Source: Candidatus Latescibacterota bacterium
GTDB taxonomy: Bacteria; Latescibacterota; UBA2968; GCA-2709665
Length of the DNA stretch: 64,000 nt
Direction of reading: 5' to 3'
NCBI GenBank assembly: GCA_965226795.1
Contig: CBDDDZ010000005.1
Span: 1,344,001 to 1,408,000, forward strand
The notes under the pieces are model-generated. The model had not been told where the DNA came from, did no database searches, and worked only from the letters and a program-made list of their open reading frames with translations. Position 1 is the first letter of the stretch, and every line of letters starts with the position of its first letter. Below, piece by piece: positions 1 through 64,000 of the stretch. The position numbers and the translations under genes are program-made.

Positions 1-1
1 C

Positions 2-70
2 GTGGAATTGCTGGTCCAGCCGCGTTTCGTAGAGATGGTGGCGCACCTCAGGGCCCTGCTGGCGGGCTAG
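2..70 (+). CDS. Partial CDS (3' end), probably a NitT/TauT-family ABC transporter ATP-binding subunit
   Basis: Reads VELLVQPRFVEMVAHLRALLAG* to TAG at 68-70; resembles the C-terminal tail of NitT/TauT ATPases and converges on the matching permease and binding-protein genes. Confidence 0.5.
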   Translation: MELLVQPRFVEMVAHLRALLAG

Positions 71-125
71 TGTTCTGTCCCGGAAATAGATTGCCGAATG
101 GTGACATATTTCTGGGACGGGACAC
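70..125 (+). repeat. 19-bp inverted repeat (hairpin) between convergent genes
   Basis: Arms GTGTTCTGTCCCGGAAATA (70-88) and TATTTCTGGGACGGGACAC (107-125); the three mismatches are all G-U pairs on the + strand. Confidence 0.75.
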
Positions 126-217
126 GCGATTCGCCTGGCCGCCGGGATAGGACGTCGACACAGACTACCTGTGTTGGGAGATTACGCGGTTCCGCCAGGA
201 AGACCGAAGTGCCACGA

Positions 218-1189
218 TCAGGGAACCGGCGGCAGCAGGTCGGCAACGAACAGCCGGGAAACTTCGATCTTTCTGGCGATCAGACCCAGATCGAACAGAA
301 TTTCCTGTGTGTGCGACCACCGTTCGGTGGTTTGCGCACCCAGCCCGAGGCGTTCAACGTCCGGGCTCATCAATATGGGGATGAGCTGTTCGAAATTGGC
401 CCGATTGAATTCGGCATTGCTTTCCGGGCGGTAGGCCGTATATGCGGCAACGGCATCTTCCGGGTTATCGACGGCGTAGCGCCAGCCCTTCATACTGGCG
501 TGGACGAATTTGCGCACGACGTCCGGGTTCTTTTTCAGATAGTCGACATTGGCAATGATGTTGGTGCTGTACAGGTCGATGCCGTATTGGGCAAACGAAA
601 TACGGGTTACCTCCCGACCCCGGAGTTCTACGGTTACTGGCTGGTCTTCGGTATAACCCAGCATGGCATCGACTTTTCCGGCAAGCAGAGGGGCGGGACT
701 GGATTCCGTCATTCCCATCAGCCGGACGCGGTCTTCATCGATGCCCACCTTTTTGAGAAAAGCTTGGAATTCCCGATGTTTGGTGCCCCCGACATTGACG
801 CCAACCCGTTTGCCGATAAGATCTTCCGGTATTCGGATGTTGTTCTCTTCCAACGCGTACACTACAACCGGCGAATGCTGGTTGATCACGGCGAGGGAGA
901 CCACGGGGATGTCTCTTGCGCGCGCGATCAGCGTGGCTGAGCCGCTGGAAATCCCGAGCTGATACTTGCCGCTGCCCACCAGGCGAGCGGTCGTAGGCGC
1001 CCCTGTACCTTCGAGAATCTCAACCGAGATCCCCTCGGCATGGTAATATCCCTTCGCTTTCGCCACAAAAAAGCCGGCGTGCTCCATCTGTGCTTTCCAG
1101 TCCAGAAGCAACTGAATCTGCTGAAATGTCTCCGGTGGTTTGCCGCAGGCGGTCAGAAAGGCGAAAAGCAGCCAGACCAGACGGTTCAT
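218..1189 (-). CDS. ABC transporter substrate-binding lipoprotein, NMT1/THI5-like (NitT/TauT family)
   Basis: Start moved to MNRLVWLL (GGAGG upstream); lipobox LTAC; LLLDW..Q.EHAGFFVAK.KGYY and DLIGKRVG motifs. Confidence 0.9.
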   Translation of the reverse strand: MNRLVWLLFAFLTACGKPPETFQQIQLLLDWKAQMEHAGFFVAKAKGYYHAEGISVEILEGTGAPTTARLVGSGKYQLGISSGSATLIARARDIPVVSLAVINQHSPVVVYALEENNIRIPEDLIGKRVGVNVGGTKHREFQAFLKKVGIDEDRVRLMGMTESSPAPLLAGKVDAMLGYTEDQPVTVELRGREVTRISFAQYGIDLYSTNIIANVDYLKKNPDVVRKFVHASMKGWRYAVDNPEDAVAAYTAYRPESNAEFNRANFEQLIPILMSPDVERLGLGAQTTERWSHTQEILFDLGLIARKIEVSRLFVADLLPPVP

Positions 1190-1211
1190 TGGAATCCTCC
1201 CGTGGGTTGTT

Positions 1212-2003
1212 CTATCGCCTGAGTGGTTCATGGAAATCGCCCCAGCGTCTGAGCAGGAGTTTTTCCAGGCCTTCCACAATCAAAAAAAGGAGCGTGCCCA
1301 TCGCGCCCAGCATAATCAGCGCGGCGAACATCAGATCCGTAGCCAGCTCGGAGTTGGCCAACCGCGTGAGGTGCCCCAGGCCGGCGCTGGCACCCACGAA
1401 TTCTCCCACAACCGCACCGATAACACTCAGGGTGACGCAGATTTTAAGGGCGGCAAAAAGATAAGGAATGGCGTTCGGCAGGCGGACTTTGATTAGAATC
1501 TGGCTCCGCCCCGCGGAAAGCGCCCGCATCAGATCCAGAATGAGCGGGTCCACGGCAAGCAGGCCGCGTGTCGTGTTGACAATGACAGGAAAAAAAGAAA
1601 TGAGCGCGGCGATAATCACCTTCGGGAACAGCCCGAGGCCGAACCAGACGATAAATAGCGGGGCCAGTGCTTCTTTTGGAAAGGTTTGGGAAGAGATGAC
1701 GATGGGATAGAGCATTCTCTCGATTATGGGAGAACGAGCCATGACAATAGCGCCGGCGACGCCCGTGCTGGCGCCGAGAAGAAAACCCCAGAGCGCTTCC
1801 TGCAGGGTCACCCAGGCATGGAACAAAAGCGTGTAGCGCGCCGAGATCAGTTTACCGAGGATTCGCGACGGCGCCGGCAGGATATAGTCTGCGATGTCCC
1901 ACGCAAACACCAGAACTTCCCATATGCCAAGCGTGAGGGATACGAAGAGCAGGGAGAGGCCGTACTCCCTGATGAGAAAGCGGACGACGTTGACCGGGAT
2001 CAC
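1212..2003 (-). CDS. ABC transporter permease (NitT/TauT family)
   Basis: Hydrophobic; ILPAPS, ALAPLFIVWFGLG, FFPVIVNT.RGL, KVRLPNAIP and GAVVGEFVGA motifs. Confidence 0.93.
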   Translation of the reverse strand: MIPVNVVRFLIREYGLSLLFVSLTLGIWEVLVFAWDIADYILPAPSRILGKLISARYTLLFHAWVTLQEALWGFLLGASTGVAGAIVMARSPIIERMLYPIVISSQTFPKEALAPLFIVWFGLGLFPKVIIAALISFFPVIVNTTRGLLAVDPLILDLMRALSAGRSQILIKVRLPNAIPYLFAALKICVTLSVIGAVVGEFVGASAGLGHLTRLANSELATDLMFAALIMLGAMGTLLFLIVEGLEKLLLRRWGDFHEPLRR

Positions 2004-2377
2004 GGTTCAAACAGAATGATCTGGGCCTGAATTGAGCCGGCCTGGTTCTGATATTCGGGGTTTTCGTTCATTGCCATATATAGCGGTCCTTCGTAGGGTG
2101 AGAAAAAGTCGAAATAGACCCCTGCAGCAAGGGCCGGATTATCCGAACCGACCCTGCAGATCAGGGCGCCTACGTTGGTGCCGGGCAGAAGATACTCGTC
2201 TCCGGCCAGGTTGCCTTCGATTCCATTCGCGCTGCACCAGACGATGGTGGCCGGACGCATCTCGGGCGACCATATGCCCTCGGCCGAAATGACGAGGCGA
2301 TGATCGCTTTGTATCCGCAGATACATCTCCTGCCAGATCGCATTTGGCCGGATGGTTTTGTTGATAGTCAGCGGCAT
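2000..2377 (-). CDS. LecA/PA-IL lectin-like protein
   Basis: Pattern NAIWQ...I.AEG.W...LLPG.NVGALI.RVG...LY.AMN....N..GSI resembles PA-IL-like domains; overlaps the permease start by 4 nt. Confidence 0.6.
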   Translation of the reverse strand: MPLTINKTIRPNAIWQEMYLRIQSDHRLVISAEGIWSPEMRPATIVWCSANGIEGNLAGDEYLLPGTNVGALICRVGSDNPALAAGVYFDFFSPYEGPLYMAMNENPEYQNQAGSIQAQIILFEP

Positions 2378-2427
2378 CGGGTATGTACTCGATCCTGTGT
2401 GCGAAAATGGATTTGGCTTGGCGCTAC

Positions 2428-2456
2428 AAGATAGGGCCTCGCAATGCCAATGTCAA
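2428..2456 (-). promoter_or_regulatory. Sigma70-type promoter for the lectin/ABC operon
   Basis: TTGACA-17 nt-TATCTT on the minus strand, about 50 nt upstream of the start codon. Confidence 0.6.
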
Positions 2457-2732
2457 GGAGGGAGGTCTTCATGCCCCACGTGTGGCGGCTGGCGTCTTTG
2501 GCTTTTGCCGAGGTGTATGGAGAACGTGCGGGACCCGGGCCGGATCGACTGTTTACCGATAGACGAACGAAAAGGAAGTGCTGCCGCGCAGTTGCAGGCT
2601 GCCGGGACCCGCACTCTGCCGTTCAGACTTCGCATGGCCCTGAATGAAACAGGGTAGACCGCACATGCCTGGACCCTCGTGCGATCCCTCGATGGCATTC
2701 CGGATAAAACCCAAACCGTGAAAGGTTGCACA

Positions 2733-4496
2733 ATGGAATTTCATCTGACTCTGGATTTCAGGGACGACTTCACCGCCAGCGCGATTCCATGGACCGCCGA
2801 ACGATTCCGGGAATACATACGCCTTGTGGCCGATCTGGGGATGGCGGGTATTCATTGGATTGAGATGGGGGACAAGGAGATGGGCAAATGGGATCGGGGT
2901 TCGTCTACCGATCTCAGGGGCAGAGCCCGCGAGTTCGTGGAGGCCGTTCCCAATCCCCTGGCGTTTCTGTGCGAGGAGGCGCATCGTGTCGGAATGAAAG
3001 TTTACGCCGTGCATAAGATCAACGATATGGCCAGTTTCGGCCCCGGTCGGTTCTATCCCCTGGGAACAGCACCCGATGTGATGCCGGGCATTCCCCAGAT
3101 CGGGGGATCGGGCCAGATGGCATTCCGATGGCTCCGTCAGCACCCGGATCGGAGGGTGGAGATCCACCCGTCTCAAATGGAAGCGGCGGGTATCCGGAAA
3201 CCCGTCGGGACCATCCGTCTCTGGCACGAAACCGATCGCCTGGGAAGGGTTCCGGGCATTGAGTTATTTGTGAGTGAGACGAATGCGCGTTACGTGCCCT
3301 ACAAGGGCGGCAGGGAACTCGACGTTTCCGTGCGAAGGCGAAAGCCACCAGTATATACGCCGGCGCCGGAAAGACGTTTCGGGCAGGAAGGGGATTTTGC
3401 CTGCATCGAAATCTCCGGCCTCGAGATATCGCAACCGTTTTTTTGTGTCCGCTTCGCAGATACACTCGGGCTTACCAACACACTTGCGGCACTCGTGGAA
3501 GTGGAGGACGTGGACGGAGAACCCGTCGTTTTGACGTGGGGATTCTGCCCCCGGTCGGATTATTCGAAATCTCTTGGCTCGTTCGAAGAAACCGGCATCG
3601 GGTTTGACGCCAACTGGCATGTGCCTTTCGAAGACCATCCCGGGGGTGCCGAATGGGAGTATTCGGCGGGAAGGTACCGGCTGAACGTGGATAAGGTTCC
3701 CTTTGTCGGAATTGCCCGCGGCAGAAACCGGTTTCTGTCCTCAGCGGTCGAACTCGGGTATCCTGACGTCAGACGCTGGTTGCTCGACATCGTTCAGTAT
3801 GAACTGGACGCGGGCTGCGACGGAGTGGACATTCGGGTGGAATGTCATACACAGAATATGGATTTCGAAAATTACGGATTCGGACAACCCATTGTCGAAG
3901 CGTTTCGGGATCGATACGGCGTGGATATAACGCGGGAATCATTCGACCGGAGCGACTGGCGGGAATTGCGGGGAGAATATTTCGATCTGTTTCTGAAGGA
4001 CGCATCTGATCTGATTCGGTCACGCGGCAAAGAACGATGGATACACCTGACTGGATATCCCGGCATGGATCGGCAGCCCCGGCAGCAGAGCCTCTATCAG
4101 AAGTACTGGAACTGGCGGAAATGGTTGGCGGAAGGCTGGGTGGACGTTGTGAATTTCAAGCGATTCCAGGCGAGGGGTCTTTCACCCGGGCAGCGGGGGG
4201 AAATTGACCGTTTCTATCGAAAGGCGCTGAACCACTGCAGGGATCTTGACCTGCGAATGGCCTACACCCCCGATCCGAGATACGAGGGCATGAGCGAGGA
4301 GGAATTCGTGGACATGGAACTGCGGAATATCCATCGTATCGCGCGGGACGGATTCGAAATCTACAATTTCTACGAGGGTTGTACCTATATTCGTCTGACT
4401 GAACACGGATTCAAAGTCGATGCCGGGAATTTATGGCGAAACGTCCGTGAATGGAGTGAGGCACACAATCGCGCACCGGGTCGTGACGGCTCTTAA
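2733..4496 (+). CDS. Hypothetical protein, glycoside hydrolase-like TIM barrel (GHL10-like) with an inserted domain
   Basis: Long ORF; LCEEAHRVGMKVYA, VRRWLLDIVQYELDAGCDGVDI, FRDRYGVD and W.KWLAEGWVD segments resemble GHL10-like folds; start set at MEFHL. Confidence 0.6.
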   Translation: MEFHLTLDFRDDFTASAIPWTAERFREYIRLVADLGMAGIHWIEMGDKEMGKWDRGSSTDLRGRAREFVEAVPNPLAFLCEEAHRVGMKVYAVHKINDMASFGPGRFYPLGTAPDVMPGIPQIGGSGQMAFRWLRQHPDRRVEIHPSQMEAAGIRKPVGTIRLWHETDRLGRVPGIELFVSETNARYVPYKGGRELDVSVRRRKPPVYTPAPERRFGQEGDFACIEISGLEISQPFFCVRFADTLGLTNTLAALVEVEDVDGEPVVLTWGFCPRSDYSKSLGSFEETGIGFDANWHVPFEDHPGGAEWEYSAGRYRLNVDKVPFVGIARGRNRFLSSAVELGYPDVRRWLLDIVQYELDAGCDGVDIRVECHTQNMDFENYGFGQPIVEAFRDRYGVDITRESFDRSDWRELRGEYFDLFLKDASDLIRSRGKERWIHLTGYPGMDRQPRQQSLYQKYWNWRKWLAEGWVDVVNFKRFQARGLSPGQRGEIDRFYRKALNHCRDLDLRMAYTPDPRYEGMSEEEFVDMELRNIHRIARDGFEIYNFYEGCTYIRLTEHGFKVDAGNLWRNVREWSEAHNRAPGRDGS

Positions 4497-4537
4497 CCAC
4501 ACAACCGCGGTCTCGGCACAAAAGAGGGGATGCCTGA

Positions 4538-6088
4538 ATGATGCAGAATGAAGTTATCGAAGTGGGATCCGGAAAGCAGTTGTTCGTGGATTCGAAGTTC
4601 GTTGCGTCCAGTGAGGGTGTCGCCTTTGTAATGAACCCGCCGTACCAGGCGGACGAACCGGTACTGATGCCGGATCAAACCTGGGAACGGCGGCCTGGAG
4701 CGAGTTACGGAATTTATAGCAGCATTCTAAAGGACGCAGACGGAAGGATACGCGCCTGGTATCACGTTCGCATCGGCGACTACCGTTCCGGTAAAGACGA
4801 GGCCCACGTGGCCTACGCCGAGTCCGCCGATGGCATCCATTTCACCAAGCCGGTCCTGGACCTGTTTGAGTCCAACGGAACAACGCATAATAACGTTATC
4901 ATCCATGGCGATATAGGGGGAAGTTCCGTGTGGATCGATCCTCACGCACCGCCCGAGGTTCGTTACAAGACCCAGGCGAAAGTCTATTCGCCGCCCGAGG
5001 TATGGGGGCATCTGCACATGCACGGGTCGCCCGACGGGATTCACTGGAAGCTGGTGCGCGACATCGAGCTCAGTCGCGGCGGGTGGGATACGCAAACCAT
5101 CGTCTTCTGGGATCCGCCGGTCGGGCGCTACGTAATGTATACCCGACACTGGTTTGCAAAGCGGCACGGGACCGCCGGAGGAAATATAAACTACCGGACG
5201 GTGCGCAGGCTGGAGTCCGACGACCTGCTTGAATGGGGCAATCAGCGAATTGTAATGCGCCCCGACGACGTGGATATGGACACCTATGAGACGCCCGTTC
5301 CCCTTCGACCTGAGGGACCGGAACGCCCTTACGGTCGGGTACCGGTCGACTACTACGGTGCTTCGGTCTTCAAATATCCGGACCCTGAGGGTGTGTATGT
5401 CATGCTGGCCAACGCAAACTGGTATTGGTACGACCGCGAGCCGATTGTCACAGTCATGCGCGATGATATGGGCGTCGCGCGTGAAGAGACCCAGAATATC
5501 TATGGTCCCAGCCGCTTCGACGCCCGGCTGTCCGTAAGCCGGGACGGCATCAACTTTCAGCGATGCGGCGGGCGCAAGGCCTTCCTGACGCCCGGCAAGG
5601 AGGGGAGTTTCTCTTCCCGCATGGTATGGGCGACGCCGAGTCCCGTACCGATGGGGGACGAGTTGTGGATTTACTACAGCGGTACAAACAGGGATCACGA
5701 CGGCGTTGTGGATCCGTCGGCTGGAAGGCATCTCAGCGGTATCGGCCGTGCCGTGATGCGGTTGGATGGATTCGTATCCGCGGACGCCGACTACGGAGGC
5801 GGCGAACTTGCCACACCGGCAATTCGATTTGAGGGGGCGCAACTGCAATTGAACCTGGATACCGGCGGGGGAGGCTCGGTGAAGGTGGAGTTGCAGGATC
5901 ATCAGGGCCGGCCGTTAACGAATTATACCGAATCGGACGCCTCATTTTTGTGCGGCAACTCCGTACGGATGCCCGTGCGGTGGGGCGAGAGGACGGAGGT
6001 CGGCGAGTTGTCGGGGAGGCCGATCAGGATACGCTTTGTCATGCGCGACTGCAAGCTGTATGCGTTTCAATTCACGTCGTCCGGTTGA
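4538..6088 (+). CDS. Hypothetical protein, beta-propeller glycosidase-like with a C-terminal beta domain
   Basis: KQLFVD N-terminus; Asp-box-like repeats AES.DGIHF, GSPDGIHW, ESDDLLEW, SRDGINF; MRLDGFVS and KLYAFQF tail. Confidence 0.7.
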   Translation: MMQNEVIEVGSGKQLFVDSKFVASSEGVAFVMNPPYQADEPVLMPDQTWERRPGASYGIYSSILKDADGRIRAWYHVRIGDYRSGKDEAHVAYAESADGIHFTKPVLDLFESNGTTHNNVIIHGDIGGSSVWIDPHAPPEVRYKTQAKVYSPPEVWGHLHMHGSPDGIHWKLVRDIELSRGGWDTQTIVFWDPPVGRYVMYTRHWFAKRHGTAGGNINYRTVRRLESDDLLEWGNQRIVMRPDDVDMDTYETPVPLRPEGPERPYGRVPVDYYGASVFKYPDPEGVYVMLANANWYWYDREPIVTVMRDDMGVAREETQNIYGPSRFDARLSVSRDGINFQRCGGRKAFLTPGKEGSFSSRMVWATPSPVPMGDELWIYYSGTNRDHDGVVDPSAGRHLSGIGRAVMRLDGFVSADADYGGGELATPAIRFEGAQLQLNLDTGGGGSVKVELQDHQGRPLTNYTESDASFLCGNSVRMPVRWGERTEVGELSGRPIRIRFVMRDCKLYAFQFTSSG

Positions 6089-6174
6089 TTCCGTGAGCTT
6101 CGCTGAGGAACTCGCTGAGACAGGTCGGCCGATGGCCAGGCCATTTCGTTCTTGCAATCGACTCGGTGAACGAT

Positions 6175-7014
6175 CTACCAGGCATGTTTCTCCAGAAGTG
6201 CCTTGCTCTTGAGTACACCCTCGTGATCGTCTGTTCTGCCCTCGTATTCGATCCCGTAGGGGTTGTTGTAGCCCGCCTCCCTGAGGATGCCGATGGCGGC
6301 GGCGCAGTCGATTTCCTTTGATTCGCCGTCCGCCGAGAAGCTGAGGAATTTCGCGTGGGTCGCCCATGCGTACGGGGCGACCTTGCTGAGGTTTTCCAGC
6401 TTGTCGTCTTCGGCCGGCCAGTTGAGGAAATCGGCTAGGACCCGGCAGTGGTCGCTTCCGACCGCGTCCATGATCCGCAGGATGTTTGCCGCGGATCGCG
6501 ACACGCCCCCGTGATTCTCCATCAGCAGTCGGATGCCCGCCGGGGCGCAAAGTTCCGAGAGTTCGCCAAAACTGTTGATACACTGTTTAATATGTGTTTC
6601 GTTGGCGGGTTCGCCCCGGCCGGGGCCGCTGTTGGCGCGAAACGCGTTGCAACCCAGCGCCAGGCATGCATCGATCCATTTTCTGTGGTTCTCTACGGCT
6701 TGTTTCCGTTCCCTTTCGTCCGGAGATGAAAGGTCGCCGTGGCCGTCCACCGCAATGTTAAGCAACCGTACGCCGGCATCCTCCGCACGTTGACGCAGTT
6801 CGAAGAGATATCCATCGGCCAGACGACTGGTCGCGGGGCTGTCCGGATCGGCGTAGACAAAGAAGGGGCTGTTGAGTTCCAAGAGACGAATGTCGAATTC
6901 ATCAACGGTAAGAGCTGGAAAGTCGAGGAGACGCAGGGGGTTATCGGAATTCCTGAACCGCCGTTGAATGCTCCAGCCCGCGAGTGAGATTTCCATGGCG
7001 GTTGCCTCCGTCAT
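6175..7014 (-). CDS. Sugar phosphate isomerase/epimerase (xylose isomerase-like TIM barrel)
   Basis: LMENHGG, LADF.NW, HAKF and GIEYEG metal-binding motifs. Confidence 0.88.
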   Translation of the reverse strand: MTEATAMEISLAGWSIQRRFRNSDNPLRLLDFPALTVDEFDIRLLELNSPFFVYADPDSPATSRLADGYLFELRQRAEDAGVRLLNIAVDGHGDLSSPDERERKQAVENHRKWIDACLALGCNAFRANSGPGRGEPANETHIKQCINSFGELSELCAPAGIRLLMENHGGVSRSAANILRIMDAVGSDHCRVLADFLNWPAEDDKLENLSKVAPYAWATHAKFLSFSADGESKEIDCAAAIGILREAGYNNPYGIEYEGRTDDHEGVLKSKALLEKHAW

Positions 7015-7225
7015 TGGTTTGGGTTTGCTCTTGCTTTTGCAACGGAGTGGGAATATAATATTCCGCCGTAGGCTTTGCCAGCGCTTCCTGTGCTTCCGGT
7101 CAGCCGTCGCTGGACCGGAATTGGAAGCGCTCGATCCACGGGTCGCACAAACCGACCGATAGACCCGCGTGAACGGACTTCTTCACCGATGTGCATTTTC
7201 GCCCCTGCAATCGAAAGGAAATCTC

Positions 7226-8794
7226 GTGAAAGGCATGGTTACCGCGCCCCAGCCGTTGGCGGTAGACGCCGGCGTTAAGGTGCTGGCCGATGGAGGGAAT
7301 GCCGTTGACGCGGCCGTGGCGGCGGCATTTGTTCAGATGGTGACGACGCCGCGCAGCTGTGGAGTCGGCGGCTTCGGAATGATGTACATTCATACCCGGG
7401 AAACGGATACGATTCTGGATTTCCACGGGAAAGCCGGCGCACGGGTCCGATCCGATATGTGGGAGCATGACATCATCAGCGAGAACGCCTCGGGGTATGG
7501 ATACACGCTCAGGGGGCAGGTCAACGAACTCGGCTATGGCGCGGTTACGACACCCGGTACGGTGGCCGGCCTTTACAGAGCCCAGACGGATTTCGGGACC
7601 TTGCCGTGGCGGGAGGCTCTCCAACCGGGCATCGCGGTTGCAACGGACGGATTCGAGGTGACCCGCGCGGGGGCGGCGTCGTGGAAACGGATACCGACTC
7701 CCGAGTCGACTCCGTGGCAAACAGTGGCGACGTCGCCCTACGAGGGCGGGGGTGAGTTGATCGCCAACCCGGAAATGGCCAGGACATTCTCAATTCTGGC
7801 CGAAGGCGGCGCCGAAGTTTTCTATCGCGGGGATGTGGCCACGGCAATCGCCGAGGATATGGAAAAGGGCGGCGGATTCGTGACGCTGGAAGATCTTGAA
7901 CGTTACAAGGTTACGGTTACCCGGCCACTGCATTCACGGTATCGGGAATATACCGTCGCCTCCAATCAGCCTCCCGGAGGGGGGCTGACCATTCTGCAGA
8001 TGCTCAAGATCCTTGAGGGTTACAACCTGGCGGATATGGAATACCTGTCGCCGGAGTATGTGTACACTGTATCGATGGCGATGAAGGCCGCCTGGACGGA
8101 CCGGGCGAATCTGATTGGGGACCCCGCATTCGTGGACGTGCCGGTTGACGACTTGCTGTGCGAGAAACGCGCGGCGGCGTGGCGGCGGCGCATCGACGCC
8201 CGGGAGAAAATCACTATCCCTCGATGGCATCCGCCGGAGCCTCCGTGTACCACGCATATCTCCGTTGTGGACAAATGGCGCAACGTTGTGGGCCTGACGC
8301 ACTCGCTGGGTTCGGGTTCAGATGTGATTACCCCGGGATTGGGGTTCATGTACAATAACTGTATGAATTGTTTCAACCCCGTGCCCGGGCAGGTGAGTTC
8401 CATCGAACCGGGCAAATCAAGAACAACGGGAATGGCGCCGACACTGGTGAAAATGGGTGACGACCCCTTCTTCAGTGTGGGCGCGCCCGGGGGTACACGG
8501 ATTGTGACCGGGATTCTCCACGCAATTCTGAACGTGATCGACCAGAGAATGACGGCGACCGAGGCCATCGCGGCCCCCCGGTTTGATTGCCAGAGTGACG
8601 TGATTGTCGCCCACTCCAGAATTGCTCCTTCCGTATGTGAAGGCGTGCGAGCGATGGGCCACGGAATTCATTCCATGCTGGACGGCTACGGTGGTATTGC
8701 GTCGGTGCATGGTATCATTCTCGATCCGTCAACGGGAGCCCTCGACGGCGGGGCGGATCCCGGTTCACCGGGAATGGCGATGGCGGCAATTTGA
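7226..8794 (+). CDS. ggt: Gamma-glutamyltransferase family protein
   Basis: GGNAVDAAVA, PGTVAGL, catalytic TTHISVVD, GAPGG.RI, AI.APRF and GGADP; start set at GTG 7226 after AAAGGAA. Confidence 0.93.
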   Translation: MKGMVTAPQPLAVDAGVKVLADGGNAVDAAVAAAFVQMVTTPRSCGVGGFGMMYIHTRETDTILDFHGKAGARVRSDMWEHDIISENASGYGYTLRGQVNELGYGAVTTPGTVAGLYRAQTDFGTLPWREALQPGIAVATDGFEVTRAGAASWKRIPTPESTPWQTVATSPYEGGGELIANPEMARTFSILAEGGAEVFYRGDVATAIAEDMEKGGGFVTLEDLERYKVTVTRPLHSRYREYTVASNQPPGGGLTILQMLKILEGYNLADMEYLSPEYVYTVSMAMKAAWTDRANLIGDPAFVDVPVDDLLCEKRAAAWRRRIDAREKITIPRWHPPEPPCTTHISVVDKWRNVVGLTHSLGSGSDVITPGLGFMYNNCMNCFNPVPGQVSSIEPGKSRTTGMAPTLVKMGDDPFFSVGAPGGTRIVTGILHAILNVIDQRMTATEAIAAPRFDCQSDVIVAHSRIAPSVCEGVRAMGHGIHSMLDGYGGIASVHGIILDPSTGALDGGADPGSPGMAMAAI

Positions 8795-8936
8795 GAATGA
8801 GACGTAAATCACACCGGCCGTTGCCATATTTACCACCCTCGCCGCGGTGCGGGGCTGGGGTCATCATTCTTCCTCAGGTCAAGCGAGAAGGTGGTTCATC
8901 GTCACATGAGCAGTGAAAACAGAGAGAGGAAACGTA

Positions 8937-10136
8937 ATGTTCGAAGCGTTGGAGATGGCGCCCGCAGATCCGATTCTGGGATTGACCGCGGTATATAGTG
9001 CAGATACCAATCCCAACCGGATCAATCTCGGCGTTGGTGTCTATAAAGACGATGACGGCAACACGCCCGTTTTCCGTGCGGTGCAAAATGGGGAAGCACG
9101 GATTCTCGAACGGCAGACCACAAAGAACTATCTGCCGATTTCGGGCGGCCCGGAATATGCCGCCGCAGTACAGGCCCTGTTGTTCGGCCCAGGTCATGAA
9201 ATCGTTACAGGAAAACGGGCGGCAACCGTACATGCGCCGGGCGGGACAGGGGGATTGCGGGTTGCCGGCGATTTCATTCACAAGCTGTTTCCGGACGCCA
9301 GGATCTGGCTGAGCGATCCGACCTGGGCGAATCATCCCAATGTTTACAGACACGCAGGGGTCGCCATCGAGACGTATCCTTATTTCGAAAAGGATACAAA
9401 CGATCTGGATTTCCCCGCCATGCTCAATGCCCTGAGCGCGGTTCCGGAGGGAGATGTCGTACTGTTGCACGGCTGTTGTCACAACCCGACGGGTATCGAT
9501 CCCGCGCCCGAACAGTGGACGCAGATCGCGGATGTGGCCGGCGCTCGCGGTTGGATCCCGCTTGTCGACCTCGCCTACCAGGGGCTGGGGCATGGGCTCG
9601 AGCAGGATAGGCAGGGATTGAGGGCGCTGTGCCGGTCGGGCGCCGAGTTGATGGTGTCCAGTTCGTTTTCAAAGAACTTCGGACTCTATAACGAGCGGGT
9701 CGGCGCGTTGACCCTCGTGGCGTCGTCTCCTGAGGCGGCAAGGGCGTTGATGAGCCAGGTGATGATCTGCATCCGGGCCAACTATTCGAATCCGCCGGCC
9801 CATGGCGCGGCCATCGTCACGGAGGTGCTGAACGATTCCGGTCTTCGCAGCCAATGGGAGGGCGAGGTGAAGGAGATGCGGAACCGGATCAACCGCATGC
9901 GGGCTTTATTTGTGGATACCCTGGAACGGAAGGGTGTTCGTCGCGATTTCTCCTTCATCGCCCGGCAGCGGGGAATGTTCTCGTTCTCGGGCTTGAATAG
10001 CGAACAGGTGGATGCCCTTCGAGAGGAATATTCAATCTACATGGTGGGTTCGGGGCGGATTAACGTGGCGGGCATCACGGCTGCGAACGTGGACTATCTC
10101 TGTGAATCGATTGCCGTGGTGTTGCGGGCAGCGTAA
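8937..10136 (+). CDS. aspC: Aspartate/aromatic amino acid aminotransferase (class I)
   Basis: DPILGL, NLGVGVYKD, HGCCHNPTG, PLP lysine motif SFSKNFGLYNERVG, GRINVAG. Confidence 0.93.
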   Translation: MFEALEMAPADPILGLTAVYSADTNPNRINLGVGVYKDDDGNTPVFRAVQNGEARILERQTTKNYLPISGGPEYAAAVQALLFGPGHEIVTGKRAATVHAPGGTGGLRVAGDFIHKLFPDARIWLSDPTWANHPNVYRHAGVAIETYPYFEKDTNDLDFPAMLNALSAVPEGDVVLLHGCCHNPTGIDPAPEQWTQIADVAGARGWIPLVDLAYQGLGHGLEQDRQGLRALCRSGAELMVSSSFSKNFGLYNERVGALTLVASSPEAARALMSQVMICIRANYSNPPAHGAAIVTEVLNDSGLRSQWEGEVKEMRNRINRMRALFVDTLERKGVRRDFSFIARQRGMFSFSGLNSEQVDALREEYSIYMVGSGRINVAGITAANVDYLCESIAVVLRAA

Positions 10137-10225
10137 CGCCACGGTATCGACGAATGTGACGCGTGCCATTTTTCCGCCGATCCTATCGAGGCGGGAGCAG
10201 CCACGAAAGCGCGGGTGAGTAACCG

Positions 10226-11728
10226 ATGGACGATTCGTTGTTCTGGGGAGACCTGCATACGCATTGTGCGATCAGCTATGGTTACGGCAGTCTGGACCGG
10301 GCCTTCAGACTGGGGCGCGAGCATCTGGATTTCTGTTCGGTGGTGGGGCATGCAACGTGGCACGACATGCCGGTCGATCGGGATCGTCACGGATTCATCA
10401 TCGACTACCATAGAGAGGGATTCGCCACGCTGAAGCGAAACTGGAAGCACGTGCAGGAAACGGTGAATCGGTATAATCAGCCGGGGCGGTTCGTCACGTT
10501 TCTGGGTTATGAGTGGCACTCGTGCGCTTACGGTGACCACAACGTGTACTATCTGGAGGATTGCGGCGGAATTGTCGAGCGCGATAGCCTGGAGGAACTG
10601 GACGAAGCGCTTAAGGGGCAGGAAGTTATGATTCATCCCCATCATATCGGTTATGGCAAGGGATACCGGGGGATAAACTGGTCCCATTTTGACGCTCGGC
10701 GGTCACCGGCCGTCGAGATTCTGTCCGGCCATGGGGGGTCGGAGCGGGACGGCGGGCCATACCCGATGTACCATACAATGGGCCCCAGGCAATATCGGGG
10801 GACGCTGGCATACGGGCTGGAACTCGGTCACCGGTTCGGATTTCTGGGAGGCACGGACCATCACGGGGGATATCCCGGTCATTACGGAGAGGGAAGAACC
10901 GGCGTCTACGCGCCGGAACTCACGCGCCGGGCGATATGGGACGCGATCCGCGCCAGGCGCTGTTATGCGGTAACGGGGGATCGCATCGCGTTGCGATTTT
11001 CCATTAACGATGCGGTGATGGGGGAGGAGACGACCGTTTCGGGCGCCCGTGAAATCAGGGTAGCCGTTAGTGGAGCCGACGCACTGGATCGGATCGAGGT
11101 GGTGAAGAACAACCGGCCGCTGAAACGGGTTTTCGGGCCCGCGCCCGCGGGGGCGCTGCCCGACCCGGTCCGGGCGAAGGTCCGCGTGGAATGGGGCTGG
11201 GGCGATAAAGAGGAGTGGGTGCGGTGGGATGCGAGGGTTCGGCTTTCCCATGGACGGCTGGTTTCCGTGGAGCCATGTTTCACCGGCGACCCCGTGCTTG
11301 CGCCCTCGGCGGACGGTGCGGTTACGGCAACCGGTGAGGAGCCGATTCACGGCATTGTGGCGCAGGATGAACGGCACGTGGCCTGGTTTTCCCATACCCG
11401 CGGCAATGCGCATCCGTACTTGCGGGGGACCAACGCGTTGATCCTGGAACTGGCTGCGCCTCACTCCGCCTCACTGGAATTCAGTCTCAACGGCAAAACC
11501 TATCGCTATCTGCTGTCGGATCTCTTCACCGGTTCCCGGAGCGAGTTCATCCGGGGATGGCGGTCGGAGGCGATGCTCGTGCACCGGGCAGTACCCGAGG
11601 CCCAACTGCAGGCCGCGCTGGTGTTTGTAGACGACGAGCCGGAGCGCGAGACCGATTTCTATTACGTCCGCGTGGCGCAGGAGAACAACCAGTGGGCCTG
11701 GGCCAGCCCCATCTGGGTGTCGAGTTGA
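10226..11728 (+). CDS. DUF3604/PHP-like metallohydrolase
   Basis: FWGDLHTH, FLGYEWHS, HPHH, GGTDHH, R.CYAVTG and FYYVRV.Q....AWASPIWV motifs. Confidence 0.8.
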   Translation: MDDSLFWGDLHTHCAISYGYGSLDRAFRLGREHLDFCSVVGHATWHDMPVDRDRHGFIIDYHREGFATLKRNWKHVQETVNRYNQPGRFVTFLGYEWHSCAYGDHNVYYLEDCGGIVERDSLEELDEALKGQEVMIHPHHIGYGKGYRGINWSHFDARRSPAVEILSGHGGSERDGGPYPMYHTMGPRQYRGTLAYGLELGHRFGFLGGTDHHGGYPGHYGEGRTGVYAPELTRRAIWDAIRARRCYAVTGDRIALRFSINDAVMGEETTVSGAREIRVAVSGADALDRIEVVKNNRPLKRVFGPAPAGALPDPVRAKVRVEWGWGDKEEWVRWDARVRLSHGRLVSVEPCFTGDPVLAPSADGAVTATGEEPIHGIVAQDERHVAWFSHTRGNAHPYLRGTNALILELAAPHSASLEFSLNGKTYRYLLSDLFTGSRSEFIRGWRSEAMLVHRAVPEAQLQAALVFVDDEPERETDFYYVRVAQENNQWAWASPIWVSS

Positions 11729-11847
11729 ACGACCCCAAGAACGTCGAAATGCGATTGTGGATTATTGGCAAGGAAGGTTGCACCGGAGTCCGATTGTGTG
11801 TATCCCTTCGCGCCTTAAGGTTGTATCGTTAGAAATGGAGGTCCTTC

Positions 11848-12621
11848 ATGGTGTTGAAAGACCGGGTGGCCATCGTGACGGGCGGAAGTTCGGGAATCGG
11901 CCGGGGCGTCGTCCTGGAATTCGCGGGAGAGGGGGCGACGGTGGTGGTGGCCGATGTCCGGGAGGCGCCGAAGCAGGGTAAATATCACGAGCAGGAGGTC
12001 CTGACGCCCACCCTGGAGGAGGTGCGTGGGCTGGGTGGTGAAGGGCTGTTTATCGAAACCGACGTGGGCGACGCCGCCGCAGTTGAGGCGCTGGTGAATC
12101 GGACGGTGGACGCGTTCGGCGGACTGGATATTCTGGTGAATAACGCGGGGATACATATTCCGGGGGATAGCCAGACGCTGACGCTGGAGGCGTGGGACAC
12201 GGTGATGGGCGTCAATATACGAGGCGTGTTCGTCGCGTCCAGAGCCGCGATCCCTCATCTGAAACGATCTCAGGCCGGGAGAATAATCAATATCGCGTCG
12301 GTGCATTCTTTCGGCGGCGGCGGCGGCCCAGCCTATGCGCCCGCCAAAGCCGGCGTGGTCAACCTCACTCGCGATCTGGCGATGGAAGTGGCTCCGGAAG
12401 GGGTTACGGTGAATGCCGTCTGCCCGGGATATATCGAAACCGCCATACAGGACTATTTAACCGAGGAACAGATCCGCGATGCGCTGGAAAGGACGCCGCT
12501 TCCCCGATTCGGATTGCCAAGGGATATCGGCCGGGCCTGTGTCTTCCTGGCGTCCTCCGACGCGGAGTGGATCACTGGGGTGGCGTTGCCGGTCGATGGC
12601 GGCTGGCTCGCTCCCGTTTGA
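11848..12621 (+). CDS. SDR family oxidoreductase
   Basis: TGGSSGIG, NNAG, YAPAK (YxxxK), PGYIET, VDGG. Confidence 0.95.
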   Translation: MVLKDRVAIVTGGSSGIGRGVVLEFAGEGATVVVADVREAPKQGKYHEQEVLTPTLEEVRGLGGEGLFIETDVGDAAAVEALVNRTVDAFGGLDILVNNAGIHIPGDSQTLTLEAWDTVMGVNIRGVFVASRAAIPHLKRSQAGRIINIASVHSFGGGGGPAYAPAKAGVVNLTRDLAMEVAPEGVTVNAVCPGYIETAIQDYLTEEQIRDALERTPLPRFGLPRDIGRACVFLASSDAEWITGVALPVDGGWLAPV

Positions 12622-12687
12622 GGGAATTCGGATGCGATCCGTCCCCGGCGTCGCATCGCGTCCGAACACGACCCGATTTTTAGGAAA

Positions 12688-13758
12688 ATGATCGAGACCC
12701 GAGCCGTCCGCGAAGACGAAATTGAGGAGACGCTGGCGCTCCAGCGGCTGGTATTCCGGCCGGACGAGGGCGTGGGGGCGCTCGAACGTTACCGGACGTA
12801 CGTGCGGGACGATCCGAGCTACCGGCTGGATCAGTCTCGGGTTCTCCTGGAAGACGGGCGAATCGTGGCGCATTTGCGGGTATGGGATCGGGCAATTCGC
12901 GTGCGCGGGGCTGTGATTCGTGCCGGCGGTATCGGCAGCGTGCTGACCCACCCGGAATACCGGGGCAGGGGATTTTCGGGTGCGCTGATGCGGAATACTG
13001 AAGCGTATATGCTGAACGCCGGATACGACGTCGGACTCCTCTTCACGATTATCGGGACACCGTTCTACGAAGCGTTGGGTTGGACGCCGATACCGCTGCC
13101 GACGTTTGCCATCGACCTGGAATCTGAGCCCACTGACCGCCTCCCAACTCATGTCAGGGCTCTGGATGTTGTACGCGACCTGGATGCCGTGATGGCGATT
13201 TACGAGCAATGTTCAAGTCGCTTGACCGGTCCTGAAATGAGACCAGGGGATTACTGGTCGGCCGGCCCGTCGCGAATACGGGGTGTTTTCCCTAAGTGGG
13301 GCGTTGAGCAGGATGCGGATCTGTGCGGTTATGTGACCTTCGACGCAACCGGGGATCGGATCTGGGTGAAAGAAGGTTGCGTTGCGCCGTCGCATGAAGA
13401 AGTATTCGACGACCTGGCACGATTGATCTGCCGGTGCGCCAGCCGGAACGGATTGACGCGGGTGGAGGGCAGTCTTCCTGTGGGCCACGGGTTGGTGCGC
13501 GCGCTCGAAAAGGTCTGCGGTTCCATTGCAACATGGAACAGCCACGATGAAATGATGTTGAAGGGGATCAACTGGCGCACAATCAAGGAAAAGCTGAAAG
13601 GAGACCCGCCGCCCGGGGCAGCGCCGGCGGCCGAGGGAGCGTTCTGGCGCGCGTTATTCGGGCAGGACGGGGTCGGTTTGGATGAATCGATGTCGGGATG
13701 GATGGAATCTTTGCCGAAGTGCGAAGGACCGTTCTACTGGTGGAGCGATATCTTTTAG
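12688..13758 (+). CDS. GNAT family N-acetyltransferase (Eis-like N-terminal domain)
   Basis: GGIGSVLTHPEYRGRG acetyl-CoA motif; FYEALGW. Confidence 0.85.
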   Translation: MIETRAVREDEIEETLALQRLVFRPDEGVGALERYRTYVRDDPSYRLDQSRVLLEDGRIVAHLRVWDRAIRVRGAVIRAGGIGSVLTHPEYRGRGFSGALMRNTEAYMLNAGYDVGLLFTIIGTPFYEALGWTPIPLPTFAIDLESEPTDRLPTHVRALDVVRDLDAVMAIYEQCSSRLTGPEMRPGDYWSAGPSRIRGVFPKWGVEQDADLCGYVTFDATGDRIWVKEGCVAPSHEEVFDDLARLICRCASRNGLTRVEGSLPVGHGLVRALEKVCGSIATWNSHDEMMLKGINWRTIKEKLKGDPPPGAAPAAEGAFWRALFGQDGVGLDESMSGWMESLPKCEGPFYWWSDIF

Positions 13759-13761
13759 TGT

Positions 13762-15609
13762 TCAGTCGAGGAGCCGCGCTTCGGCCTCGTCCACCATACC
13801 CTTCAGAATCCGTGCTGCAAGCCGGTCGATTTCGGTTTTCGTCTCCTCCAGGTTGGATCCGCACAGGTGGGGATGGTCCACCGATGCGGCGGAGACGTAG
13901 TATTTGATTTTGGGTTCGGTTCCCGACGGTCGGGCGGTGACGCGAGTATGGCCGGCAGGGGTGAAGGTAAAGGCGATGACGTCGCCCTTCGCGGCATCGA
14001 TCGTTCGGGTGGCGCCCGTCCGGACGTTCAGTGCCTTCCCCGCCCTCCTGTCGATGATTTCCACGACGTCGCAGCCGCCGACCTGTCGGGGTGGATGAGT
14101 CCGCAGGGATTCCATAATGTGGACGATATCGCGGCTGCCCTGCGCCCCGGTTCTGGAAACGGACTCCTGGATCTCCCGGAAGTAACCATATTCAGCATAA
14201 ATGGCGTCCAGGTATTCTCGCAGCGTGCGACCGCGGGCTTTGAGTCCTGCGGCACATTCGCATAGGAGGACGGCGGCGACGGCAGCGTCCTTGTCTCGGG
14301 TGAACGACCCTGCCAGATAGCCATGGCTTTCTTCGGTTCCGAACAGGAATTCGGCGTCCGACGGAAGATCGGCGATGATCCTGCCGATGTATTTGAAGCC
14401 GACCAGCAGGTCTTCTATGACCCTGGCGTCGAAGGCGCGTGCGATGATGGAGACCAGGTCGGTTGTGACGATTGTTTTTGCCACAATACCACCCCCAGGC
14501 AGTTCCCGGCGGTTTTTTTTTGTCTGTAAGAGGTAATGGCACAGAACAACGCCAATCTGATTGCCGTTGAGTGCAAGATCCTCAAGGGGGGCGTTCCATC
14601 CGGTTCGGGAAACAGGAACGGCGCAACCGAGCCGGTCGGCGTCCGGGTCGCTCGCGATGACCAGATCGGCGTCGATCTCGGCGGCTTTTTGAATGGCCAG
14701 AGCGAGTGCGCGGGGATCTTCGGGGTTGGCGATGCCTTCGGGAACCGTGGGGAAGTTGCCGTCCGGTTGCGCCTGCGATGGGACAACGTGCAGGTCCCTG
14801 TAGCCAAGGATTTCCAGTACCGGCAATATCGACGTGGTACCCACGCCGTGCAGCGGCGTGTAGACGACTCGGACGTCGCGTTCGGGGCTGAGCGAGAGGT
14901 TGGCCAGCTCGCGTTGATAGCACGTGTCGACGGTGCGATCCAGTATTCCGATTAGCCCCTCTTCAACCGCCCGGTTGAAGTCGATCTTCCTGATTTCGAG
15001 AACCGAGTTGACTTCCGCTATGATGTTTCCGTCGTGAGGCGGTACGACCTGGCCGCCGTCGGACCAGTACACCTTTATGCCGTTGTCGCCAGGCGGGTTG
15101 TGGCTGGCGCTGATCACCACGCCGGCTACCGCATTGGTCAGCCGGACAGCAAAGGAAAGTTCGGGGGAGGACCGACAGTCTCCAAAGATACTGGCGTGGA
15201 TGCCGTTGCCTGCAAGAATAGCCGCAACCTCGTTGGCGAAGGCTTTCGAGTTGTTTCGGGTGTCGTACGCGATTACGGCGTCGCGTCGCGTAGCGTCGGA
15301 GCCGGATTTGAGGACGTATTGCGCAATACCCTGCGCGGCTTCGCCGACGGTTCGCAGGTTGATGCGGTTTGGTCCCGGTCCCATGGCGCCTCGAATACCG
15401 CCGGTGCCGAATTCGATCCGGACGCGAAAGGCGTCTTCGAGTTCGTGCAGGTCTTGAGCCTGCACCAGGTTTCTGATTTCCTCCGCCGAAGCAGCATAGC
15501 CGGGGTCGGTCAGCCAGAGTACGGCGTTCTTTTCGGCGGCTTCGGAAAGTTCGCCCTCAGCGACCCAGAACTCGATTTTATTTAATGTGTCCGACGGCGT
15601 TTTTTGCAC
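13762..15609 (-). CDS. Phosphoglucomutase/phosphomannomutase (phospho-sugar mutase)
   Basis: FGTGGIRG, SASHNP phosphoserine loop, DPDADR metal loop, EESHG, RPSGTEPKIK. Confidence 0.95.
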   Translation of the reverse strand: MQKTPSDTLNKIEFWVAEGELSEAAEKNAVLWLTDPGYAASAEEIRNLVQAQDLHELEDAFRVRIEFGTGGIRGAMGPGPNRINLRTVGEAAQGIAQYVLKSGSDATRRDAVIAYDTRNNSKAFANEVAAILAGNGIHASIFGDCRSSPELSFAVRLTNAVAGVVISASHNPPGDNGIKVYWSDGGQVVPPHDGNIIAEVNSVLEIRKIDFNRAVEEGLIGILDRTVDTCYQRELANLSLSPERDVRVVYTPLHGVGTTSILPVLEILGYRDLHVVPSQAQPDGNFPTVPEGIANPEDPRALALAIQKAAEIDADLVIASDPDADRLGCAVPVSRTGWNAPLEDLALNGNQIGVVLCHYLLQTKKNRRELPGGGIVAKTIVTTDLVSIIARAFDARVIEDLLVGFKYIGRIIADLPSDAEFLFGTEESHGYLAGSFTRDKDAAVAAVLLCECAAGLKARGRTLREYLDAIYAEYGYFREIQESVSRTGAQGSRDIVHIMESLRTHPPRQVGGCDVVEIIDRRAGKALNVRTGATRTIDAAKGDVIAFTFTPAGHTRVTARPSGTEPKIKYYVSAASVDHPHLCGSNLEETKTEIDRLAARILKGMVDEAEARLLD

Positions 15610-15798
15610 AGGAGTGCTCCTGTTGAATACACGCCAATTCCGTTGTGGGCAGAAAGTCGTATGCCTCGTGGGCGCCTGCCGGAATCGCGCCTTTTAATAT
15701 ATCTCATGAGACCCCGCGATCAACAGATAAATCGCTTGACTTTCGTAAGGCATTGTGCATATTGTCCGTAAGTGAAACAGTTATAAGGAGTTGGTCAC

Positions 15799-16497
15799 AT
15801 GACTATACTCTTTTTCCTCCTGTTTGCGGTCTTGCTGATTGTTCTGCCACCGGTCCGTCTGTCGGCGCATGGCCATTGCGGCGAAGGGCGGGAACCGGCG
15901 CTGGAAATACGTTTAAGGCCGTGGATCGGGCTGGCGGGTATCCGGCTTTTCCACGCTGACGGCGGTTGGCGTGTAGGCGTTCTTTTGGGGTGGTGGACAG
16001 TGTGGGCAACGGCGTTGACGAGGGGCGAGGATCGGAAGGAACAACGGGGCGCCAGGAAAAGTGTCAAGAAGAAAACGGATTTACCGGACGGGTTCCGGAC
16101 AGCGGTCGAACGGTTGGAGCGCGCCGGGCTCTATTTCAAGAGACTGTGGTTGCCTCTGCGACGGTCTGCGTCGCAATTTTATAACGGGTTCCGTCTACGC
16201 CGCATTTCATGCAAGGTCGCTTTCGGCGCATCCGATCCGGCCACGACCGGGCAGATCTTCGGATACTTCGTGGCGGCCTCGTCATTAATAGGGACAGGAG
16301 GACGCGTTGAGGCGACGCCCGATTTCAAGCGGCAGCGCCTGGATGGCGAAGCCAAGGTGGAAATCTGGATTTATCCACACCGGCTATTGTGCGCGTCTGT
16401 GTACATTGCGTGGCGCGTTGGGCTTGCATGGTTTTCCGAGCGACGCAACCGGAAACGCCTGCGGGAGGGCGTCTTTCGGGCTGGCACAACGAGTTGA
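15799..16497 (+). CDS. DUF2953 (YtfI-like) protein
   Basis: N-terminal hydrophobic segment; FGASDPATTG..FG and PDF motifs; directly upstream of ytfJ; AAGGAG RBS. Confidence 0.75.
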   Translation: MTILFFLLFAVLLIVLPPVRLSAHGHCGEGREPALEIRLRPWIGLAGIRLFHADGGWRVGVLLGWWTVWATALTRGEDRKEQRGARKSVKKKTDLPDGFRTAVERLERAGLYFKRLWLPLRRSASQFYNGFRLRRISCKVAFGASDPATTGQIFGYFVAASSLIGTGGRVEATPDFKRQRLDGEAKVEIWIYPHRLLCASVYIAWRVGLAWFSERRNRKRLREGVFRAGTTS

Positions 16498-16517
16498 GCG
16501 GGGTTTGAGGAGGCGTT

Positions 16518-16919
16518 ATGTCTGTTGAAGATCTCATCAAGACGGTGATGACGGAATTCCGTCAAATGGTAAAGACGGAGACCGTTGTGGGCGAACCGAT
16601 CGAGATAGGTGGGACGGTTGTCGTGCCGGTGTCCAGGATTTCCTTCGGGTTCGGCGCGGGCGGGGGCGCGGACAAGACGGATGGTGGCGGGAGCGGTACC
16701 GGGGGAGGAGCTTCTGTGGAACCGTTGGCATTTGTTGTGATTCGAGACGGGAAAACACAGATTCTCCCCGTACAGGAGAAAGAAGGATCCATTAAAGGGT
16801 TGTTGGATCTGGCACCGGACCTTCTGGCGAAGGTGAAAGCGTTCAAGGAGAAGAGAGACAGGAAGAGGGCCGAGGCGGAAGCCGAGCCAGGTTCCGGTGA
16901 TGACGACGTGAGCGCATAG
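16518..16919 (+). CDS. ytfJ: YtfJ/GerW family protein
   Basis: TETVVGEPI, VVPVSRISFGFGAGGG, GGGASVEPLAFVVI. Confidence 0.9.
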   Translation: MSVEDLIKTVMTEFRQMVKTETVVGEPIEIGGTVVVPVSRISFGFGAGGGADKTDGGGSGTGGGASVEPLAFVVIRDGKTQILPVQEKEGSIKGLLDLAPDLLAKVKAFKEKRDRKRAEAEAEPGSGDDDVSA

Positions 16920-16931
16920 GCCGGGGCGGCC

Positions 16932-18161
16932 ATGAACCGGCTTCTGCTTCTAATTCCGACAACGACCTATCGCACTCACGACTTTATGGCAGCGGCGTCG
17001 ACGCTCGACGTATCCGTGGTCGTGGGATCCGACCGCCGCCAGGCGCTGGCGAGTCAGACACCGGGAAGTACACTGGCGCTGGATTTCACGGAGCCCGCAG
17101 CCTCGGTCGAGAAGATTGTCGGTTTTTCAAAGGCGTACCCCATCCAGTCGGTCGTGGGAGTGGACGATGAGACCGTCGTGCTCGCCGCGATGGCCTGCAT
17201 GGCACTCGGACTTCCGCACAATTCGGTGACGTCGGCCCGGGCGTCCCGGTACAAACACGTGATGCGTCAGATGCTTGCTGAAAAAGGCCTGCCCTCGCCG
17301 GGGTTCAGGCTTTTTTCAATTTCGGACGAACCGGAAACCGCCGCCGCGATGGTCGACTATCCGTGCGTACTGAAGCCCGTGTTTCTGTCCGCCAGCCGCG
17401 GTGTGATCCGGGCAAATGAAGAAGCGGATTTCGTGACCGCGTTCGACCGGATTCTGCGGTTGATTTCGGAATCTGCACGTGGCGCGCCCGAAGGTGGAGA
17501 TTGTATTCTGGTGGAGGACTACATTCCTGGCCGGGAGGTGGCGCTGGAGGGATTGCTGGTTGAGGGTGAGTTGCAGACGCTCGCCCTTTTCGACAAACCG
17601 GATCCGCTCCATGGCCCTTATTTTGCCGAGACGCTGTACATAACGCCCTCCCGGCTGTCGGAATGCCTGCAGGCGCAAGTCCGTGAGACTGCGCAGAAGG
17701 CCGCGCGCGCGCTGGGGTTAAGCGTGGGGCCCGTACATGCCGAGCTCCGGCTGAACACGCGTGGCATCTACGTGGTGGAAATCGCCGCGCGGTCCATCGG
17801 CGGGCTGTGTTCGCGGGTATTGCGCTTTGGCGCCGGCATGTCGCTGGAGGAACTGATTCTGCGCCAGGCAACCGGTTACGCTCCCGGAAATTTTCGGAGG
17901 GAAAACACCGCGACTGGCGTAATGATGCTGCCGGTGTCGAAGCCGGGAATACTGCAATGCGTGCGGGGGATGGCACGCGCACGTCGCGTGCCTGGAATTA
18001 TTGACGTCGCGATAACCCTACCTACGGGTCAGCCCGTACAACCGCTGCCTGAGGGAGACCGGTATCTGGGGTTCATTTTCGCCCGCAATAAGACATCCGA
18101 GGCGGTGGAAGCTGCGCTTCGCGAGGCAAACCGACAACTCGGAGTTGTGATTGAGGGATGA
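16932..18161 (+). CDS. ATP-grasp domain protein
   Basis: YPCVLKP..LSASRGVIR, LVEDYIPG.E, LFDKPDPL, HAELR, EIAAR.IGG. Confidence 0.9.
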   Translation: MNRLLLLIPTTTYRTHDFMAAASTLDVSVVVGSDRRQALASQTPGSTLALDFTEPAASVEKIVGFSKAYPIQSVVGVDDETVVLAAMACMALGLPHNSVTSARASRYKHVMRQMLAEKGLPSPGFRLFSISDEPETAAAMVDYPCVLKPVFLSASRGVIRANEEADFVTAFDRILRLISESARGAPEGGDCILVEDYIPGREVALEGLLVEGELQTLALFDKPDPLHGPYFAETLYITPSRLSECLQAQVRETAQKAARALGLSVGPVHAELRLNTRGIYVVEIAARSIGGLCSRVLRFGAGMSLEELILRQATGYAPGNFRRENTATGVMMLPVSKPGILQCVRGMARARRVPGIIDVAITLPTGQPVQPLPEGDRYLGFIFARNKTSEAVEAALREANRQLGVVIEG

Positions 18162-18232
18162 GAAAGGGGCAATCAGTCCGGGGGGACCCTGGACGGTGTG
18201 TCCGGATCATTTTTTCTTCGAGGTTCTTTCGA

Positions 18233-19660
18233 TTAGACAAGAGCGAACTGCTCTTCGGTTGGTTCCGCTCAGCAATACCACGGCTCGGTGAGGCGGGGAA
18301 GGGATTGGCGGTTCGAGTCAATTCCTGAATCGAACTCTGGGGCCGGGCGGCCCAACAGGTGGTGGACGTACGACTGGATTCTATGGAAAATTTCTCGTCG
18401 GCTGGTGTCTTGATTCTGAAGCCGGGTGACCAACCGGGTGAGTTCGTGTTGGAGCCGATCCAACCGGACATCCGGATGTGCCCACGGATATGACAGGGTT
18501 TCGGGTGCGAAGGTTTCCACCAGGTCCCGAATCTCGGCAAGGCCCAGGAGTCTTGAGCCTTTGGGGATGAGCAGCCGTATCGTGAGCTGTACGGGAGAGA
18601 CGTTCTCGATCAGGTCAAGGCCCGCGAGGGTGTCCAGAAAGCCGGCATAGTGCTCCATGGTGACCCAGGGCGTGAACGGGATGAACGTCGGATTCATGAC
18701 GAGTTCGTGTCGTCGGAAGAGATGCACGACTTCGATGAAGTCGTCGACTGTATGGCCCTTGTCCAACCGCGCGAGGACCCGGTCGTCGAGGGACTCCACG
18801 GCGGTCGTGACAATCGCGCACCCGGTATCTTTGAGGAGGGGCAGATAACGGCTATACCCTAGCAGATGTTCGATTTTGACGGTGATATCGTAGGTGACAT
18901 CGGGAAATTTTTCGTGGAGCCTTGTCAAAACTGGTATGGCGTGGCCGATACCGTTGAAGAAGTCGGGATCACCAAACGTGATGTGGCCGGCCCCCGCGGC
19001 GACCTGTTTCGCAATGTCGTCCAGCACGGTCTCCGGTTGCACAATACGGAATCTGCCCCTGTACACGGGCACCACGGGACAATGGCGGCAGAGATGTTTG
19101 CAACCTCGGCTGGCCTCCGTATAGCCGACGGTTGTGAGATGGCCGTCCTCTGTGGATAGTTGCGCGTATCGGGAGAGGTCCGGCAGGCCTGTCCGGTCGG
19201 GCGGAAGAAACCGCTGCCTGGCCAGGGAAACGACGGGCTCTTCCTGGTCTGGGGTGGCGCTCGAGGCCCCTCGCAGGCGCCTGCAGAGTTGAAGCAGTCC
19301 GTTTTCGAATTCTCCGCCGAGAATGGTCTGGGCGCCCACGCTTCGCAGGAAGGATTCGTTCACGGATGCATAGAGCCCATAGAAACAGAGGTGGGCGTTG
19401 GCATTCTGTTCGCGGGTTCTTAAGGCAAGCGGTACGGCAAGTCGCGTTGCCGTGTGCATTGGCACGTAGAATGCCACCAGATCGGCGTCCCGAACGGCCT
19501 CTTCAGGAAAATCGTCTATTGAAACGTCAGCCAGGACAACGTCGAAGCCCGCCCTCCGCAACCATCCGGCCGGCGAGGCCAAACCGAATGGCTGACGACC
19601 CAATTCGTAGGTGGATACGAGCACGACTTTGAATGGACGCAATGGGGAGATGGTAGGCAT
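18233..19660 (-). CDS. CUAEP-tail radical SAM selenoprotein (Sec at TGA 18271-18269), 475 aa
   Basis: CKHLCRHC (CxxxCxxC) and a B12-binding-like N-terminal domain; the ORF track stops at ...EPWYC, but readthrough of TGA gives C-U-A-E-P-T-E-E-Q-F-A-L-V then TAA at 18235-18233, which is the family-defining tail. Confidence 0.9.
18239..18255 (-). promoter_or_regulatory. Candidate bacterial SECIS element of the radical SAM gene
   Basis: AAGAGC-AGUUC-GCUCUU hairpin; stem starts at +14 and loop at +20 after UGA; G at loop position 2. Confidence 0.7.
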
Positions 19661-19675
19661 CCCTTGTTCATCCTG

Positions 19676-19722
19676 AAAAAAACGGCAGACACGGGGACGA
19701 CCCCCACGAAGTCTGCCGTTTT
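19676..19722 (-). terminator. Intrinsic terminator-like hairpin after nfuA
   Basis: AAAACGGCAGAC...GTCTGCCGTTTTTTT on the minus strand. Confidence 0.7.
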
Positions 19723-19735
19723 ATGTATGCTGTTG

Positions 19736-20320
19736 TTATTTTGAGGATTGGTAGTACGGGTTCGTGCCACCCGCGTGTTCGGTCACGTCGAGGATCTCTT
19801 CAATTTCGGGCACGGCCTCCTTGATGAGGACTTCGACACCCTGTTTGAGCGTGACATCCACCATGCCGCAACCCTGGCATCCTCCACCGAACTGGATGTA
19901 CGCTCTATTGTCCTTTACGTCGATCAACGAAATATGACCACCGTGCGAGGCAACGCTGGGGTTGATCTTCTCGTCGATAATGTTCTGGATCTTCTCTGCA
20001 GTGGTGCCTTTCAGATGCGAGGGAACCTTGTTGGGATTCTCTATCTTGAAACCTCGGCCCATCAGGCTGTCCACATAGTCCAGAATAATGTCCTCGGCAT
20101 ACGGGGCGCTTTCCTGGTCGACGTAGATATTGAACCCGTCGAACGGCGTGACGACGTCGTCTTCTTCTTCCTGCCCGTCGGCGATAAAGGCGAGTCGGTA
20201 GCTGGCCTGCAGAGGCGATACCGCCTCTGCTTTGACACGAACGCCAACGATGGCCGATTCCTGGTTCCTGATAAGGTTGACGACCTCCTTCTTCGCGGCT
20301 TCGGTTACGGTGATGTTCAT
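19736..20320 (-). CDS. nfuA: Fe-S cluster carrier NfuA (degenerate IscA-like domain plus NifU C-terminal domain)
   Basis: ITVTEAA, LDYVD...GFKIENPN, INP.VASHGG, FGGGCQGC, DVTEHAGG.NPYY; start at MNITVT. Confidence 0.9.
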   Translation of the reverse strand: MNITVTEAAKKEVVNLIRNQESAIVGVRVKAEAVSPLQASYRLAFIADGQEEEDDVVTPFDGFNIYVDQESAPYAEDIILDYVDSLMGRGFKIENPNKVPSHLKGTTAEKIQNIIDEKINPSVASHGGHISLIDVKDNRAYIQFGGGCQGCGMVDVTLKQGVEVLIKEAVPEIEEILDVTEHAGGTNPYYQSSK

Positions 20321-20360
20321 ATCGACCTTCCCCTTAGAGAGGTGTACTTTGCCAGGGCGG

Positions 20361-20855
20361 TCAGGACTCAAGCGCCACTGTCGGTCTTGCAGGATGTTCG
20401 CGGTCTATTTTCTCCTGGATTTTCATCAGCGCGAACAACAGGTCTTCAGGCCGGGGCGGGCAGCCGGGCACGTAGATATCCACCGGCAAGAACTGATCGA
20501 CGCCCTGAACCAGCGTATACGTATTGAAAACGCCTCCGGACGATGCGCAGGCACCCATCGAAATCACCCACTTCGGATCCGGCATCTGATCGTAGATCTT
20601 CTTGAGAACCGGCATCATCTTGATCGAAATTCGACCTGATACAATGAGCAAGTCGGACTGCCGTGGCGAGAACCGCACAGCTTCCGCGCCGAAGCGAGCC
20701 ATGTCGAAGCGTCCGGAAAGCGTGGCCATCATTTCGATGGCGCAGCAAGCCGTGCCGAATGGCATTGGCCAGAGGGATGACTTGCGCGCCCAGTTAATCA
20801 TTTTGGACAGAGTGGTTGTGAAAACGTTATCGCCAAGGCCCGTCTCAAGTCCCAT
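20361..20855 (-). CDS. nuoB: NADH-quinone oxidoreductase subunit B paralogue inside the suf operon
   Basis: [46 protein letters not shown]. Confidence 0.92.
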
Positions 20856-20961
20856 TGATCACCTCTGACAGAAGGGTTGGAAACGTCACGTGAGTTGTCC
20901 GTCGCCGGCGGAGAGTCCCCGACGAACCTTCGGGTTGGCACAACCCGCCCGCGGCGTTTTG

Positions 20962-21441
20962 CTAACCCGAAACCTGAATCAGCTCGTCCGTCACGTTCTG
21001 CAAACAGGCATCCATGGACTGTTCTTCTCCCAGCAGATCATTCAGTGTAACACGGCTCAGAATCTGGTCAATCATGGACTGTACCGAGGTCCACAGCGAA
21101 CGTATCGAACAGTCTACCGAGTGCGTACATAGTGCTTCCTGGCCGGCGTGTTCCTCGCAGAATTCTGGAGTGAACAGACGACCGCCGAGCGCGGACAGTA
21201 CGTCGCCAACCACAATCAGGTCAGCGGATTGCGCGAGTCTGTACCCTCCGGCCTGACCTCGAAGGCTTTCCACGTATCCCCCCAGCCGCAGAAGACGCAT
21301 CAGCTTGGCGACATTGGGGGCTGAGAGGCCTTCAATCTGGCTGATCTCAGATATGGAGAGGCTCCCGCCGGTTTCTTTCTGCCTCCGGCCTATCTGAAGC
21401 AGGCACCGCAGCCCGTATTCTTCCCCGGCGCTCAATTTCAT
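20962..21441 (-). CDS. Rrf2 family transcriptional regulator (IscR/SufR-like, three Cys in the C-terminal half)
   Basis: EEYGLRCL, V.S.RG..GGYRL, FC...C....C; start at MKLSAG. Confidence 0.9.
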   Translation of the reverse strand: MKLSAGEEYGLRCLLQIGRRQKETGGSLSISEISQIEGLSAPNVAKLMRLLRLGGYVESLRGQAGGYRLAQSADLIVVGDVLSALGGRLFTPEFCEEHAGQEALCTHSVDCSIRSLWTSVQSMIDQILSRVTLNDLLGEEQSMDACLQNVTDELIQVSG

Positions 21442-21575
21442 GGCTCTATAGCTTTCATGGATGGGTTGGAAGACCGATTTAATCCATAGGGCTCCACGGA
21501 TCCGGAAAGAACGCGTCGTCGGCCCCCGCGACCGCGACGTGTAGGGGGGGGGTGTGGCGCGGCTTCGGGAGCCGC

Positions 21576-22085
21576 CTAAAGCAGTCCGAGCTCCAGTCTT
21601 GCGGCTTCGGACATCATCTCCGGGTTCCACGGCGGATCGAAGGTCAGATCCAGGCTGACGTCTCGTACACCGGAAACCGATCGGGTGGCGCTTTCAACTT
21701 GCCCGGGCAAGATACCCGCGGCCGGACAGGCGGGGGAGGTCAGGGTCATCTGGAGGTAGGTCATCCCGGTGGGTTCGACCTTGATTTCGTAAATGAGGCC
21801 GATGTCGTAAATGTTGACCGGAATTTCCGGGTCGAAGACCGTGCGATGGGCCGCGATAATGTTCTCCCTGACGACTTCGGTGTCTATCGGATCGTCGGAC
21901 TCGGCCGCGGTCTCGCCCGCTTCGGCCATCTCTTGCTTTTCTTCCTGGCGTCTGGCGGTGTGCGCTTCCAGCGCGCTGGTGTCGACGGGATTCACCTCGT
22001 CTGCCGCGTTGGTATTCGACTCGTCGTTTGGTGGCGAATCGCCTTCTTCGTTCCTGTACAGTCGGTTCAGCAGTCGTTGGAGCAC
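21576..22085 (-). CDS. sufT: DUF59 Fe-S assembly protein (SufT-like)
   Basis: VFDPEIPVNIYDIGLIY, MTLTSPACP, DPPW..EMMSEAARLELG; GTG start after GGGAGA. Confidence 0.85.
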   Translation of the reverse strand: MLQRLLNRLYRNEEGDSPPNDESNTNAADEVNPVDTSALEAHTARRQEEKQEMAEAGETAAESDDPIDTEVVRENIIAAHRTVFDPEIPVNIYDIGLIYEIKVEPTGMTYLQMTLTSPACPAAGILPGQVESATRSVSGVRDVSLDLTFDPPWNPEMMSEAARLELGLL

Positions 22086-22108
22086 GATGGATTTCTCCCG
22101 ATGGAAGC

Positions 22109-22564
22109 CTACTCGGTGGTTACCGGCAATTCGCGGATTTCGAGTGCAGCCACGAGGGTGTGCCATGCCAGGGTTGCGCATTTGATGCGCACCGGAAACT
22201 CTCTCACGCCTGCAAAAACTGCCAGTTTGCCGATACCGTCGGTGACGGGTTCGTTCGAAACGTCGCTGGTGACCAGGTCGCGGAACTTTCCGAAGAGCGA
22301 TTGGGCTTCCTGAAGGGTCCGTCCCTTGACCGCGTCGGTCATCAGAGACGCCGACGCTTTGAAGATGGCACATCCGGCACCCTGAAACGCGATATCTTCA
22401 ATGTGGTCGCCGTCGAGTTTGACGAAGAGGTTCAAATGATCGCCACACAACGGGTTGTACCCTGCGGACGTTCGATCCGCGCCGGTCATGGACCGGTAGT
22501 TGCGCGGACTCCGGTTGTGGTCCAGAATGACTTGTTGGTAGAGTTCACGGAGATCGGACATCAT
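22109..22564 (-). CDS. sufU: SUF system NifU-family sulfur transfer/scaffold protein
   Basis: LYQQVILDH, NPLCGD, GCAI..ASAS, RIKCATLAWH. Confidence 0.95.
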   Translation of the reverse strand: MMSDLRELYQQVILDHNRSPRNYRSMTGADRTSAGYNPLCGDHLNLFVKLDGDHIEDIAFQGAGCAIFKASASLMTDAVKGRTLQEAQSLFGKFRDLVTSDVSNEPVTDGIGKLAVFAGVREFPVRIKCATLAWHTLVAALEIRELPVTTE

Positions 22565-23841
22565 CGGAAGACCTCATTGGTCGTGTGCAACGCCCGTACA
22601 AGCGTGTCGATGTCTTCCCGCGTATTGTAAAACGCAGTCGCCGCCCGGGTCGTCGCCGAAATGTTGAAGTGCCGCATGACAGGTTGGGCGCAATGGTGTC
22701 CAGCACGTACTGCCACGCCTTGCTGATCGACGATGGTGCCGACGTCATGGGGGTGTACACCGTCCATAACGAAGGAGACGACGCTGATTTTCTCTTCAGC
22801 TGTTCCAATGATTCTCAACCCTGGTATCTCGGAAAGGGCGTCCGTCGCATAGGCCAGCAGGTCGTTCTCGTAAGCCGCGGCCGCTTCCAGGTCGATCCGG
22901 TTCAAATAGTCGATGGCAGCGCCCAGGCCGATACAACCGGCAATATGGGGTGTGCCGGCCTCGAAGCGGGCGGGTGGATCGGCATAGGTAGTTTTTTCGA
23001 GCGAAACTTCACGAATCATGCCGCCCCCGCCCTTGTAGGGCGGCATCGATTCAAGCAGTTCACTTCTCCCGTAAAGAACCCCGATGCCGGTCGGACCGTA
23101 TAGCTTGTGCCCCGAAAAGGCGTAGAAGTCGCATCCGAGCGCCTGTACGTCCACTTTGAAATGGGGGACCGCCTGTGCCCCATCCAGGAGAACGGGGATA
23201 CCGCGATCATGTGCCAGTTCCACGATTTCGGCGACCGGATTGAGGGTGCCAAGGACGTTCGACACGTGTACGACAGCCACAAGTTTCGTACGCTCATTCA
23301 GCCGTCTTTCAACCTCGTCGATCTGGAAATCGCCCCGGTCACAAATGGGTATAACCCGCAATCGTGCACCTTTTTCCTCGCAGAGCATCTGCCACGGAAC
23401 GATGTTTGAGTGGTGTTCCATGGTGGAAACGAGGATTTCGTCGCCGGCTTCCACGCATTTGCGTCCAAATGTCTGGGCGACCAGATTGATGCTGTCCGTC
23501 GTGCCGCTGGTGAAGATGATTTCCCGGTCGTGGGCCGCGTTCAGAAACTGGCGGACCTTGCTGCGTGCCCCTTCGTAGGAATCCGTTGCAAGCTGGCTGA
23601 GAAGATGAACCCCGCGATGTACGTTGGCATTGGCCGTTTCGTAAAAGACTTCAAGGACGTCCAGTACGTCCCTGGGCTTCTGGGTTGTCGCGGCGTTGTC
23701 GAGGTAGACCAGCGGATGGCCCCGAATGGATTGGCCTAGAACCGGAAAATCCCGACGGATACGGTAAGGATCGAAAGGCCCCGCGCGTTCGATGAGCGGG
23801 CAGGCAAGCCGTTCGGCCAGGGTATGTGCTGTTAGGCTCAT
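22561..23841 (-). CDS. sufS: Cysteine desulfurase SufS
   Basis: YLDNAATTQKP, SGHKLYGPTG, FEAGTP, RAGHHCAQP; start at MSLTAH overlapping the sufD stop. Confidence 0.96.
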   Translation of the reverse strand: MSLTAHTLAERLACPLIERAGPFDPYRIRRDFPVLGQSIRGHPLVYLDNAATTQKPRDVLDVLEVFYETANANVHRGVHLLSQLATDSYEGARSKVRQFLNAAHDREIIFTSGTTDSINLVAQTFGRKCVEAGDEILVSTMEHHSNIVPWQMLCEEKGARLRVIPICDRGDFQIDEVERRLNERTKLVAVVHVSNVLGTLNPVAEIVELAHDRGIPVLLDGAQAVPHFKVDVQALGCDFYAFSGHKLYGPTGIGVLYGRSELLESMPPYKGGGGMIREVSLEKTTYADPPARFEAGTPHIAGCIGLGAAIDYLNRIDLEAAAAYENDLLAYATDALSEIPGLRIIGTAEEKISVVSFVMDGVHPHDVGTIVDQQGVAVRAGHHCAQPVMRHFNISATTRAATAFYNTREDIDTLVRALHTTNEVFR

Positions 23842-25163
23842 GGCATGTTTCCGGCGTTTTGCGCCTGTTCGAATCTGTCCATTACAATACGTTCGAGATA
23901 GTCCCGAACGGAATCGGGTTTGATTCTGTTCAGGATGTCGACCGCGAATGCATGTACAAGGATGCGCTGTGCGGTTGCGTGACTCAACCCGCGAGAGCGC
24001 AGGTAAAAGACCGCGTTCTGATCGAGTTGCCCAATTGTTGCGCCGTGGGAGCACTTGACCTGATCGGCGTAGATTTCGAGTTGGGGTTTGGTATTGATAC
24101 CGGCGCCGTCCGAAATGAGCAGGCTCTGGTTGCTCTGATAGGCGTCGGTCTCCTGGGCTTTCCGGTGGACGTGAATCTTGCCGCGAAAGACGCCGCTGGA
24201 CCTGCCCCCGAGAATTCCCTTGTAGAGTTCGTGGCTGCTGCAATTCGGCTCGGCGTGTTCGATCAGGGTATGGTTGTCGATATGCTGCTCGTTGTCGGTC
24301 AGATAGAAGCCGTTGACCGTGGCTTCACCGGCTTCACCGGCCAGCAACACGTTGACTTCGTTGCGCACCAGTTTGCCGCCCAGAGAAATGGCGTGCGTGG
24401 ACAGATTGCTCCCGGCACCCAAACGGCTTTGCATCGTGGCGATATGAAACGCCTCGGGGCTCTCCAGTTCCAGCTTGTAGTGATCCACCACCGTACGGTC
24501 GTCGGCGATGACTTCGGTCACCGCGTTTGAGAAATAGGCGCCGCCGCCGGTATAGGTTTCGACTACCGTGGCCTGGCTGTCTTCTTCAGCCAGGACAAGC
24601 GTGCGGGGGTGTGAAATGGAAGGACCGCCTGAAGGGATTGAAATAAACAAGATGTGAATGGGAGATTCGACAGCCGTGCCCCGTGGGATATATACACAGG
24701 CACCATCCTGCAGAAATGCGGTGTTGAGCGCGACGAAGGCGTGCTCTTCGTACGCCGCGTGTCGCGCGATATGGGTTTCCACCCATTCGGGTTCGGAGGC
24801 CATCAATTCGGACAGACTGCACACCCGCACGCCGTGTGGGAGGTTCCCCGTGCGGGAATATTCGGCACTGTAGAAGCCGTTGACGAAAACCAGGCGCGTG
24901 GCTGCCAGTTCCTGGATGGCATCTTCCGTTTTCCAGACCCGACGTACATCTGCCGCCGTTGTTGTGCGAAACGATGTACGGACAAGCGGTGCAACATTTG
25001 TGTGAAACCACGCTTCGTCCCTCGTCCCCGGAAACCCGAGTTCCGCGAATCGTCCGATTGCAGACTTGCGGAGTGCGTGCAACGGCGTGGCGGACCGTCC
25101 GTTCAGGCTCTCTTCAAAGATGGCAAATGCGGAAAGATAGGCGTGTGTGCCTTTGTTCACCAT
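23838..25163 (-). CDS. sufD: Fe-S cluster assembly protein SufD
   Basis: KPQLEIYADQVKCSHGATIGQLD, FYLRSRG; start at MVNKG after AAGGAGG. Confidence 0.95.
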   Translation of the reverse strand: MVNKGTHAYLSAFAIFEESLNGRSATPLHALRKSAIGRFAELGFPGTRDEAWFHTNVAPLVRTSFRTTTAADVRRVWKTEDAIQELAATRLVFVNGFYSAEYSRTGNLPHGVRVCSLSELMASEPEWVETHIARHAAYEEHAFVALNTAFLQDGACVYIPRGTAVESPIHILFISIPSGGPSISHPRTLVLAEEDSQATVVETYTGGGAYFSNAVTEVIADDRTVVDHYKLELESPEAFHIATMQSRLGAGSNLSTHAISLGGKLVRNEVNVLLAGEAGEATVNGFYLTDNEQHIDNHTLIEHAEPNCSSHELYKGILGGRSSGVFRGKIHVHRKAQETDAYQSNQSLLISDGAGINTKPQLEIYADQVKCSHGATIGQLDQNAVFYLRSRGLSHATAQRILVHAFAVDILNRIKPDSVRDYLERIVMDRFEQAQNAGNMP

Positions 25164-25179
25164 GGTGCGACAACCTCCT

Positions 25180-25953
25180 TTAAGCACGGGCGAATCTGGC
25201 TGTAGACTCTTCGCGAATCCAATCGTAGCCTTCCGCTTCCAGCTTCTGGGCGAGTTCAATTCCACCGGATTTGACAATCCGGCCCTTGAGAAGAACATGC
25301 ACGGCGTCCGGCACGATGTAGTCTAGCAGCCGCTGGTAGTGGGTGACCACAAGAACCGCGCTCCCGGGGTTTTTCTGGTGAAGCGTGTTCACACCGTTGG
25401 CCACGATCTTCAGGGCGTCGATATCCAAGCCGGAGTCCGTTTCGTCCATAATGGCCAGCCTGGGTTCGAGCATTGCCATCTGGAATATTTCATTTCGTTT
25501 TTTTTCGCCGCCGGAAAAGCCTTCGTTGACCGCCCGATTGAGAAAAGTCGGGTCCATTTCCACTAGTTTGAGCTTTTCCTTGGAAAGAGCGAGAAAGTCC
25601 ATCGCATCGAGTGTACCCTGTCCGCGTACTTTTCGAAGTTCATTGAGCGCAGTCCGGAGAAAATAGGCGCTATTGACGCCGGGAATTTCCACCGGGTACT
25701 GAAAAGCCATGAAAACGCCGGCCTGGGCGCGTTCTTCCGGGTTCAACTCCAACAGGTCTTCGCCTTCGTAGAGAATCTCGCCCCGCGTCACTTCGTATTC
25801 TTCCCGACCGGCCAATACCTGGGCAAGGGTGCTTTTTCCGGATCCATTGGGACCCATAATAGCGTGGATTTCGCCAGCGTTGATTTTCAGGTCGATGCCG
25901 GAAAGGATGCCGGTTCCGTCGACGCTTGCGTGGAGGTCGTTGATTTCGAGCAT
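25180..25953 (-). CDS. sufC: Fe-S cluster assembly ATPase SufC
   Basis: [45 protein letters not shown]. Confidence 0.97.
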
Positions 25954-26091
25954 GTGTGTTCCTTTTTGTAAACTGCCCTTGTTGCAGCCGTGAGGCGCTG
26001 CCTGACGGGGCGTTTTCTTAGGCCTTCAGCGACGCCTTCGATGGGTTTGCAGATCCTCTCTACGTCGCCTGGGCGCGTTTCCCCTTGCGCT

Positions 26092-27558
26092 TTATCCCAC
26101 GCTGCCTTCCAGGCTGATGCCAAGCAACTTCTGCGCTTCGACGGCGAATTCCATAGGGAGTTCGGCCAGCACTTCCCTGCAGAAGCCGTTGACGATCATG
26201 GAGACGGCGTCTTCGGTGGAGATGCCGCGCTGGTTGCAGTAGAAAATTTGATCTTCACCGATTTTTGACGTGGAGGCTTCGTGCTCTACCTGAGAAGATG
26301 TGTTTCTCACGTCGATGTACGGGAAGGTGTGAGCCCCGCAACGGTCGCCGATGAGCATGGAGTCGCATTGGGTGAAGTTTCGGGCGTTCGTTGCGCCTTT
26401 TAGAACCTGAACCCGGCCCCGATAGGTATTCTGACCGTTCTTGGCGGAGATGCCTTTCGAAATGATGGTGCTGCGCGTGTTCTTACCCAGATGTATCATT
26501 TTCGTGCCTGTATCGGCCTGTTGGCGCCCGCTGGTTACGGCCACGGAGTAGAATTCGCCGATGGAGTTGTCGCCTTGGAGAATGCAACTGGGATACTTCC
26601 AGGTGATGGCAGATCCGGTTTCAACCTGGGTCCAGGAGATTTTGGCGTTGGCGCCTCGGCAGGCCCCGCGTTTGGTGACAAAGTTGTAGATCCCGCCAAC
26701 ACCGTTTTCGTCTCCCGGATACCAGTTTTGAACGGTCGAGTATTTGATCTGCGCATTGTCGAGGGCAACCAGTTCCACGACGGCGGCATGGAGCTGATTC
26801 TCGTCCCTCTTGGGGGCCGTGCAACCTTCGAGATACGATACGTACGCCCCGTCTTCGGCGACGATCAGCGTCCTCTCGAACTGGCCTGTATTGGCTGCGT
26901 TGATGCGGAAGTACGTGGACAGTTCCATGGGGCACCGCACACCCCGGGGGATGTAGCAGAAGGAGCCGTCCGTAAAGACCGCGGAGTTGAGAGCGGCGAA
27001 GAAATTGTCATTGTAGGGCACGACCGAACCGAGGTATTTCTTCACCAGGTCGGGGTGTTCCTGTACGGCTTCCGAGAACGAGCAGAAAATGATGCCCAGG
27101 TCAGCCAGCTTGTCCTTAAACGTCGTTGCCACGGAAACGCTGTCGAAAACGGCGTCGACCGCCACGCCGGCAAGTATCTTCTGCTCTAAGAGAGGGATGC
27201 CCAATTTCTCATACGTACTCAGGATTTCAGGGTCAACCTCGTCGAGGCTCTGGAGCGAGTCCTGTTTTTTGGGTGCGGAGTAATAGATGATTTTCTGATA
27301 GTCAATGTCCGGATAGTCGACCATGGCCCACTGGCGGCTTCGTTTGCGGCGGGTCGGATCGTCCATTTTGAGCCAGTTGCGATAGGCCTTGAGGCGCCAC
27401 TGCAACAGCCAGTCGGGTTCGCTTTTCTTCTCGGAAATAAACGCGATAATATCTTCATTCAGACCAGGGGGCGCTTCGTCCGTCTCGATATCGGTTATGA
27501 ACCCGTATTTATACTCTCCGGTTGCCAGTTCTTCAATTTCCTGCAATTGTTCGCTCAT
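26092..27558 (-). CDS. sufB: Fe-S cluster assembly protein SufB
   Basis: [49 protein letters not shown]. Confidence 0.97.
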
Positions 27559-27643
27559 CGGGCGCTCCATATATCGCATGAAAGGGCATTGGTTTTGTTG
27601 TTGTCTGTGCGACGCGACGATAACGTTTCCTGAATTCAAGCTT

Positions 27644-27700
27644 AACATACCCAATCCGTAACCACGTGTCAAGATTAAAAATGTACTAAAAAGTCAAGTT
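27644..27700 (-). promoter_or_regulatory. suf promoter with an upstream Rrf2/IscR-like operator candidate
   Basis: TTGACA (27672-27667)-17 nt-TATGTT; immediately upstream is ACTTGACTTTTTAGTACATTTT, resembling IscR-type TTGAC-N-AGT sites. Confidence 0.55.
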
Positions 27701-27767
27701 TGGCGGATCCGGTATCACGAGGGTTCGGCTCTGCCGGGGGAATGAATGCACGAGAGGTGCTTTTCTC

Positions 27768-27797
27768 TTGACAGATGCGCCAGGATTTCGCTAAATT
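27768..27797 (+). promoter_or_regulatory. Candidate nuo operon promoter
   Basis: TTGACA-18 nt-TAAATT, 100 nt before nuoA. Confidence 0.5.
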
Positions 27798-27896
27798 ATC
27801 GCCGTCCGTTCGGAAAGCAGATAACGACGGATTGAAGGACTGCCCAACATGTGAGTGCCTTTTCATAAGCGTTGCTCATCGGGAGGTTCCGATACG

Positions 27897-28316
27897 ATGC
27901 TGGATCAATATGCCAATGTTCTGATATTCCTGGGGATCGGCGCTCTCTTCGTGGTGGTCAATCTGTTCGTTGGCAGTCTGATTCGGCCCCGGAATCCCAG
28001 CGCCGAGAAACTGAGTACATACGAGTGCGGTGAAGAACCCGTGGGCGGATCCTGGATTCAATTCAACATTCGGTTCTATGTGATAGCCCTGGATTTCATC
28101 ATCTTCGACGTGGAAGTAGTATTACTGTATCCGTGGGCGGTGGTCGCCAACGACTTCGGCTGGTATGGCTTCGGCGTCATGTCGATTTTCGTCATGGTGC
28201 TTCTGCTTGGCTTGGCGTATGCCTGGCGGAAGGGCGCCCTCGAATGGGTGCGTCCCAAGCTCTCGGAGCGGCAGGTGCCCGTGCCCGCTCCCGCCACCAG
28301 GACACGTGTTGCCTGA
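27897..28316 (+). CDS. nuoA: NADH-quinone oxidoreductase subunit A
   Basis: KLSTYECGEEP, FYVIAL.FIIFDVE, LYPWA, WRKGALEW; start MLDQY after GGAGG. Confidence 0.95.
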   Translation: MLDQYANVLIFLGIGALFVVVNLFVGSLIRPRNPSAEKLSTYECGEEPVGGSWIQFNIRFYVIALDFIIFDVEVVLLYPWAVVANDFGWYGFGVMSIFVMVLLLGLAYAWRKGALEWVRPKLSERQVPVPAPATRTRVA

Positions 28317-28465
28317 TCCGCCCGCAGTATCCGGTCACGCGGCAGGCGCGTGGTGTGGTAATGAATCGCGCCCCGCTCGTTCTGCTTACATGGTTTCAAT
28401 TCGCAGCCCTTCACGGTGTACGAATTCAATAGTCCGGTCGGACGCTTAAGGAGGAATGCCCGTCC

Positions 28466-28951
28466 ATGGGAAAGCTCACGGGTCGTTTCCAGGATAACGT
28501 CATTGTGACGTCGGTCGATTATTTCGTCAATTGGGCGCGGCTGTCCTCACTCTGGCCGATGACGTTCGGATTGGCGTGTTGCGCCATAGAAATGATGGCC
28601 ACGGGGGCATCGCGGTACGATTGGTCGCGGTTGGGCATGGTCCCGCGCGCTACGCCCCGTCAGTCCGATCTGATGATTGTGGCTGGCACGGTTACCCTGA
28701 AAATGGCCACCCGCGTGAAGAAATTGTACGACCAGATGGCTGAGCCCAGGTACGTGATGTCCATGGGCTGCTGCGCCACGTCCGGCGGCCCGTACTGGCA
28801 GCACGGATACCATGTATTGAAGGGTGTCGACCGGGTTGTACCGGTTGATGTGTATGTCCCGGGCTGCCCTCCGAGACCGGAGGCCTTGCTGGAGGGCGTA
28901 CTGAAGCTGCAGGACAAGATCCGCATCGATTCCATCGCGAAAGTGAGTTGA
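28466..28951 (+). CDS. nuoB: NADH-quinone oxidoreductase subunit B
   Basis: [34 protein letters not shown]. Confidence 0.96.
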
Positions 28952-28995
28952 GCAGCACCGACAGACTTGCGCCGGACCGGGTGTGGGGGTGATCA

Positions 28996-29466
28996 ATGAC
29001 GCCGCAGGAGATTTACGACCGGATGAAGGAGAAGTTCGCCGACCGTGTTCTGGATCTGACCGAAAATGTGGATCCGTTCATTCGTGTACGGTCCGACGCA
29101 ATTGCGGAAATCGGACTGTATCTGCGGGACGACGAAGCGATGCGGTTCGAGTCGCTGATGTGTCTGAGCGGAGTGGATTATCCGGAACACCTTACGCTGG
29201 TCTATCACCTGTTCTCAACGTCCCACCGTCACAAGATAACGCTTAAGGCGGAAGTGGGAAGAGACGATCCCCATGTGCCAACGGTGGAGGGTATATGGCG
29301 GGTGGCGAACTGGCACGAACGCGAGACGTACGATATGTTCGGAATTGTCTTCGACGGGCACAGCGATCTGCGGCGGATTCTGTGTCCCGACGACTGGGAA
29401 GGGTGGCCCCTTCGCAAGGATTACCAGGTTCAGGAATATTACCGCGGCATCAAGGTTGAGGTATAA
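28996..29466 (+). CDS. nuoC: NADH-quinone oxidoreductase subunit C
   Basis: LSGVDY, ANWHERETYDMFGI.F.GH..LRRIL, PLRKDY. Confidence 0.95.
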   Translation: MTPQEIYDRMKEKFADRVLDLTENVDPFIRVRSDAIAEIGLYLRDDEAMRFESLMCLSGVDYPEHLTLVYHLFSTSHRHKITLKAEVGRDDPHVPTVEGIWRVANWHERETYDMFGIVFDGHSDLRRILCPDDWEGWPLRKDYQVQEYYRGIKVEV

Positions 29467-29469
29467 ATT

Positions 29470-30669
29470 ATGGCAGAGATTCCACGGGGGGCGGCAGAGG
29501 TGACGGTGGAGCGGCCGGGACTGCCGTCGGCAGCGGATGTGGGGGGCGATAATCTAAACAGCGAGTTGATGACAATCAATATGGGACCCCAGCATCCTAG
29601 TACGCACGGGGTGCTGCGTTTGGAGATCAGGACAGACGGAGAGATTGTTGAGGAGGCAAAACCCCATATCGGTTATCTGCATCGGTGTTTCGAAAAACAC
29701 GCCGAGAATCTGCCGTATCCGCAGGTGATCCCGTTCACGGATCGGATGGATTACCTGGCGGCGATGAACAACAATATGGGGTATGTTCTGGCCGTTGAGA
29801 AGCTTCTTGGACTCGGGGTTCCGGAGCGCGTGGAATACATCCGGGTCATCATGTGTGAGTTGAACCGGATTGCCAGTCACCTGGTTTCTTTCGGGACCTA
29901 TGGCATGGATATCGGGGCGTTTACGCCCTTTTTGTTTGCCTTCCGGGAACGGGAGGATATTTTCGACCTGTTTGAAATGACGTGCGGGGCCCGGATGTTA
30001 TACAATTACATCTGGGTGGGTGGCGTCTCCCACGATCTGCCGCCGGGATTCTTAGAGCGCTGCCGGCATTTCCTGGCAGCGTTCGACGGCAAATTGAAAG
30101 AGTACAACGACCTGCTGACGTACAATAAGATCTTTGTTGAGCGCACCGCCAACGTCGGGGTTCTGTCGCGGGAGTCGGCCTACAGTCACAACATTACCGG
30201 CCCGAATCTACGGGGTTGTGGGGTGAAATGGGACCTGCGACGGAATGAACCCTACTCAATTTACGACCGGTTCGAGTTCGACGTGCCCATCGGCAAGGGA
30301 GAGATGGGGACCCTGGGGGATTGCTGGGATCGTTACATGGTGCGGATTCGCGAGATGAAGGAAAGCGCCAGGATCGTGTCTCAGGCGCTCGATCAACTGC
30401 CCGACGGGGGAGACGTACAGGCAGCGGTCCCCAGAAACGTGCGGCCTCCCAAAGACGCGGAGTGTTATGTTCGCAGCGAAAATCCCCGGGGCGAACTGGG
30501 GGTATACCTGATCAGCGACGGATCCAACGTCCCGTACCGAGTGCGGGTGAAGTCGCCCTGTTTCACGGTTATGAGTGTTTTTGACGAACTCGCCAGGGGT
30601 CATTATTTGGCCGATATCATTGCCATTATCGGAAGCATCGATATCGTACTGGGCGAGATCGACCGCTAG
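29470..30669 (+). CDS. nuoD: NADH-quinone oxidoreductase subunit D
   Basis: NMGPQHPSTHGVLRL, GYLHR..EK, DRMDY, ENPRGELG, DIVLGEIDR; no NiFe CxxC motifs. Confidence 0.96.
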   Translation: MAEIPRGAAEVTVERPGLPSAADVGGDNLNSELMTINMGPQHPSTHGVLRLEIRTDGEIVEEAKPHIGYLHRCFEKHAENLPYPQVIPFTDRMDYLAAMNNNMGYVLAVEKLLGLGVPERVEYIRVIMCELNRIASHLVSFGTYGMDIGAFTPFLFAFREREDIFDLFEMTCGARMLYNYIWVGGVSHDLPPGFLERCRHFLAAFDGKLKEYNDLLTYNKIFVERTANVGVLSRESAYSHNITGPNLRGCGVKWDLRRNEPYSIYDRFEFDVPIGKGEMGTLGDCWDRYMVRIREMKESARIVSQALDQLPDGGDVQAAVPRNVRPPKDAECYVRSENPRGELGVYLISDGSNVPYRVRVKSPCFTVMSVFDELARGHYLADIIAIIGSIDIVLGEIDR

Positions 30670-30690
30670 GCTACGTCTGAGGAGTGCCCT

Positions 30691-31863
30691 ATGCTCGAGT
30701 TGGCGGAGGCTCTTGTAAATCAGGTGGGCTTTTTGAGCACCGTGCCGATCGGTCTGGTGTCCCTTGCGCTGGGGCTGCTCGCAGGGATCGTGGTTGTCAC
30801 GCTCGTCGCCGTGCTGGGCCTGATTATGGTGTATATGGAAATGAAGATATCGGCCCATATCCAGGACCGATTGGGGCCGATGCGTACCGGCGGATGGCAC
30901 GGCTGGGCTCAGCCGCTTGCCGACGGCGTCAAACTCCTGCTGAAGGAGGACATCATTCCTGCGGCGGCGGACAAAGGGCTTTTCATTCTGGCGCCTCTGC
31001 TGGTATTTTCCGGCGCCCTCGCTGTCTTCGTGTGTATCCCCTTCGGCGGCAGCCTCATCGTGAGCGATCTGGACATCGGTATCTTTTATATTCTGGCCAT
31101 ATCATCGCTGGGCGTCCTGGGCATTCTCATGGCCGGGTGGGCGTCGAACAACAAGTGGTCCCTCCTGGGCGCGATGCGCTCAGCGGCACAGGTTGTGAGC
31201 TATGAAATTCCGGTGGCCATGGCCTTCTTAAGCGTGATCCCGCTTGTGGGTAGTCTAAGCACGCAGAACCTGGTCGCCGCGCAGTCCGGATCGTTATACC
31301 ACTGGTTCGTCTTTCGCAATCCATTTACGTTTCTTGCATTCATCCTTTACTTTATCGCCTCTCTCGCAGAGGTCAACCGGACCCCGTTCGACATACCCGA
31401 GGCCGAATCCGAACTGGTGGCGGGATATCACACCGAATACAGCGGCATGCGCTTCTCGTTCTTTTTCGTGGCGGAATACGCGGCGATGGTGGCTGTAAGC
31501 ATGGTTGGCGCGGTGGTATTTCTGGGTGGCTGGCAGGCACCCTGGGGTGGTTCGTTTCCGGCCGGTCCCATCTGGATGATCGGAAAGGGCCTCTTGCTGG
31601 TAGCGGTGCAGATCTGGATACGATGGACACTTCCGCGGTTGCGCGTCGATCAGTTGATGTTCGTGGGCTGGAAGGTACTGACGCCAGCGGCGTTTATGTG
31701 CCTGTTCGGATCGGTCTTTTGGCACTTTGCCGCTCCCGGATGGCTGCAGGAACTCACGAAGGTTGGACTGATGGGCGTGATGGCCGTTGTTCTTTTCTTC
31801 CTGTTGCGGTCCGCCGCTCAGGGATTGATGCAGGGGCGGACACAGCGGGCCCAAACAGCATGA
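30691..31863 (+). CDS. nuoH: NADH-quinone oxidoreductase subunit H
   Basis: QDRLGP, ADGVKLLLKED, AQVVSYE, NRTPFDIPEAESELVAGYHTEYSG, PRLRVDQL. Confidence 0.96.
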   Translation: MLELAEALVNQVGFLSTVPIGLVSLALGLLAGIVVVTLVAVLGLIMVYMEMKISAHIQDRLGPMRTGGWHGWAQPLADGVKLLLKEDIIPAAADKGLFILAPLLVFSGALAVFVCIPFGGSLIVSDLDIGIFYILAISSLGVLGILMAGWASNNKWSLLGAMRSAAQVVSYEIPVAMAFLSVIPLVGSLSTQNLVAAQSGSLYHWFVFRNPFTFLAFILYFIASLAEVNRTPFDIPEAESELVAGYHTEYSGMRFSFFFVAEYAAMVAVSMVGAVVFLGGWQAPWGGSFPAGPIWMIGKGLLLVAVQIWIRWTLPRLRVDQLMFVGWKVLTPAAFMCLFGSVFWHFAAPGWLQELTKVGLMGVMAVVLFFLLRSAAQGLMQGRTQRAQTA

Positions 31864-31932
31864 TTAGTTGACGAATAGCGTATTCGGGCCATAGTTTAGG
31901 ATCAACTGGACGACTCCTCCAAAGGTGATGCA

Positions 31933-32421
31933 ATGGGATCGTATTTCAGGAATATCTTTCAGTCGGCTTCGTCCATCTGGGTGGGCCTGAATATCACATT
32001 GAAGCATATGTTTACGCCTTCGGTTACCCTGCAGTACCCGGAAGAGCGCTGGCAGATGCCGGAGCGGTCGCGCAACCAGTTGTTCAACGATATCGACGAC
32101 TGTATAGGTTGCGATCAGTGTGCGCGCGCCTGTCCTGTGGATTGCATTTATATCGAATGCGAAAAGGCCGGTCCCGACGAGGATTTGGGTCTGACGTCCA
32201 AGGGAACAAAGAAGCGGCTGAAGGTTCTGCGTTTTGACATCGACATGGGGCTTTGCTGTTATTGTGGTCTTTGTACGTATCCCTGCCCTACCGAATGTCT
32301 TGTCATGACGCCCAATTATGAATCGTCGGTTTACGATCGGACGGATCTGATTTACCGCTACGCCCGTCCCTGGGACTACGTACAAAAGCCCACTGACGCC
32401 GAGTCGGCGGAGCGTCACTAG
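31933..32421 (+). CDS. nuoI: NADH-quinone oxidoreductase subunit I
   Basis: TLQYPEE; two 4Fe-4S motifs CIGCDQCARACP and CCYCGLCTYPCP. Confidence 0.95.
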   Translation: MGSYFRNIFQSASSIWVGLNITLKHMFTPSVTLQYPEERWQMPERSRNQLFNDIDDCIGCDQCARACPVDCIYIECEKAGPDEDLGLTSKGTKKRLKVLRFDIDMGLCCYCGLCTYPCPTECLVMTPNYESSVYDRTDLIYRYARPWDYVQKPTDAESAERH

Positions 32422-32531
32422 ACCGCAGCGGCCCCGTTACTTCGAGGCGCAGGGAACATCGGAGGCCATTCCCGTGCAGACGAAGGCGGGCGTTTTCTGA
32501 TGCCCTGGGGCTTCCACGATTTGGTTGTTAT

Positions 32532-33047
32532 ATGGAACTCTCGACGATTGTGTTTTATCTGTTTGCCGCCGTAACCGTGGGCTCTGCAGCAGCAGTCGTG
32601 TTTGTGAGCCGGCTGATTTATGCGGTGTTTGCTCTGCTGTTTACGTTTTTCGGTGTTGCCGGTCTGTACGTCTTTCTCGATGCCGATTTCCTGGCAGGCG
32701 CGCAGGTATTGATCTATGTAGGAGGAATCCTGATTCTGTTGCTTTTCGGTGTGATGTTGACCAACCGCATCTACGATTTGAATCTGCTGGCCGAACGGGT
32801 GCAGTTTCTACCCAGCGTCGTTGTCGTCGGCGCTGGTTTCGCGCTGCTGGTTATGGTGATCGTGAAGACCTCGTGGCCGCTTTCCGAGGGTCCGGCGCCG
32901 GCTTCCAGTACATCGGAAATTGGCAAGTCGCTCATGACAACCTACGTTCTGCCTTTCGAGGTGGCTGGCATGCTGTTGCTGGCGGCCCTGCTCGGGGCTT
33001 CGATGCTGGCCGGAAAGGGGAAGGGGGAGGAGGAAGGGGACTTATGA
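32532..33047 (+). CDS. nuoJ: NADH-quinone oxidoreductase subunit J
   Basis: ADFL...QVLIYVGGI.IL.LFGVMLT, YVLPFE. Confidence 0.94.
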   Translation: MELSTIVFYLFAAVTVGSAAAVVFVSRLIYAVFALLFTFFGVAGLYVFLDADFLAGAQVLIYVGGILILLLFGVMLTNRIYDLNLLAERVQFLPSVVVVGAGFALLVMVIVKTSWPLSEGPAPASSTSEIGKSLMTTYVLPFEVAGMLLLAALLGASMLAGKGKGEEEGDL

Positions 33048-33349
33048 TTGGATTGGAACACTATCTGGTCGTGGGGGCCATTCTTTTCTGCCTGGGTATT
33101 CTGGCGGTTGCCACGCGTCGCAACGCGATTAGCATTCTGATGGGGGTGGAACTCATACTGAATGCCGCGAATCTGAATCTTGTCGCGTTTGCGCGGTTCT
33201 CCGATTCGGGATTGGAAGGGCAGGTTTTCGCCGTTTTCGTCATTGTCCTCGCGGCGGCGGAAGCGGCGGTTGCGCTGGCGATCGTTTTGAATATTTACCG
33301 CAATTATCAGATGGTCAACGTAGACAGACTGGACTCGTTGAGCGGATGA
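33044..33349 (+). CDS. nuoK: NADH-quinone oxidoreductase subunit K
   Basis: RRNAI..LMGVELILNAANLN, AAAEAAVALAI; ATGA overlap with the nuoJ stop. Confidence 0.95.
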   Translation: MIGLEHYLVVGAILFCLGILAVATRRNAISILMGVELILNAANLNLVAFARFSDSGLEGQVFAVFVIVLAAAEAAVALAIVLNIYRNYQMVNVDRLDSLSG

Positions 33350-33366
33350 CGTCTCCGGGAGAGTAA

Positions 33367-35448
33367 ATGCCCTTAGATCTGCTTCTCATCCCTGTTCTAC
33401 CTCTTGCTGCCTTTGCCGTACAAACTTTCTGGGGAAGGCGCCTGCCTCGTGGGGGCGATTGGGTACCCCTTGCGGCTATTTCCATTGCGTTTCTTCTTTC
33501 CCTCCGGTATTTCATCCAGGCGCTTTCGGCCTACGATTCCGGCTGGCACCTTGAGCTCGATTCGTGGGTCTGGCTGGATTTGAGCGCCGCGACGATTACG
33601 GTTGGACTGCTGGTCGACAATTTGACTGCCGTCATGTTGATGGTTGTGACGGTCGTGAGCGGACTGGTGCACCTCTATTCGGTAGGCTATATGCACGGAG
33701 ACCCGCGTTATTCCCGGTTTTTCGGGTTTCTGGCGATTTTTTCGTTTTCGATGCTGGGCCTGGTTCTGGTCGACAATTTCCTGCTGCTTTATGTCTTCTG
33801 GGAGCTTGTCGGGCTCTCTTCCTATCTGCTGATCGGGTTCTGGTACGAAAAACCGGCGGCGGCGGCGGCATGCAAAAAAGCGTTTCTGGTGAACCGTGTG
33901 GGCGACCTCGGCTTTTTCGTAGGCATTATGATCGTGTTCTGGAAGGTCGGCGCTTTCGACTTCGCAAGTGTTTACGACGGGGTTGCCGCCGGGCGGCTTG
34001 GCGGGGGAATGCTGACGGTTGCGGGCCTGTGTCTGTTCTGCGGCGCGGTGGGCAAGTCGGCGCAGTTTCCGCTGCACGTCTGGTTGCCGGACGCTATGGA
34101 AGGTCCTACGCCCGTCAGTGCGCTGATCCATGCCGCTACCATGGTTGCCGCTGGCGTGTATTTGGTCACAAGGATGTTCCCGATCCTGACACCCGACGCG
34201 CTGGTGGTGATCGCTTACATCGGAGCGATTACGGCAATTCTGGGCGCAACCATCGCCGTGGCCCAGTACGACATCAAGCGTGTCCTAGCTTATTCGACCA
34301 TCAGCCAGCTGGGTTATATGATAATGGGTCTGGGCGTAGGCGCGTATGTGGCCGGATTTTTTCACCTGATGACCCACGCGGCTTTCAAGGCATGCCTCTT
34401 TCTCGGATCGGGCAGCGTGATCCATGCGGTTGAACATGCATTCCACCGGACACATAACGACAGCGACCCGCAGGATATGCGAAATATGGGAGGGCTGCGC
34501 GCGAAAATGCCGCTGACCTTTTGGACCTTTCTTGTTGCGACCGTGGCCCTGGCTGGCGTACCGCTAACGTCCGGATTTCTCAGCAAAGACGCAATTCTGG
34601 CCGCGGCGCTGGGATTCGGCGGATTCTCCCGTCCCGCGCATTTCCTGCTGCCCCTGTTCGGGTTTGCCGCCGGTGGTTTAACGGCCTTTTATATGTTCCG
34701 CCTGATCTTTCTCACGTTTTATGGAGAGCCGAGGGACAAGTCCCTTGTCAAATACGCCCACGAATCCCCGCGCGTGATGACCGTTCCGCTGATTGTACTG
34801 GCGGTGCTGAGTATCTGGATCTTTTATGCCTGGAACCCGCTGGGAGGAGAGGGCTGGTTTCACCATCTCGTGAAGGCCCCCGAAGCGGGGCTGCTTGCGG
34901 CTAAAGGCGAACCATTGTCGATTGGAACAACCGGAGTCGACGCTTATGCGGCTGGTACGTACAACGACGCGGCGCACGCAGCGCACTACCCGGCGATGAT
35001 CCTCTCTTTATTGATTGCCGGTGCGGGCATCTATACGGCCTATCGGCGGTACTTTAATCGGCGGGAGGAAATGATCGCGTTGGAGGAAGCATCGCTTCAG
35101 TCGGGTGGGTTCTTCCGCACGTTGAACCGGAAGTGGTATTTCGATGAAATATACGAAGCCACCTTTGTCCAATCCGTAATGGTCGGACGAACGGTGTTGA
35201 ATTGGTTCGACATTCACATTGTGGACGGTCTCGTGAATCTGTTGGCCACGGTGACCCGGGGTATTTCATTCATCGATCGATTGTTCGACGAATGGGTGGT
35301 CGATGGGCTCGTGAACGCCGTTGCCGGGGTGATCGGGTGGGCCGGCGCAGGGCTGAGACGTATTCAGACGGGCCGCCTACAGACCTATGTTGTTCTGGTG
35401 ATGGCAGGCATTCTGGTCCTGATGGTGATCCGACTGATGGTTGCTTGA
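33367..35448 (+). CDS. nuoL: NADH-quinone oxidoreductase subunit L
   Basis: WELVGLSSYLLIGFW, GKSAQFPLHVWLPDAMEGPTPVSALIHAATMV, FHLMTHA.FKA, QTG.LQ.Y. Confidence 0.97.
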   Translation: MPLDLLLIPVLPLAAFAVQTFWGRRLPRGGDWVPLAAISIAFLLSLRYFIQALSAYDSGWHLELDSWVWLDLSAATITVGLLVDNLTAVMLMVVTVVSGLVHLYSVGYMHGDPRYSRFFGFLAIFSFSMLGLVLVDNFLLLYVFWELVGLSSYLLIGFWYEKPAAAAACKKAFLVNRVGDLGFFVGIMIVFWKVGAFDFASVYDGVAAGRLGGGMLTVAGLCLFCGAVGKSAQFPLHVWLPDAMEGPTPVSALIHAATMVAAGVYLVTRMFPILTPDALVVIAYIGAITAILGATIAVAQYDIKRVLAYSTISQLGYMIMGLGVGAYVAGFFHLMTHAAFKACLFLGSGSVIHAVEHAFHRTHNDSDPQDMRNMGGLRAKMPLTFWTFLVATVALAGVPLTSGFLSKDAILAAALGFGGFSRPAHFLLPLFGFAAGGLTAFYMFRLIFLTFYGEPRDKSLVKYAHESPRVMTVPLIVLAVLSIWIFYAWNPLGGEGWFHHLVKAPEAGLLAAKGEPLSIGTTGVDAYAAGTYNDAAHAAHYPAMILSLLIAGAGIYTAYRRYFNRREEMIALEEASLQSGGFFRTLNRKWYFDEIYEATFVQSVMVGRTVLNWFDIHIVDGLVNLLATVTRGISFIDRLFDEWVVDGLVNAVAGVIGWAGAGLRRIQTGRLQTYVVLVMAGILVLMVIRLMVA

Positions 35449-35486
35449 AATCCGGAGATGATTCAACGGCTATCGCGGGTTCTTCA

Positions 35487-35646
35487 TTTAAGACGCTCTA
35501 CGGGCGCTTGTTCAGGTTTGAGGGAAACCGGACTATTTTTTTGGTTCGGGCAGACGGATCCGCTACAAGTCTACGAGTTGAAGCACTGCGTCGCCCTCGC
35601 CCTTACGTATTACCGCGTAAAACACCTGCCGTTACCCGGCGCGTGA
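35487..35646 (+). pseudogene. Frameshifted C-terminal relic, probably of a DUF1801-type gene
   Basis: FKTLYGRLFRFEGNRTI in one frame continues after a shift at the T7 run (35536-35542) as WFGQTDPLQVYELKHCVALALTYYRVKHLPLPGA*; FEGNR and ELKHC..LALTY recall DUF1801 C-termini; no N-terminal half present. Confidence 0.55.
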
Positions 35647-35778
35647 GACGATTCGAAGCGTGCCCGCCTCAATGCGCGGCATCCCGGTCCCGTACAGGAG
35701 CCCGGAAATTTGCACAGGGCGGGGCTCCCTGCAGTCCGCCACATGCCATACGACTTTGATTGGGGAGGTAGCCGACAG

Positions 35779-37356
35779 ATGGCGCAATGGATTTTGACCC
35801 TTTTAACGTTTATTCCAGTGTTGGGTGCGGGGGTGATTCTGCTGTTGCCGGGCAGGGCGGTCGGTGCGATTCGCCGGGTTGCGCTGGCTTCGACCGGGCT
35901 CTGCCTTCTGCTGGCGATCTGGTTGTTTCAGGATTTCGATCGGACCTTACCCGATATGCAATACGAAGTGCGCCTACCCTGGATCGAGTCGTTCAACATC
36001 CAATATTATATGGGCATAGACGGCCTGAGTGTTTCGATGGTGCTGTTGACGGCGCTGCTGGGTTTCCTGTGCGTTCCCGCCTCCTGGACCATCAACCGTG
36101 GGGTGAAGGGATATTTCGCGCTGTTTCTACTGTTAGAGACAGGCATGCAGGGTGTGTTCGTGTCGCTCGATTTCTTCCTGTTCTACGTGTTCTGGGAAGT
36201 GATGCTGTTGCCGATGTATTTCCTGATCGGGATCTGGGGAGGGGCAAGAAAGGAATATGCTGCCATAAAGTTCTTTCTGTATACATTGACGGGGAGCGTT
36301 TTGTTATTGCTGGTGATGCTGGCGTTTTACTTCAATGTCGCCGATCCGGACACAGGGAAACATACGTTCAATATGCCGGTGATGATGGACCAGGCCAATC
36401 ATTCAGAATGGCTCCGCGCCGGGATGATATTCGGGTATTCGGCTCCGGTAGTGATCTGGATTGCCATGTTTATCGGTTTTGCCATCAAAGTGCCCCTGTT
36501 TCCATTTCACACCTGGCTTCCGGACGCCCACGTAGAAGCGCCTACGGCCATCAGCGTGATTCTGGCCGGGGTACTGTTAAAAATGGGCACATACGGTATT
36601 TTAAGGTTCAATTACCCGATGTTGCCCGATGTGACACGCGATTTCAGCTATTTTCTGGCCGTGATCGGGGTCATTAACATCATTTATGGCGCGCTTGTCG
36701 CAATGGCGCAGACAGATTTGAAGAGACTGGTGGCGTACTCCAGCATCAGTCATATGGGTTTTGTAATGCTTGGTATGTCGTCGTTTACGCCCCACGGTAT
36801 CAACGGGGCGGTATTTCAGATGTTCAACCACGGAACCATCACGGCGATGTTGTTTCTGCTCGTGGGCGTCATTTACGACCGGGCTCACCACCGGTATATT
36901 GTCTATCCCAACGATTACGAAGATCCGGATCTGCGTGGGAAACTGGGATTTGGCGGGCTGTGGTCGCACATGCCAGTGTACGGCAGTCTGACGATGGTGG
37001 CATACTTCGCCGCACTGGGATTGCCGGGGCTTTCAGGGTTTATCAGCGAAGCGCTATGCTTCCTGGGTGCATTCCAGGTCCATCAAACAATGACAATCCT
37101 GGGCACTCTGGGGGTGCTTTTGGGTGCGGCATACATGCTCTGGGCTTTTCAGCGTCTGTTCATGGGGCCGTTTAACGAAAGGTGGAGGGATCTGCCCGAG
37201 ATTAACGGTCGCGAGATCTTCAGCGTGGCGCCGCTGGCGGTCATCGTCATTGTTCTCGGCATTTATCCCGCACCAGTGCTGGACCTGCTGGCGGAGTCTC
37301 TCGGAGAACTCGTAAAGGATCTTAACGTGCCGGTTATGTCCGCGATGCAGCGCTAG
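35779..37356 (+). CDS. nuoM: NADH-quinone oxidoreductase subunit M
   Basis: GIDGLS, FWEVMLLPMYFLIG, FAIKVPLFPFHTWLPDAHVEAP, LLKMGTYG, GLPGLSGFISE; start MAQWIL after GGAGG. Confidence 0.97.
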   Translation: MAQWILTLLTFIPVLGAGVILLLPGRAVGAIRRVALASTGLCLLLAIWLFQDFDRTLPDMQYEVRLPWIESFNIQYYMGIDGLSVSMVLLTALLGFLCVPASWTINRGVKGYFALFLLLETGMQGVFVSLDFFLFYVFWEVMLLPMYFLIGIWGGARKEYAAIKFFLYTLTGSVLLLLVMLAFYFNVADPDTGKHTFNMPVMMDQANHSEWLRAGMIFGYSAPVVIWIAMFIGFAIKVPLFPFHTWLPDAHVEAPTAISVILAGVLLKMGTYGILRFNYPMLPDVTRDFSYFLAVIGVINIIYGALVAMAQTDLKRLVAYSSISHMGFVMLGMSSFTPHGINGAVFQMFNHGTITAMLFLLVGVIYDRAHHRYIVYPNDYEDPDLRGKLGFGGLWSHMPVYGSLTMVAYFAALGLPGLSGFISEALCFLGAFQVHQTMTILGTLGVLLGAAYMLWAFQRLFMGPFNERWRDLPEINGREIFSVAPLAVIVIVLGIYPAPVLDLLAESLGELVKDLNVPVMSAMQR

Positions 37357-37360
37357 GTGC

Positions 37361-38959
37361 ATGACAGACAGTCCGATTTCCCCGGACTTCGGTGGGAACG
37401 GGCCCGTCACCGATGGGAGGAACGACCTTGTGGCCGAGGTCATTGGAAACGCGGTCGCAGTGAATCTCGACGGCCTGCAGTATATCTGGCCGGAGATCAT
37501 CATCACGGTTGCAATTCTTGGAATTGTGACCATCGATCTGATCCTGACCGGAAAGAAAAAGGCATTGTTGACGGGGCTGTCGCTTGTGGTACTTGTAGTA
37601 TGCCTGATTTCGATTGCCGGTTTGTACGACGAGGCACCCAGGTCGTTGTTTATGGGCATGATCGCTCTGGATGGTTTTGCCCTGTTCTTCAAGCTTCTGA
37701 TTGTGATCACAACCATCGTGGTCACACTGTTCGGCTTGCAGTCGCGGGACATCGACGCCGACCGGATCGGTGAATTCTACGCGCTCTTTCTTTCGGTCGC
37801 ACTTGGCGGCTTCCTGATGGCCGGTGCAACCAATTTGCTGATGATGTATCTTGCGCTCGAGTTGGTCAGTCTGCCGTCCTATGTGCTTGCTGGCTATCAG
37901 AAACGGGTGCGGCGATCCAACGAGGCGGCGCTGAAATATGTGGTATACGGCGGGGTGTCTTCAGGCATCATGCTGTATGGATTTTCCTTGATCTACGGAT
38001 TGACGGGGACGCTGGACATTTACGGGATTGCGGCTCGTCTGGGAACCACAGCGCCGTACGAACTGACGTTGTTTCTCGGTGCGACGCTCGCAATGGCAGG
38101 GTTTGGCTACAAGGTGGCTTCGGTCCCGTTTCATTTCTGGTGTCCTGACGTATATGAGGGCGCGCCTACACCCGTGACGGCGTTCTTCTCGGTCGCTCCC
38201 AAAGCGGTCGGTTTCGCTATGCTCGCGCGGTTCTTTTACGTGGGTCTATCCGCTTACGATGGCACTTCGGGTACGGGTACCACGCTGGGTGTGGCATGGC
38301 CGCAGTTGCTCGCCCTCATTTCAGCCTTTACGATGACGCTGGGCAATCTGACGGCCATCTGGCAGCGCAACCTGAAGAGACTGCTGGCGTACTCCAGTAT
38401 TGCCCACGCGGGATATATGATGATGGGCGTGGTGATGTTGTCGTCAGCGGGACTAAAGGCAGTGATGTTTTATACGGGCGCGTATCTGTTTATGAATCTG
38501 GGTGCGTTCCTGGTTGTTTTGCTTTTGGCCGAAAGCATCGGAAGTGAGGATATTGAGGATTACAGGGGCCTGGGTTGGCGGTCACCCTGGATCGCGCTTG
38601 CGATGTCTGCATTTCTTTTTTCGCTCACCGGATTGCCGCCGACGGCAGGGTTTGTAGGAAAGGTGTATCTGTTCGCCGCTGTGGTCGATGGTGGGCTCTA
38701 CTGGCTGGCTGTGGTGGGTGCGTTAAACAGCGCAGTTTCCTTGTATTATTATGCAAGGGTCGTGCGCGCAATGTACCTGGAGAAACCCACTTCAGATACA
38801 CCGGTCGTTATTTCCCGGTTCGCCACCGCCACCTTGGCGATGTTGTTTGTCGGAACCCTGCTGTTTGGCGTCTACTGGGCGCCGCTGGCCGATTTGGCTG
38901 AAACGTCGACCGCGATCTTTCTGAACGGAGATGGAGCAGTTCAGGCATTGATGCGGTAA
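37361..38959 (+). CDS. nuoN: NADH-quinone oxidoreductase subunit N
   Basis: EAALKY, KVASVPFHFWCPDVYEGAPTP, KRLLAYSSIAHAG, SLTGLPP..GF.GK, SLYYY. Confidence 0.96.
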   Translation: MTDSPISPDFGGNGPVTDGRNDLVAEVIGNAVAVNLDGLQYIWPEIIITVAILGIVTIDLILTGKKKALLTGLSLVVLVVCLISIAGLYDEAPRSLFMGMIALDGFALFFKLLIVITTIVVTLFGLQSRDIDADRIGEFYALFLSVALGGFLMAGATNLLMMYLALELVSLPSYVLAGYQKRVRRSNEAALKYVVYGGVSSGIMLYGFSLIYGLTGTLDIYGIAARLGTTAPYELTLFLGATLAMAGFGYKVASVPFHFWCPDVYEGAPTPVTAFFSVAPKAVGFAMLARFFYVGLSAYDGTSGTGTTLGVAWPQLLALISAFTMTLGNLTAIWQRNLKRLLAYSSIAHAGYMMMGVVMLSSAGLKAVMFYTGAYLFMNLGAFLVVLLLAESIGSEDIEDYRGLGWRSPWIALAMSAFLFSLTGLPPTAGFVGKVYLFAAVVDGGLYWLAVVGALNSAVSLYYYARVVRAMYLEKPTSDTPVVISRFATATLAMLFVGTLLFGVYWAPLADLAETSTAIFLNGDGAVQALMR

Positions 38960-39045
38960 ACGCATGTGCGGATCTGGCGAACGGCGCCAAAATGCGGCAA
39001 ATGGCATGGGACCCGATGCGGAAACGTTGTTTCGGGAAAGACATT

Positions 39046-39082
39046 ATAAAGGCCCCGCGGTGTTGCATCGCGGGGCCTTTAT
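39046..39082. terminator. Bidirectional terminator-like hairpin between nuoN and the PqqD-like gene
   Basis: ATAAAGGCCCCGCG...CGCGGGGCCTTTAT perfect 14-bp inverted repeat between convergent genes. Confidence 0.8.
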
Positions 39083-39105
39083 CCGTTGGGACGCGAACAA
39101 ATAAT

Positions 39106-39531
39106 CTACCTCCAGGCTTTTCCGCTGGCGCTTCTCTTCTTTTTCCGCAGGTCGTTTTTCTCAACCAGAAACCCGAGCAGATTTTTACGCCCGAGGGTTC
39201 TAAGGTAGCTCAAAAGAGAGATTTCAGCTTCCTTTGCATTGAGTTTGTGGGTTTCGCACAGGCGTTTTATCATTGCAGCCACCGTTGTGCGTCCGTCGCA
39301 CATCTCCCATACCTGAGTGCCGATTTCATCCAGTACCAGCGTTCGTTTTTCGGGTACCCAGAAGATTTTGGAAAGAATCTTAACTCTGGTGGTATCTGCA
39401 CGTCTCAGCGTGATGGTCACTTCGTCGTCTTTGTTCGTTTTCCATTCCAACTGGCTGTTCCGCGCTGGTTTGGAGTTGAACATCGCTTCTCGGCTGATCT
39501 TAGGCTGCCTTTTTGATGAAAACAGCGCCAT
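39106..39531 (-). CDS. PqqD-family (RiPP recognition element-like) protein
   Basis: LDEIGTQVWEMCDGRTTV..MI..L......EAE.SL..YL..L winged-helix pattern. Confidence 0.8.
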   Translation of the reverse strand: MALFSSKRQPKISREAMFNSKPARNSQLEWKTNKDDEVTITLRRADTTRVKILSKIFWVPEKRTLVLDEIGTQVWEMCDGRTTVAAMIKRLCETHKLNAKEAEISLLSYLRTLGRKNLLGFLVEKNDLRKKKRSASGKAWR

Positions 39532-39570
39532 TTGGCTTCCTGCGGTTAAGGGATACAGACGGGCCAACCG

Positions 39571-40539
39571 TCAGGTAATTCCACCATCCGCGACGGATTC
39601 ACGGTGGCAGACAACGGCGCGCCGGGCATTTTCAATATCCGGCGCGTCCTTCTGCCTCCTGTAGTAGGTGTGAACTGCGTATATTTTGTTCACGTCGTCA
39701 CAGGTCCAGACGCGGGCTTCCATATTCAAACGGGGTCTGGCATTCCAGAAAGGTAGAGGCATCAACAACCCCCGCCAGCGGCTCTTGGGTTTTCCGCGAA
39801 CGGTCAGACCAAAGTGTTCCCCGATGCTTGTCTCGTTAGAGTCCAGGCTGACGTGCCGCAGATTCTTGCGGAAGAATTCCTGGTACCAGTCCGACAGGGT
39901 GCGCTTTTTCAGGAGTACTTTGGCGAGGCTGAGCCGGTCGAACTGAAGAATATTCTGGCCGTGTTGAAAACAGAGCCGAAGGTGCCCGGATTTCAGGTCG
40001 TAGGTTTCCAGAGAGAACTGGGGGGGCGATGAACACACGAGATCGTAAAGGGCCCACGTTCGGTCTCCGTCCGGTGCCGTATCCCGAATTGAATTCAGAA
40101 TTCTACTGATATTGTCCCCGGCGTCCTCGTCAAGTTTCGTCCTGATTTTGACGAAAAAAAGCCGGTCTGACGCCGCGCTGTAGAACGCCAACGCGTGGAT
40201 TCGGTCCTCGGCTTGCCAGGCGAAAAAGACTGGCGAACAGGCATCGGGCAGTTCAAGCCAGCCCATGTCGAGAGCGCGTTCCACGTCGAGGCTTTTCTTT
40301 TCCTTGCGGGCGCTTTGGGCGAGTCCATCAACAAAGCGGTCCACAATTGGTGCGACTCGCGTGTCGCCGCGGGCATCCTTCCACTCGATGTCCAGCCTGG
40401 CCAGCGTGGGATCATCCAAGCGGACGCTGCCGGATTTGGAATCGCCGGTAATCTTGCCGGGATTCCACTCCAGAGGCACCTCGAGGGTCAGCCCGTGCCA
40501 TCCGAACAGGGACCAGTCTGAATAAAGTAAAGACTTCAC
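39571..40539 (-). CDS. Hypothetical protein with two similar halves, co-oriented with the PqqD-like gene
   Basis: 322-codon ORF from GTG 40539; FGWHGL.LEVP.EW...G..RL in the N-half parallels WALYDL..S.P..F...G.LRL in the C-half. Confidence 0.75.
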   Translation of the reverse strand: MKSLLYSDWSLFGWHGLTLEVPLEWNPGKITGDSKSGSVRLDDPTLARLDIEWKDARGDTRVAPIVDRFVDGLAQSARKEKKSLDVERALDMGWLELPDACSPVFFAWQAEDRIHALAFYSAASDRLFFVKIRTKLDEDAGDNISRILNSIRDTAPDGDRTWALYDLVCSSPPQFSLETYDLKSGHLRLCFQHGQNILQFDRLSLAKVLLKKRTLSDWYQEFFRKNLRHVSLDSNETSIGEHFGLTVRGKPKSRWRGLLMPLPFWNARPRLNMEARVWTCDDVNKIYAVHTYYRRQKDAPDIENARRAVVCHRESVADGGIT

Positions 40540-40768
40540 GTAACGCCACCCCTTATCAAGAGGTTCGATGCGCCGAATGGATAAATATACGTAACCCGGC
40601 ACACCTGTCAAGCACTTTGTCATTCAACTAAGTATAGGTTTTGCAGGGATTTGCAATAGGTCTTTCTGACAGGATCGCATGGATTTCCAATTCGGCAGTG
40701 GTTTGCTTTAAGTAACGTATCGGACTCGTTTGCGGTGGGGCATTGTGCTGCGCCATACAAAACACGTG

Positions 40769-40797
40769 TTGACAAATGAACTAATGTTCACTATATT
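40769..40797 (+). promoter_or_regulatory. lexA promoter containing an SOS box GAAC-N4-GTTC
   Basis: TTGACA (40769-40774)-17 nt-TATATT (40792-40797), with GAAC-TAAT-GTTC at 40778-40789 in the spacer. Confidence 0.85.
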
Positions 40798-40898
40798 CAA
40801 ATGAGCACGTCCTGTCGTTTGTGGCCTTTTTCGTACCGAACACGACTGGTTCTTTTTTGATTACTGCGGGAGGCTGTTGGTAATTCAGGAGATGCGCG

Positions 40899-41528
40899 AT
40901 GCGTCAGAAACTGACGGACAGACAGAGGGAAATTTACGAATTTATCGCCCGGACAATCCGAGATGGTGGCGCTCCCCCAACAATTCGGGAGACGATGAAC
41001 GCGTTCAACATCGCTTCCACCAACGGCGTGCGAACCACCCTGGCCGCCCTGGAGAAAAAGGGGTATATTCGGCGACGCCCCATGGTGTCCCGGGGAATAG
41101 AGCTTACGGACTATGTGGAGCGCGACATTCCAGGGGTAACCGAGTCGCGAGAGGTACCCGTTATTGGCCGGGTGGCTGCCGGGGAGCCCATCCTGGCAAC
41201 TGAAAACGTTGAGAGCACTGTGGCCGTGGACCGTTCCTTTTTGCCGTCGGAGGACGTTTTCGTTCTCCGTGTCAAGGGTGAGAGCATGCGCGATGCGGGC
41301 ATTCTTGACGGAGACTACGTGCTGGCAAGGCAGCAGGAAACGGCGAGTCCGGGTGAAATCGTTGTGGCGGTGATTGGGGAGGAGGCGACGGTGAAGCGGT
41401 ATTTCCCGGAGGCGGGGCGGGTAAGGCTCACCCCGGAAAACGAAGCGTTCGAAGCCATCGTGGTGCATCCGGGACGGGAAGAGTTCCGCATTGCAGGAAA
41501 AATTGTGGGCTTGATGCGTCGATTCTGA
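40899..41528 (+). CDS. lexA: SOS repressor LexA
   Basis: LTDRQREI, PPTIRE, LEKKGYI, GRVAAGEP cleavage site, GESM (Ser), ATVKR (Lys). Confidence 0.97.
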   Translation: MRQKLTDRQREIYEFIARTIRDGGAPPTIRETMNAFNIASTNGVRTTLAALEKKGYIRRRPMVSRGIELTDYVERDIPGVTESREVPVIGRVAAGEPILATENVESTVAVDRSFLPSEDVFVLRVKGESMRDAGILDGDYVLARQQETASPGEIVVAVIGEEATVKRYFPEAGRVRLTPENEAFEAIVVHPGREEFRIAGKIVGLMRRF

Positions 41529-41556
41529 GGCAATACGCTAAGGTCCGAATATTCCG

Positions 41557-41586
41557 CCCCCTTGATTTTAGAGGGGGATTTTTTTT
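41557..41586 (+). terminator. Intrinsic terminator after lexA
   Basis: CCCCCTT-loop-GAGGGGG followed by a T8 run. Confidence 0.75.
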
Positions 41587-41708
41587 GTGGTTGGGTCGAT
41601 TCCTAGCGCGTGGCGAGTATTGTTCACGGATATCACCGTTTCTCCGGCGGGATGCATCCGGGGAAATCAAACATTCTGGTGTCGTGTGTTGTTTTTTTCC
41701 GCTTTGCC

Positions 41709-42830
41709 TTATCCGGCTTGAACCAGCTTCCGAATAAAGCGTTTGCCAGGCAGCTGCGCCACAAGGCCGGCCAATTCCAGACTTAGTAGTACCGAGAGCG
41801 CGCTGGCGGCTGACATATCGGTACGGTCGGCAATGGCGTCGATGTGGGACGGCAGGTCGGCCGACAGGCTGTCAAAGACTTGACGTTCCGGATTCGAGAG
41901 TTCTGCGGGCGCTGCCGCGGGGTGCTGGTGGGTATATTGTAGCGGGAGTTGCGTCAGATGTGGACGAAGTTCATCCAGAATGTCCTCGACCGATTGTACC
42001 AGAACGGCGCCCTGCTTGATCAGCCGGTTTGTGCCACGGCTCCGGCCCGAATGAACCGGTCCGGGAATGGCGAAGACCTCCCGATTCTGTTCAAGAGCCA
42101 GCCGAGCAGTAATCAGCGCGCCACTGCGGTCACCTGCTTCGATAACCACCACTCCCAGGCTGAGTCCGCTGATGATTCTGTTGCGACGAGGAAAGTTGTG
42201 GGCTTCTGCGGATGCGCCCATCGGGAATTCGGATAGGGTGGCGCCGGTCTCGTTGATGGCGTGGAACAACTCTCTGTTCTGAGGAGGATACGGCCTGTCC
42301 AACCCGCTGCCCAGTACGGCGACGGTGTATCCACGTTCGGCAAGCGCTCCCCGGTGGGCATGGGTATCGATGCCGGTGGCCAGCCCGCTGACCACGGTAA
42401 TGCCGCACCGAACCAGTTCTCCCGAAATCTGATAGGCGATATCTCGCCCGTAGGACGTGAATGTACGGGATCCGACGATCGCGACGGTGGGAAGCGCACA
42501 TGTGTCGATGTTTCCAAGCACATAGAGGATGGGCGGTGGGGCGTAGGTTTGTCGAAGATAACCTGGATAGTCGGGGCTCTGCAGAGTCAACAGGTGAACA
42601 CGTGCGTCCTCGGCGCGTTGCAACTGTTCTTCAGCCCAGGACGGGTCGCGCGCCGTATGGATGGCGCCTGCAAGTTGGGGGCCGATTCCAGGCACGGCGC
42701 ACAGACGTGTGCGGGTTGCCCTTAAGACGGCTCCCGGGCTGCAAAAATGACGTAGCAATTCGGCAAACGCGACAGGTCCCAGTCCGGAGACCGAATGAAG
42801 CGTCAACCAGTCTAGTATATCGTTGGACAT
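41709..42830 (-). CDS. dprA: DNA-processing protein DprA
   Basis: VAIVGSR, VSGLATGID..AH, FPRRNRIISGLS, SGALITA..ALEQNREVFA.PG; C-terminal winged helix. Confidence 0.97.
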   Translation of the reverse strand: MSNDILDWLTLHSVSGLGPVAFAELLRHFCSPGAVLRATRTRLCAVPGIGPQLAGAIHTARDPSWAEEQLQRAEDARVHLLTLQSPDYPGYLRQTYAPPPILYVLGNIDTCALPTVAIVGSRTFTSYGRDIAYQISGELVRCGITVVSGLATGIDTHAHRGALAERGYTVAVLGSGLDRPYPPQNRELFHAINETGATLSEFPMGASAEAHNFPRRNRIISGLSLGVVVIEAGDRSGALITARLALEQNREVFAIPGPVHSGRSRGTNRLIKQGAVLVQSVEDILDELRPHLTQLPLQYTHQHPAAAPAELSNPERQVFDSLSADLPSHIDAIADRTDMSAASALSVLLSLELAGLVAQLPGKRFIRKLVQAG

Positions 42831-43072
42831 CGTATCCGGAAAAGCCCGGCGCTCCGCTATTCACTGGCGGCGGCCGTGTGTGGTGTTTGACAGGTTCAAT
42901 TAACCGGTATGCAAAACAAGTACCAGCAAAAAACCCCGGTATCGCGGAACAGAAGAAGCGGCGGAGTGAAAGGAGCTTTCAGATGCGGTATGGGGTTTGA
43001 AAGGAAATTGCAGGTATGATGGACCGAGGAAGTGCAGCGTTTGCCGGGGCCGGCCTTTTTGTCAGCGTCCGA

Positions 43073-44146
<1,074 letters not shown>

Positions 44147-44405
44147 TCAGGCTGGATCCGGTATTTCCCTCTGAGGAGCCATTAGCCTGCCGGATTCACC
44201 GGCGCCGTCTGGTGTCGACCTGTCGGTGTCAGAGTTGCTGTTGGTATTCCGGATCAGAAGGGTTTTTTAAATTGGAGTTTGACGATCTGCGCTTACAACC
44301 AGGTCTCGCAACGTATTGTGGCCTAACGAGACGCCTCAACCCTAGTTGCAGACATCGCGTCTCGATGCGGCTTCAATGTGAAACTCCGCTTGTAAAATGG
44401 AATTG

Positions 44406-44882
44406 TTACGAGAACTTCTCCTTCAGTCGATTTTCAACCGCAGGTGGCACGAACGCGGTTACATCGCCTCCAAAACGGGCGATTTCTCGAACAAGGGTGG
44501 AGTTGAGATACGCATAGTTCAGGCTGGGCATCAAAAAGAGAACCTCCAATCGGGGTTCCATCTGACGGTTGGCAACCGCCATTGAGATTTCCAACTCATA
44601 TTCGGTTGTGGTGCGCAGACTGCGCACAACGGTGAAGACGCCGCTCTTCCTGGCAAAGTCAACCAGCAATCCGCTGTACTTTGTGACTTCCACATTCGGG
44701 CAATGGGATGAGACTTCTTGAATCATGCATACACGTTCATCCGGCGAAAACAGCGGATCCTTCTCCGGATTCAGGCCCACGGCGACGATCAGCCGACTGC
44801 AGATTTTCGCCGTTCGTTCGATCAGGTCCAGGTGGCCGTACGTCAACGGATCGAAGGTGCCAGGATAGATCGCCACGGTCAT
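44406..44882 (-). CDS. coaD: Pantetheine-phosphate adenylyltransferase
   Basis: YPGTFDPLTYGHLD, STLVREIARFGGDV. Confidence 0.96.
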   Translation of the reverse strand: MTVAIYPGTFDPLTYGHLDLIERTAKICSRLIVAVGLNPEKDPLFSPDERVCMIQEVSSHCPNVEVTKYSGLLVDFARKSGVFTVVRSLRTTTEYELEISMAVANRQMEPRLEVLFLMPSLNYAYLNSTLVREIARFGGDVTAFVPPAVENRLKEKFS

Positions 44883-45835
44883 ATTTGCTCCTTTGCGAGT
44901 CCCTTATATGCCAACCCGCCCGCGACGCTGAACGTAGACTGGCTGACCAGAAAACGCCGCTGTGAATCCGGGAGAGTCTCTGTCGTGCAGTTCGAAAAGG
45001 GTGCGAGGGTTTCGAGTTCGCGTCCCTGGAACATCTCAACGTGCTGCGCAAGGGTAGCAATCTGGTGATCCTCGCCACATAACAGAACCCGCCGAAAGTC
45101 GGATCTGCCTTGGTTGGAGTGGCGGCGTCTATCGAGCCAGCGACGCAGTGTGGCGGTGGTTTTTTCTGCGATCGGGTTTTGGCTTGAGTGCTCGACTGGT
45201 AACCCGTTAACCATGTTCGGGCTTTCAAGGCACACTGCCTCGGCCGAGACCAAATTGCCCGACTCGGCCGCCACAAAATAGAGCCAGGGATGTCCAGCCA
45301 TGATGGCTGCAACCCGGGATCCGGCTTCGTTTTGCGCCAGCAGACAGGCATAGAACAGACCCAGGGGCTCGGCTTCGAGCCGATACTGTCTCACGCGGAG
45401 GGGCGACAGTAATTCCGAACAGAATTCGAAAACCTCCTTGCGGATGGCAATCCAGAATGCTGTACGCCCGGCAGCAACGTAATCGACGACGTACCGGTTG
45501 GCGGGGTCGATCAGGGTCTGCGCTGCCTCCCAGATGACGTGTTCCTGTCGTTCTTCGGATGAAGCCAGTTCCAGCGGAGTCTTTTGTAAGTGGAAGAAAC
45601 CACCTCCCAGAGACAGGACGACCGCTCCCGGCGCGCCCTGTACCTGGGCAAATCCCTGCTGCAGGCCCTCCCTTAGCGATCGCCGAACCCGAGGTTGAAC
45701 AGGCCAACGGGGAAGGATGGGCGAGGTCAGCCGGCATTCGAAAAGGGCACAGAGGCGGTTTTTGGCCGAAGTGCGTTCCATACAGGCCAACCGCAGCATA
45801 TCACCATCGATATGAATCCCGGTCGCCCGCTTCAT
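44879..45835 (-). CDS. Hypothetical protein, divergent PilM/actin-like fold
   Basis: N-terminal TGIHID...LRL, WEA.Q......Y.VDY, LEAEPLGL, VLLCGE and C-terminal VAGGLA match the PilM layout; 4-nt overlaps with both neighbours. Confidence 0.6.
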   Translation of the reverse strand: MKRATGIHIDGDMLRLACMERTSAKNRLCALFECRLTSPILPRWPVQPRVRRSLREGLQQGFAQVQGAPGAVVLSLGGGFFHLQKTPLELASSEERQEHVIWEAAQTLIDPANRYVVDYVAAGRTAFWIAIRKEVFEFCSELLSPLRVRQYRLEAEPLGLFYACLLAQNEAGSRVAAIMAGHPWLYFVAAESGNLVSAEAVCLESPNMVNGLPVEHSSQNPIAEKTTATLRRWLDRRRHSNQGRSDFRRVLLCGEDHQIATLAQHVEMFQGRELETLAPFSNCTTETLPDSQRRFLVSQSTFSVAGGLAYKGLAKEQI

Positions 45836-46218
45836 GGGCCGCTCACCGTTATTTTGGAACCCAGTCTTTCGAGTGTTTTTTGCCCAATCCCCTTTACTCT
45901 GGTCAGTTCATCCACGGACGTGAAAGGGCCTCGGCGATTGCGATCGTCCACAATTCGCCGGGCGATTTTGGGGCCGATGCCGGGCAGACGCATCAGTTGT
46001 CCTGCCGAGGCCCGGTTCAGATCGATGGGACCAGTTTCCTGCTCCACAGTTGCCGATTCCGCCGGATTGTCGGGTACGGGTACCGCGCCTTTTTGGACGT
46101 GAAAGTCCGGGAGGTCGCGGTCGCCATACCGTTCAATCAGATTGACTGCCCCGCCGATCAGCAATGCGGCAGTCAGACCCAGCAGAACAAACCGTTCTTT
46201 GCGATTGAACGAAAACAT
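45832..46218 (-). CDS. comEA: ComEA-family helix-hairpin-helix DNA-binding protein
   Basis: N-terminal membrane anchor; IDLNRAS..QL.RLPGIGP.IA.RIV..R...GPF.SVDEL.RVKGIG. Confidence 0.88.
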   Translation of the reverse strand: MFSFNRKERFVLLGLTAALLIGGAVNLIERYGDRDLPDFHVQKGAVPVPDNPAESATVEQETGPIDLNRASAGQLMRLPGIGPKIARRIVDDRNRRGPFTSVDELTRVKGIGQKTLERLGSKITVSGP

Positions 46219-46275
46219 ACGAACTCCGATTTTCATCATGGGACGCGGTCGAGAACGATCGGCGGAACCGTGATA

Positions 46276-49200
46276 TCAGTTAAAGCGAATTTCTCCCCAT
46301 ACTCTGAATTCCCAGACCCTGTTGTTAAGGTCGCGGAGCTTGTCCTTCCGATTTTCGTGCCGGAATCGGGTACCGCCCGTGAATTTGCTGCTGAACTGGT
46401 ATTGACCCGCCAGACTGGTGTGCCAGCGATCAACGCTCTGGCGGACAACGGCCTGATCGGTTTCTGTGGCTTCCGTGCTTCGGGGGATTTCCTTTTTCAG
46501 GCTGGTGTTTGTGCCGTACTCGAGGGTGAGGTCCAGGTTGCTCTGCAATTTTGTAAAGAATTTCGAACTCAGCGAATATCTGAGAGAAGCCGTAAATTGA
46601 GACTGTTCGGTAATAGTCGTTCCGATCAGCCGCTCCTCCAGAGTCGGCTGTGTGACAGTGCTGTCGGTGGCCACATTGCGCTGGTAACGGAGGTCGTTCT
46701 GTCGGCTGCGGTTTGTACTGAAATTCGTTGTCATTTGGTTCTTCCATCGGGCCTGCCACCTGATCAGCGGCTGGAACTCCGTTCTCCGCGTATCGTTTGT
46801 CAGGACGTTATCTTCCAGGCCGCCGTCGCCCCGAAAGATTCGATTTGACTTGTAATTGAAGGTGAGATTAGAACTCGTAAAAATCCACCTGAAGACAGGT
46901 AGCTCCCCAAGGCCCCGCCATGTCGCGGACAAATTGGGGAACACCAGTTTCTGTTCTTCCGTATTGGCGTTGCCAAAACTTCTGGTGTGATTAAACGTCA
47001 AATTGGTAGAGCCTCGAAAGCCGGCAGGCAGGCGGACACCGCCTTTGATTTCGGCATTGTCGGAGATGTTCCTGGTATTCACGCGTGTAACGCCTCCAGA
47101 TCCGTAACGAGGCGACATCGTCGTGTCGGTGAGGCCAAGTTGAAATTTAAACGCAGGTCGACGTCTCAGGCCAAAAAGATTAAACGCGCGATTACGAAAG
47201 GCGTTGACCTGTGCGGCGTCAAGCGCTCCGCCCAGCCTGCCAATGAGACGGATTACCGAAAATCCGGCCTGCTCTTTCGATGGACTTGCCAGAGGGCGAA
47301 AGAGACCTGGCAGGTTCAGGCTGAATCGAGCGCCGACGCGGCTGTTGTTGCCCACGGTGAGACCCCTGCGTTCGTTGCCTATGGAAGTCCGCTGGCCCCC
47401 GGTTTCAAGCCGCTCACGATAGCGAGAGGAGTAGTCGGTGTTAATGTTCAGCCATTTGGAAACGCGGGGTGTGAAGTTGAAGCCTACTTCCTGACTTCGC
47501 GTGGTTTCGCGGCCGAACTGTAGCCTGGCGAAATCGAATGAACTCCGGAGATCACGGTTCGCCGCGAGTGAATAGTTGGCGTTCAGGCTTCGAAAGGGAG
47601 TCAGTTTTACGACGAAACTCTCGTTGAGGCGAAAGGTTTCGTTCAATACAGCGATGACGTCCGATGTGTCGCCTTCAACGGCGGAAAAGGAGCGCCTGTT
47701 AATGCTCTTGCGATCAAAACGCAGGTTGTAGCGAAGGGTTGACGGAAGGTAGAAGAATTGGACTTCCTGAAAAAGGGAACCCGCACGCGGAATCCAATTG
47801 AGGATTTTTAATCCCTTTTGTTTGGGCCAGCTGACGTCATAGCTGAAGCTGCCGTTGAAGTTCTGCTCGTTGTTGGACCGGCGCCGCGTGATGGCGCCGC
47901 TGACCGAGTTGTTGGTCAGGAAATTCAGCGACGCGTTGATCCGGTCGAAAAAGAGCCGGGCGATCCAGCGAGAGTCTTTCGTCGCCCGACGTTTTCGCAG
48001 GGAAACATTGAACCGGGACGAGGCGCGGTTCGCTTTCTCTCTGGATTTCTGCTGATCGGTCAGGACGATGTCAGAACCCTGTCGAATACGGGGCACGGTC
48101 CCGTTGCGGAGGTAATTGAACCGCACCGGAACGACGGTGTTCCACCGATCGGGCAGGAATTTATTCAGATTGAACGAACCACCCAGGCTGACCTGGGTCG
48201 TTGAATTGCCCGTAGAGCGTCCCTGAAGATCCTGGAAGTCGCCGCTCCGGCGTTCCAGGTTCAGGCTCATGTTGCCCAGATCGGCAAGTGTGGTCTGGAC
48301 GTTCAATAACATGGATACGGCGTTTTTCTTTCGGATTCGATCGACACGAAGTTCATCCAGCCAGATTTCGTTTTCCCCCTCCAGAGGAAATTCTCCCATG
48401 TTTCTTACGCCGATCACAAACGACTTGATTTTTGAAAGCGCGGGGTTTCCCCGCACGGTATACGTAGCGCCATCCAGGTCTGCGCGTATCTGATTGGCTT
48501 GGCTGTCAAAATCGGCTATGATCTCTTCTGTTGGAAGGGAAAGCCGCAGCGTGTCGGACGCCTGGCCGATGGCCTTCAGGTCCGTAAGTTTTCCTTTGAT
48601 CTGCGACAGGACATCGAGTTCGATTTTAAAGGTATTTGTTTCTGGAGACCAGCCCCGATAGATGGGCTTCCTGTACTCGTAGAAGTTGAGCGTATCTTCA
48701 CTGATGGGTGAGAATCTTACGAAGAGTTCAATCGGACTGAAGTTACCGGCTGTAGAATCGGGCCCGGCGGGAAAGTTGGCCTCGTAAGTGGGTTGAGTGG
48801 GATTGCCGCCGTGAACGAACATGGTCATCAGACCGTATCGCGTGTAATTTTGCCCCTCCGTAAGAGTTCGCGAAGCCGACACGCTCTCGCCCGGAGAAAG
48901 GTCTTCAAATCGGAGAACGAGTGACCGTTCAAGGTGTTGTCTTCCCGTTTGCGGGTCGGTCTCCCGTTCGATGCCCGGCGGAAGTTCATATACCTGGTTG
49001 TCAGTACCGATTGTAGCCACTCTGAATTCCCCCGATTGCTGTCCTTCGGGGGGTTCTTCTTCGAGCCAGTCGCTTCCTACTGCGGCAAACGTGTAAATGT
49101 CGAGGGACGTCGTATCGTCGTGTTCGATCCAGATTCGTGCAAAATCAAATACGCCGGCGAAGGTCGTGTCAGGATTGCCCTCGACGGTGCGTGGGGCATT

Positions 49201-52200
49201 GTTGCCACGCAACGGGATGCGCAACAGTCTCCAGGGGCGGTCTGAAGGATCCGACCGGCTGCCCACAACGAGCGCGGAAGCTCCATCGTACTCGCCTGTG
49301 AACGCATTCCAGCCCCGGTCGGATGCCAGGTCGACGCTATAGCGCAGGTAATGGTTCCGGTTGTCCAGGATTCCGTTCTGGTTCAGGTCTTCGGAATCCG
49401 GTCTTTGTTCCCGTTCGGGATTGTTATTCTGGGTGCCATTCACGCCCGACGGATACCGGAAACGAAGGTTCTCCTGGTTGAGATCCACGTCCTTGAAATT
49501 GTCATCCGACGGGTCGTCGGGGACGGTGACACCGGGGTATATCAGGCGGAAGACGGAATCTTCCTGGGCGTCGGTCAGGCCGTCCAGGCCGATGTCTTCT
49601 TCCGGTATGGCCACATCATCGCCCGTAGGAAAGCCGGGCAGGGGGCGGTCTTCGGTGCGAAATTGCCCGGGCGGCGGCGGATTAAACGTTGCGTGGTCGA
49701 GTACCAGACTGGCTCGCTCGGAGATTTCACCGAGATCGATATGGAGCCGGCCCGAATTTCCCCTGATCCACAGCTCTATAAACTTGGATCGTGAGAAGTC
49801 CATGCCAAACAGGCAACTCGTAAGACCCGCCCAGGAGTTTTGCGGGAGGCCGCCGGCGGTGTTCCGCGAGGTCTCAGGAAAGCCGTTGGTGCGTTTCGGT
49901 TCGAATCGGATACTGAGAACATCGTCGACGATGCTGCTTTCCACGGGAATATCGTCTCGCCCCGGCTGTATGTCGTAGACGGAAATGCGGTCGCGGTCCA
50001 CCAGATTGTACCAGGTAAGGCGTCCCCTTGGCATCGAGAGTTGGAGGCCGTTCCGGGTCGGGGAGCTGCCGGTGGACCAGACGAATTTAAACGTGGAAAA
50101 CGACTTTCTGCTTTCGGCGCCTTCAAAATCGTCAATGTAAGCTACATTTTTCGTATTCGGGTTGGGCAGGCTCTGCGCGATTTCCATGTCGACGTTGAAT
50201 GCCGATGGCGCCTGAGTGGAGATAAACGGCAACTTGTTGGCGAAGTCGGTGAAGATCTGTGGCTTGAAGCGGAACCTGCCGTTCATATCCCAGATCAGGG
50301 AACGGGCCGGCTCTTCGCCCACGCGAACCCGTTGGTTGGTGGCGCTTTCGCTGCCGTAGAGCAGGCTCACTCCCACCATCGAAACGTTGTCCTTGAACGG
50401 GTGTTCCGCCCGGATGCCAATAAGGCTTTTTTGCCCGCCTCCGAAACCGAACTGGCTCTTGGATCCGTAATTGATTACCAGGTTGGCGGAAGGGTCGGCC
50501 GCAAGGTCTGCTGCCTCACCGACCAACTCTATTGAGCCGAATTGATAATCGATGTTGTAGTCTCGCCCACGTGTTAGCCGACGGTTGTTCAGCAGGACCT
50601 CCTCGCTGTTTTCAATCAGTCCAAAACCCAGATTGAATTTGGTGGCCCTGCTCTTCGATCGGATGCGCAGGAAATATTGACCTTTTTGGGCGCGTGTGGT
50701 GTTATTCGTGGTGTTGTAGATTTCGGGCACCCGGGCGTCGTCGGACAGCGCCTCTGCGCCCACACCGCGTTCACCAAATGGCTCCAGGTCGAGAAAAACC
50801 AGGTGGCCGGTGCGTAAATTGAGTCCCGGCAGGTTCGTGCCGCCGTCGATATCGATGAGGTTGTCCGGAGGAGAAGATTCCGAGGAGCCGTTGGTGTGTT
50901 TGTCCAGGGCGAAGATCTGGAGGTACGGGGTTCCACGCTGGTTGTCGACCGCCTCCTGACCGGGCACATCCCTGAGGATCTCCAATTCAAAGCCCTCCGG
51001 CTCGATGTCGCGGCTTCCCAGGTAATACACGTTTCGCCACGCCAGATCCCACGTTGGAAATTCCGGCCGTTGCTGTCGGGCGTGAATGAGTTTCAATCTG
51101 ATCCTGGCATCCGGATTTGAGGGATCCTGGATAAAATTCAGGTCGCCGAAAACCCGTCCGTCCGCCGTCCGGTATGCGACTGCAAGGGACTGACCACGGG
51201 GGACTGGTCCGCGGGTCAAAATTAGATATCCCCTGGCGTCGACCAGAAACTCGGAGCGGTCCATTTCGTGAAAAAACCCCTCTTCGATGCCGCCGCTCTG
51301 CGCGCCATTGTCGCTGGCATCGGGCTCTGGAACGGGTCCGGCGGTCCAGAAGGCAAAGGCGACCCCGCGTCCGGCGCGCTCCTCGATGTCGTTGCGATCG
51401 TTGAAGTCGTTCCGGAAAACTCGGACGGAGCCGATGTCCACGAGGTCCGGTCGGGTGGGTTCATCCGGAAAACTCTGTCGATACACGTGGTCGAGAAAAA
51501 AGTAGAGATTTTCTTCGTAGTCATAGTCTCGTATTCTATGTGCTATTTCCTCTGCCTGTCCCTGGAAGGATTTCCGGTTGCTGGCGCCCCTATCGTGGCT
51601 GGTGACCACCGTCACGTCCAATCCGCCCAGACGTCCGCGGCCCTTGATCCCGAACAGACCGCTTCGGTTGGATGAACTGAAGCCAACCAGACGGGTGCCG
51701 GGCAGGCTGAGGGAGGTCCTGCCGGCTTCAATCTCTTGTATAATGTCGTCTTCGTCTCCGTCGTAACGAAACTGAAGCGATTCGCTGATATCGGTCTGAC
51801 CGCGGCTGTCCTGTTGGAGGTTCAGCGTTATCCGGTCACCGATGGTGCCCTGCACGTTTAATTGGGATTCCTGCTCGAAATTGACGGTAAAGCCATCGGC
51901 TGCGCGTGCGCGAACGGTCTGAGCCTGTCCGCCAACGGTGGTATTCACGCCGGACAGATCGATGCGCCGGGATCCGGTAATTTTGATATTGGTGTCGCCT
52001 TCGCCGGTGATTACACTGAGCGCTTTGGGTACTTTGACAGGTATTTTGATATCCACCAGAGCGCTGCCCGTGCCCCGACGTTCCTTCGCCGGGAGGCTGA
52101 GCTTTTCTGTGGCCACGCCGTTAAAATCCGCATCGAATTTGTACGCGGACAGGCCCTTTAATGTAATCACCGCCGGTATGCCATGGACAACGTCTCCGGT

Positions 52201-52500
52201 GGCTCGATAAACCATCAGCGTACCGGTATCCGTGTCGAGCAGGCGGGTGACCGTCTGCGTGAACTGGCGCCGTTGTCGAAAGAGAGGCTGAAGGGCAGTG
52301 GAACTTGAGAAGGTTAGCTTGACTGGAGAGCGATGGAAGACGTGTGCGGGTGCCTTCCCGAAAGAGAGTTGAATACCCGGTTCGGCGCGGAGCGTGTCCG
52401 AGTCGGCCAGAAGACACGCGATGAGAATGCAAGCGAGGACCTTGGGCAGCGGGAGGGTCAATCCCCGTGGTGAATCTTTGAGGATGTATGGGGTCTGCAT
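46276..52500 (-). CDS. sprA: SprA-like large outer-membrane translocon (type IX secretion Sov/SprA family), 2074 aa
   Basis: Signal peptide; NVQGTIGDR, YDGDEDDIIQEIEAG, GLFGIK, AYIDDFEG, LHIDLGEISE, EDIGLDG, DSEDLN, WRLLRIPL, EIWLDELRV; beta-strand-rich C-terminal half. Confidence 0.85.
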   Translation of the reverse strand: MQTPYILKDSPRGLTLPLPKVLACILIACLLADSDTLRAEPGIQLSFGKAPAHVFHRSPVKLTFSSSTALQPLFRQRRQFTQTVTRLLDTDTGTLMVYRATGDVVHGIPAVITLKGLSAYKFDADFNGVATEKLSLPAKERRGTGSALVDIKIPVKVPKALSVITGEGDTNIKITGSRRIDLSGVNTTVGGQAQTVRARAADGFTVNFEQESQLNVQGTIGDRITLNLQQDSRGQTDISESLQFRYDGDEDDIIQEIEAGRTSLSLPGTRLVGFSSSNRSGLFGIKGRGRLGGLDVTVVTSHDRGASNRKSFQGQAEEIAHRIRDYDYEENLYFFLDHVYRQSFPDEPTRPDLVDIGSVRVFRNDFNDRNDIEERAGRGVAFAFWTAGPVPEPDASDNGAQSGGIEEGFFHEMDRSEFLVDARGYLILTRGPVPRGQSLAVAYRTADGRVFGDLNFIQDPSNPDARIRLKLIHARQQRPEFPTWDLAWRNVYYLGSRDIEPEGFELEILRDVPGQEAVDNQRGTPYLQIFALDKHTNGSSESSPPDNLIDIDGGTNLPGLNLRTGHLVFLDLEPFGERGVGAEALSDDARVPEIYNTTNNTTRAQKGQYFLRIRSKSRATKFNLGFGLIENSEEVLLNNRRLTRGRDYNIDYQFGSIELVGEAADLAADPSANLVINYGSKSQFGFGGGQKSLIGIRAEHPFKDNVSMVGVSLLYGSESATNQRVRVGEEPARSLIWDMNGRFRFKPQIFTDFANKLPFISTQAPSAFNVDMEIAQSLPNPNTKNVAYIDDFEGAESRKSFSTFKFVWSTGSSPTRNGLQLSMPRGRLTWYNLVDRDRISVYDIQPGRDDIPVESSIVDDVLSIRFEPKRTNGFPETSRNTAGGLPQNSWAGLTSCLFGMDFSRSKFIELWIRGNSGRLHIDLGEISERASLVLDHATFNPPPPGQFRTEDRPLPGFPTGDDVAIPEEDIGLDGLTDAQEDSVFRLIYPGVTVPDDPSDDNFKDVDLNQENLRFRYPSGVNGTQNNNPEREQRPDSEDLNQNGILDNRNHYLRYSVDLASDRGWNAFTGEYDGASALVVGSRSDPSDRPWRLLRIPLRGNNAPRTVEGNPDTTFAGVFDFARIWIEHDDTTSLDIYTFAAVGSDWLEEEPPEGQQSGEFRVATIGTDNQVYELPPGIERETDPQTGRQHLERSLVLRFEDLSPGESVSASRTLTEGQNYTRYGLMTMFVHGGNPTQPTYEANFPAGPDSTAGNFSPIELFVRFSPISEDTLNFYEYRKPIYRGWSPETNTFKIELDVLSQIKGKLTDLKAIGQASDTLRLSLPTEEIIADFDSQANQIRADLDGATYTVRGNPALSKIKSFVIGVRNMGEFPLEGENEIWLDELRVDRIRKKNAVSMLLNVQTTLADLGNMSLNLERRSGDFQDLQGRSTGNSTTQVSLGGSFNLNKFLPDRWNTVVPVRFNYLRNGTVPRIRQGSDIVLTDQQKSREKANRASSRFNVSLRKRRATKDSRWIARLFFDRINASLNFLTNNSVSGAITRRRSNNEQNFNGSFSYDVSWPKQKGLKILNWIPRAGSLFQEVQFFYLPSTLRYNLRFDRKSINRRSFSAVEGDTSDVIAVLNETFRLNESFVVKLTPFRSLNANYSLAANRDLRSSFDFARLQFGRETTRSQEVGFNFTPRVSKWLNINTDYSSRYRERLETGGQRTSIGNERRGLTVGNNSRVGARFSLNLPGLFRPLASPSKEQAGFSVIRLIGRLGGALDAAQVNAFRNRAFNLFGLRRRPAFKFQLGLTDTTMSPRYGSGGVTRVNTRNISDNAEIKGGVRLPAGFRGSTNLTFNHTRSFGNANTEEQKLVFPNLSATWRGLGELPVFRWIFTSSNLTFNYKSNRIFRGDGGLEDNVLTNDTRRTEFQPLIRWQARWKNQMTTNFSTNRSRQNDLRYQRNVATDSTVTQPTLEERLIGTTITEQSQFTASLRYSLSSKFFTKLQSNLDLTLEYGTNTSLKKEIPRSTEATETDQAVVRQSVDRWHTSLAGQYQFSSKFTGGTRFRHENRKDKLRDLNNRVWEFRVWGEIRFN

Positions 52501-52784
52501 GCGTGAATTGGAATGTCGTATTCGGGGACGGGCCTACGCCTAGAGGTTGAGAGTTAGATTAATAATACCGAACCCTGTGTTAAAGATCAAGGGAAAACCG
52601 GAACCGGATGATCCACAAATAAAACAAACAGAAACAGTGAGTTAGGAAGAAGAATCCACATCCCGGATACTGTGGAGGGTTGAGAAAGGGCTTCCGTCGA
52701 AAAAAAAATCCCGTATATTCTGGCGTCTTCCGGTGCCAGTATCTTTAACTCTTTTGAAAACACGCGGTTCCACGGAGACTTGGC

Positions 52785-54083
52785 ATGGTGCTGTCCAGAT
52801 ATGTGCTCAAAGAGCATGTCGCGCCGTTTGTGTTCGGCTTCTCCGTCATCATGTTTCTTCTGGTAGTCGACCTGATTCTGCAGAAGATGGATCTAATGCT
52901 GGGTAAGGGAATTGCGCCGGGTGTTGTTCTGGAGCTGTTTCTGTTGAATACCGCGTGGATGATTGCCCTGGCAGTCCCAATGGCGGTACTCGTTGCCACA
53001 CTTATGGCCTTCGGACGACTGAGCGCCGATGGTGAGATTTCTGCCATGCAGGCGCTTGGCATCGGGGCCTTCCGCGTGATCTTGCCCGTTTTATTGGCTG
53101 GCATCACGCTGACACTCGGGCTGGTTATCTTCAATGACCGGGTTTTGCCGGAATTCAACTATCGGGCCCGGTTGCTGATGGGAGACATTCAGCGAAAGCG
53201 CCCCGCAGTCGCCCTGGAGGATCGGAGCGGTGTTTTTATTCAGGATTTCGCCAACTACAGGATTCTGATAGGTGATATCGACAGGCGGACTTCGATTCTC
53301 AGGGATGTCCTGATTTATAAATACGAACCGGGTGGGTATCCGGTATCCATAGCCGCCGAAACCGGCCGGATTCGAATTGATGCGGAAAGTGACGAAGCGC
53401 TGGTGACGCTGGAGAACGGAGAGTGGCATCGGGTGGATAAGACAGACCCGGATGTATACATAAAAGCCCGTTTCAAAAAAAAGAACCTGCGCCTTGGAGA
53501 AGCCGGCCGGCAGTTGATACGCACCATGTCGCACTACCGGACGGACAGAGAGATGGGACTGGACGTGATGATGGACCGGGTGAACGCTTATCAGCGGGAA
53601 GCGGCTGCCCTACAGGCCCAATCCGCTGACAGCGCAGGTGCCGCACTTAGACGTCTGCTTTTTGAGCCCGACACGGAACGCCGGTCCTTCCGTATGTTCG
53701 CGGATCTGGCCATGCAATTCCGAACCGACACCGAAATTCGACATCACAAACTCCGGCAGGCGGACCGTTACCGGGTTGAGATCCACAAAAAGCTCTCGAT
53801 TCCTGTTGCATGTATTGTCTTCATATTAATCGGCGCGCCGCTCGGCATCCGAGTGCGCGGGAGCAGCCCCGCTGTCGGGGCGGGAATCAGCATTGGGTTT
53901 TTTCTTCTGTGGTGGCTCTGTCTGGTCAGCGGGGAGACGCTGGCCGATCGCGGATACGTGCCGCCGTGGGTTGCCATGTGGAGCCCCAACTTTATCGTTC
54001 TCTCATGCGGCTCGTGGCTGGTATTCGGCACCCTGCTCGAGTGGCATTTCGGTCTGAGGAGGAGGAGTCCGTGCGTATCTTGA
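52785..54083 (+). CDS. lptF: LPS export permease, LptF/LptG family
   Basis: LSRYVLKE, PMAVLVATLMAFGRLSADGEI.AM.A.G, EIHKK.SIPVAC. Confidence 0.88.
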   Translation: MVLSRYVLKEHVAPFVFGFSVIMFLLVVDLILQKMDLMLGKGIAPGVVLELFLLNTAWMIALAVPMAVLVATLMAFGRLSADGEISAMQALGIGAFRVILPVLLAGITLTLGLVIFNDRVLPEFNYRARLLMGDIQRKRPAVALEDRSGVFIQDFANYRILIGDIDRRTSILRDVLIYKYEPGGYPVSIAAETGRIRIDAESDEALVTLENGEWHRVDKTDPDVYIKARFKKKNLRLGEAGRQLIRTMSHYRTDREMGLDVMMDRVNAYQREAAALQAQSADSAGAALRRLLFEPDTERRSFRMFADLAMQFRTDTEIRHHKLRQADRYRVEIHKKLSIPVACIVFILIGAPLGIRVRGSSPAVGAGISIGFFLLWWLCLVSGETLADRGYVPPWVAMWSPNFIVLSCGSWLVFGTLLEWHFGLRRRSPCVS

Positions 54084-55141
54084 GTCGATACGTACAGAAA
54101 CAGTTCTTGGAATACCTGGGGCTGTGTTTTTCAGGATTCTTGGCCGTTTTTGTCGTTGTGGACCTGGCTGGCCGACTCAGTGGCTTCATAGACAGGGGGG
54201 TGGGTGGTGGCACCATTTTCTCGTATTACACGCTCTCCATTCCCTATATGGGAATTCTGATTTTGCCCATGGCGATGTTGTTGGCCAGTCTTTTCTGTTT
54301 CGGCAACCTCGCACGCTTCGGCGAGCTTTCCGCAATGAAGTCCGCGGGAATCTCGCTAAACAGTATTGCGGCACCGGTTCTGGCAGCCGCTTTCCTGGTC
54401 TGTGCGGCATCGTTCTTCCTGACTGACCGGGTGATGCCGGGCGCAAACCGGAAACGTGCGGCTGTTGTCCAGGGCAAACGTCGAGCCGTCTTTGTACCGA
54501 TAGTGTCGCAGGTCGTCCTGCAGGACGTAAACGGGCAGATTCTCTCGGTAGGAACTTACTTCCGCAATGAAGAGCGTGGGACGCAGGTCACGCTGGACAG
54601 ATATGAAGGAATGCGTCTGGTTGAGAAATTGCGCGCTGAGGAGATGGAGTGGCAGGCCGGGAGATGGACGTTACGCAGGGGAGAAGTGCGGAGGTTTTCA
54701 ACGGACGGAGGAGAACTGGTGATCAAGTTTACGGCGATGCCTGCGCGAAGTATCACATTGAGGCCTGAAGATCTGGGCCGGGAGGTTCGCTCTGCGGATG
54801 AGATGAGTTTTTCCGAACTCACTGCGCTTATTGTGCGGAAGAAGCGAATGGGGGATGACGTTGTACGGGTGCAGGTCGCGCGTTACATGCGCCTTTCGTT
54901 TCCGTTTACCGGGTGCGTGATGGTGTTATTTGGCATTTGTCTTTCATCCCGAACCCAACGGGCGGACAAGCCTCTTCTCGTGGGTATCTGTCTGTTGATA
55001 TCGTTTGTGTATTATGGGTGCATTCAGGCAGGGCGGGTGTTGGGCTGGAACGGCATACTGCCACCATTTTGGAGCGCCTGGACGGCTAATATCCTGTTTT
55101 TTTGTCTGGGCGTCGGCTTGCTGGCCCGAACCCGGAGGTAG
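54071..55141 (+). CDS. lptG: LPS export permease, LptF/LptG family
   Basis: GTG start (MRILSRY) after AGGAGGAG; LPMAMLLA, GELSAMKSAGIS, EMSFSEL, AW.ANILF. Confidence 0.88.
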   Translation: MRILSRYVQKQFLEYLGLCFSGFLAVFVVVDLAGRLSGFIDRGVGGGTIFSYYTLSIPYMGILILPMAMLLASLFCFGNLARFGELSAMKSAGISLNSIAAPVLAAAFLVCAASFFLTDRVMPGANRKRAAVVQGKRRAVFVPIVSQVVLQDVNGQILSVGTYFRNEERGTQVTLDRYEGMRLVEKLRAEEMEWQAGRWTLRRGEVRRFSTDGGELVIKFTAMPARSITLRPEDLGREVRSADEMSFSELTALIVRKKRMGDDVVRVQVARYMRLSFPFTGCVMVLFGICLSSRTQRADKPLLVGICLLISFVYYGCIQAGRVLGWNGILPPFWSAWTANILFFCLGVGLLARTRR

Positions 55142-55220
55142 AGGATTCAAGTCACTGGACACACAAATACAAAAGGCGCATTGTCGATGCGCCCTTTCCC
55201 AGGATTTCTGTTTGAAATCC

Positions 55221-56198
55221 TCATTGGAAACCGGAGAGACGATTTCGCCGGCTTTTTTGATTGTGAATGAATTTGCGAGGATTTACCGTAAGTTCTTTCT
55301 TCCCACTCTTCTTCGTCACGGAATAATGCAGATGCGGCGCCGTCGCACGTCCGGATCTGCCCATTCTGCCGATCACCTGCCCGCGTTTGACGATCTGCCC
55401 CTCCTGGAGCGATGGTTTCTTCAACAAATGGGCGTATAGTGTCCGGTAGTGCGGGGCGTGGTCGATGGATATAAACCACCCAAGGTGCCTGTCTTTGCCT
55501 ACAGATTCCACCCGACCATTGGCGGTGGCGAGAATTCGCGTGCCGGATCGCCCCGCGATGTCTATGCCTCTATGAAACTGCCTTTCGCCGGAAAAGGGAT
55601 TGGTTCGAGAGCCGAAGCCTGAAGAAATCCAGCAACCGGACTGAGGTGGTACCGGAAGTATGGAAGGCGTATGCAGACGGGTGATTTCGTTCTGGTCGAG
55701 GATGGAGGCAATTTGCTCGAAACTGGCTTCCAGAAAACGGGCCTCTCGCAAGAGTTGGTCCACGTCGGTATATGCTCTTGAAAGCCGCTTGCCGATGTCG
55801 TGAGTCACCCGGCCTTCCCATTCCGGCTCACCAGTATAATATCCGCCAACGCCCATTTTCCGCACGTCATCTCCCGGTTCGGCCAGATTGACCCAGGTTC
55901 GGAACAGACGGTCCATTTCTGTAAGGTCGTTTACGTTTCCCCGCAATCCTTCCACTTTTTGCTGCAGCCGGCTGACCTGGTGTTTGAGTACGGAATTTTC
56001 AGACGTCAGTGCCAGAAGTTTCGTCTCCTGATGCCGGTTTACAAAATACCCCAATGCGTAAAAGACGACAGCGAGGGTAAGGCACCCTAACAGCAACGCG
56101 GCCCCAAGCCCCCAAACGGTGGGGCGAGAGGCCCTGACTTGGCGCATCTGATCTCTATTGTTGGGTATGACCATTAGCGTCAGGTTTCTCTTCCACAT
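55221..56198 (-). CDS. M23 family metallopeptidase with membrane anchor and coiled coil
   Basis: TPSI.P, ISSGFG.R.NP, HRGID (HxxxD), YAHL, PHLHY. Confidence 0.92.
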   Translation of the reverse strand: MWKRNLTLMVIPNNRDQMRQVRASRPTVWGLGAALLLGCLTLAVVFYALGYFVNRHQETKLLALTSENSVLKHQVSRLQQKVEGLRGNVNDLTEMDRLFRTWVNLAEPGDDVRKMGVGGYYTGEPEWEGRVTHDIGKRLSRAYTDVDQLLREARFLEASFEQIASILDQNEITRLHTPSILPVPPQSGCWISSGFGSRTNPFSGERQFHRGIDIAGRSGTRILATANGRVESVGKDRHLGWFISIDHAPHYRTLYAHLLKKPSLQEGQIVKRGQVIGRMGRSGRATAPHLHYSVTKKSGKKELTVNPRKFIHNQKSRRNRLSGFQ

Positions 56199-56534
56199 GG
56201 ACGGCGCCTTTCGTCAGTGGTTTGTACTGTTAAGAATCGACTGCTTCTGGCCATTAGCCGGCCAGCCCCAAATTAAGGACTTTTCCGAGTTTATGTCAAG
56301 GCAAAACTGGACAGATCTGAATCAGATGCAACACCAGCACCCGTGATTGCATGTACGAATCGAGGATGCCATTGGCAGCTTTGGAGCGGTCGAACTCCAG
56401 TAACGTCATACGGATCTTGTGTCTTCTCTACCCCTGGATAGGGATACGCACGTCGGCGACGTCAAGTGCAGAGTTCGATCCGCAACACGAAAAACCGACC
56501 GGCAGGCGGATATCAGCCAGCGCCGTGTTCTTCG

Positions 56535-57884
56535 CTACGCTGACTTGATGTGGTCGATTACCTCGGCCTTAAGCGCTTCTCTGAGCTGGGGGTGATCGAC
56601 GCAGAAGACACGTACGACCTTGGCCTGCGTTTCGAAATTTCCGATCAAATACTCCTTGAGCATGGAGACTTCCGGGTCATCGAACCGGAGAGGGTCGGCC
56701 TTGTCGACCGGAATGTGGGACCCAAAGTAGACATTCAGGTTAACTTCGGGGCTTTTTCCAAGGCGTGGAATATCGATCAGAATGTCGTCGCCGTTAAGTT
56801 TGAGCCCGGTCTTTGCACCAAATGTCTCGCACAACTCGATTTCGAGTTTCCGCCGGTCGGCCGGATGGTAATATAGCCTTTCAAGTTTGACGGTCAGGCC
56901 CTTTTCTCTCTCGTGAGGGAAGAAGATCCGCGCGACCTTGTGGAGTTTGCGGCGTTTCAGGCGCCCTATCATGCTGTTTCGTCGATCGATGCCCAACCGA
57001 TCCATTTCCAATTCCAGGCGATGAATAAGGTCGGCTTCCGTCGCCCGGTTGAAGTCGGCTTCTCCGAGACTGGAAGCGGGGTGGTGTAGCAGATCCTGGA
57101 CGCCACGCTTTAACATTGCGTTGGCCGACCGGACGGCATGGTGCCAATAGACGTTGCGATACATCAGATAACTGGTGAAAATGAGGGCTTCCACCGCAGA
57201 GACACCCTTGTAGGTGATTGCTGGCCGCTGTCCGTCCGGATCGCACGTGATCGATCCCAACAGGCGGTCCCGGTTGACAGATTCGCCAAAAGGCACTCCG
57301 CAATAGCGCGCATCTCTCAGAAGGTAGTCGATTTTGTCCGGGTCCAGTGTACCGCTCAGAATGTGCGCCAGGCGCAGGTCTTCATCAGGGATGGCCACGT
57401 TCCTGTTGCGATAGTCGATCACGTTGGCCACCCGAAGAGGGTCAGTTTCTGACCGTGCCAGGGCGCCGTTGACTTCCGTAGAGGGGTCCAGGATGATCTG
57501 TCTGCCCCGTTCCTCGTGGTCGGTGAAAAACATCTGCATTTCTTCGAGTACATGGCAGAATGGGTAGTGGCCGATGTCGTGCAGCAGGCTGGCCGCCAGC
57601 AGTACGCGTGCGTCTTCGATCGTGATGTCCAGCGGCGGGTCGGCCTGGAGGAGCTGGCGAAGAAACTGCCCGGAAATGTGAAAGACTCCCAAAGAGTGTT
57701 CAAAACGGGAATGGCGCGCGCCGGGATACACCAGAAGCACGTGGCCTAGCTGGGAGATATCACGCAGGCGTTGGAATTCCTCCGCGTCAACCAGCGGAAC
57801 CAGGTAATGGGGAATATGGATATGTCCCCAAATTGGATCCCGGATGGCCTTGCCCGTATCCAGAAACCGCAGGTCGATATGCAT
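56535..57884 (-). CDS. HD-domain phosphohydrolase (dNTP triphosphohydrolase/SAMHD1-like)
   Basis: IRDPIWG, FQRLR.I.QLG, HSRFEHSLG, LLHDIGHYPF.H, D.DKIDYL.RD, MYRNVYWH. Confidence 0.92.
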   Translation of the reverse strand: MHIDLRFLDTGKAIRDPIWGHIHIPHYLVPLVDAEEFQRLRDISQLGHVLLVYPGARHSRFEHSLGVFHISGQFLRQLLQADPPLDITIEDARVLLAASLLHDIGHYPFCHVLEEMQMFFTDHEERGRQIILDPSTEVNGALARSETDPLRVANVIDYRNRNVAIPDEDLRLAHILSGTLDPDKIDYLLRDARYCGVPFGESVNRDRLLGSITCDPDGQRPAITYKGVSAVEALIFTSYLMYRNVYWHHAVRSANAMLKRGVQDLLHHPASSLGEADFNRATEADLIHRLELEMDRLGIDRRNSMIGRLKRRKLHKVARIFFPHEREKGLTVKLERLYYHPADRRKLEIELCETFGAKTGLKLNGDDILIDIPRLGKSPEVNLNVYFGSHIPVDKADPLRFDDPEVSMLKEYLIGNFETQAKVVRVFCVDHPQLREALKAEVIDHIKSA

Positions 57885-58355
57885 AGAAAAAGCTCGGAAG
57901 GAGGCCGTTCAGTGGAAGGAGAACAGTTTTTCGCGATGCAGGCGGAAGCGTTTCTGCTTACCTTGTCTCGACCGTCCCGGCACCGACAATCTGGTGGCGT
58001 CTTTCTTGCTGAAAGAGATATTTTTTGGGCATGGATGAATGATGAGTTCTGGGATATGCAATTGGAAATAAACCCCGTGGCGGCGTTATTGAAACCTGCC
58101 GAGAAACACCGGCATAATGCCGGTGAGGAAAACGTTTCTTTCGTGTTCGGATTCTCCGAAATATCGGTATCGTGGGTTCGGATGTCAAGGCTCATGCCGG
58201 GAACGATTTCGAGCCTGGCATGGGCTTCCGAATCGCAAGACGGCACGAGCCGAAGGACAAGGGCAGGGGTGAACGCGTACTGACGTTGTCGCAACCCACC
58301 GGCAACACCGAACCCGAACTTTCCGGATGCAGACCGCGTTTCCGAGAGGCTGCCA

Positions 58356-59072
58356 ATGTGTTATTTAAAGGCGTGGTGGGATAGCCCGCTACGTCAGAGG
58401 CGTGTTGCGGTGATAGCTGAAATGTCAAGCGTGCTCGACGGAACGTTCGGCGGCGCAGCCCGGGACCGCAAACGTGTCCGGCCGGATGGTCTCGATGCGC
58501 TGATGCGGACCATCCTGTCACAGAATACGAATGACGAAAACAGAGACAGGGCTTATGACAGGATGCGCGCCCGATTTCCCGATTGGAGCGACGTGATTGC
58601 CGCAGACGCGGAGCACCTGAAGGAAGCTATCCGCGTGGCAGGGTTGGCGAATACGAAAGCCCCGAATATGCAGGCGTTCTTGCGTTGGTTGAAGCGCGAG
58701 CGGGGTAACTTGAACCTGGATTTCCTGCGGGATCTATCGAATCAGGCCGCGGTGGCCCTGTTGACCGAGCATCGAGGAATCGGGGTCAAAACGGCTTATA
58801 TCCTGCTGGCCTTTGCTTTTGATCGCGATCTGTGCGCAGTGGATACGCATGTGTATCGCATCCTGCGTCGGGTGGGCATTGTTTCAGAGCGATGCAGCCG
58901 AGAGAAAGCACACCTGGAACTCGCGCCTCTGATTCCAGGGGGCCAGGCCAGGGCCTTTCATATGAACTCGGTTGATTTTGGCAAGACCGTGTGCACGGCC
59001 AGGAATCCGTCCTGCGGCGTCTGTCCGATTTCCCATCTGTGCAGATACTATCACGAAACACAAGGCGGGTGA
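58356..59072 (+). CDS. nth: Endonuclease III-like HhH-GPD glycosylase (start uncertain, may be downstream)
   Basis: ILSQNTND, GIGVKTA (HhH Lys), VDTHV (Asp), CTARNPSCGVCPISHLC 4Fe-4S motif. Confidence 0.88.
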   Translation: MCYLKAWWDSPLRQRRVAVIAEMSSVLDGTFGGAARDRKRVRPDGLDALMRTILSQNTNDENRDRAYDRMRARFPDWSDVIAADAEHLKEAIRVAGLANTKAPNMQAFLRWLKRERGNLNLDFLRDLSNQAAVALLTEHRGIGVKTAYILLAFAFDRDLCAVDTHVYRILRRVGIVSERCSREKAHLELAPLIPGGQARAFHMNSVDFGKTVCTARNPSCGVCPISHLCRYYHETQGG

Positions 59073-59143
59073 GTTTGTATGGGAACCGGCCCGGATATTG
59101 TGGCCGGCATCCGGCTTCTCTGGTAGGGGCCGGCAGGTTCGTG

Positions 59144-60220
59144 TCAGTCGATTCTGATTCGCTGAAGATCGTACGAATTGACATTGTAGGGTTCGAAGGT
59201 ATCCTCGTCGCCGGGCGTATACACGGCAACATAAAGGTATTGATTGTTGTTGTCTATTGTGATGCCACGTTCCTTAAGGTTTCCGGCCGCAAGGAAATAG
59301 TTCTTCTCCAGCTTGGTTTGAGTATCGAATTCAACGATGAAAACACCCGCTTCATCAGCGTCTGTAGGCGCAACGAACAAACGACGCCCGTCCTGGCTCA
59401 GCGCAAGCCCCAGAGCAGGAGACTTGATTTCATATTTCCCCGTAAGCGTCAGATTGTCGGCACTGAATGCCCAGAGATCCTTTACGTGGCCACGGTCCTC
59501 AGGATCCGCCAGACCCAGGTAGAGGTGGTTGTTGAGAGGGCCCATTACAAAATCGTTGATCCTGGCTGAGAAACTGAAACGGGTCGAAGTGGTCTCTGTC
59601 GTTGGGAATTGACCTGAGGCGTCGTATTTCAGGATGTTGTTCCTGGCGGCAACAAAAAGCTTACGCTCGCCGTGATTCATCAGAAGTGCGCCGGATCGCA
59701 CGTTACCGCTGGTTTCGAGGTTGTCCACAATCGATACGGCAATCAGAAGCGGTTCGTCCAGCGAGGATACATAGACAATTGAGTCGGTTCCGCAGGCGAT
59801 GTGGGATATGTCATTCAGTGAGAAAGGAACCGTTTTCACAATGGCGAACGTGCTCAGATCGATTATTCTCAGGTTCGATTCGCCGTTCAATCCCACCACC
59901 AGGTGGCGTTGGTCCGGTGTGATGTCAAGGTCGATGGGGTGGGAACCCACATGGAGATTCCCTTCGACGACCATCTGCTTGCCAAGGTGGATGCGGAGAA
60001 TCCTGTTGTTCCCGTAGTCGGCCAGATAGAGAAATGGCTGGTGCGGATCCATTACCATATCCGAGATATTTACGCCGAGTTTCAGGATTTCGAAATCTTC
60101 GAATTCGTAGAAATGTTCCGGCTCTTCGTCGTCCAGATAAAGCGAGCAGCCCGACACACAAAGGAACATGCACAGTACAAGAAAAATGAACCGGCCGTGT
60201 GTTTTTCCGGTATGGCGCAT
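59144..60220 (-). CDS. YncE-like beta-propeller lipoprotein
   Basis: Lipobox VSGC; repeated blades (LYLAD...N.I..I, VGSHP..LDITPD, LALSQDGRRLFV, ITIDNNNQYLYV). Confidence 0.8.
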   Translation of the reverse strand: MRHTGKTHGRFIFLVLCMFLCVSGCSLYLDDEEPEHFYEFEDFEILKLGVNISDMVMDPHQPFLYLADYGNNRILRIHLGKQMVVEGNLHVGSHPIDLDITPDQRHLVVGLNGESNLRIIDLSTFAIVKTVPFSLNDISHIACGTDSIVYVSSLDEPLLIAVSIVDNLETSGNVRSGALLMNHGERKLFVAARNNILKYDASGQFPTTETTSTRFSFSARINDFVMGPLNNHLYLGLADPEDRGHVKDLWAFSADNLTLTGKYEIKSPALGLALSQDGRRLFVAPTDADEAGVFIVEFDTQTKLEKNYFLAAGNLKERGITIDNNNQYLYVAVYTPGDEDTFEPYNVNSYDLQRIRID

Positions 60221-60230
60221 GCCGGATCGC

Positions 60231-61202
60231 CTAAAGCGAGAAGACGTATGATGTGCTCAGCTCAATCAGATAGTCCGATGTCAGCTGGCTCTCGTTCACG
60301 TTTTGAATTACGACAATAGGCACACGGAATTCAACGCTGAGATTGTCCAGGATATTGACCCCCAATTCAGGTGAAAGATACAACCACTTCCCTCCCCGTT
60401 CTCTTGTAATCTGACCGAACTGGTAACGGTCCCGTGACGTAATCAGGTTTTTCAGACTCAGCCCGCCATAGAACGAGCCTTCCCCGGTGTACGCTACGGA
60501 GAGTGTGGTGTGCAGTTCGTTTCCGTATTTGTAGCCGTAAATGTTCTGTCTCGTGGTGATGCGGGTGAAGACACCGGCAGAGACGGTAAGGCTTTCAATA
60601 CGATGGAACATACCGATCGCGAAAATCGGGTCCACGCTTCCCGACCCGATCTGCAGATTGTCAGAGAAACGCTCGCCGTATTGATCTCTGGCATTTACGG
60701 ATCCGTTTGCCAGCTTCAATCCGATGCCGAGATTAAGACCGGAAAAGCCCGCTGCGAGCGGTACCGCGTAATTCAACATAGCCACTATATCGCCCAGTCC
60801 CGAGGCATGCCGAACATACTTTCCACCCTCATACTGGTTGTCGTTCTGTCCGCGCAACAGTACCTTTTCGTTGGCTACGGAACGGAAGGGCAGGGCGAGC
60901 GTCAGGCCGAAGCGTTCGGTAATGTCGTGCGAGGCAAATACGGTGGTCGTGGCATTATCCGTCCGTTCGCGATTGACGTTGGGTATGGCGCGGGAACCGT
61001 AGTGGGGGTCAGACAGGAATTCGTAGTCGTAGTGTACGCTGAGCGTCAGTTGATCCTTAACGGCCAGACTATTCTTCATCAGGCTCCCGCCCGGGAGTAC
61101 GGGGCGCCGTCAGCTGACGCCGCCTTGAGCATGGGCGGCGGGGGCCGTGACTATCTGCACTATAAGGAACAGGAAGAGACACCGGGCTGAGAACGGTCGC
61201 AT
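60231..61202 (-). CDS. Outer-membrane beta-barrel (Phenol_MetA_deg-like transporter), candidate selenoprotein with UGA at codon 31
   Basis: The ORF track starts at 61079 with no signal peptide. An in-frame ATG at 61202 (GAGGT RBS) gives MRPFSARCLFLFLIVQIVTAPAAHA-QGGVS-TGA(61112-61110)-RRPVLPGGSL-MKNS; body has SGLGDI, GLKL.NG, QIGSGS.D, YKYGN and a terminal aromatic beta-strand. Confidence 0.72.
61084..61097 (-). promoter_or_regulatory. Candidate bacterial SECIS element of the outer-membrane gene
   Basis: CUCCC-GGGC-GGGAG hairpin; stem starts at +13 and loop at +18 after UGA; loop begins with G. Confidence 0.6.
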
Positions 61203-61371
61203 GCGGGGTTACCTCAATCCGTAGGATATGGTCGTGAGGCGAGAGTCCGGATTTCTAGCGTTGAAATATACCTCACATGCGTCTGGATAGCAAGACGGAT
61301 TTTGTTTCGTGAGACTACATAGAGCCCAAATTTACAGATCTTTACATAACCCGCCGCCAAGCCGTTTTTTC

Positions 61372-61400
61372 TTGACACCACAGGGAGATTGGGCTATCTT
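61372..61400 (+). promoter_or_regulatory. Promoter of the tRNA pair
   Basis: TTGACA-17 nt-TATCTT, 44 nt before tRNA-Arg. Confidence 0.7.
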
Positions 61401-61444
61401 TCACGTTCGAATTCCAGTAGACAGCTTTGTGCGCCGGACTTGAG

Positions 61445-61518
<74 letters not shown>

Positions 61519-61535
61519 TTTTTGTGGCAGCTTGT

Positions 61536-61613
61536 GGTGGGTGTAGCTCAGATGGTTAGAGCGCCTGGTTGTGGCCCAGGAGGTCGGGGGTTCAAGTCCC
61601 CTCACTCACCCCA
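61536..61613 (+). tRNA. tRNA-His(GUG)
   Basis: G-1, acceptor GTGGGTG/CACTCAC, anticodon arm CCTGG-TTGTGGC-CCAGG, C discriminator, encoded CCA. Confidence 0.96.
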
Positions 61614-61690
61614 TTTTTCTTCCTCTATCTCTCGCCTTTGGCTCCAAATGGAAAATGGGGCCAAGGGTTTTTTAACGTCCGTAATTTCCC

Positions 61691-63046
61691 ATGATTGCAG
61701 TTGACTCCCCTCGAAATAGGCCTTCACGGGCTATCATTATCGGCCTGGATGGAACCCCCTGTAGTCTGATAAGTCGTTTCGTTTCCGACGGCCGGATGCC
61801 AAATTTCGCCGCCCTGATGCGCAGCGGAAGCCTGGGACAAATGGATTCGGTCTTGCCTACCGTGTCGTCCGTGGCCTGGGCGTCGCTGGTAACCGGGTGC
61901 AATCCCGGTAAGCACAATATCTATGGTTTCATCGATCGCGTGCCGAAGACCCATGAAATGTACATCCCCACGTCCAGAACAATGCGCGCCAGAACCTGGA
62001 CGGAGATTTTCAGCGGGATGGGAAAGCGTGTCTTTTCCATGGGTGTACCGACTACCTATCCGCCCAGGGCGGTTAACGGCATTCTGATTTCCGGGTTTCT
62101 TGCGCCGGATCTGAACAGGGGAACCTATCCTGCCGAGGTGGCGCGTCAGCTGTCTTCAATGGGGTATCGGATTGACATCGACGCGTGGCTTGCACGGAGG
62201 GACAGGGAGCGATTTCTGGACGACGTCTTCCAGGCCATGGAACGGCGGTTCGACGTGATGTTCCACTATATGGGCCAGGAACCGTGGGATCTGTTTGTCG
62301 CCCACGTTATAGATACGGACAGGTTACACCATTTTTTGTGGGGTCTGGCTGAAGACGGCAACGAGGCGTATCTGCCCTGGTTTCACCGGTTCTATGCCCG
62401 GGTGGACCGGGCCATCGGTGAGGTGGCGGACCGGCTTAACAACGACGTCCTGCTTATGGTTATATCCGACCATGGATTCTGCAAGTTGAAGTATGAAGTA
62501 CATTTGAATTACTGGTTGCGCCAGGCTGGTTATTTGCGTTTTCCGGGTAGAACGGCCAGGGGGCTTCGCGACCTGGCGCCGGACACACGGTGTTATTCGC
62601 TTTTGCCCGGGCGTTTTTATCTTGGTTTGCGAGGTCGTGAGCGTGGGGGGTGTGTGGAGCCGGGAGCTGAATACGAGGCGCTGAGACAGGACATCGCCGA
62701 CGGTCTGATGGAAATCCGGAATCCGGTTACGGGTGAACCGGTGATCCACAGGGTCTTCAAGCGCGAGGAACTCTATGCTGGCGATGCCTTTGACCAGGCG
62801 CCGGATATGGTGGCCATGCCGGCGGAAGGGTACGATTTGAAGGGAGGCTTTGATAAGGAGGAATTGATGGAACGCGGTCCTGTAAATGGCACCCATACCT
62901 TCTCAGACGCGATGTTTTTCATCAATCACAAGGTGGATTTATCACACGGGGTTCGACTGATCGACGTGTTTCCGACGCTCTTCGACGCCGTCGGTCTGGA
63001 TGTTCCAGCCGGCGTCGACGGGAGGTCCGTCGTTGCAACCGGGTGA
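61691..63046 (+). CDS. Alkaline phosphatase superfamily protein (nucleotide pyrophosphatase/phosphodiesterase-like)
   Basis: IIGLDG, PTVSSVAWAS..TG.NPGKH.IYGF, DRLHH, ISDHGF, GTH, IDVFPT. Confidence 0.9.
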   Translation: MIAVDSPRNRPSRAIIIGLDGTPCSLISRFVSDGRMPNFAALMRSGSLGQMDSVLPTVSSVAWASLVTGCNPGKHNIYGFIDRVPKTHEMYIPTSRTMRARTWTEIFSGMGKRVFSMGVPTTYPPRAVNGILISGFLAPDLNRGTYPAEVARQLSSMGYRIDIDAWLARRDRERFLDDVFQAMERRFDVMFHYMGQEPWDLFVAHVIDTDRLHHFLWGLAEDGNEAYLPWFHRFYARVDRAIGEVADRLNNDVLLMVISDHGFCKLKYEVHLNYWLRQAGYLRFPGRTARGLRDLAPDTRCYSLLPGRFYLGLRGRERGGCVEPGAEYEALRQDIADGLMEIRNPVTGEPVIHRVFKREELYAGDAFDQAPDMVAMPAEGYDLKGGFDKEELMERGPVNGTHTFSDAMFFINHKVDLSHGVRLIDVFPTLFDAVGLDVPAGVDGRSVVATG

Positions 63047-63188
63047 ACTGAGGCGCGAGTGGACACACCAGCGGTGCTTTTGAATTAGCCGGAAGCGTGA
63101 AAGCGGCAGCGGTTTTTCGAGTGGAAGCGTGTGAGCGACTTGAAGCGGTTGCTCCAGCGGGAGCCGGGGTTTTCCTTTAGGAGGAGTT

Positions 63189-63788
63189 TTGACAGAAATA
63201 TTCCTGATTGTGGTTGGAATGGGTGTCTCGGCTGCTGTCGCCCAAGCCGATCGGGGCCATGTGCTGGACACGAGTGAAGAGAACATGAAACAAATTGCCA
63301 GCTCTCTCGGGGTACGGTGTACTCATTGCCACACTACGCGGATACCAGATGGAAAACCCGATTTCGAGGCGCCTTCTTTGTTCAAGCAGACAGCCGTCCA
63401 TATGAAGGTTCACTTTGTGGACGGGCTGAAGACAGCGGACGGAAAGACGCTGGACTGCATGTTCTGTCACCAGGGCAAAGCCCGTTTTCTTCCGCGGGAC
63501 CTTAAAGACGCCAAACCGTCCAATTTATCTGAGCGGCTGCCCCGGCGGGAGATTTTCCGGAAAATGAAAGCCATTGAGAAGGCGCTGGGGGTAAACTGTG
63601 AATTCTGCCACGTCAGGCGTGAAGACGGACGCCTTGTGCCAGAGCAGCCGACCAAACATAAGCTGATGGCGAAATTTATGATGGACCACTACGATGGATC
63701 ATTGATCACGTCAGACGGGACGACGGCCTCCTGCGTAACCTGCCACCTGGGTGGGGCGGAGTTTTTGCCCCGTTCAACCGGTGAATGA
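63189..63788 (+). CDS. Secreted tetrahaem c-type cytochrome, reaction-centre cytochrome c (PufC)-like repeats
   Basis: TTG start after AGGAGGAG; signal peptide; CTHCH, CMFCH, CEFCH, CVTCH; two repeats of MK.I...LGV.C..CH...M...C..CH.G. Confidence 0.85.
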   Translation: MTEIFLIVVGMGVSAAVAQADRGHVLDTSEENMKQIASSLGVRCTHCHTTRIPDGKPDFEAPSLFKQTAVHMKVHFVDGLKTADGKTLDCMFCHQGKARFLPRDLKDAKPSNLSERLPRREIFRKMKAIEKALGVNCEFCHVRREDGRLVPEQPTKHKLMAKFMMDHYDGSLITSDGTTASCVTCHLGGAEFLPRSTGE

Positions 63789-63807
63789 ACGCTTCGGGCC
63801 GGGACTA

Positions 63808-64000
63808 ATCGGGATAGGGGGGAGTCTTGCGACTCCGCCCCTCCCACACCACCGTGCGTACGGGTCCGTACACGGCGGTTCGACGGATTTAAGCGGTCAA
63901 GCCGGGCAGCAATGAAGGGAGCCCGAGCTTGTTGAAGAAGGCGTTGGTCAGGGCGATGGACAGCGCGGGGCTGTTGCTGAGCCGCCAGGGTCCGTGGGGG
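63808..64000 (-). mobile_element. Group II intron (bacterial class C-like), 3' end with domains V and VI; truncated by the window edge
   Basis: Minus strand reads GAACCGCCGTGTACGGACCCGTACGCACGGTGGTGTGGGAGG (short domain V, CGC triad), then a domain VI hairpin ending CTATCCCGAT. Confidence 0.92.
63889..63999 (-). CDS. ltrA: Partial CDS: C-terminus of the group II intron reverse transcriptase/maturase
   Basis: PHGPWRLSNSPALSIALTNAFFNKLGLPSLLPGLTA*, ending just before domain V, with no endonuclease domain. Confidence 0.85.
   Translation of the reverse strand, partial: PHGPWRLSNSPALSIALTNAFFNKLGLPSLLPGLTA

Follow-up and report, generated by a model that had tools for sequence, protein, structure and literature searches.

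The gene studied here lies on the minus strand at positions 60231..61202 of the window, which is the whole 64,000-nucleotide stretch of a Candidatus Latescibacterota contig that was analysed. It encodes a predicted COG4313-type outer-membrane barrel of 323 amino acids when its in-frame TGA is read as selenocysteine (Sec). The gene starts at the ATG at 61202 and ends in a TAG at 60233-60231. Its minus-strand translation from 61202 to 60231 reads MRPFSARCLFLFLIVQIVTAPAAHA-QGGVS, then a stop, then RRPVLPGG...YVFSL and the terminal stop, and the sole internal stop is the TGA at 61112-61110. A Shine-Dalgarno-like GAGGT (61211..61215, minus strand) stands 8 nt 5' of the ATG. Codons 1-25 (61128..61202, minus strand) encode a signal peptide that ends in AHA; the cleavage site was judged by eye, and relatives have similar N-termini. 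The TGA (61110..61112, minus strand) is codon 31, or residue 6 of the mature chain, and is the inferred selenocysteine. The table-11 ORF call begins at ATG 61079, exactly 41 codons 3' of ATG 61202, and lacks the signal peptide. The first-pass annotation had described this arrangement, a called ORF without a signal peptide and, 41 codons upstream in frame, a ribosome-binding site, an ATG and a signal peptide ending in AHA with a single TGA in between, and both the ORF call and the translation bear it out.

Ten nucleotides after the barrel stop is the gene of a 358-residue beta-propeller lipoprotein with the lipobox VSG-C25 (59144..60220, minus strand), which is the predicted lid of the barrel. 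RNA contigs cover the barrel and propeller genes and end at 61243 and 61248, just downstream of a sigma-70-like promoter match (9/12; 61265..61293, minus strand). The contigs carry neither strand nor level, and together with the promoter match their ends are a weak hint of a promoter. Upstream of the barrel gene, and divergent from it, are tRNA-Arg(TCT) and tRNA-His (61445-61613, plus strand), and beyond these lies a gene for a small multiheme cytochrome c (63189-63788, plus strand).

AlphaFold2 was used to predict the structure of the barrel from 140 alignment rows, with Cys in place of Sec. The model has a pLDDT of 93 and a pTM of 0.89, with residues 1-10 at low confidence (pLDDT 55). Its best structure match is Pput2725 (4RL8; Z 25.7, rmsd 2.5 Å over 255 residues, 11% identity), where residues 13-296 of the model align to residues 2-268 of 4RL8. 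The second best is FapF (PDB 5O65; Z 23.8, rmsd 2.8 Å, 246 residues), which is also the top match in Foldseek, and the next unrelated fold matches at Z 18.9. The match to PF13557 is weak, at 19.8 bits against a gathering cut-off of 22, and the barrel is therefore filed as COG4313-like rather than as a formal member of PF13557; precomputed PF13557 matches exist for several close homologues. No NCBIfam family was found for the barrel at E 0.1, nor for six related Sec barrels at E 0.01, and the Atlas clusters were either unnamed or matched only PF13557 (57% of one cluster). The fold suggests that the barrel may be a transporter. According to the excerpted text of PMC4493636, the N-terminal 14 residues of Pput2725 fill the lumen from the periplasmic side. 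The segment ahead of strand 1 in our barrel (mature residues 1-25 with a helix at 13-18; 61053..61127, minus strand) is predicted to be a lumen plug that bears the Sec. Since the Sec lies on an extension of a Pput2725-like lumen segment, it too would sit in the lumen.

The TGA was found at the same column in many relatives. A paralog in the same genome (contig C5:838366-839307, plus strand; aligned over 838402-839301 at 55% identity) has the TGA at this column and the same hairpin after it, with thioredoxin-like and NHL-repeat genes upstream and a methyltransferase gene downstream. The paralog occurs in 15/15 genomes of the genus. Among 61 related genomes, 21 have a match; 33 of the 38 matches, spread over 17 of these genomes, carry one TGA, and the other 5 stop short of the column. 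Nineteen of 301 sampled genomes of the Marinimicrobia phylum match (the Marinisomatota loci), and 58 of 66 metagenome loci cover the column. The three match sets overlap and include kin. The TGA is thus present in every match that covers the column (33/33, 19/19 and 58/58), as a search for TGA-bearing homologues would find if the Sec reading of the first-pass annotation were right, and it stands there in 36 genomes of two phyla over an identity range of 32-100%. Coding is kept on both sides: relatives have signal-peptide-like sequence 5' of the TGA, and the codons on either side of it change synonymously. Met42, a possible re-initiation site, is not conserved among relatives. Of four read sets, three cover the TGA (two of RNA, each from a separate study, and one other), and none of the three has a variant there.

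The first-pass annotation had proposed that Sec is inserted into an exported barrel, which pipelines would cut short, with a nonsense mutation or a sequencing error as the alternative. Mutation and error are excluded because the TGA is kept across two phyla, in the paralog and in independent reads. Sec insertion is strongly supported by the conservation of the TGA, by covariation in the hairpin that follows it and by the Sec machinery of the genome.

The hairpin, CTCCC-GGGC-GGGAG (61084..61097, minus strand), spans +13 to +26 from the TGA with a G-first loop at +18. The SECIS criterion places the loop 16-37 nt downstream with a G in its first two positions, and the barrel hairpin falls within it. 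In line with the bSECIS model as given in PMC13188914, it has 17 nt from UGA to loop, a 4-nt loop, a 5-bp stem, and G followed by G or U in the loop. The model needs -7.5 kcal/mol or lower, against which the bare 14-nt hairpin is borderline at -7.0 (-8.1 with flanks, and other pairings compete). Cys orthologues, the usual companion criterion to bSECIS, were not found among close barrel relatives. In single-sequence folding the hairpin region did not rise above shuffles (z -0.39 to +0.28 in 4/4 windows), and the CC/GG pairs of the stem are forced by Pro-Gly-Gly codons and are therefore not evidence for a SECIS. The case for Sec is therefore comparative.

The comparison was made over 72 distinct contexts and shows covariation at silent sites of the stem. 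Positions +15:+24 are paired in all 72 (CG 41, TA 21, TG 6, AT 2, GC 2) and +18:+21 in 69. Counting Watson-Crick pairs only, the two score 66/72 and 67/72, and no other pair of third positions exceeds 45/72. When the first 42 contexts were shuffled 20,000 times, the observed covariation was reached 0 times, by a statistic that ignores kinship. The Leu codon at +13 is CTN in 72/72 contexts, compared with 663/963 elsewhere in these genes, and the codon at +25 is AGY in 59/72 and TCN in 0/72, compared with AGY in 270/759 elsewhere. On these counts, codon choice in the barrel genes is skewed toward keeping the stem. The selD gene of this genome has a TGA followed by CAGTCC-GGTC-GGACTG, with the loop at the same +18 register. 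Judged by this comparison, the hairpin 3' of the barrel TGA is a SECIS. The GC-rich, G-first-loop hairpin at +13 that the first-pass annotation saw is therefore real and conserved, and it is close in geometry, as was claimed, to that of a radical SAM gene in the window, where the stem starts at +14.

The genome also has the selABCD genes that this reading needs. SelA, selB and selD score above their cut-offs and tRNA-SeC (selC) is present, with selA, selB and tRNA-SeC clustered on contig C5. Among carrier genomes, selA was found in 16/17 and 18/19, and both exceptions have a TGA-containing selD, one of them with selB. The background frequency of selA is high (57/61 and 219/301), so this co-occurrence discriminates little. 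Altogether the UGA of the barrel gene is almost certainly decoded as selenocysteine, a case that is built on comparison of genes.

Other selenoprotein genes were seen in this genome. The radical SAM gene (window 18236-19660, minus strand; TGA 18271-18269) encodes a CUAEP-tail selenoprotein, NF040546, with 609 bits against a cut-off of 500, and is a member of a known family. Four further probable selenoproteins with SECIS-like hairpins lie at C3:28214, C3:20738, C4:882826 and C5:1052168, all on the minus strand. Three of these are copies that read FFRGTW-U-RRS and one reads HN-U-PTC, and both kinds look peroxiredoxin- or thioredoxin-like.

The close database homologues (n=60) are mostly truncated. 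Seven are full-length, with Trp in 5, Ser in 2 and Cys in none at the Sec column, which at face value would favor a TGA that does not encode Sec. The TGA is present in genomes and contigs that share 94-95% identity with one of the Trp proteins, so the Trp forms are likely TGA codons miscalled under code 4. Decoding of the TGA as Trp was rejected on this ground and two others: TGA is the commonest stop here, ending 1016 of 1973 long open frames, and is therefore a normal stop in this genome, and a CCA-reading tRNA-Trp is the only one that the genome has. In a quick tree (SH-aLRT on 79 rows, without a clade test), the two Ser forms branch within the Sec clade. Three more distant homologues have neither Cys nor Sec in the N-terminal segment and, with the two Ser forms, indicate that the selenol can be lost. 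The first-pass annotation held that Trp or Ser in close homologues would speak against Sec. Such homologues do exist on the face of it, but the Trp forms are likely miscalls and the Ser forms are nested. Its statement that related barrels often have Cys here does not hold for close homologues, and applies only to a distant sister group at ~19% identity. G393 and G394 (Latescibacterota, without the TGA) were considered as non-Sec orthologues and were rejected, being QTCSC-type relatives.

Thiol and selenol motifs recur at the N-terminus of the wider family, which reads QxCC, CxC or CxxC. The nearest large group has QxCC/CxC N-termini with Cys aligned 2-3 positions before the Sec. A profile search found further TGA forms with the hairpin in the same register, AVA-U-RRPTLPG and DVCAG-U-SNPNLPGG. 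Relatives of the second carry CxxCxxP, seen as CAGCSNPNLP, in 74/120, and by these aligned motifs the two make a clean Sec/Cys pair for the CxxU group. A third form, GQ-U-PL-U-SNP (UxxU), is present in 11 of the 12 loci fetched from 13 matches, with ArsR (9/11), CopZ-type (8/11) and MerT (5/11) genes as neighbors. The CxxC, CxxU and UxxU groups form a separate clade, all at ~19% identity to this barrel, and in the CAGC sister group a Cys lies three residues before a shared PxLP motif. Local profile alignments with the Sec masked anchor on PxLP and place the Sec on the second Cys, whereas global ones open a gap instead. A link through Cys between the sister groups and the lone-Sec column seems plausible. 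In the lone-Sec subfamily itself no His or Cys is conserved and several Arg/Lys are, and in 37 of 38 family rows the chain that follows the Sec is free of Cys.

Several observations were made on these relatives. In the UxxU barrels of Marinisomatota (L178-L189), one SECIS apparently serves two UGA codons, and MerT-HMA, CopZ-type and ArsR genes adjoin. One CxxU barrel (L170:759-1748, minus strand) adjoins a gene for an HMA-like/thioredoxin fusion. The relatives of the CxxU barrel include the large CAGCSNPNLP group, some of it named Myxococcota, and 45 motif-less proteins, mostly N-truncated calls, that may hide a TGA. Seven barrel-thioredoxin fusions (P0069, P0070, P0074, P0076, P0078, P0079 and P0180) are database forms without a signal peptide, and these records are possibly truncated at a Sec codon.

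The propeller gene adjoins the barrel gene in 15/15 loci of this copy, 19/19 Marinisomatota loci and 56/64 metagenome loci, and in 0/9 paralog loci. A TlpA/ResA-like thioredoxin gene neighbors the barrel gene in 9/9 loci of the paralog, in 8/19 from Marinisomatota and in 0/15 of this copy. Because propeller and thioredoxin adjacency are divided between the copies, this suggests that an ancestral thioredoxin-barrel-propeller unit was split between the two. The predicted complex of barrel and propeller scores 0.67 and the best of 3 controls 0.00, on a scale whose mark is reached by 116/157 solved pairs and 2/215 mismatched pairs. At least 77% of the contacts recur between runs, and the partner pLDDT is at least 86; the model starts after the TGA and holds no Sec. 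The contacts join mature residues 43-53, 89-103 and 280 of the barrel, in long loops that are expected to face outside, to a conserved DADxxG loop of the propeller. The model lends support to binding between the barrel and the propeller lipoprotein, a conserved operon partner that is predicted to cap it.

For the barrel we thus have a conserved TGA, a covarying hairpin, complete Sec machinery, a COG4313-like fold model and a conserved propeller gene. We propose, with about even confidence, that it is a 12-stranded outer-membrane channel with a selenium-tipped plug that captures a soft ligand during uptake. SelB would, almost beyond doubt, bind the hairpin and insert Sec. Once the signal is cleaved, the Sec-bearing segment would very probably fold into the barrel lumen, like the N-terminus of Pput2725. 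The propeller lipoprotein on the outer loops would likely serve as a lid that collects cargo. The lone selenolate, which has no Cys partner in the chain, would bind either a thiophilic metal ion or a compound of sulfur or selenium, and a TlpA-like thioredoxin in the periplasm would keep the selenolate reduced or free the adduct; taken jointly, these last two steps could equally well hold or fail. Metal-handling genes adjoin 0/109 tallied lone-Sec subfamily loci (the loci overlap, and most are 1.5-4 kb). No specific high-affinity selenium transport system is known in prokaryotes according to a 2026 review (PMC13188914). More tentatively, a superfamily of small outer-membrane channels may have pore plugs tipped with Sec, in three or more formats (lone U, CxxU and UxxU), in which the lone-Sec subfamily, without a Cys form and under a dedicated propeller lid, could possibly be a capture channel for soft metal or selenium.

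Sec may also be inserted into a channel that is otherwise of the usual COG4313 type and carries an organic solute, such as a hydrophobic compound or an oligosaccharide, with the selenol only redox-gating the plug. Uptake through a lateral site would be expected of such a channel. The excerpted text of PMC4493636 associates the characterised COG4313 channels with taking up hydrophobic molecules, the conserved residues here are Arg/Lys and not His, and starch genes surround some of the Marinisomatota loci (CBM20-esterase in 4/19 and sugar ABC permease in 3/19, with amylase, GH97 and GH43 too). Carbohydrate neighbors are, however, a minority and are found in 0/26 Latescibacterota loci, the chain has no Cys with which a gating bridge could form, and the wider family keeps thiol motifs in the N-terminal segment. 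This makes the organic-solute channel doubtful.

We also think it unlikely that the UGA and SECIS are a selenium-dependent expression gate, which would let the protein be produced only in the presence of Sec-tRNA and for which it is of little consequence what residue is inserted. A stop as early as codon 31 would leave the cell without the protein, which would suit such a gate, as would the Ser forms nested in the clade and the lack of any Cys orthologue seen. The Sec nevertheless lies within the mature chain, in a strongly conserved S-U-R-R-P motif, and the CxxC, CxxU and UxxU of the sister groups stand in the same register and therefore point to chemistry over gating.

The rank of FapF among the fold matches raises the possibility of a pore like FapF that exports or anchors a secreted partner, for example the neighboring FG-GAP/ASPIC-UnbV protein. 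An ASPIC/UnbV gene does neighbor the barrel gene in 16/19 loci from Marinisomatota and in 42/64 from metagenomes, but in 0/26 Latescibacterota loci, this one included. One FG-GAP/ASPIC-UnbV neighbor carries its own secretion C-terminal sorting domain, and a propeller, once folded, would not fit through a pore of 12 strands. An export pore is quite improbable on this evidence. Least of all do we credit a TGA that is not Sec, whether mutation, error, Trp codon or true stop with re-initiation at Met42, since the Trp records and the unremarkable, partly codon-forced hairpin stand against a TGA shared by two phyla and the paralog, synonymous change around it, a Met42 that is not kept and reads without a variant.

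The barrel almost certainly represents a real selenoprotein family, absent from the catalogue checked, in which a known kind of recoding stands in a new setting. The location of its Sec would be unusual, in the predicted plug of a channel in the outer membrane. Gene callers store its members as signal-less 282-aa proteins or as Trp-miscalled ones. The natural series of U, S, CxxU, UxxU and CxxC in one fold, together with the predicted lid, makes the contribution of selenium to surface ligand capture directly testable in sponge-associated and marine bacteria.

Table 1 of PMC13188914 (119 families) lists two outer-membrane barrel selenoprotein families, neither of them COG4313-like, and the present family is absent from it; it may still be listed in a groundwater survey that this review cites, in BSepDB or in Haft and Tolstoy 2025, whose families are included in the same table. 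The GSU2204 family (NF041027) and the FCYXU-type TonB-dependent receptor (NF049945) in that table are likewise exported Sec barrels, but they are different families that gave no match here, and the lone-Sec subfamily has no heme motif and no CxxU. The literature searched, including excerpts of PMC13326102, PMC12013277 and PMC8318568, gave no description of the lone-Sec barrel family and no Sec-containing COG4313/PF13557 member. The COG4313/PF13557 channels (Pput2725 4RL8; SphA, TcpY) have the same predicted fold and likewise begin with a segment N-terminal to strand 1, to which the barrel adds 12 Sec-bearing N-terminal residues and a conserved lipoprotein partner. The amyloid secretion pore FapF (5O65) shares the barrel fold at 14% identity, and no fap-like genes were found among the annotated neighbors of barrel loci. 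BtuB has 22 strands. In the BtuB-BtuG system of Bacteroides a beta-propeller lipoprotein likewise sits at the surface on an outer-membrane barrel (PMC10404256), but BtuB is TonB-dependent, whereas the barrel described here is a small COG4313-type channel and its complex with the propeller is a prediction.
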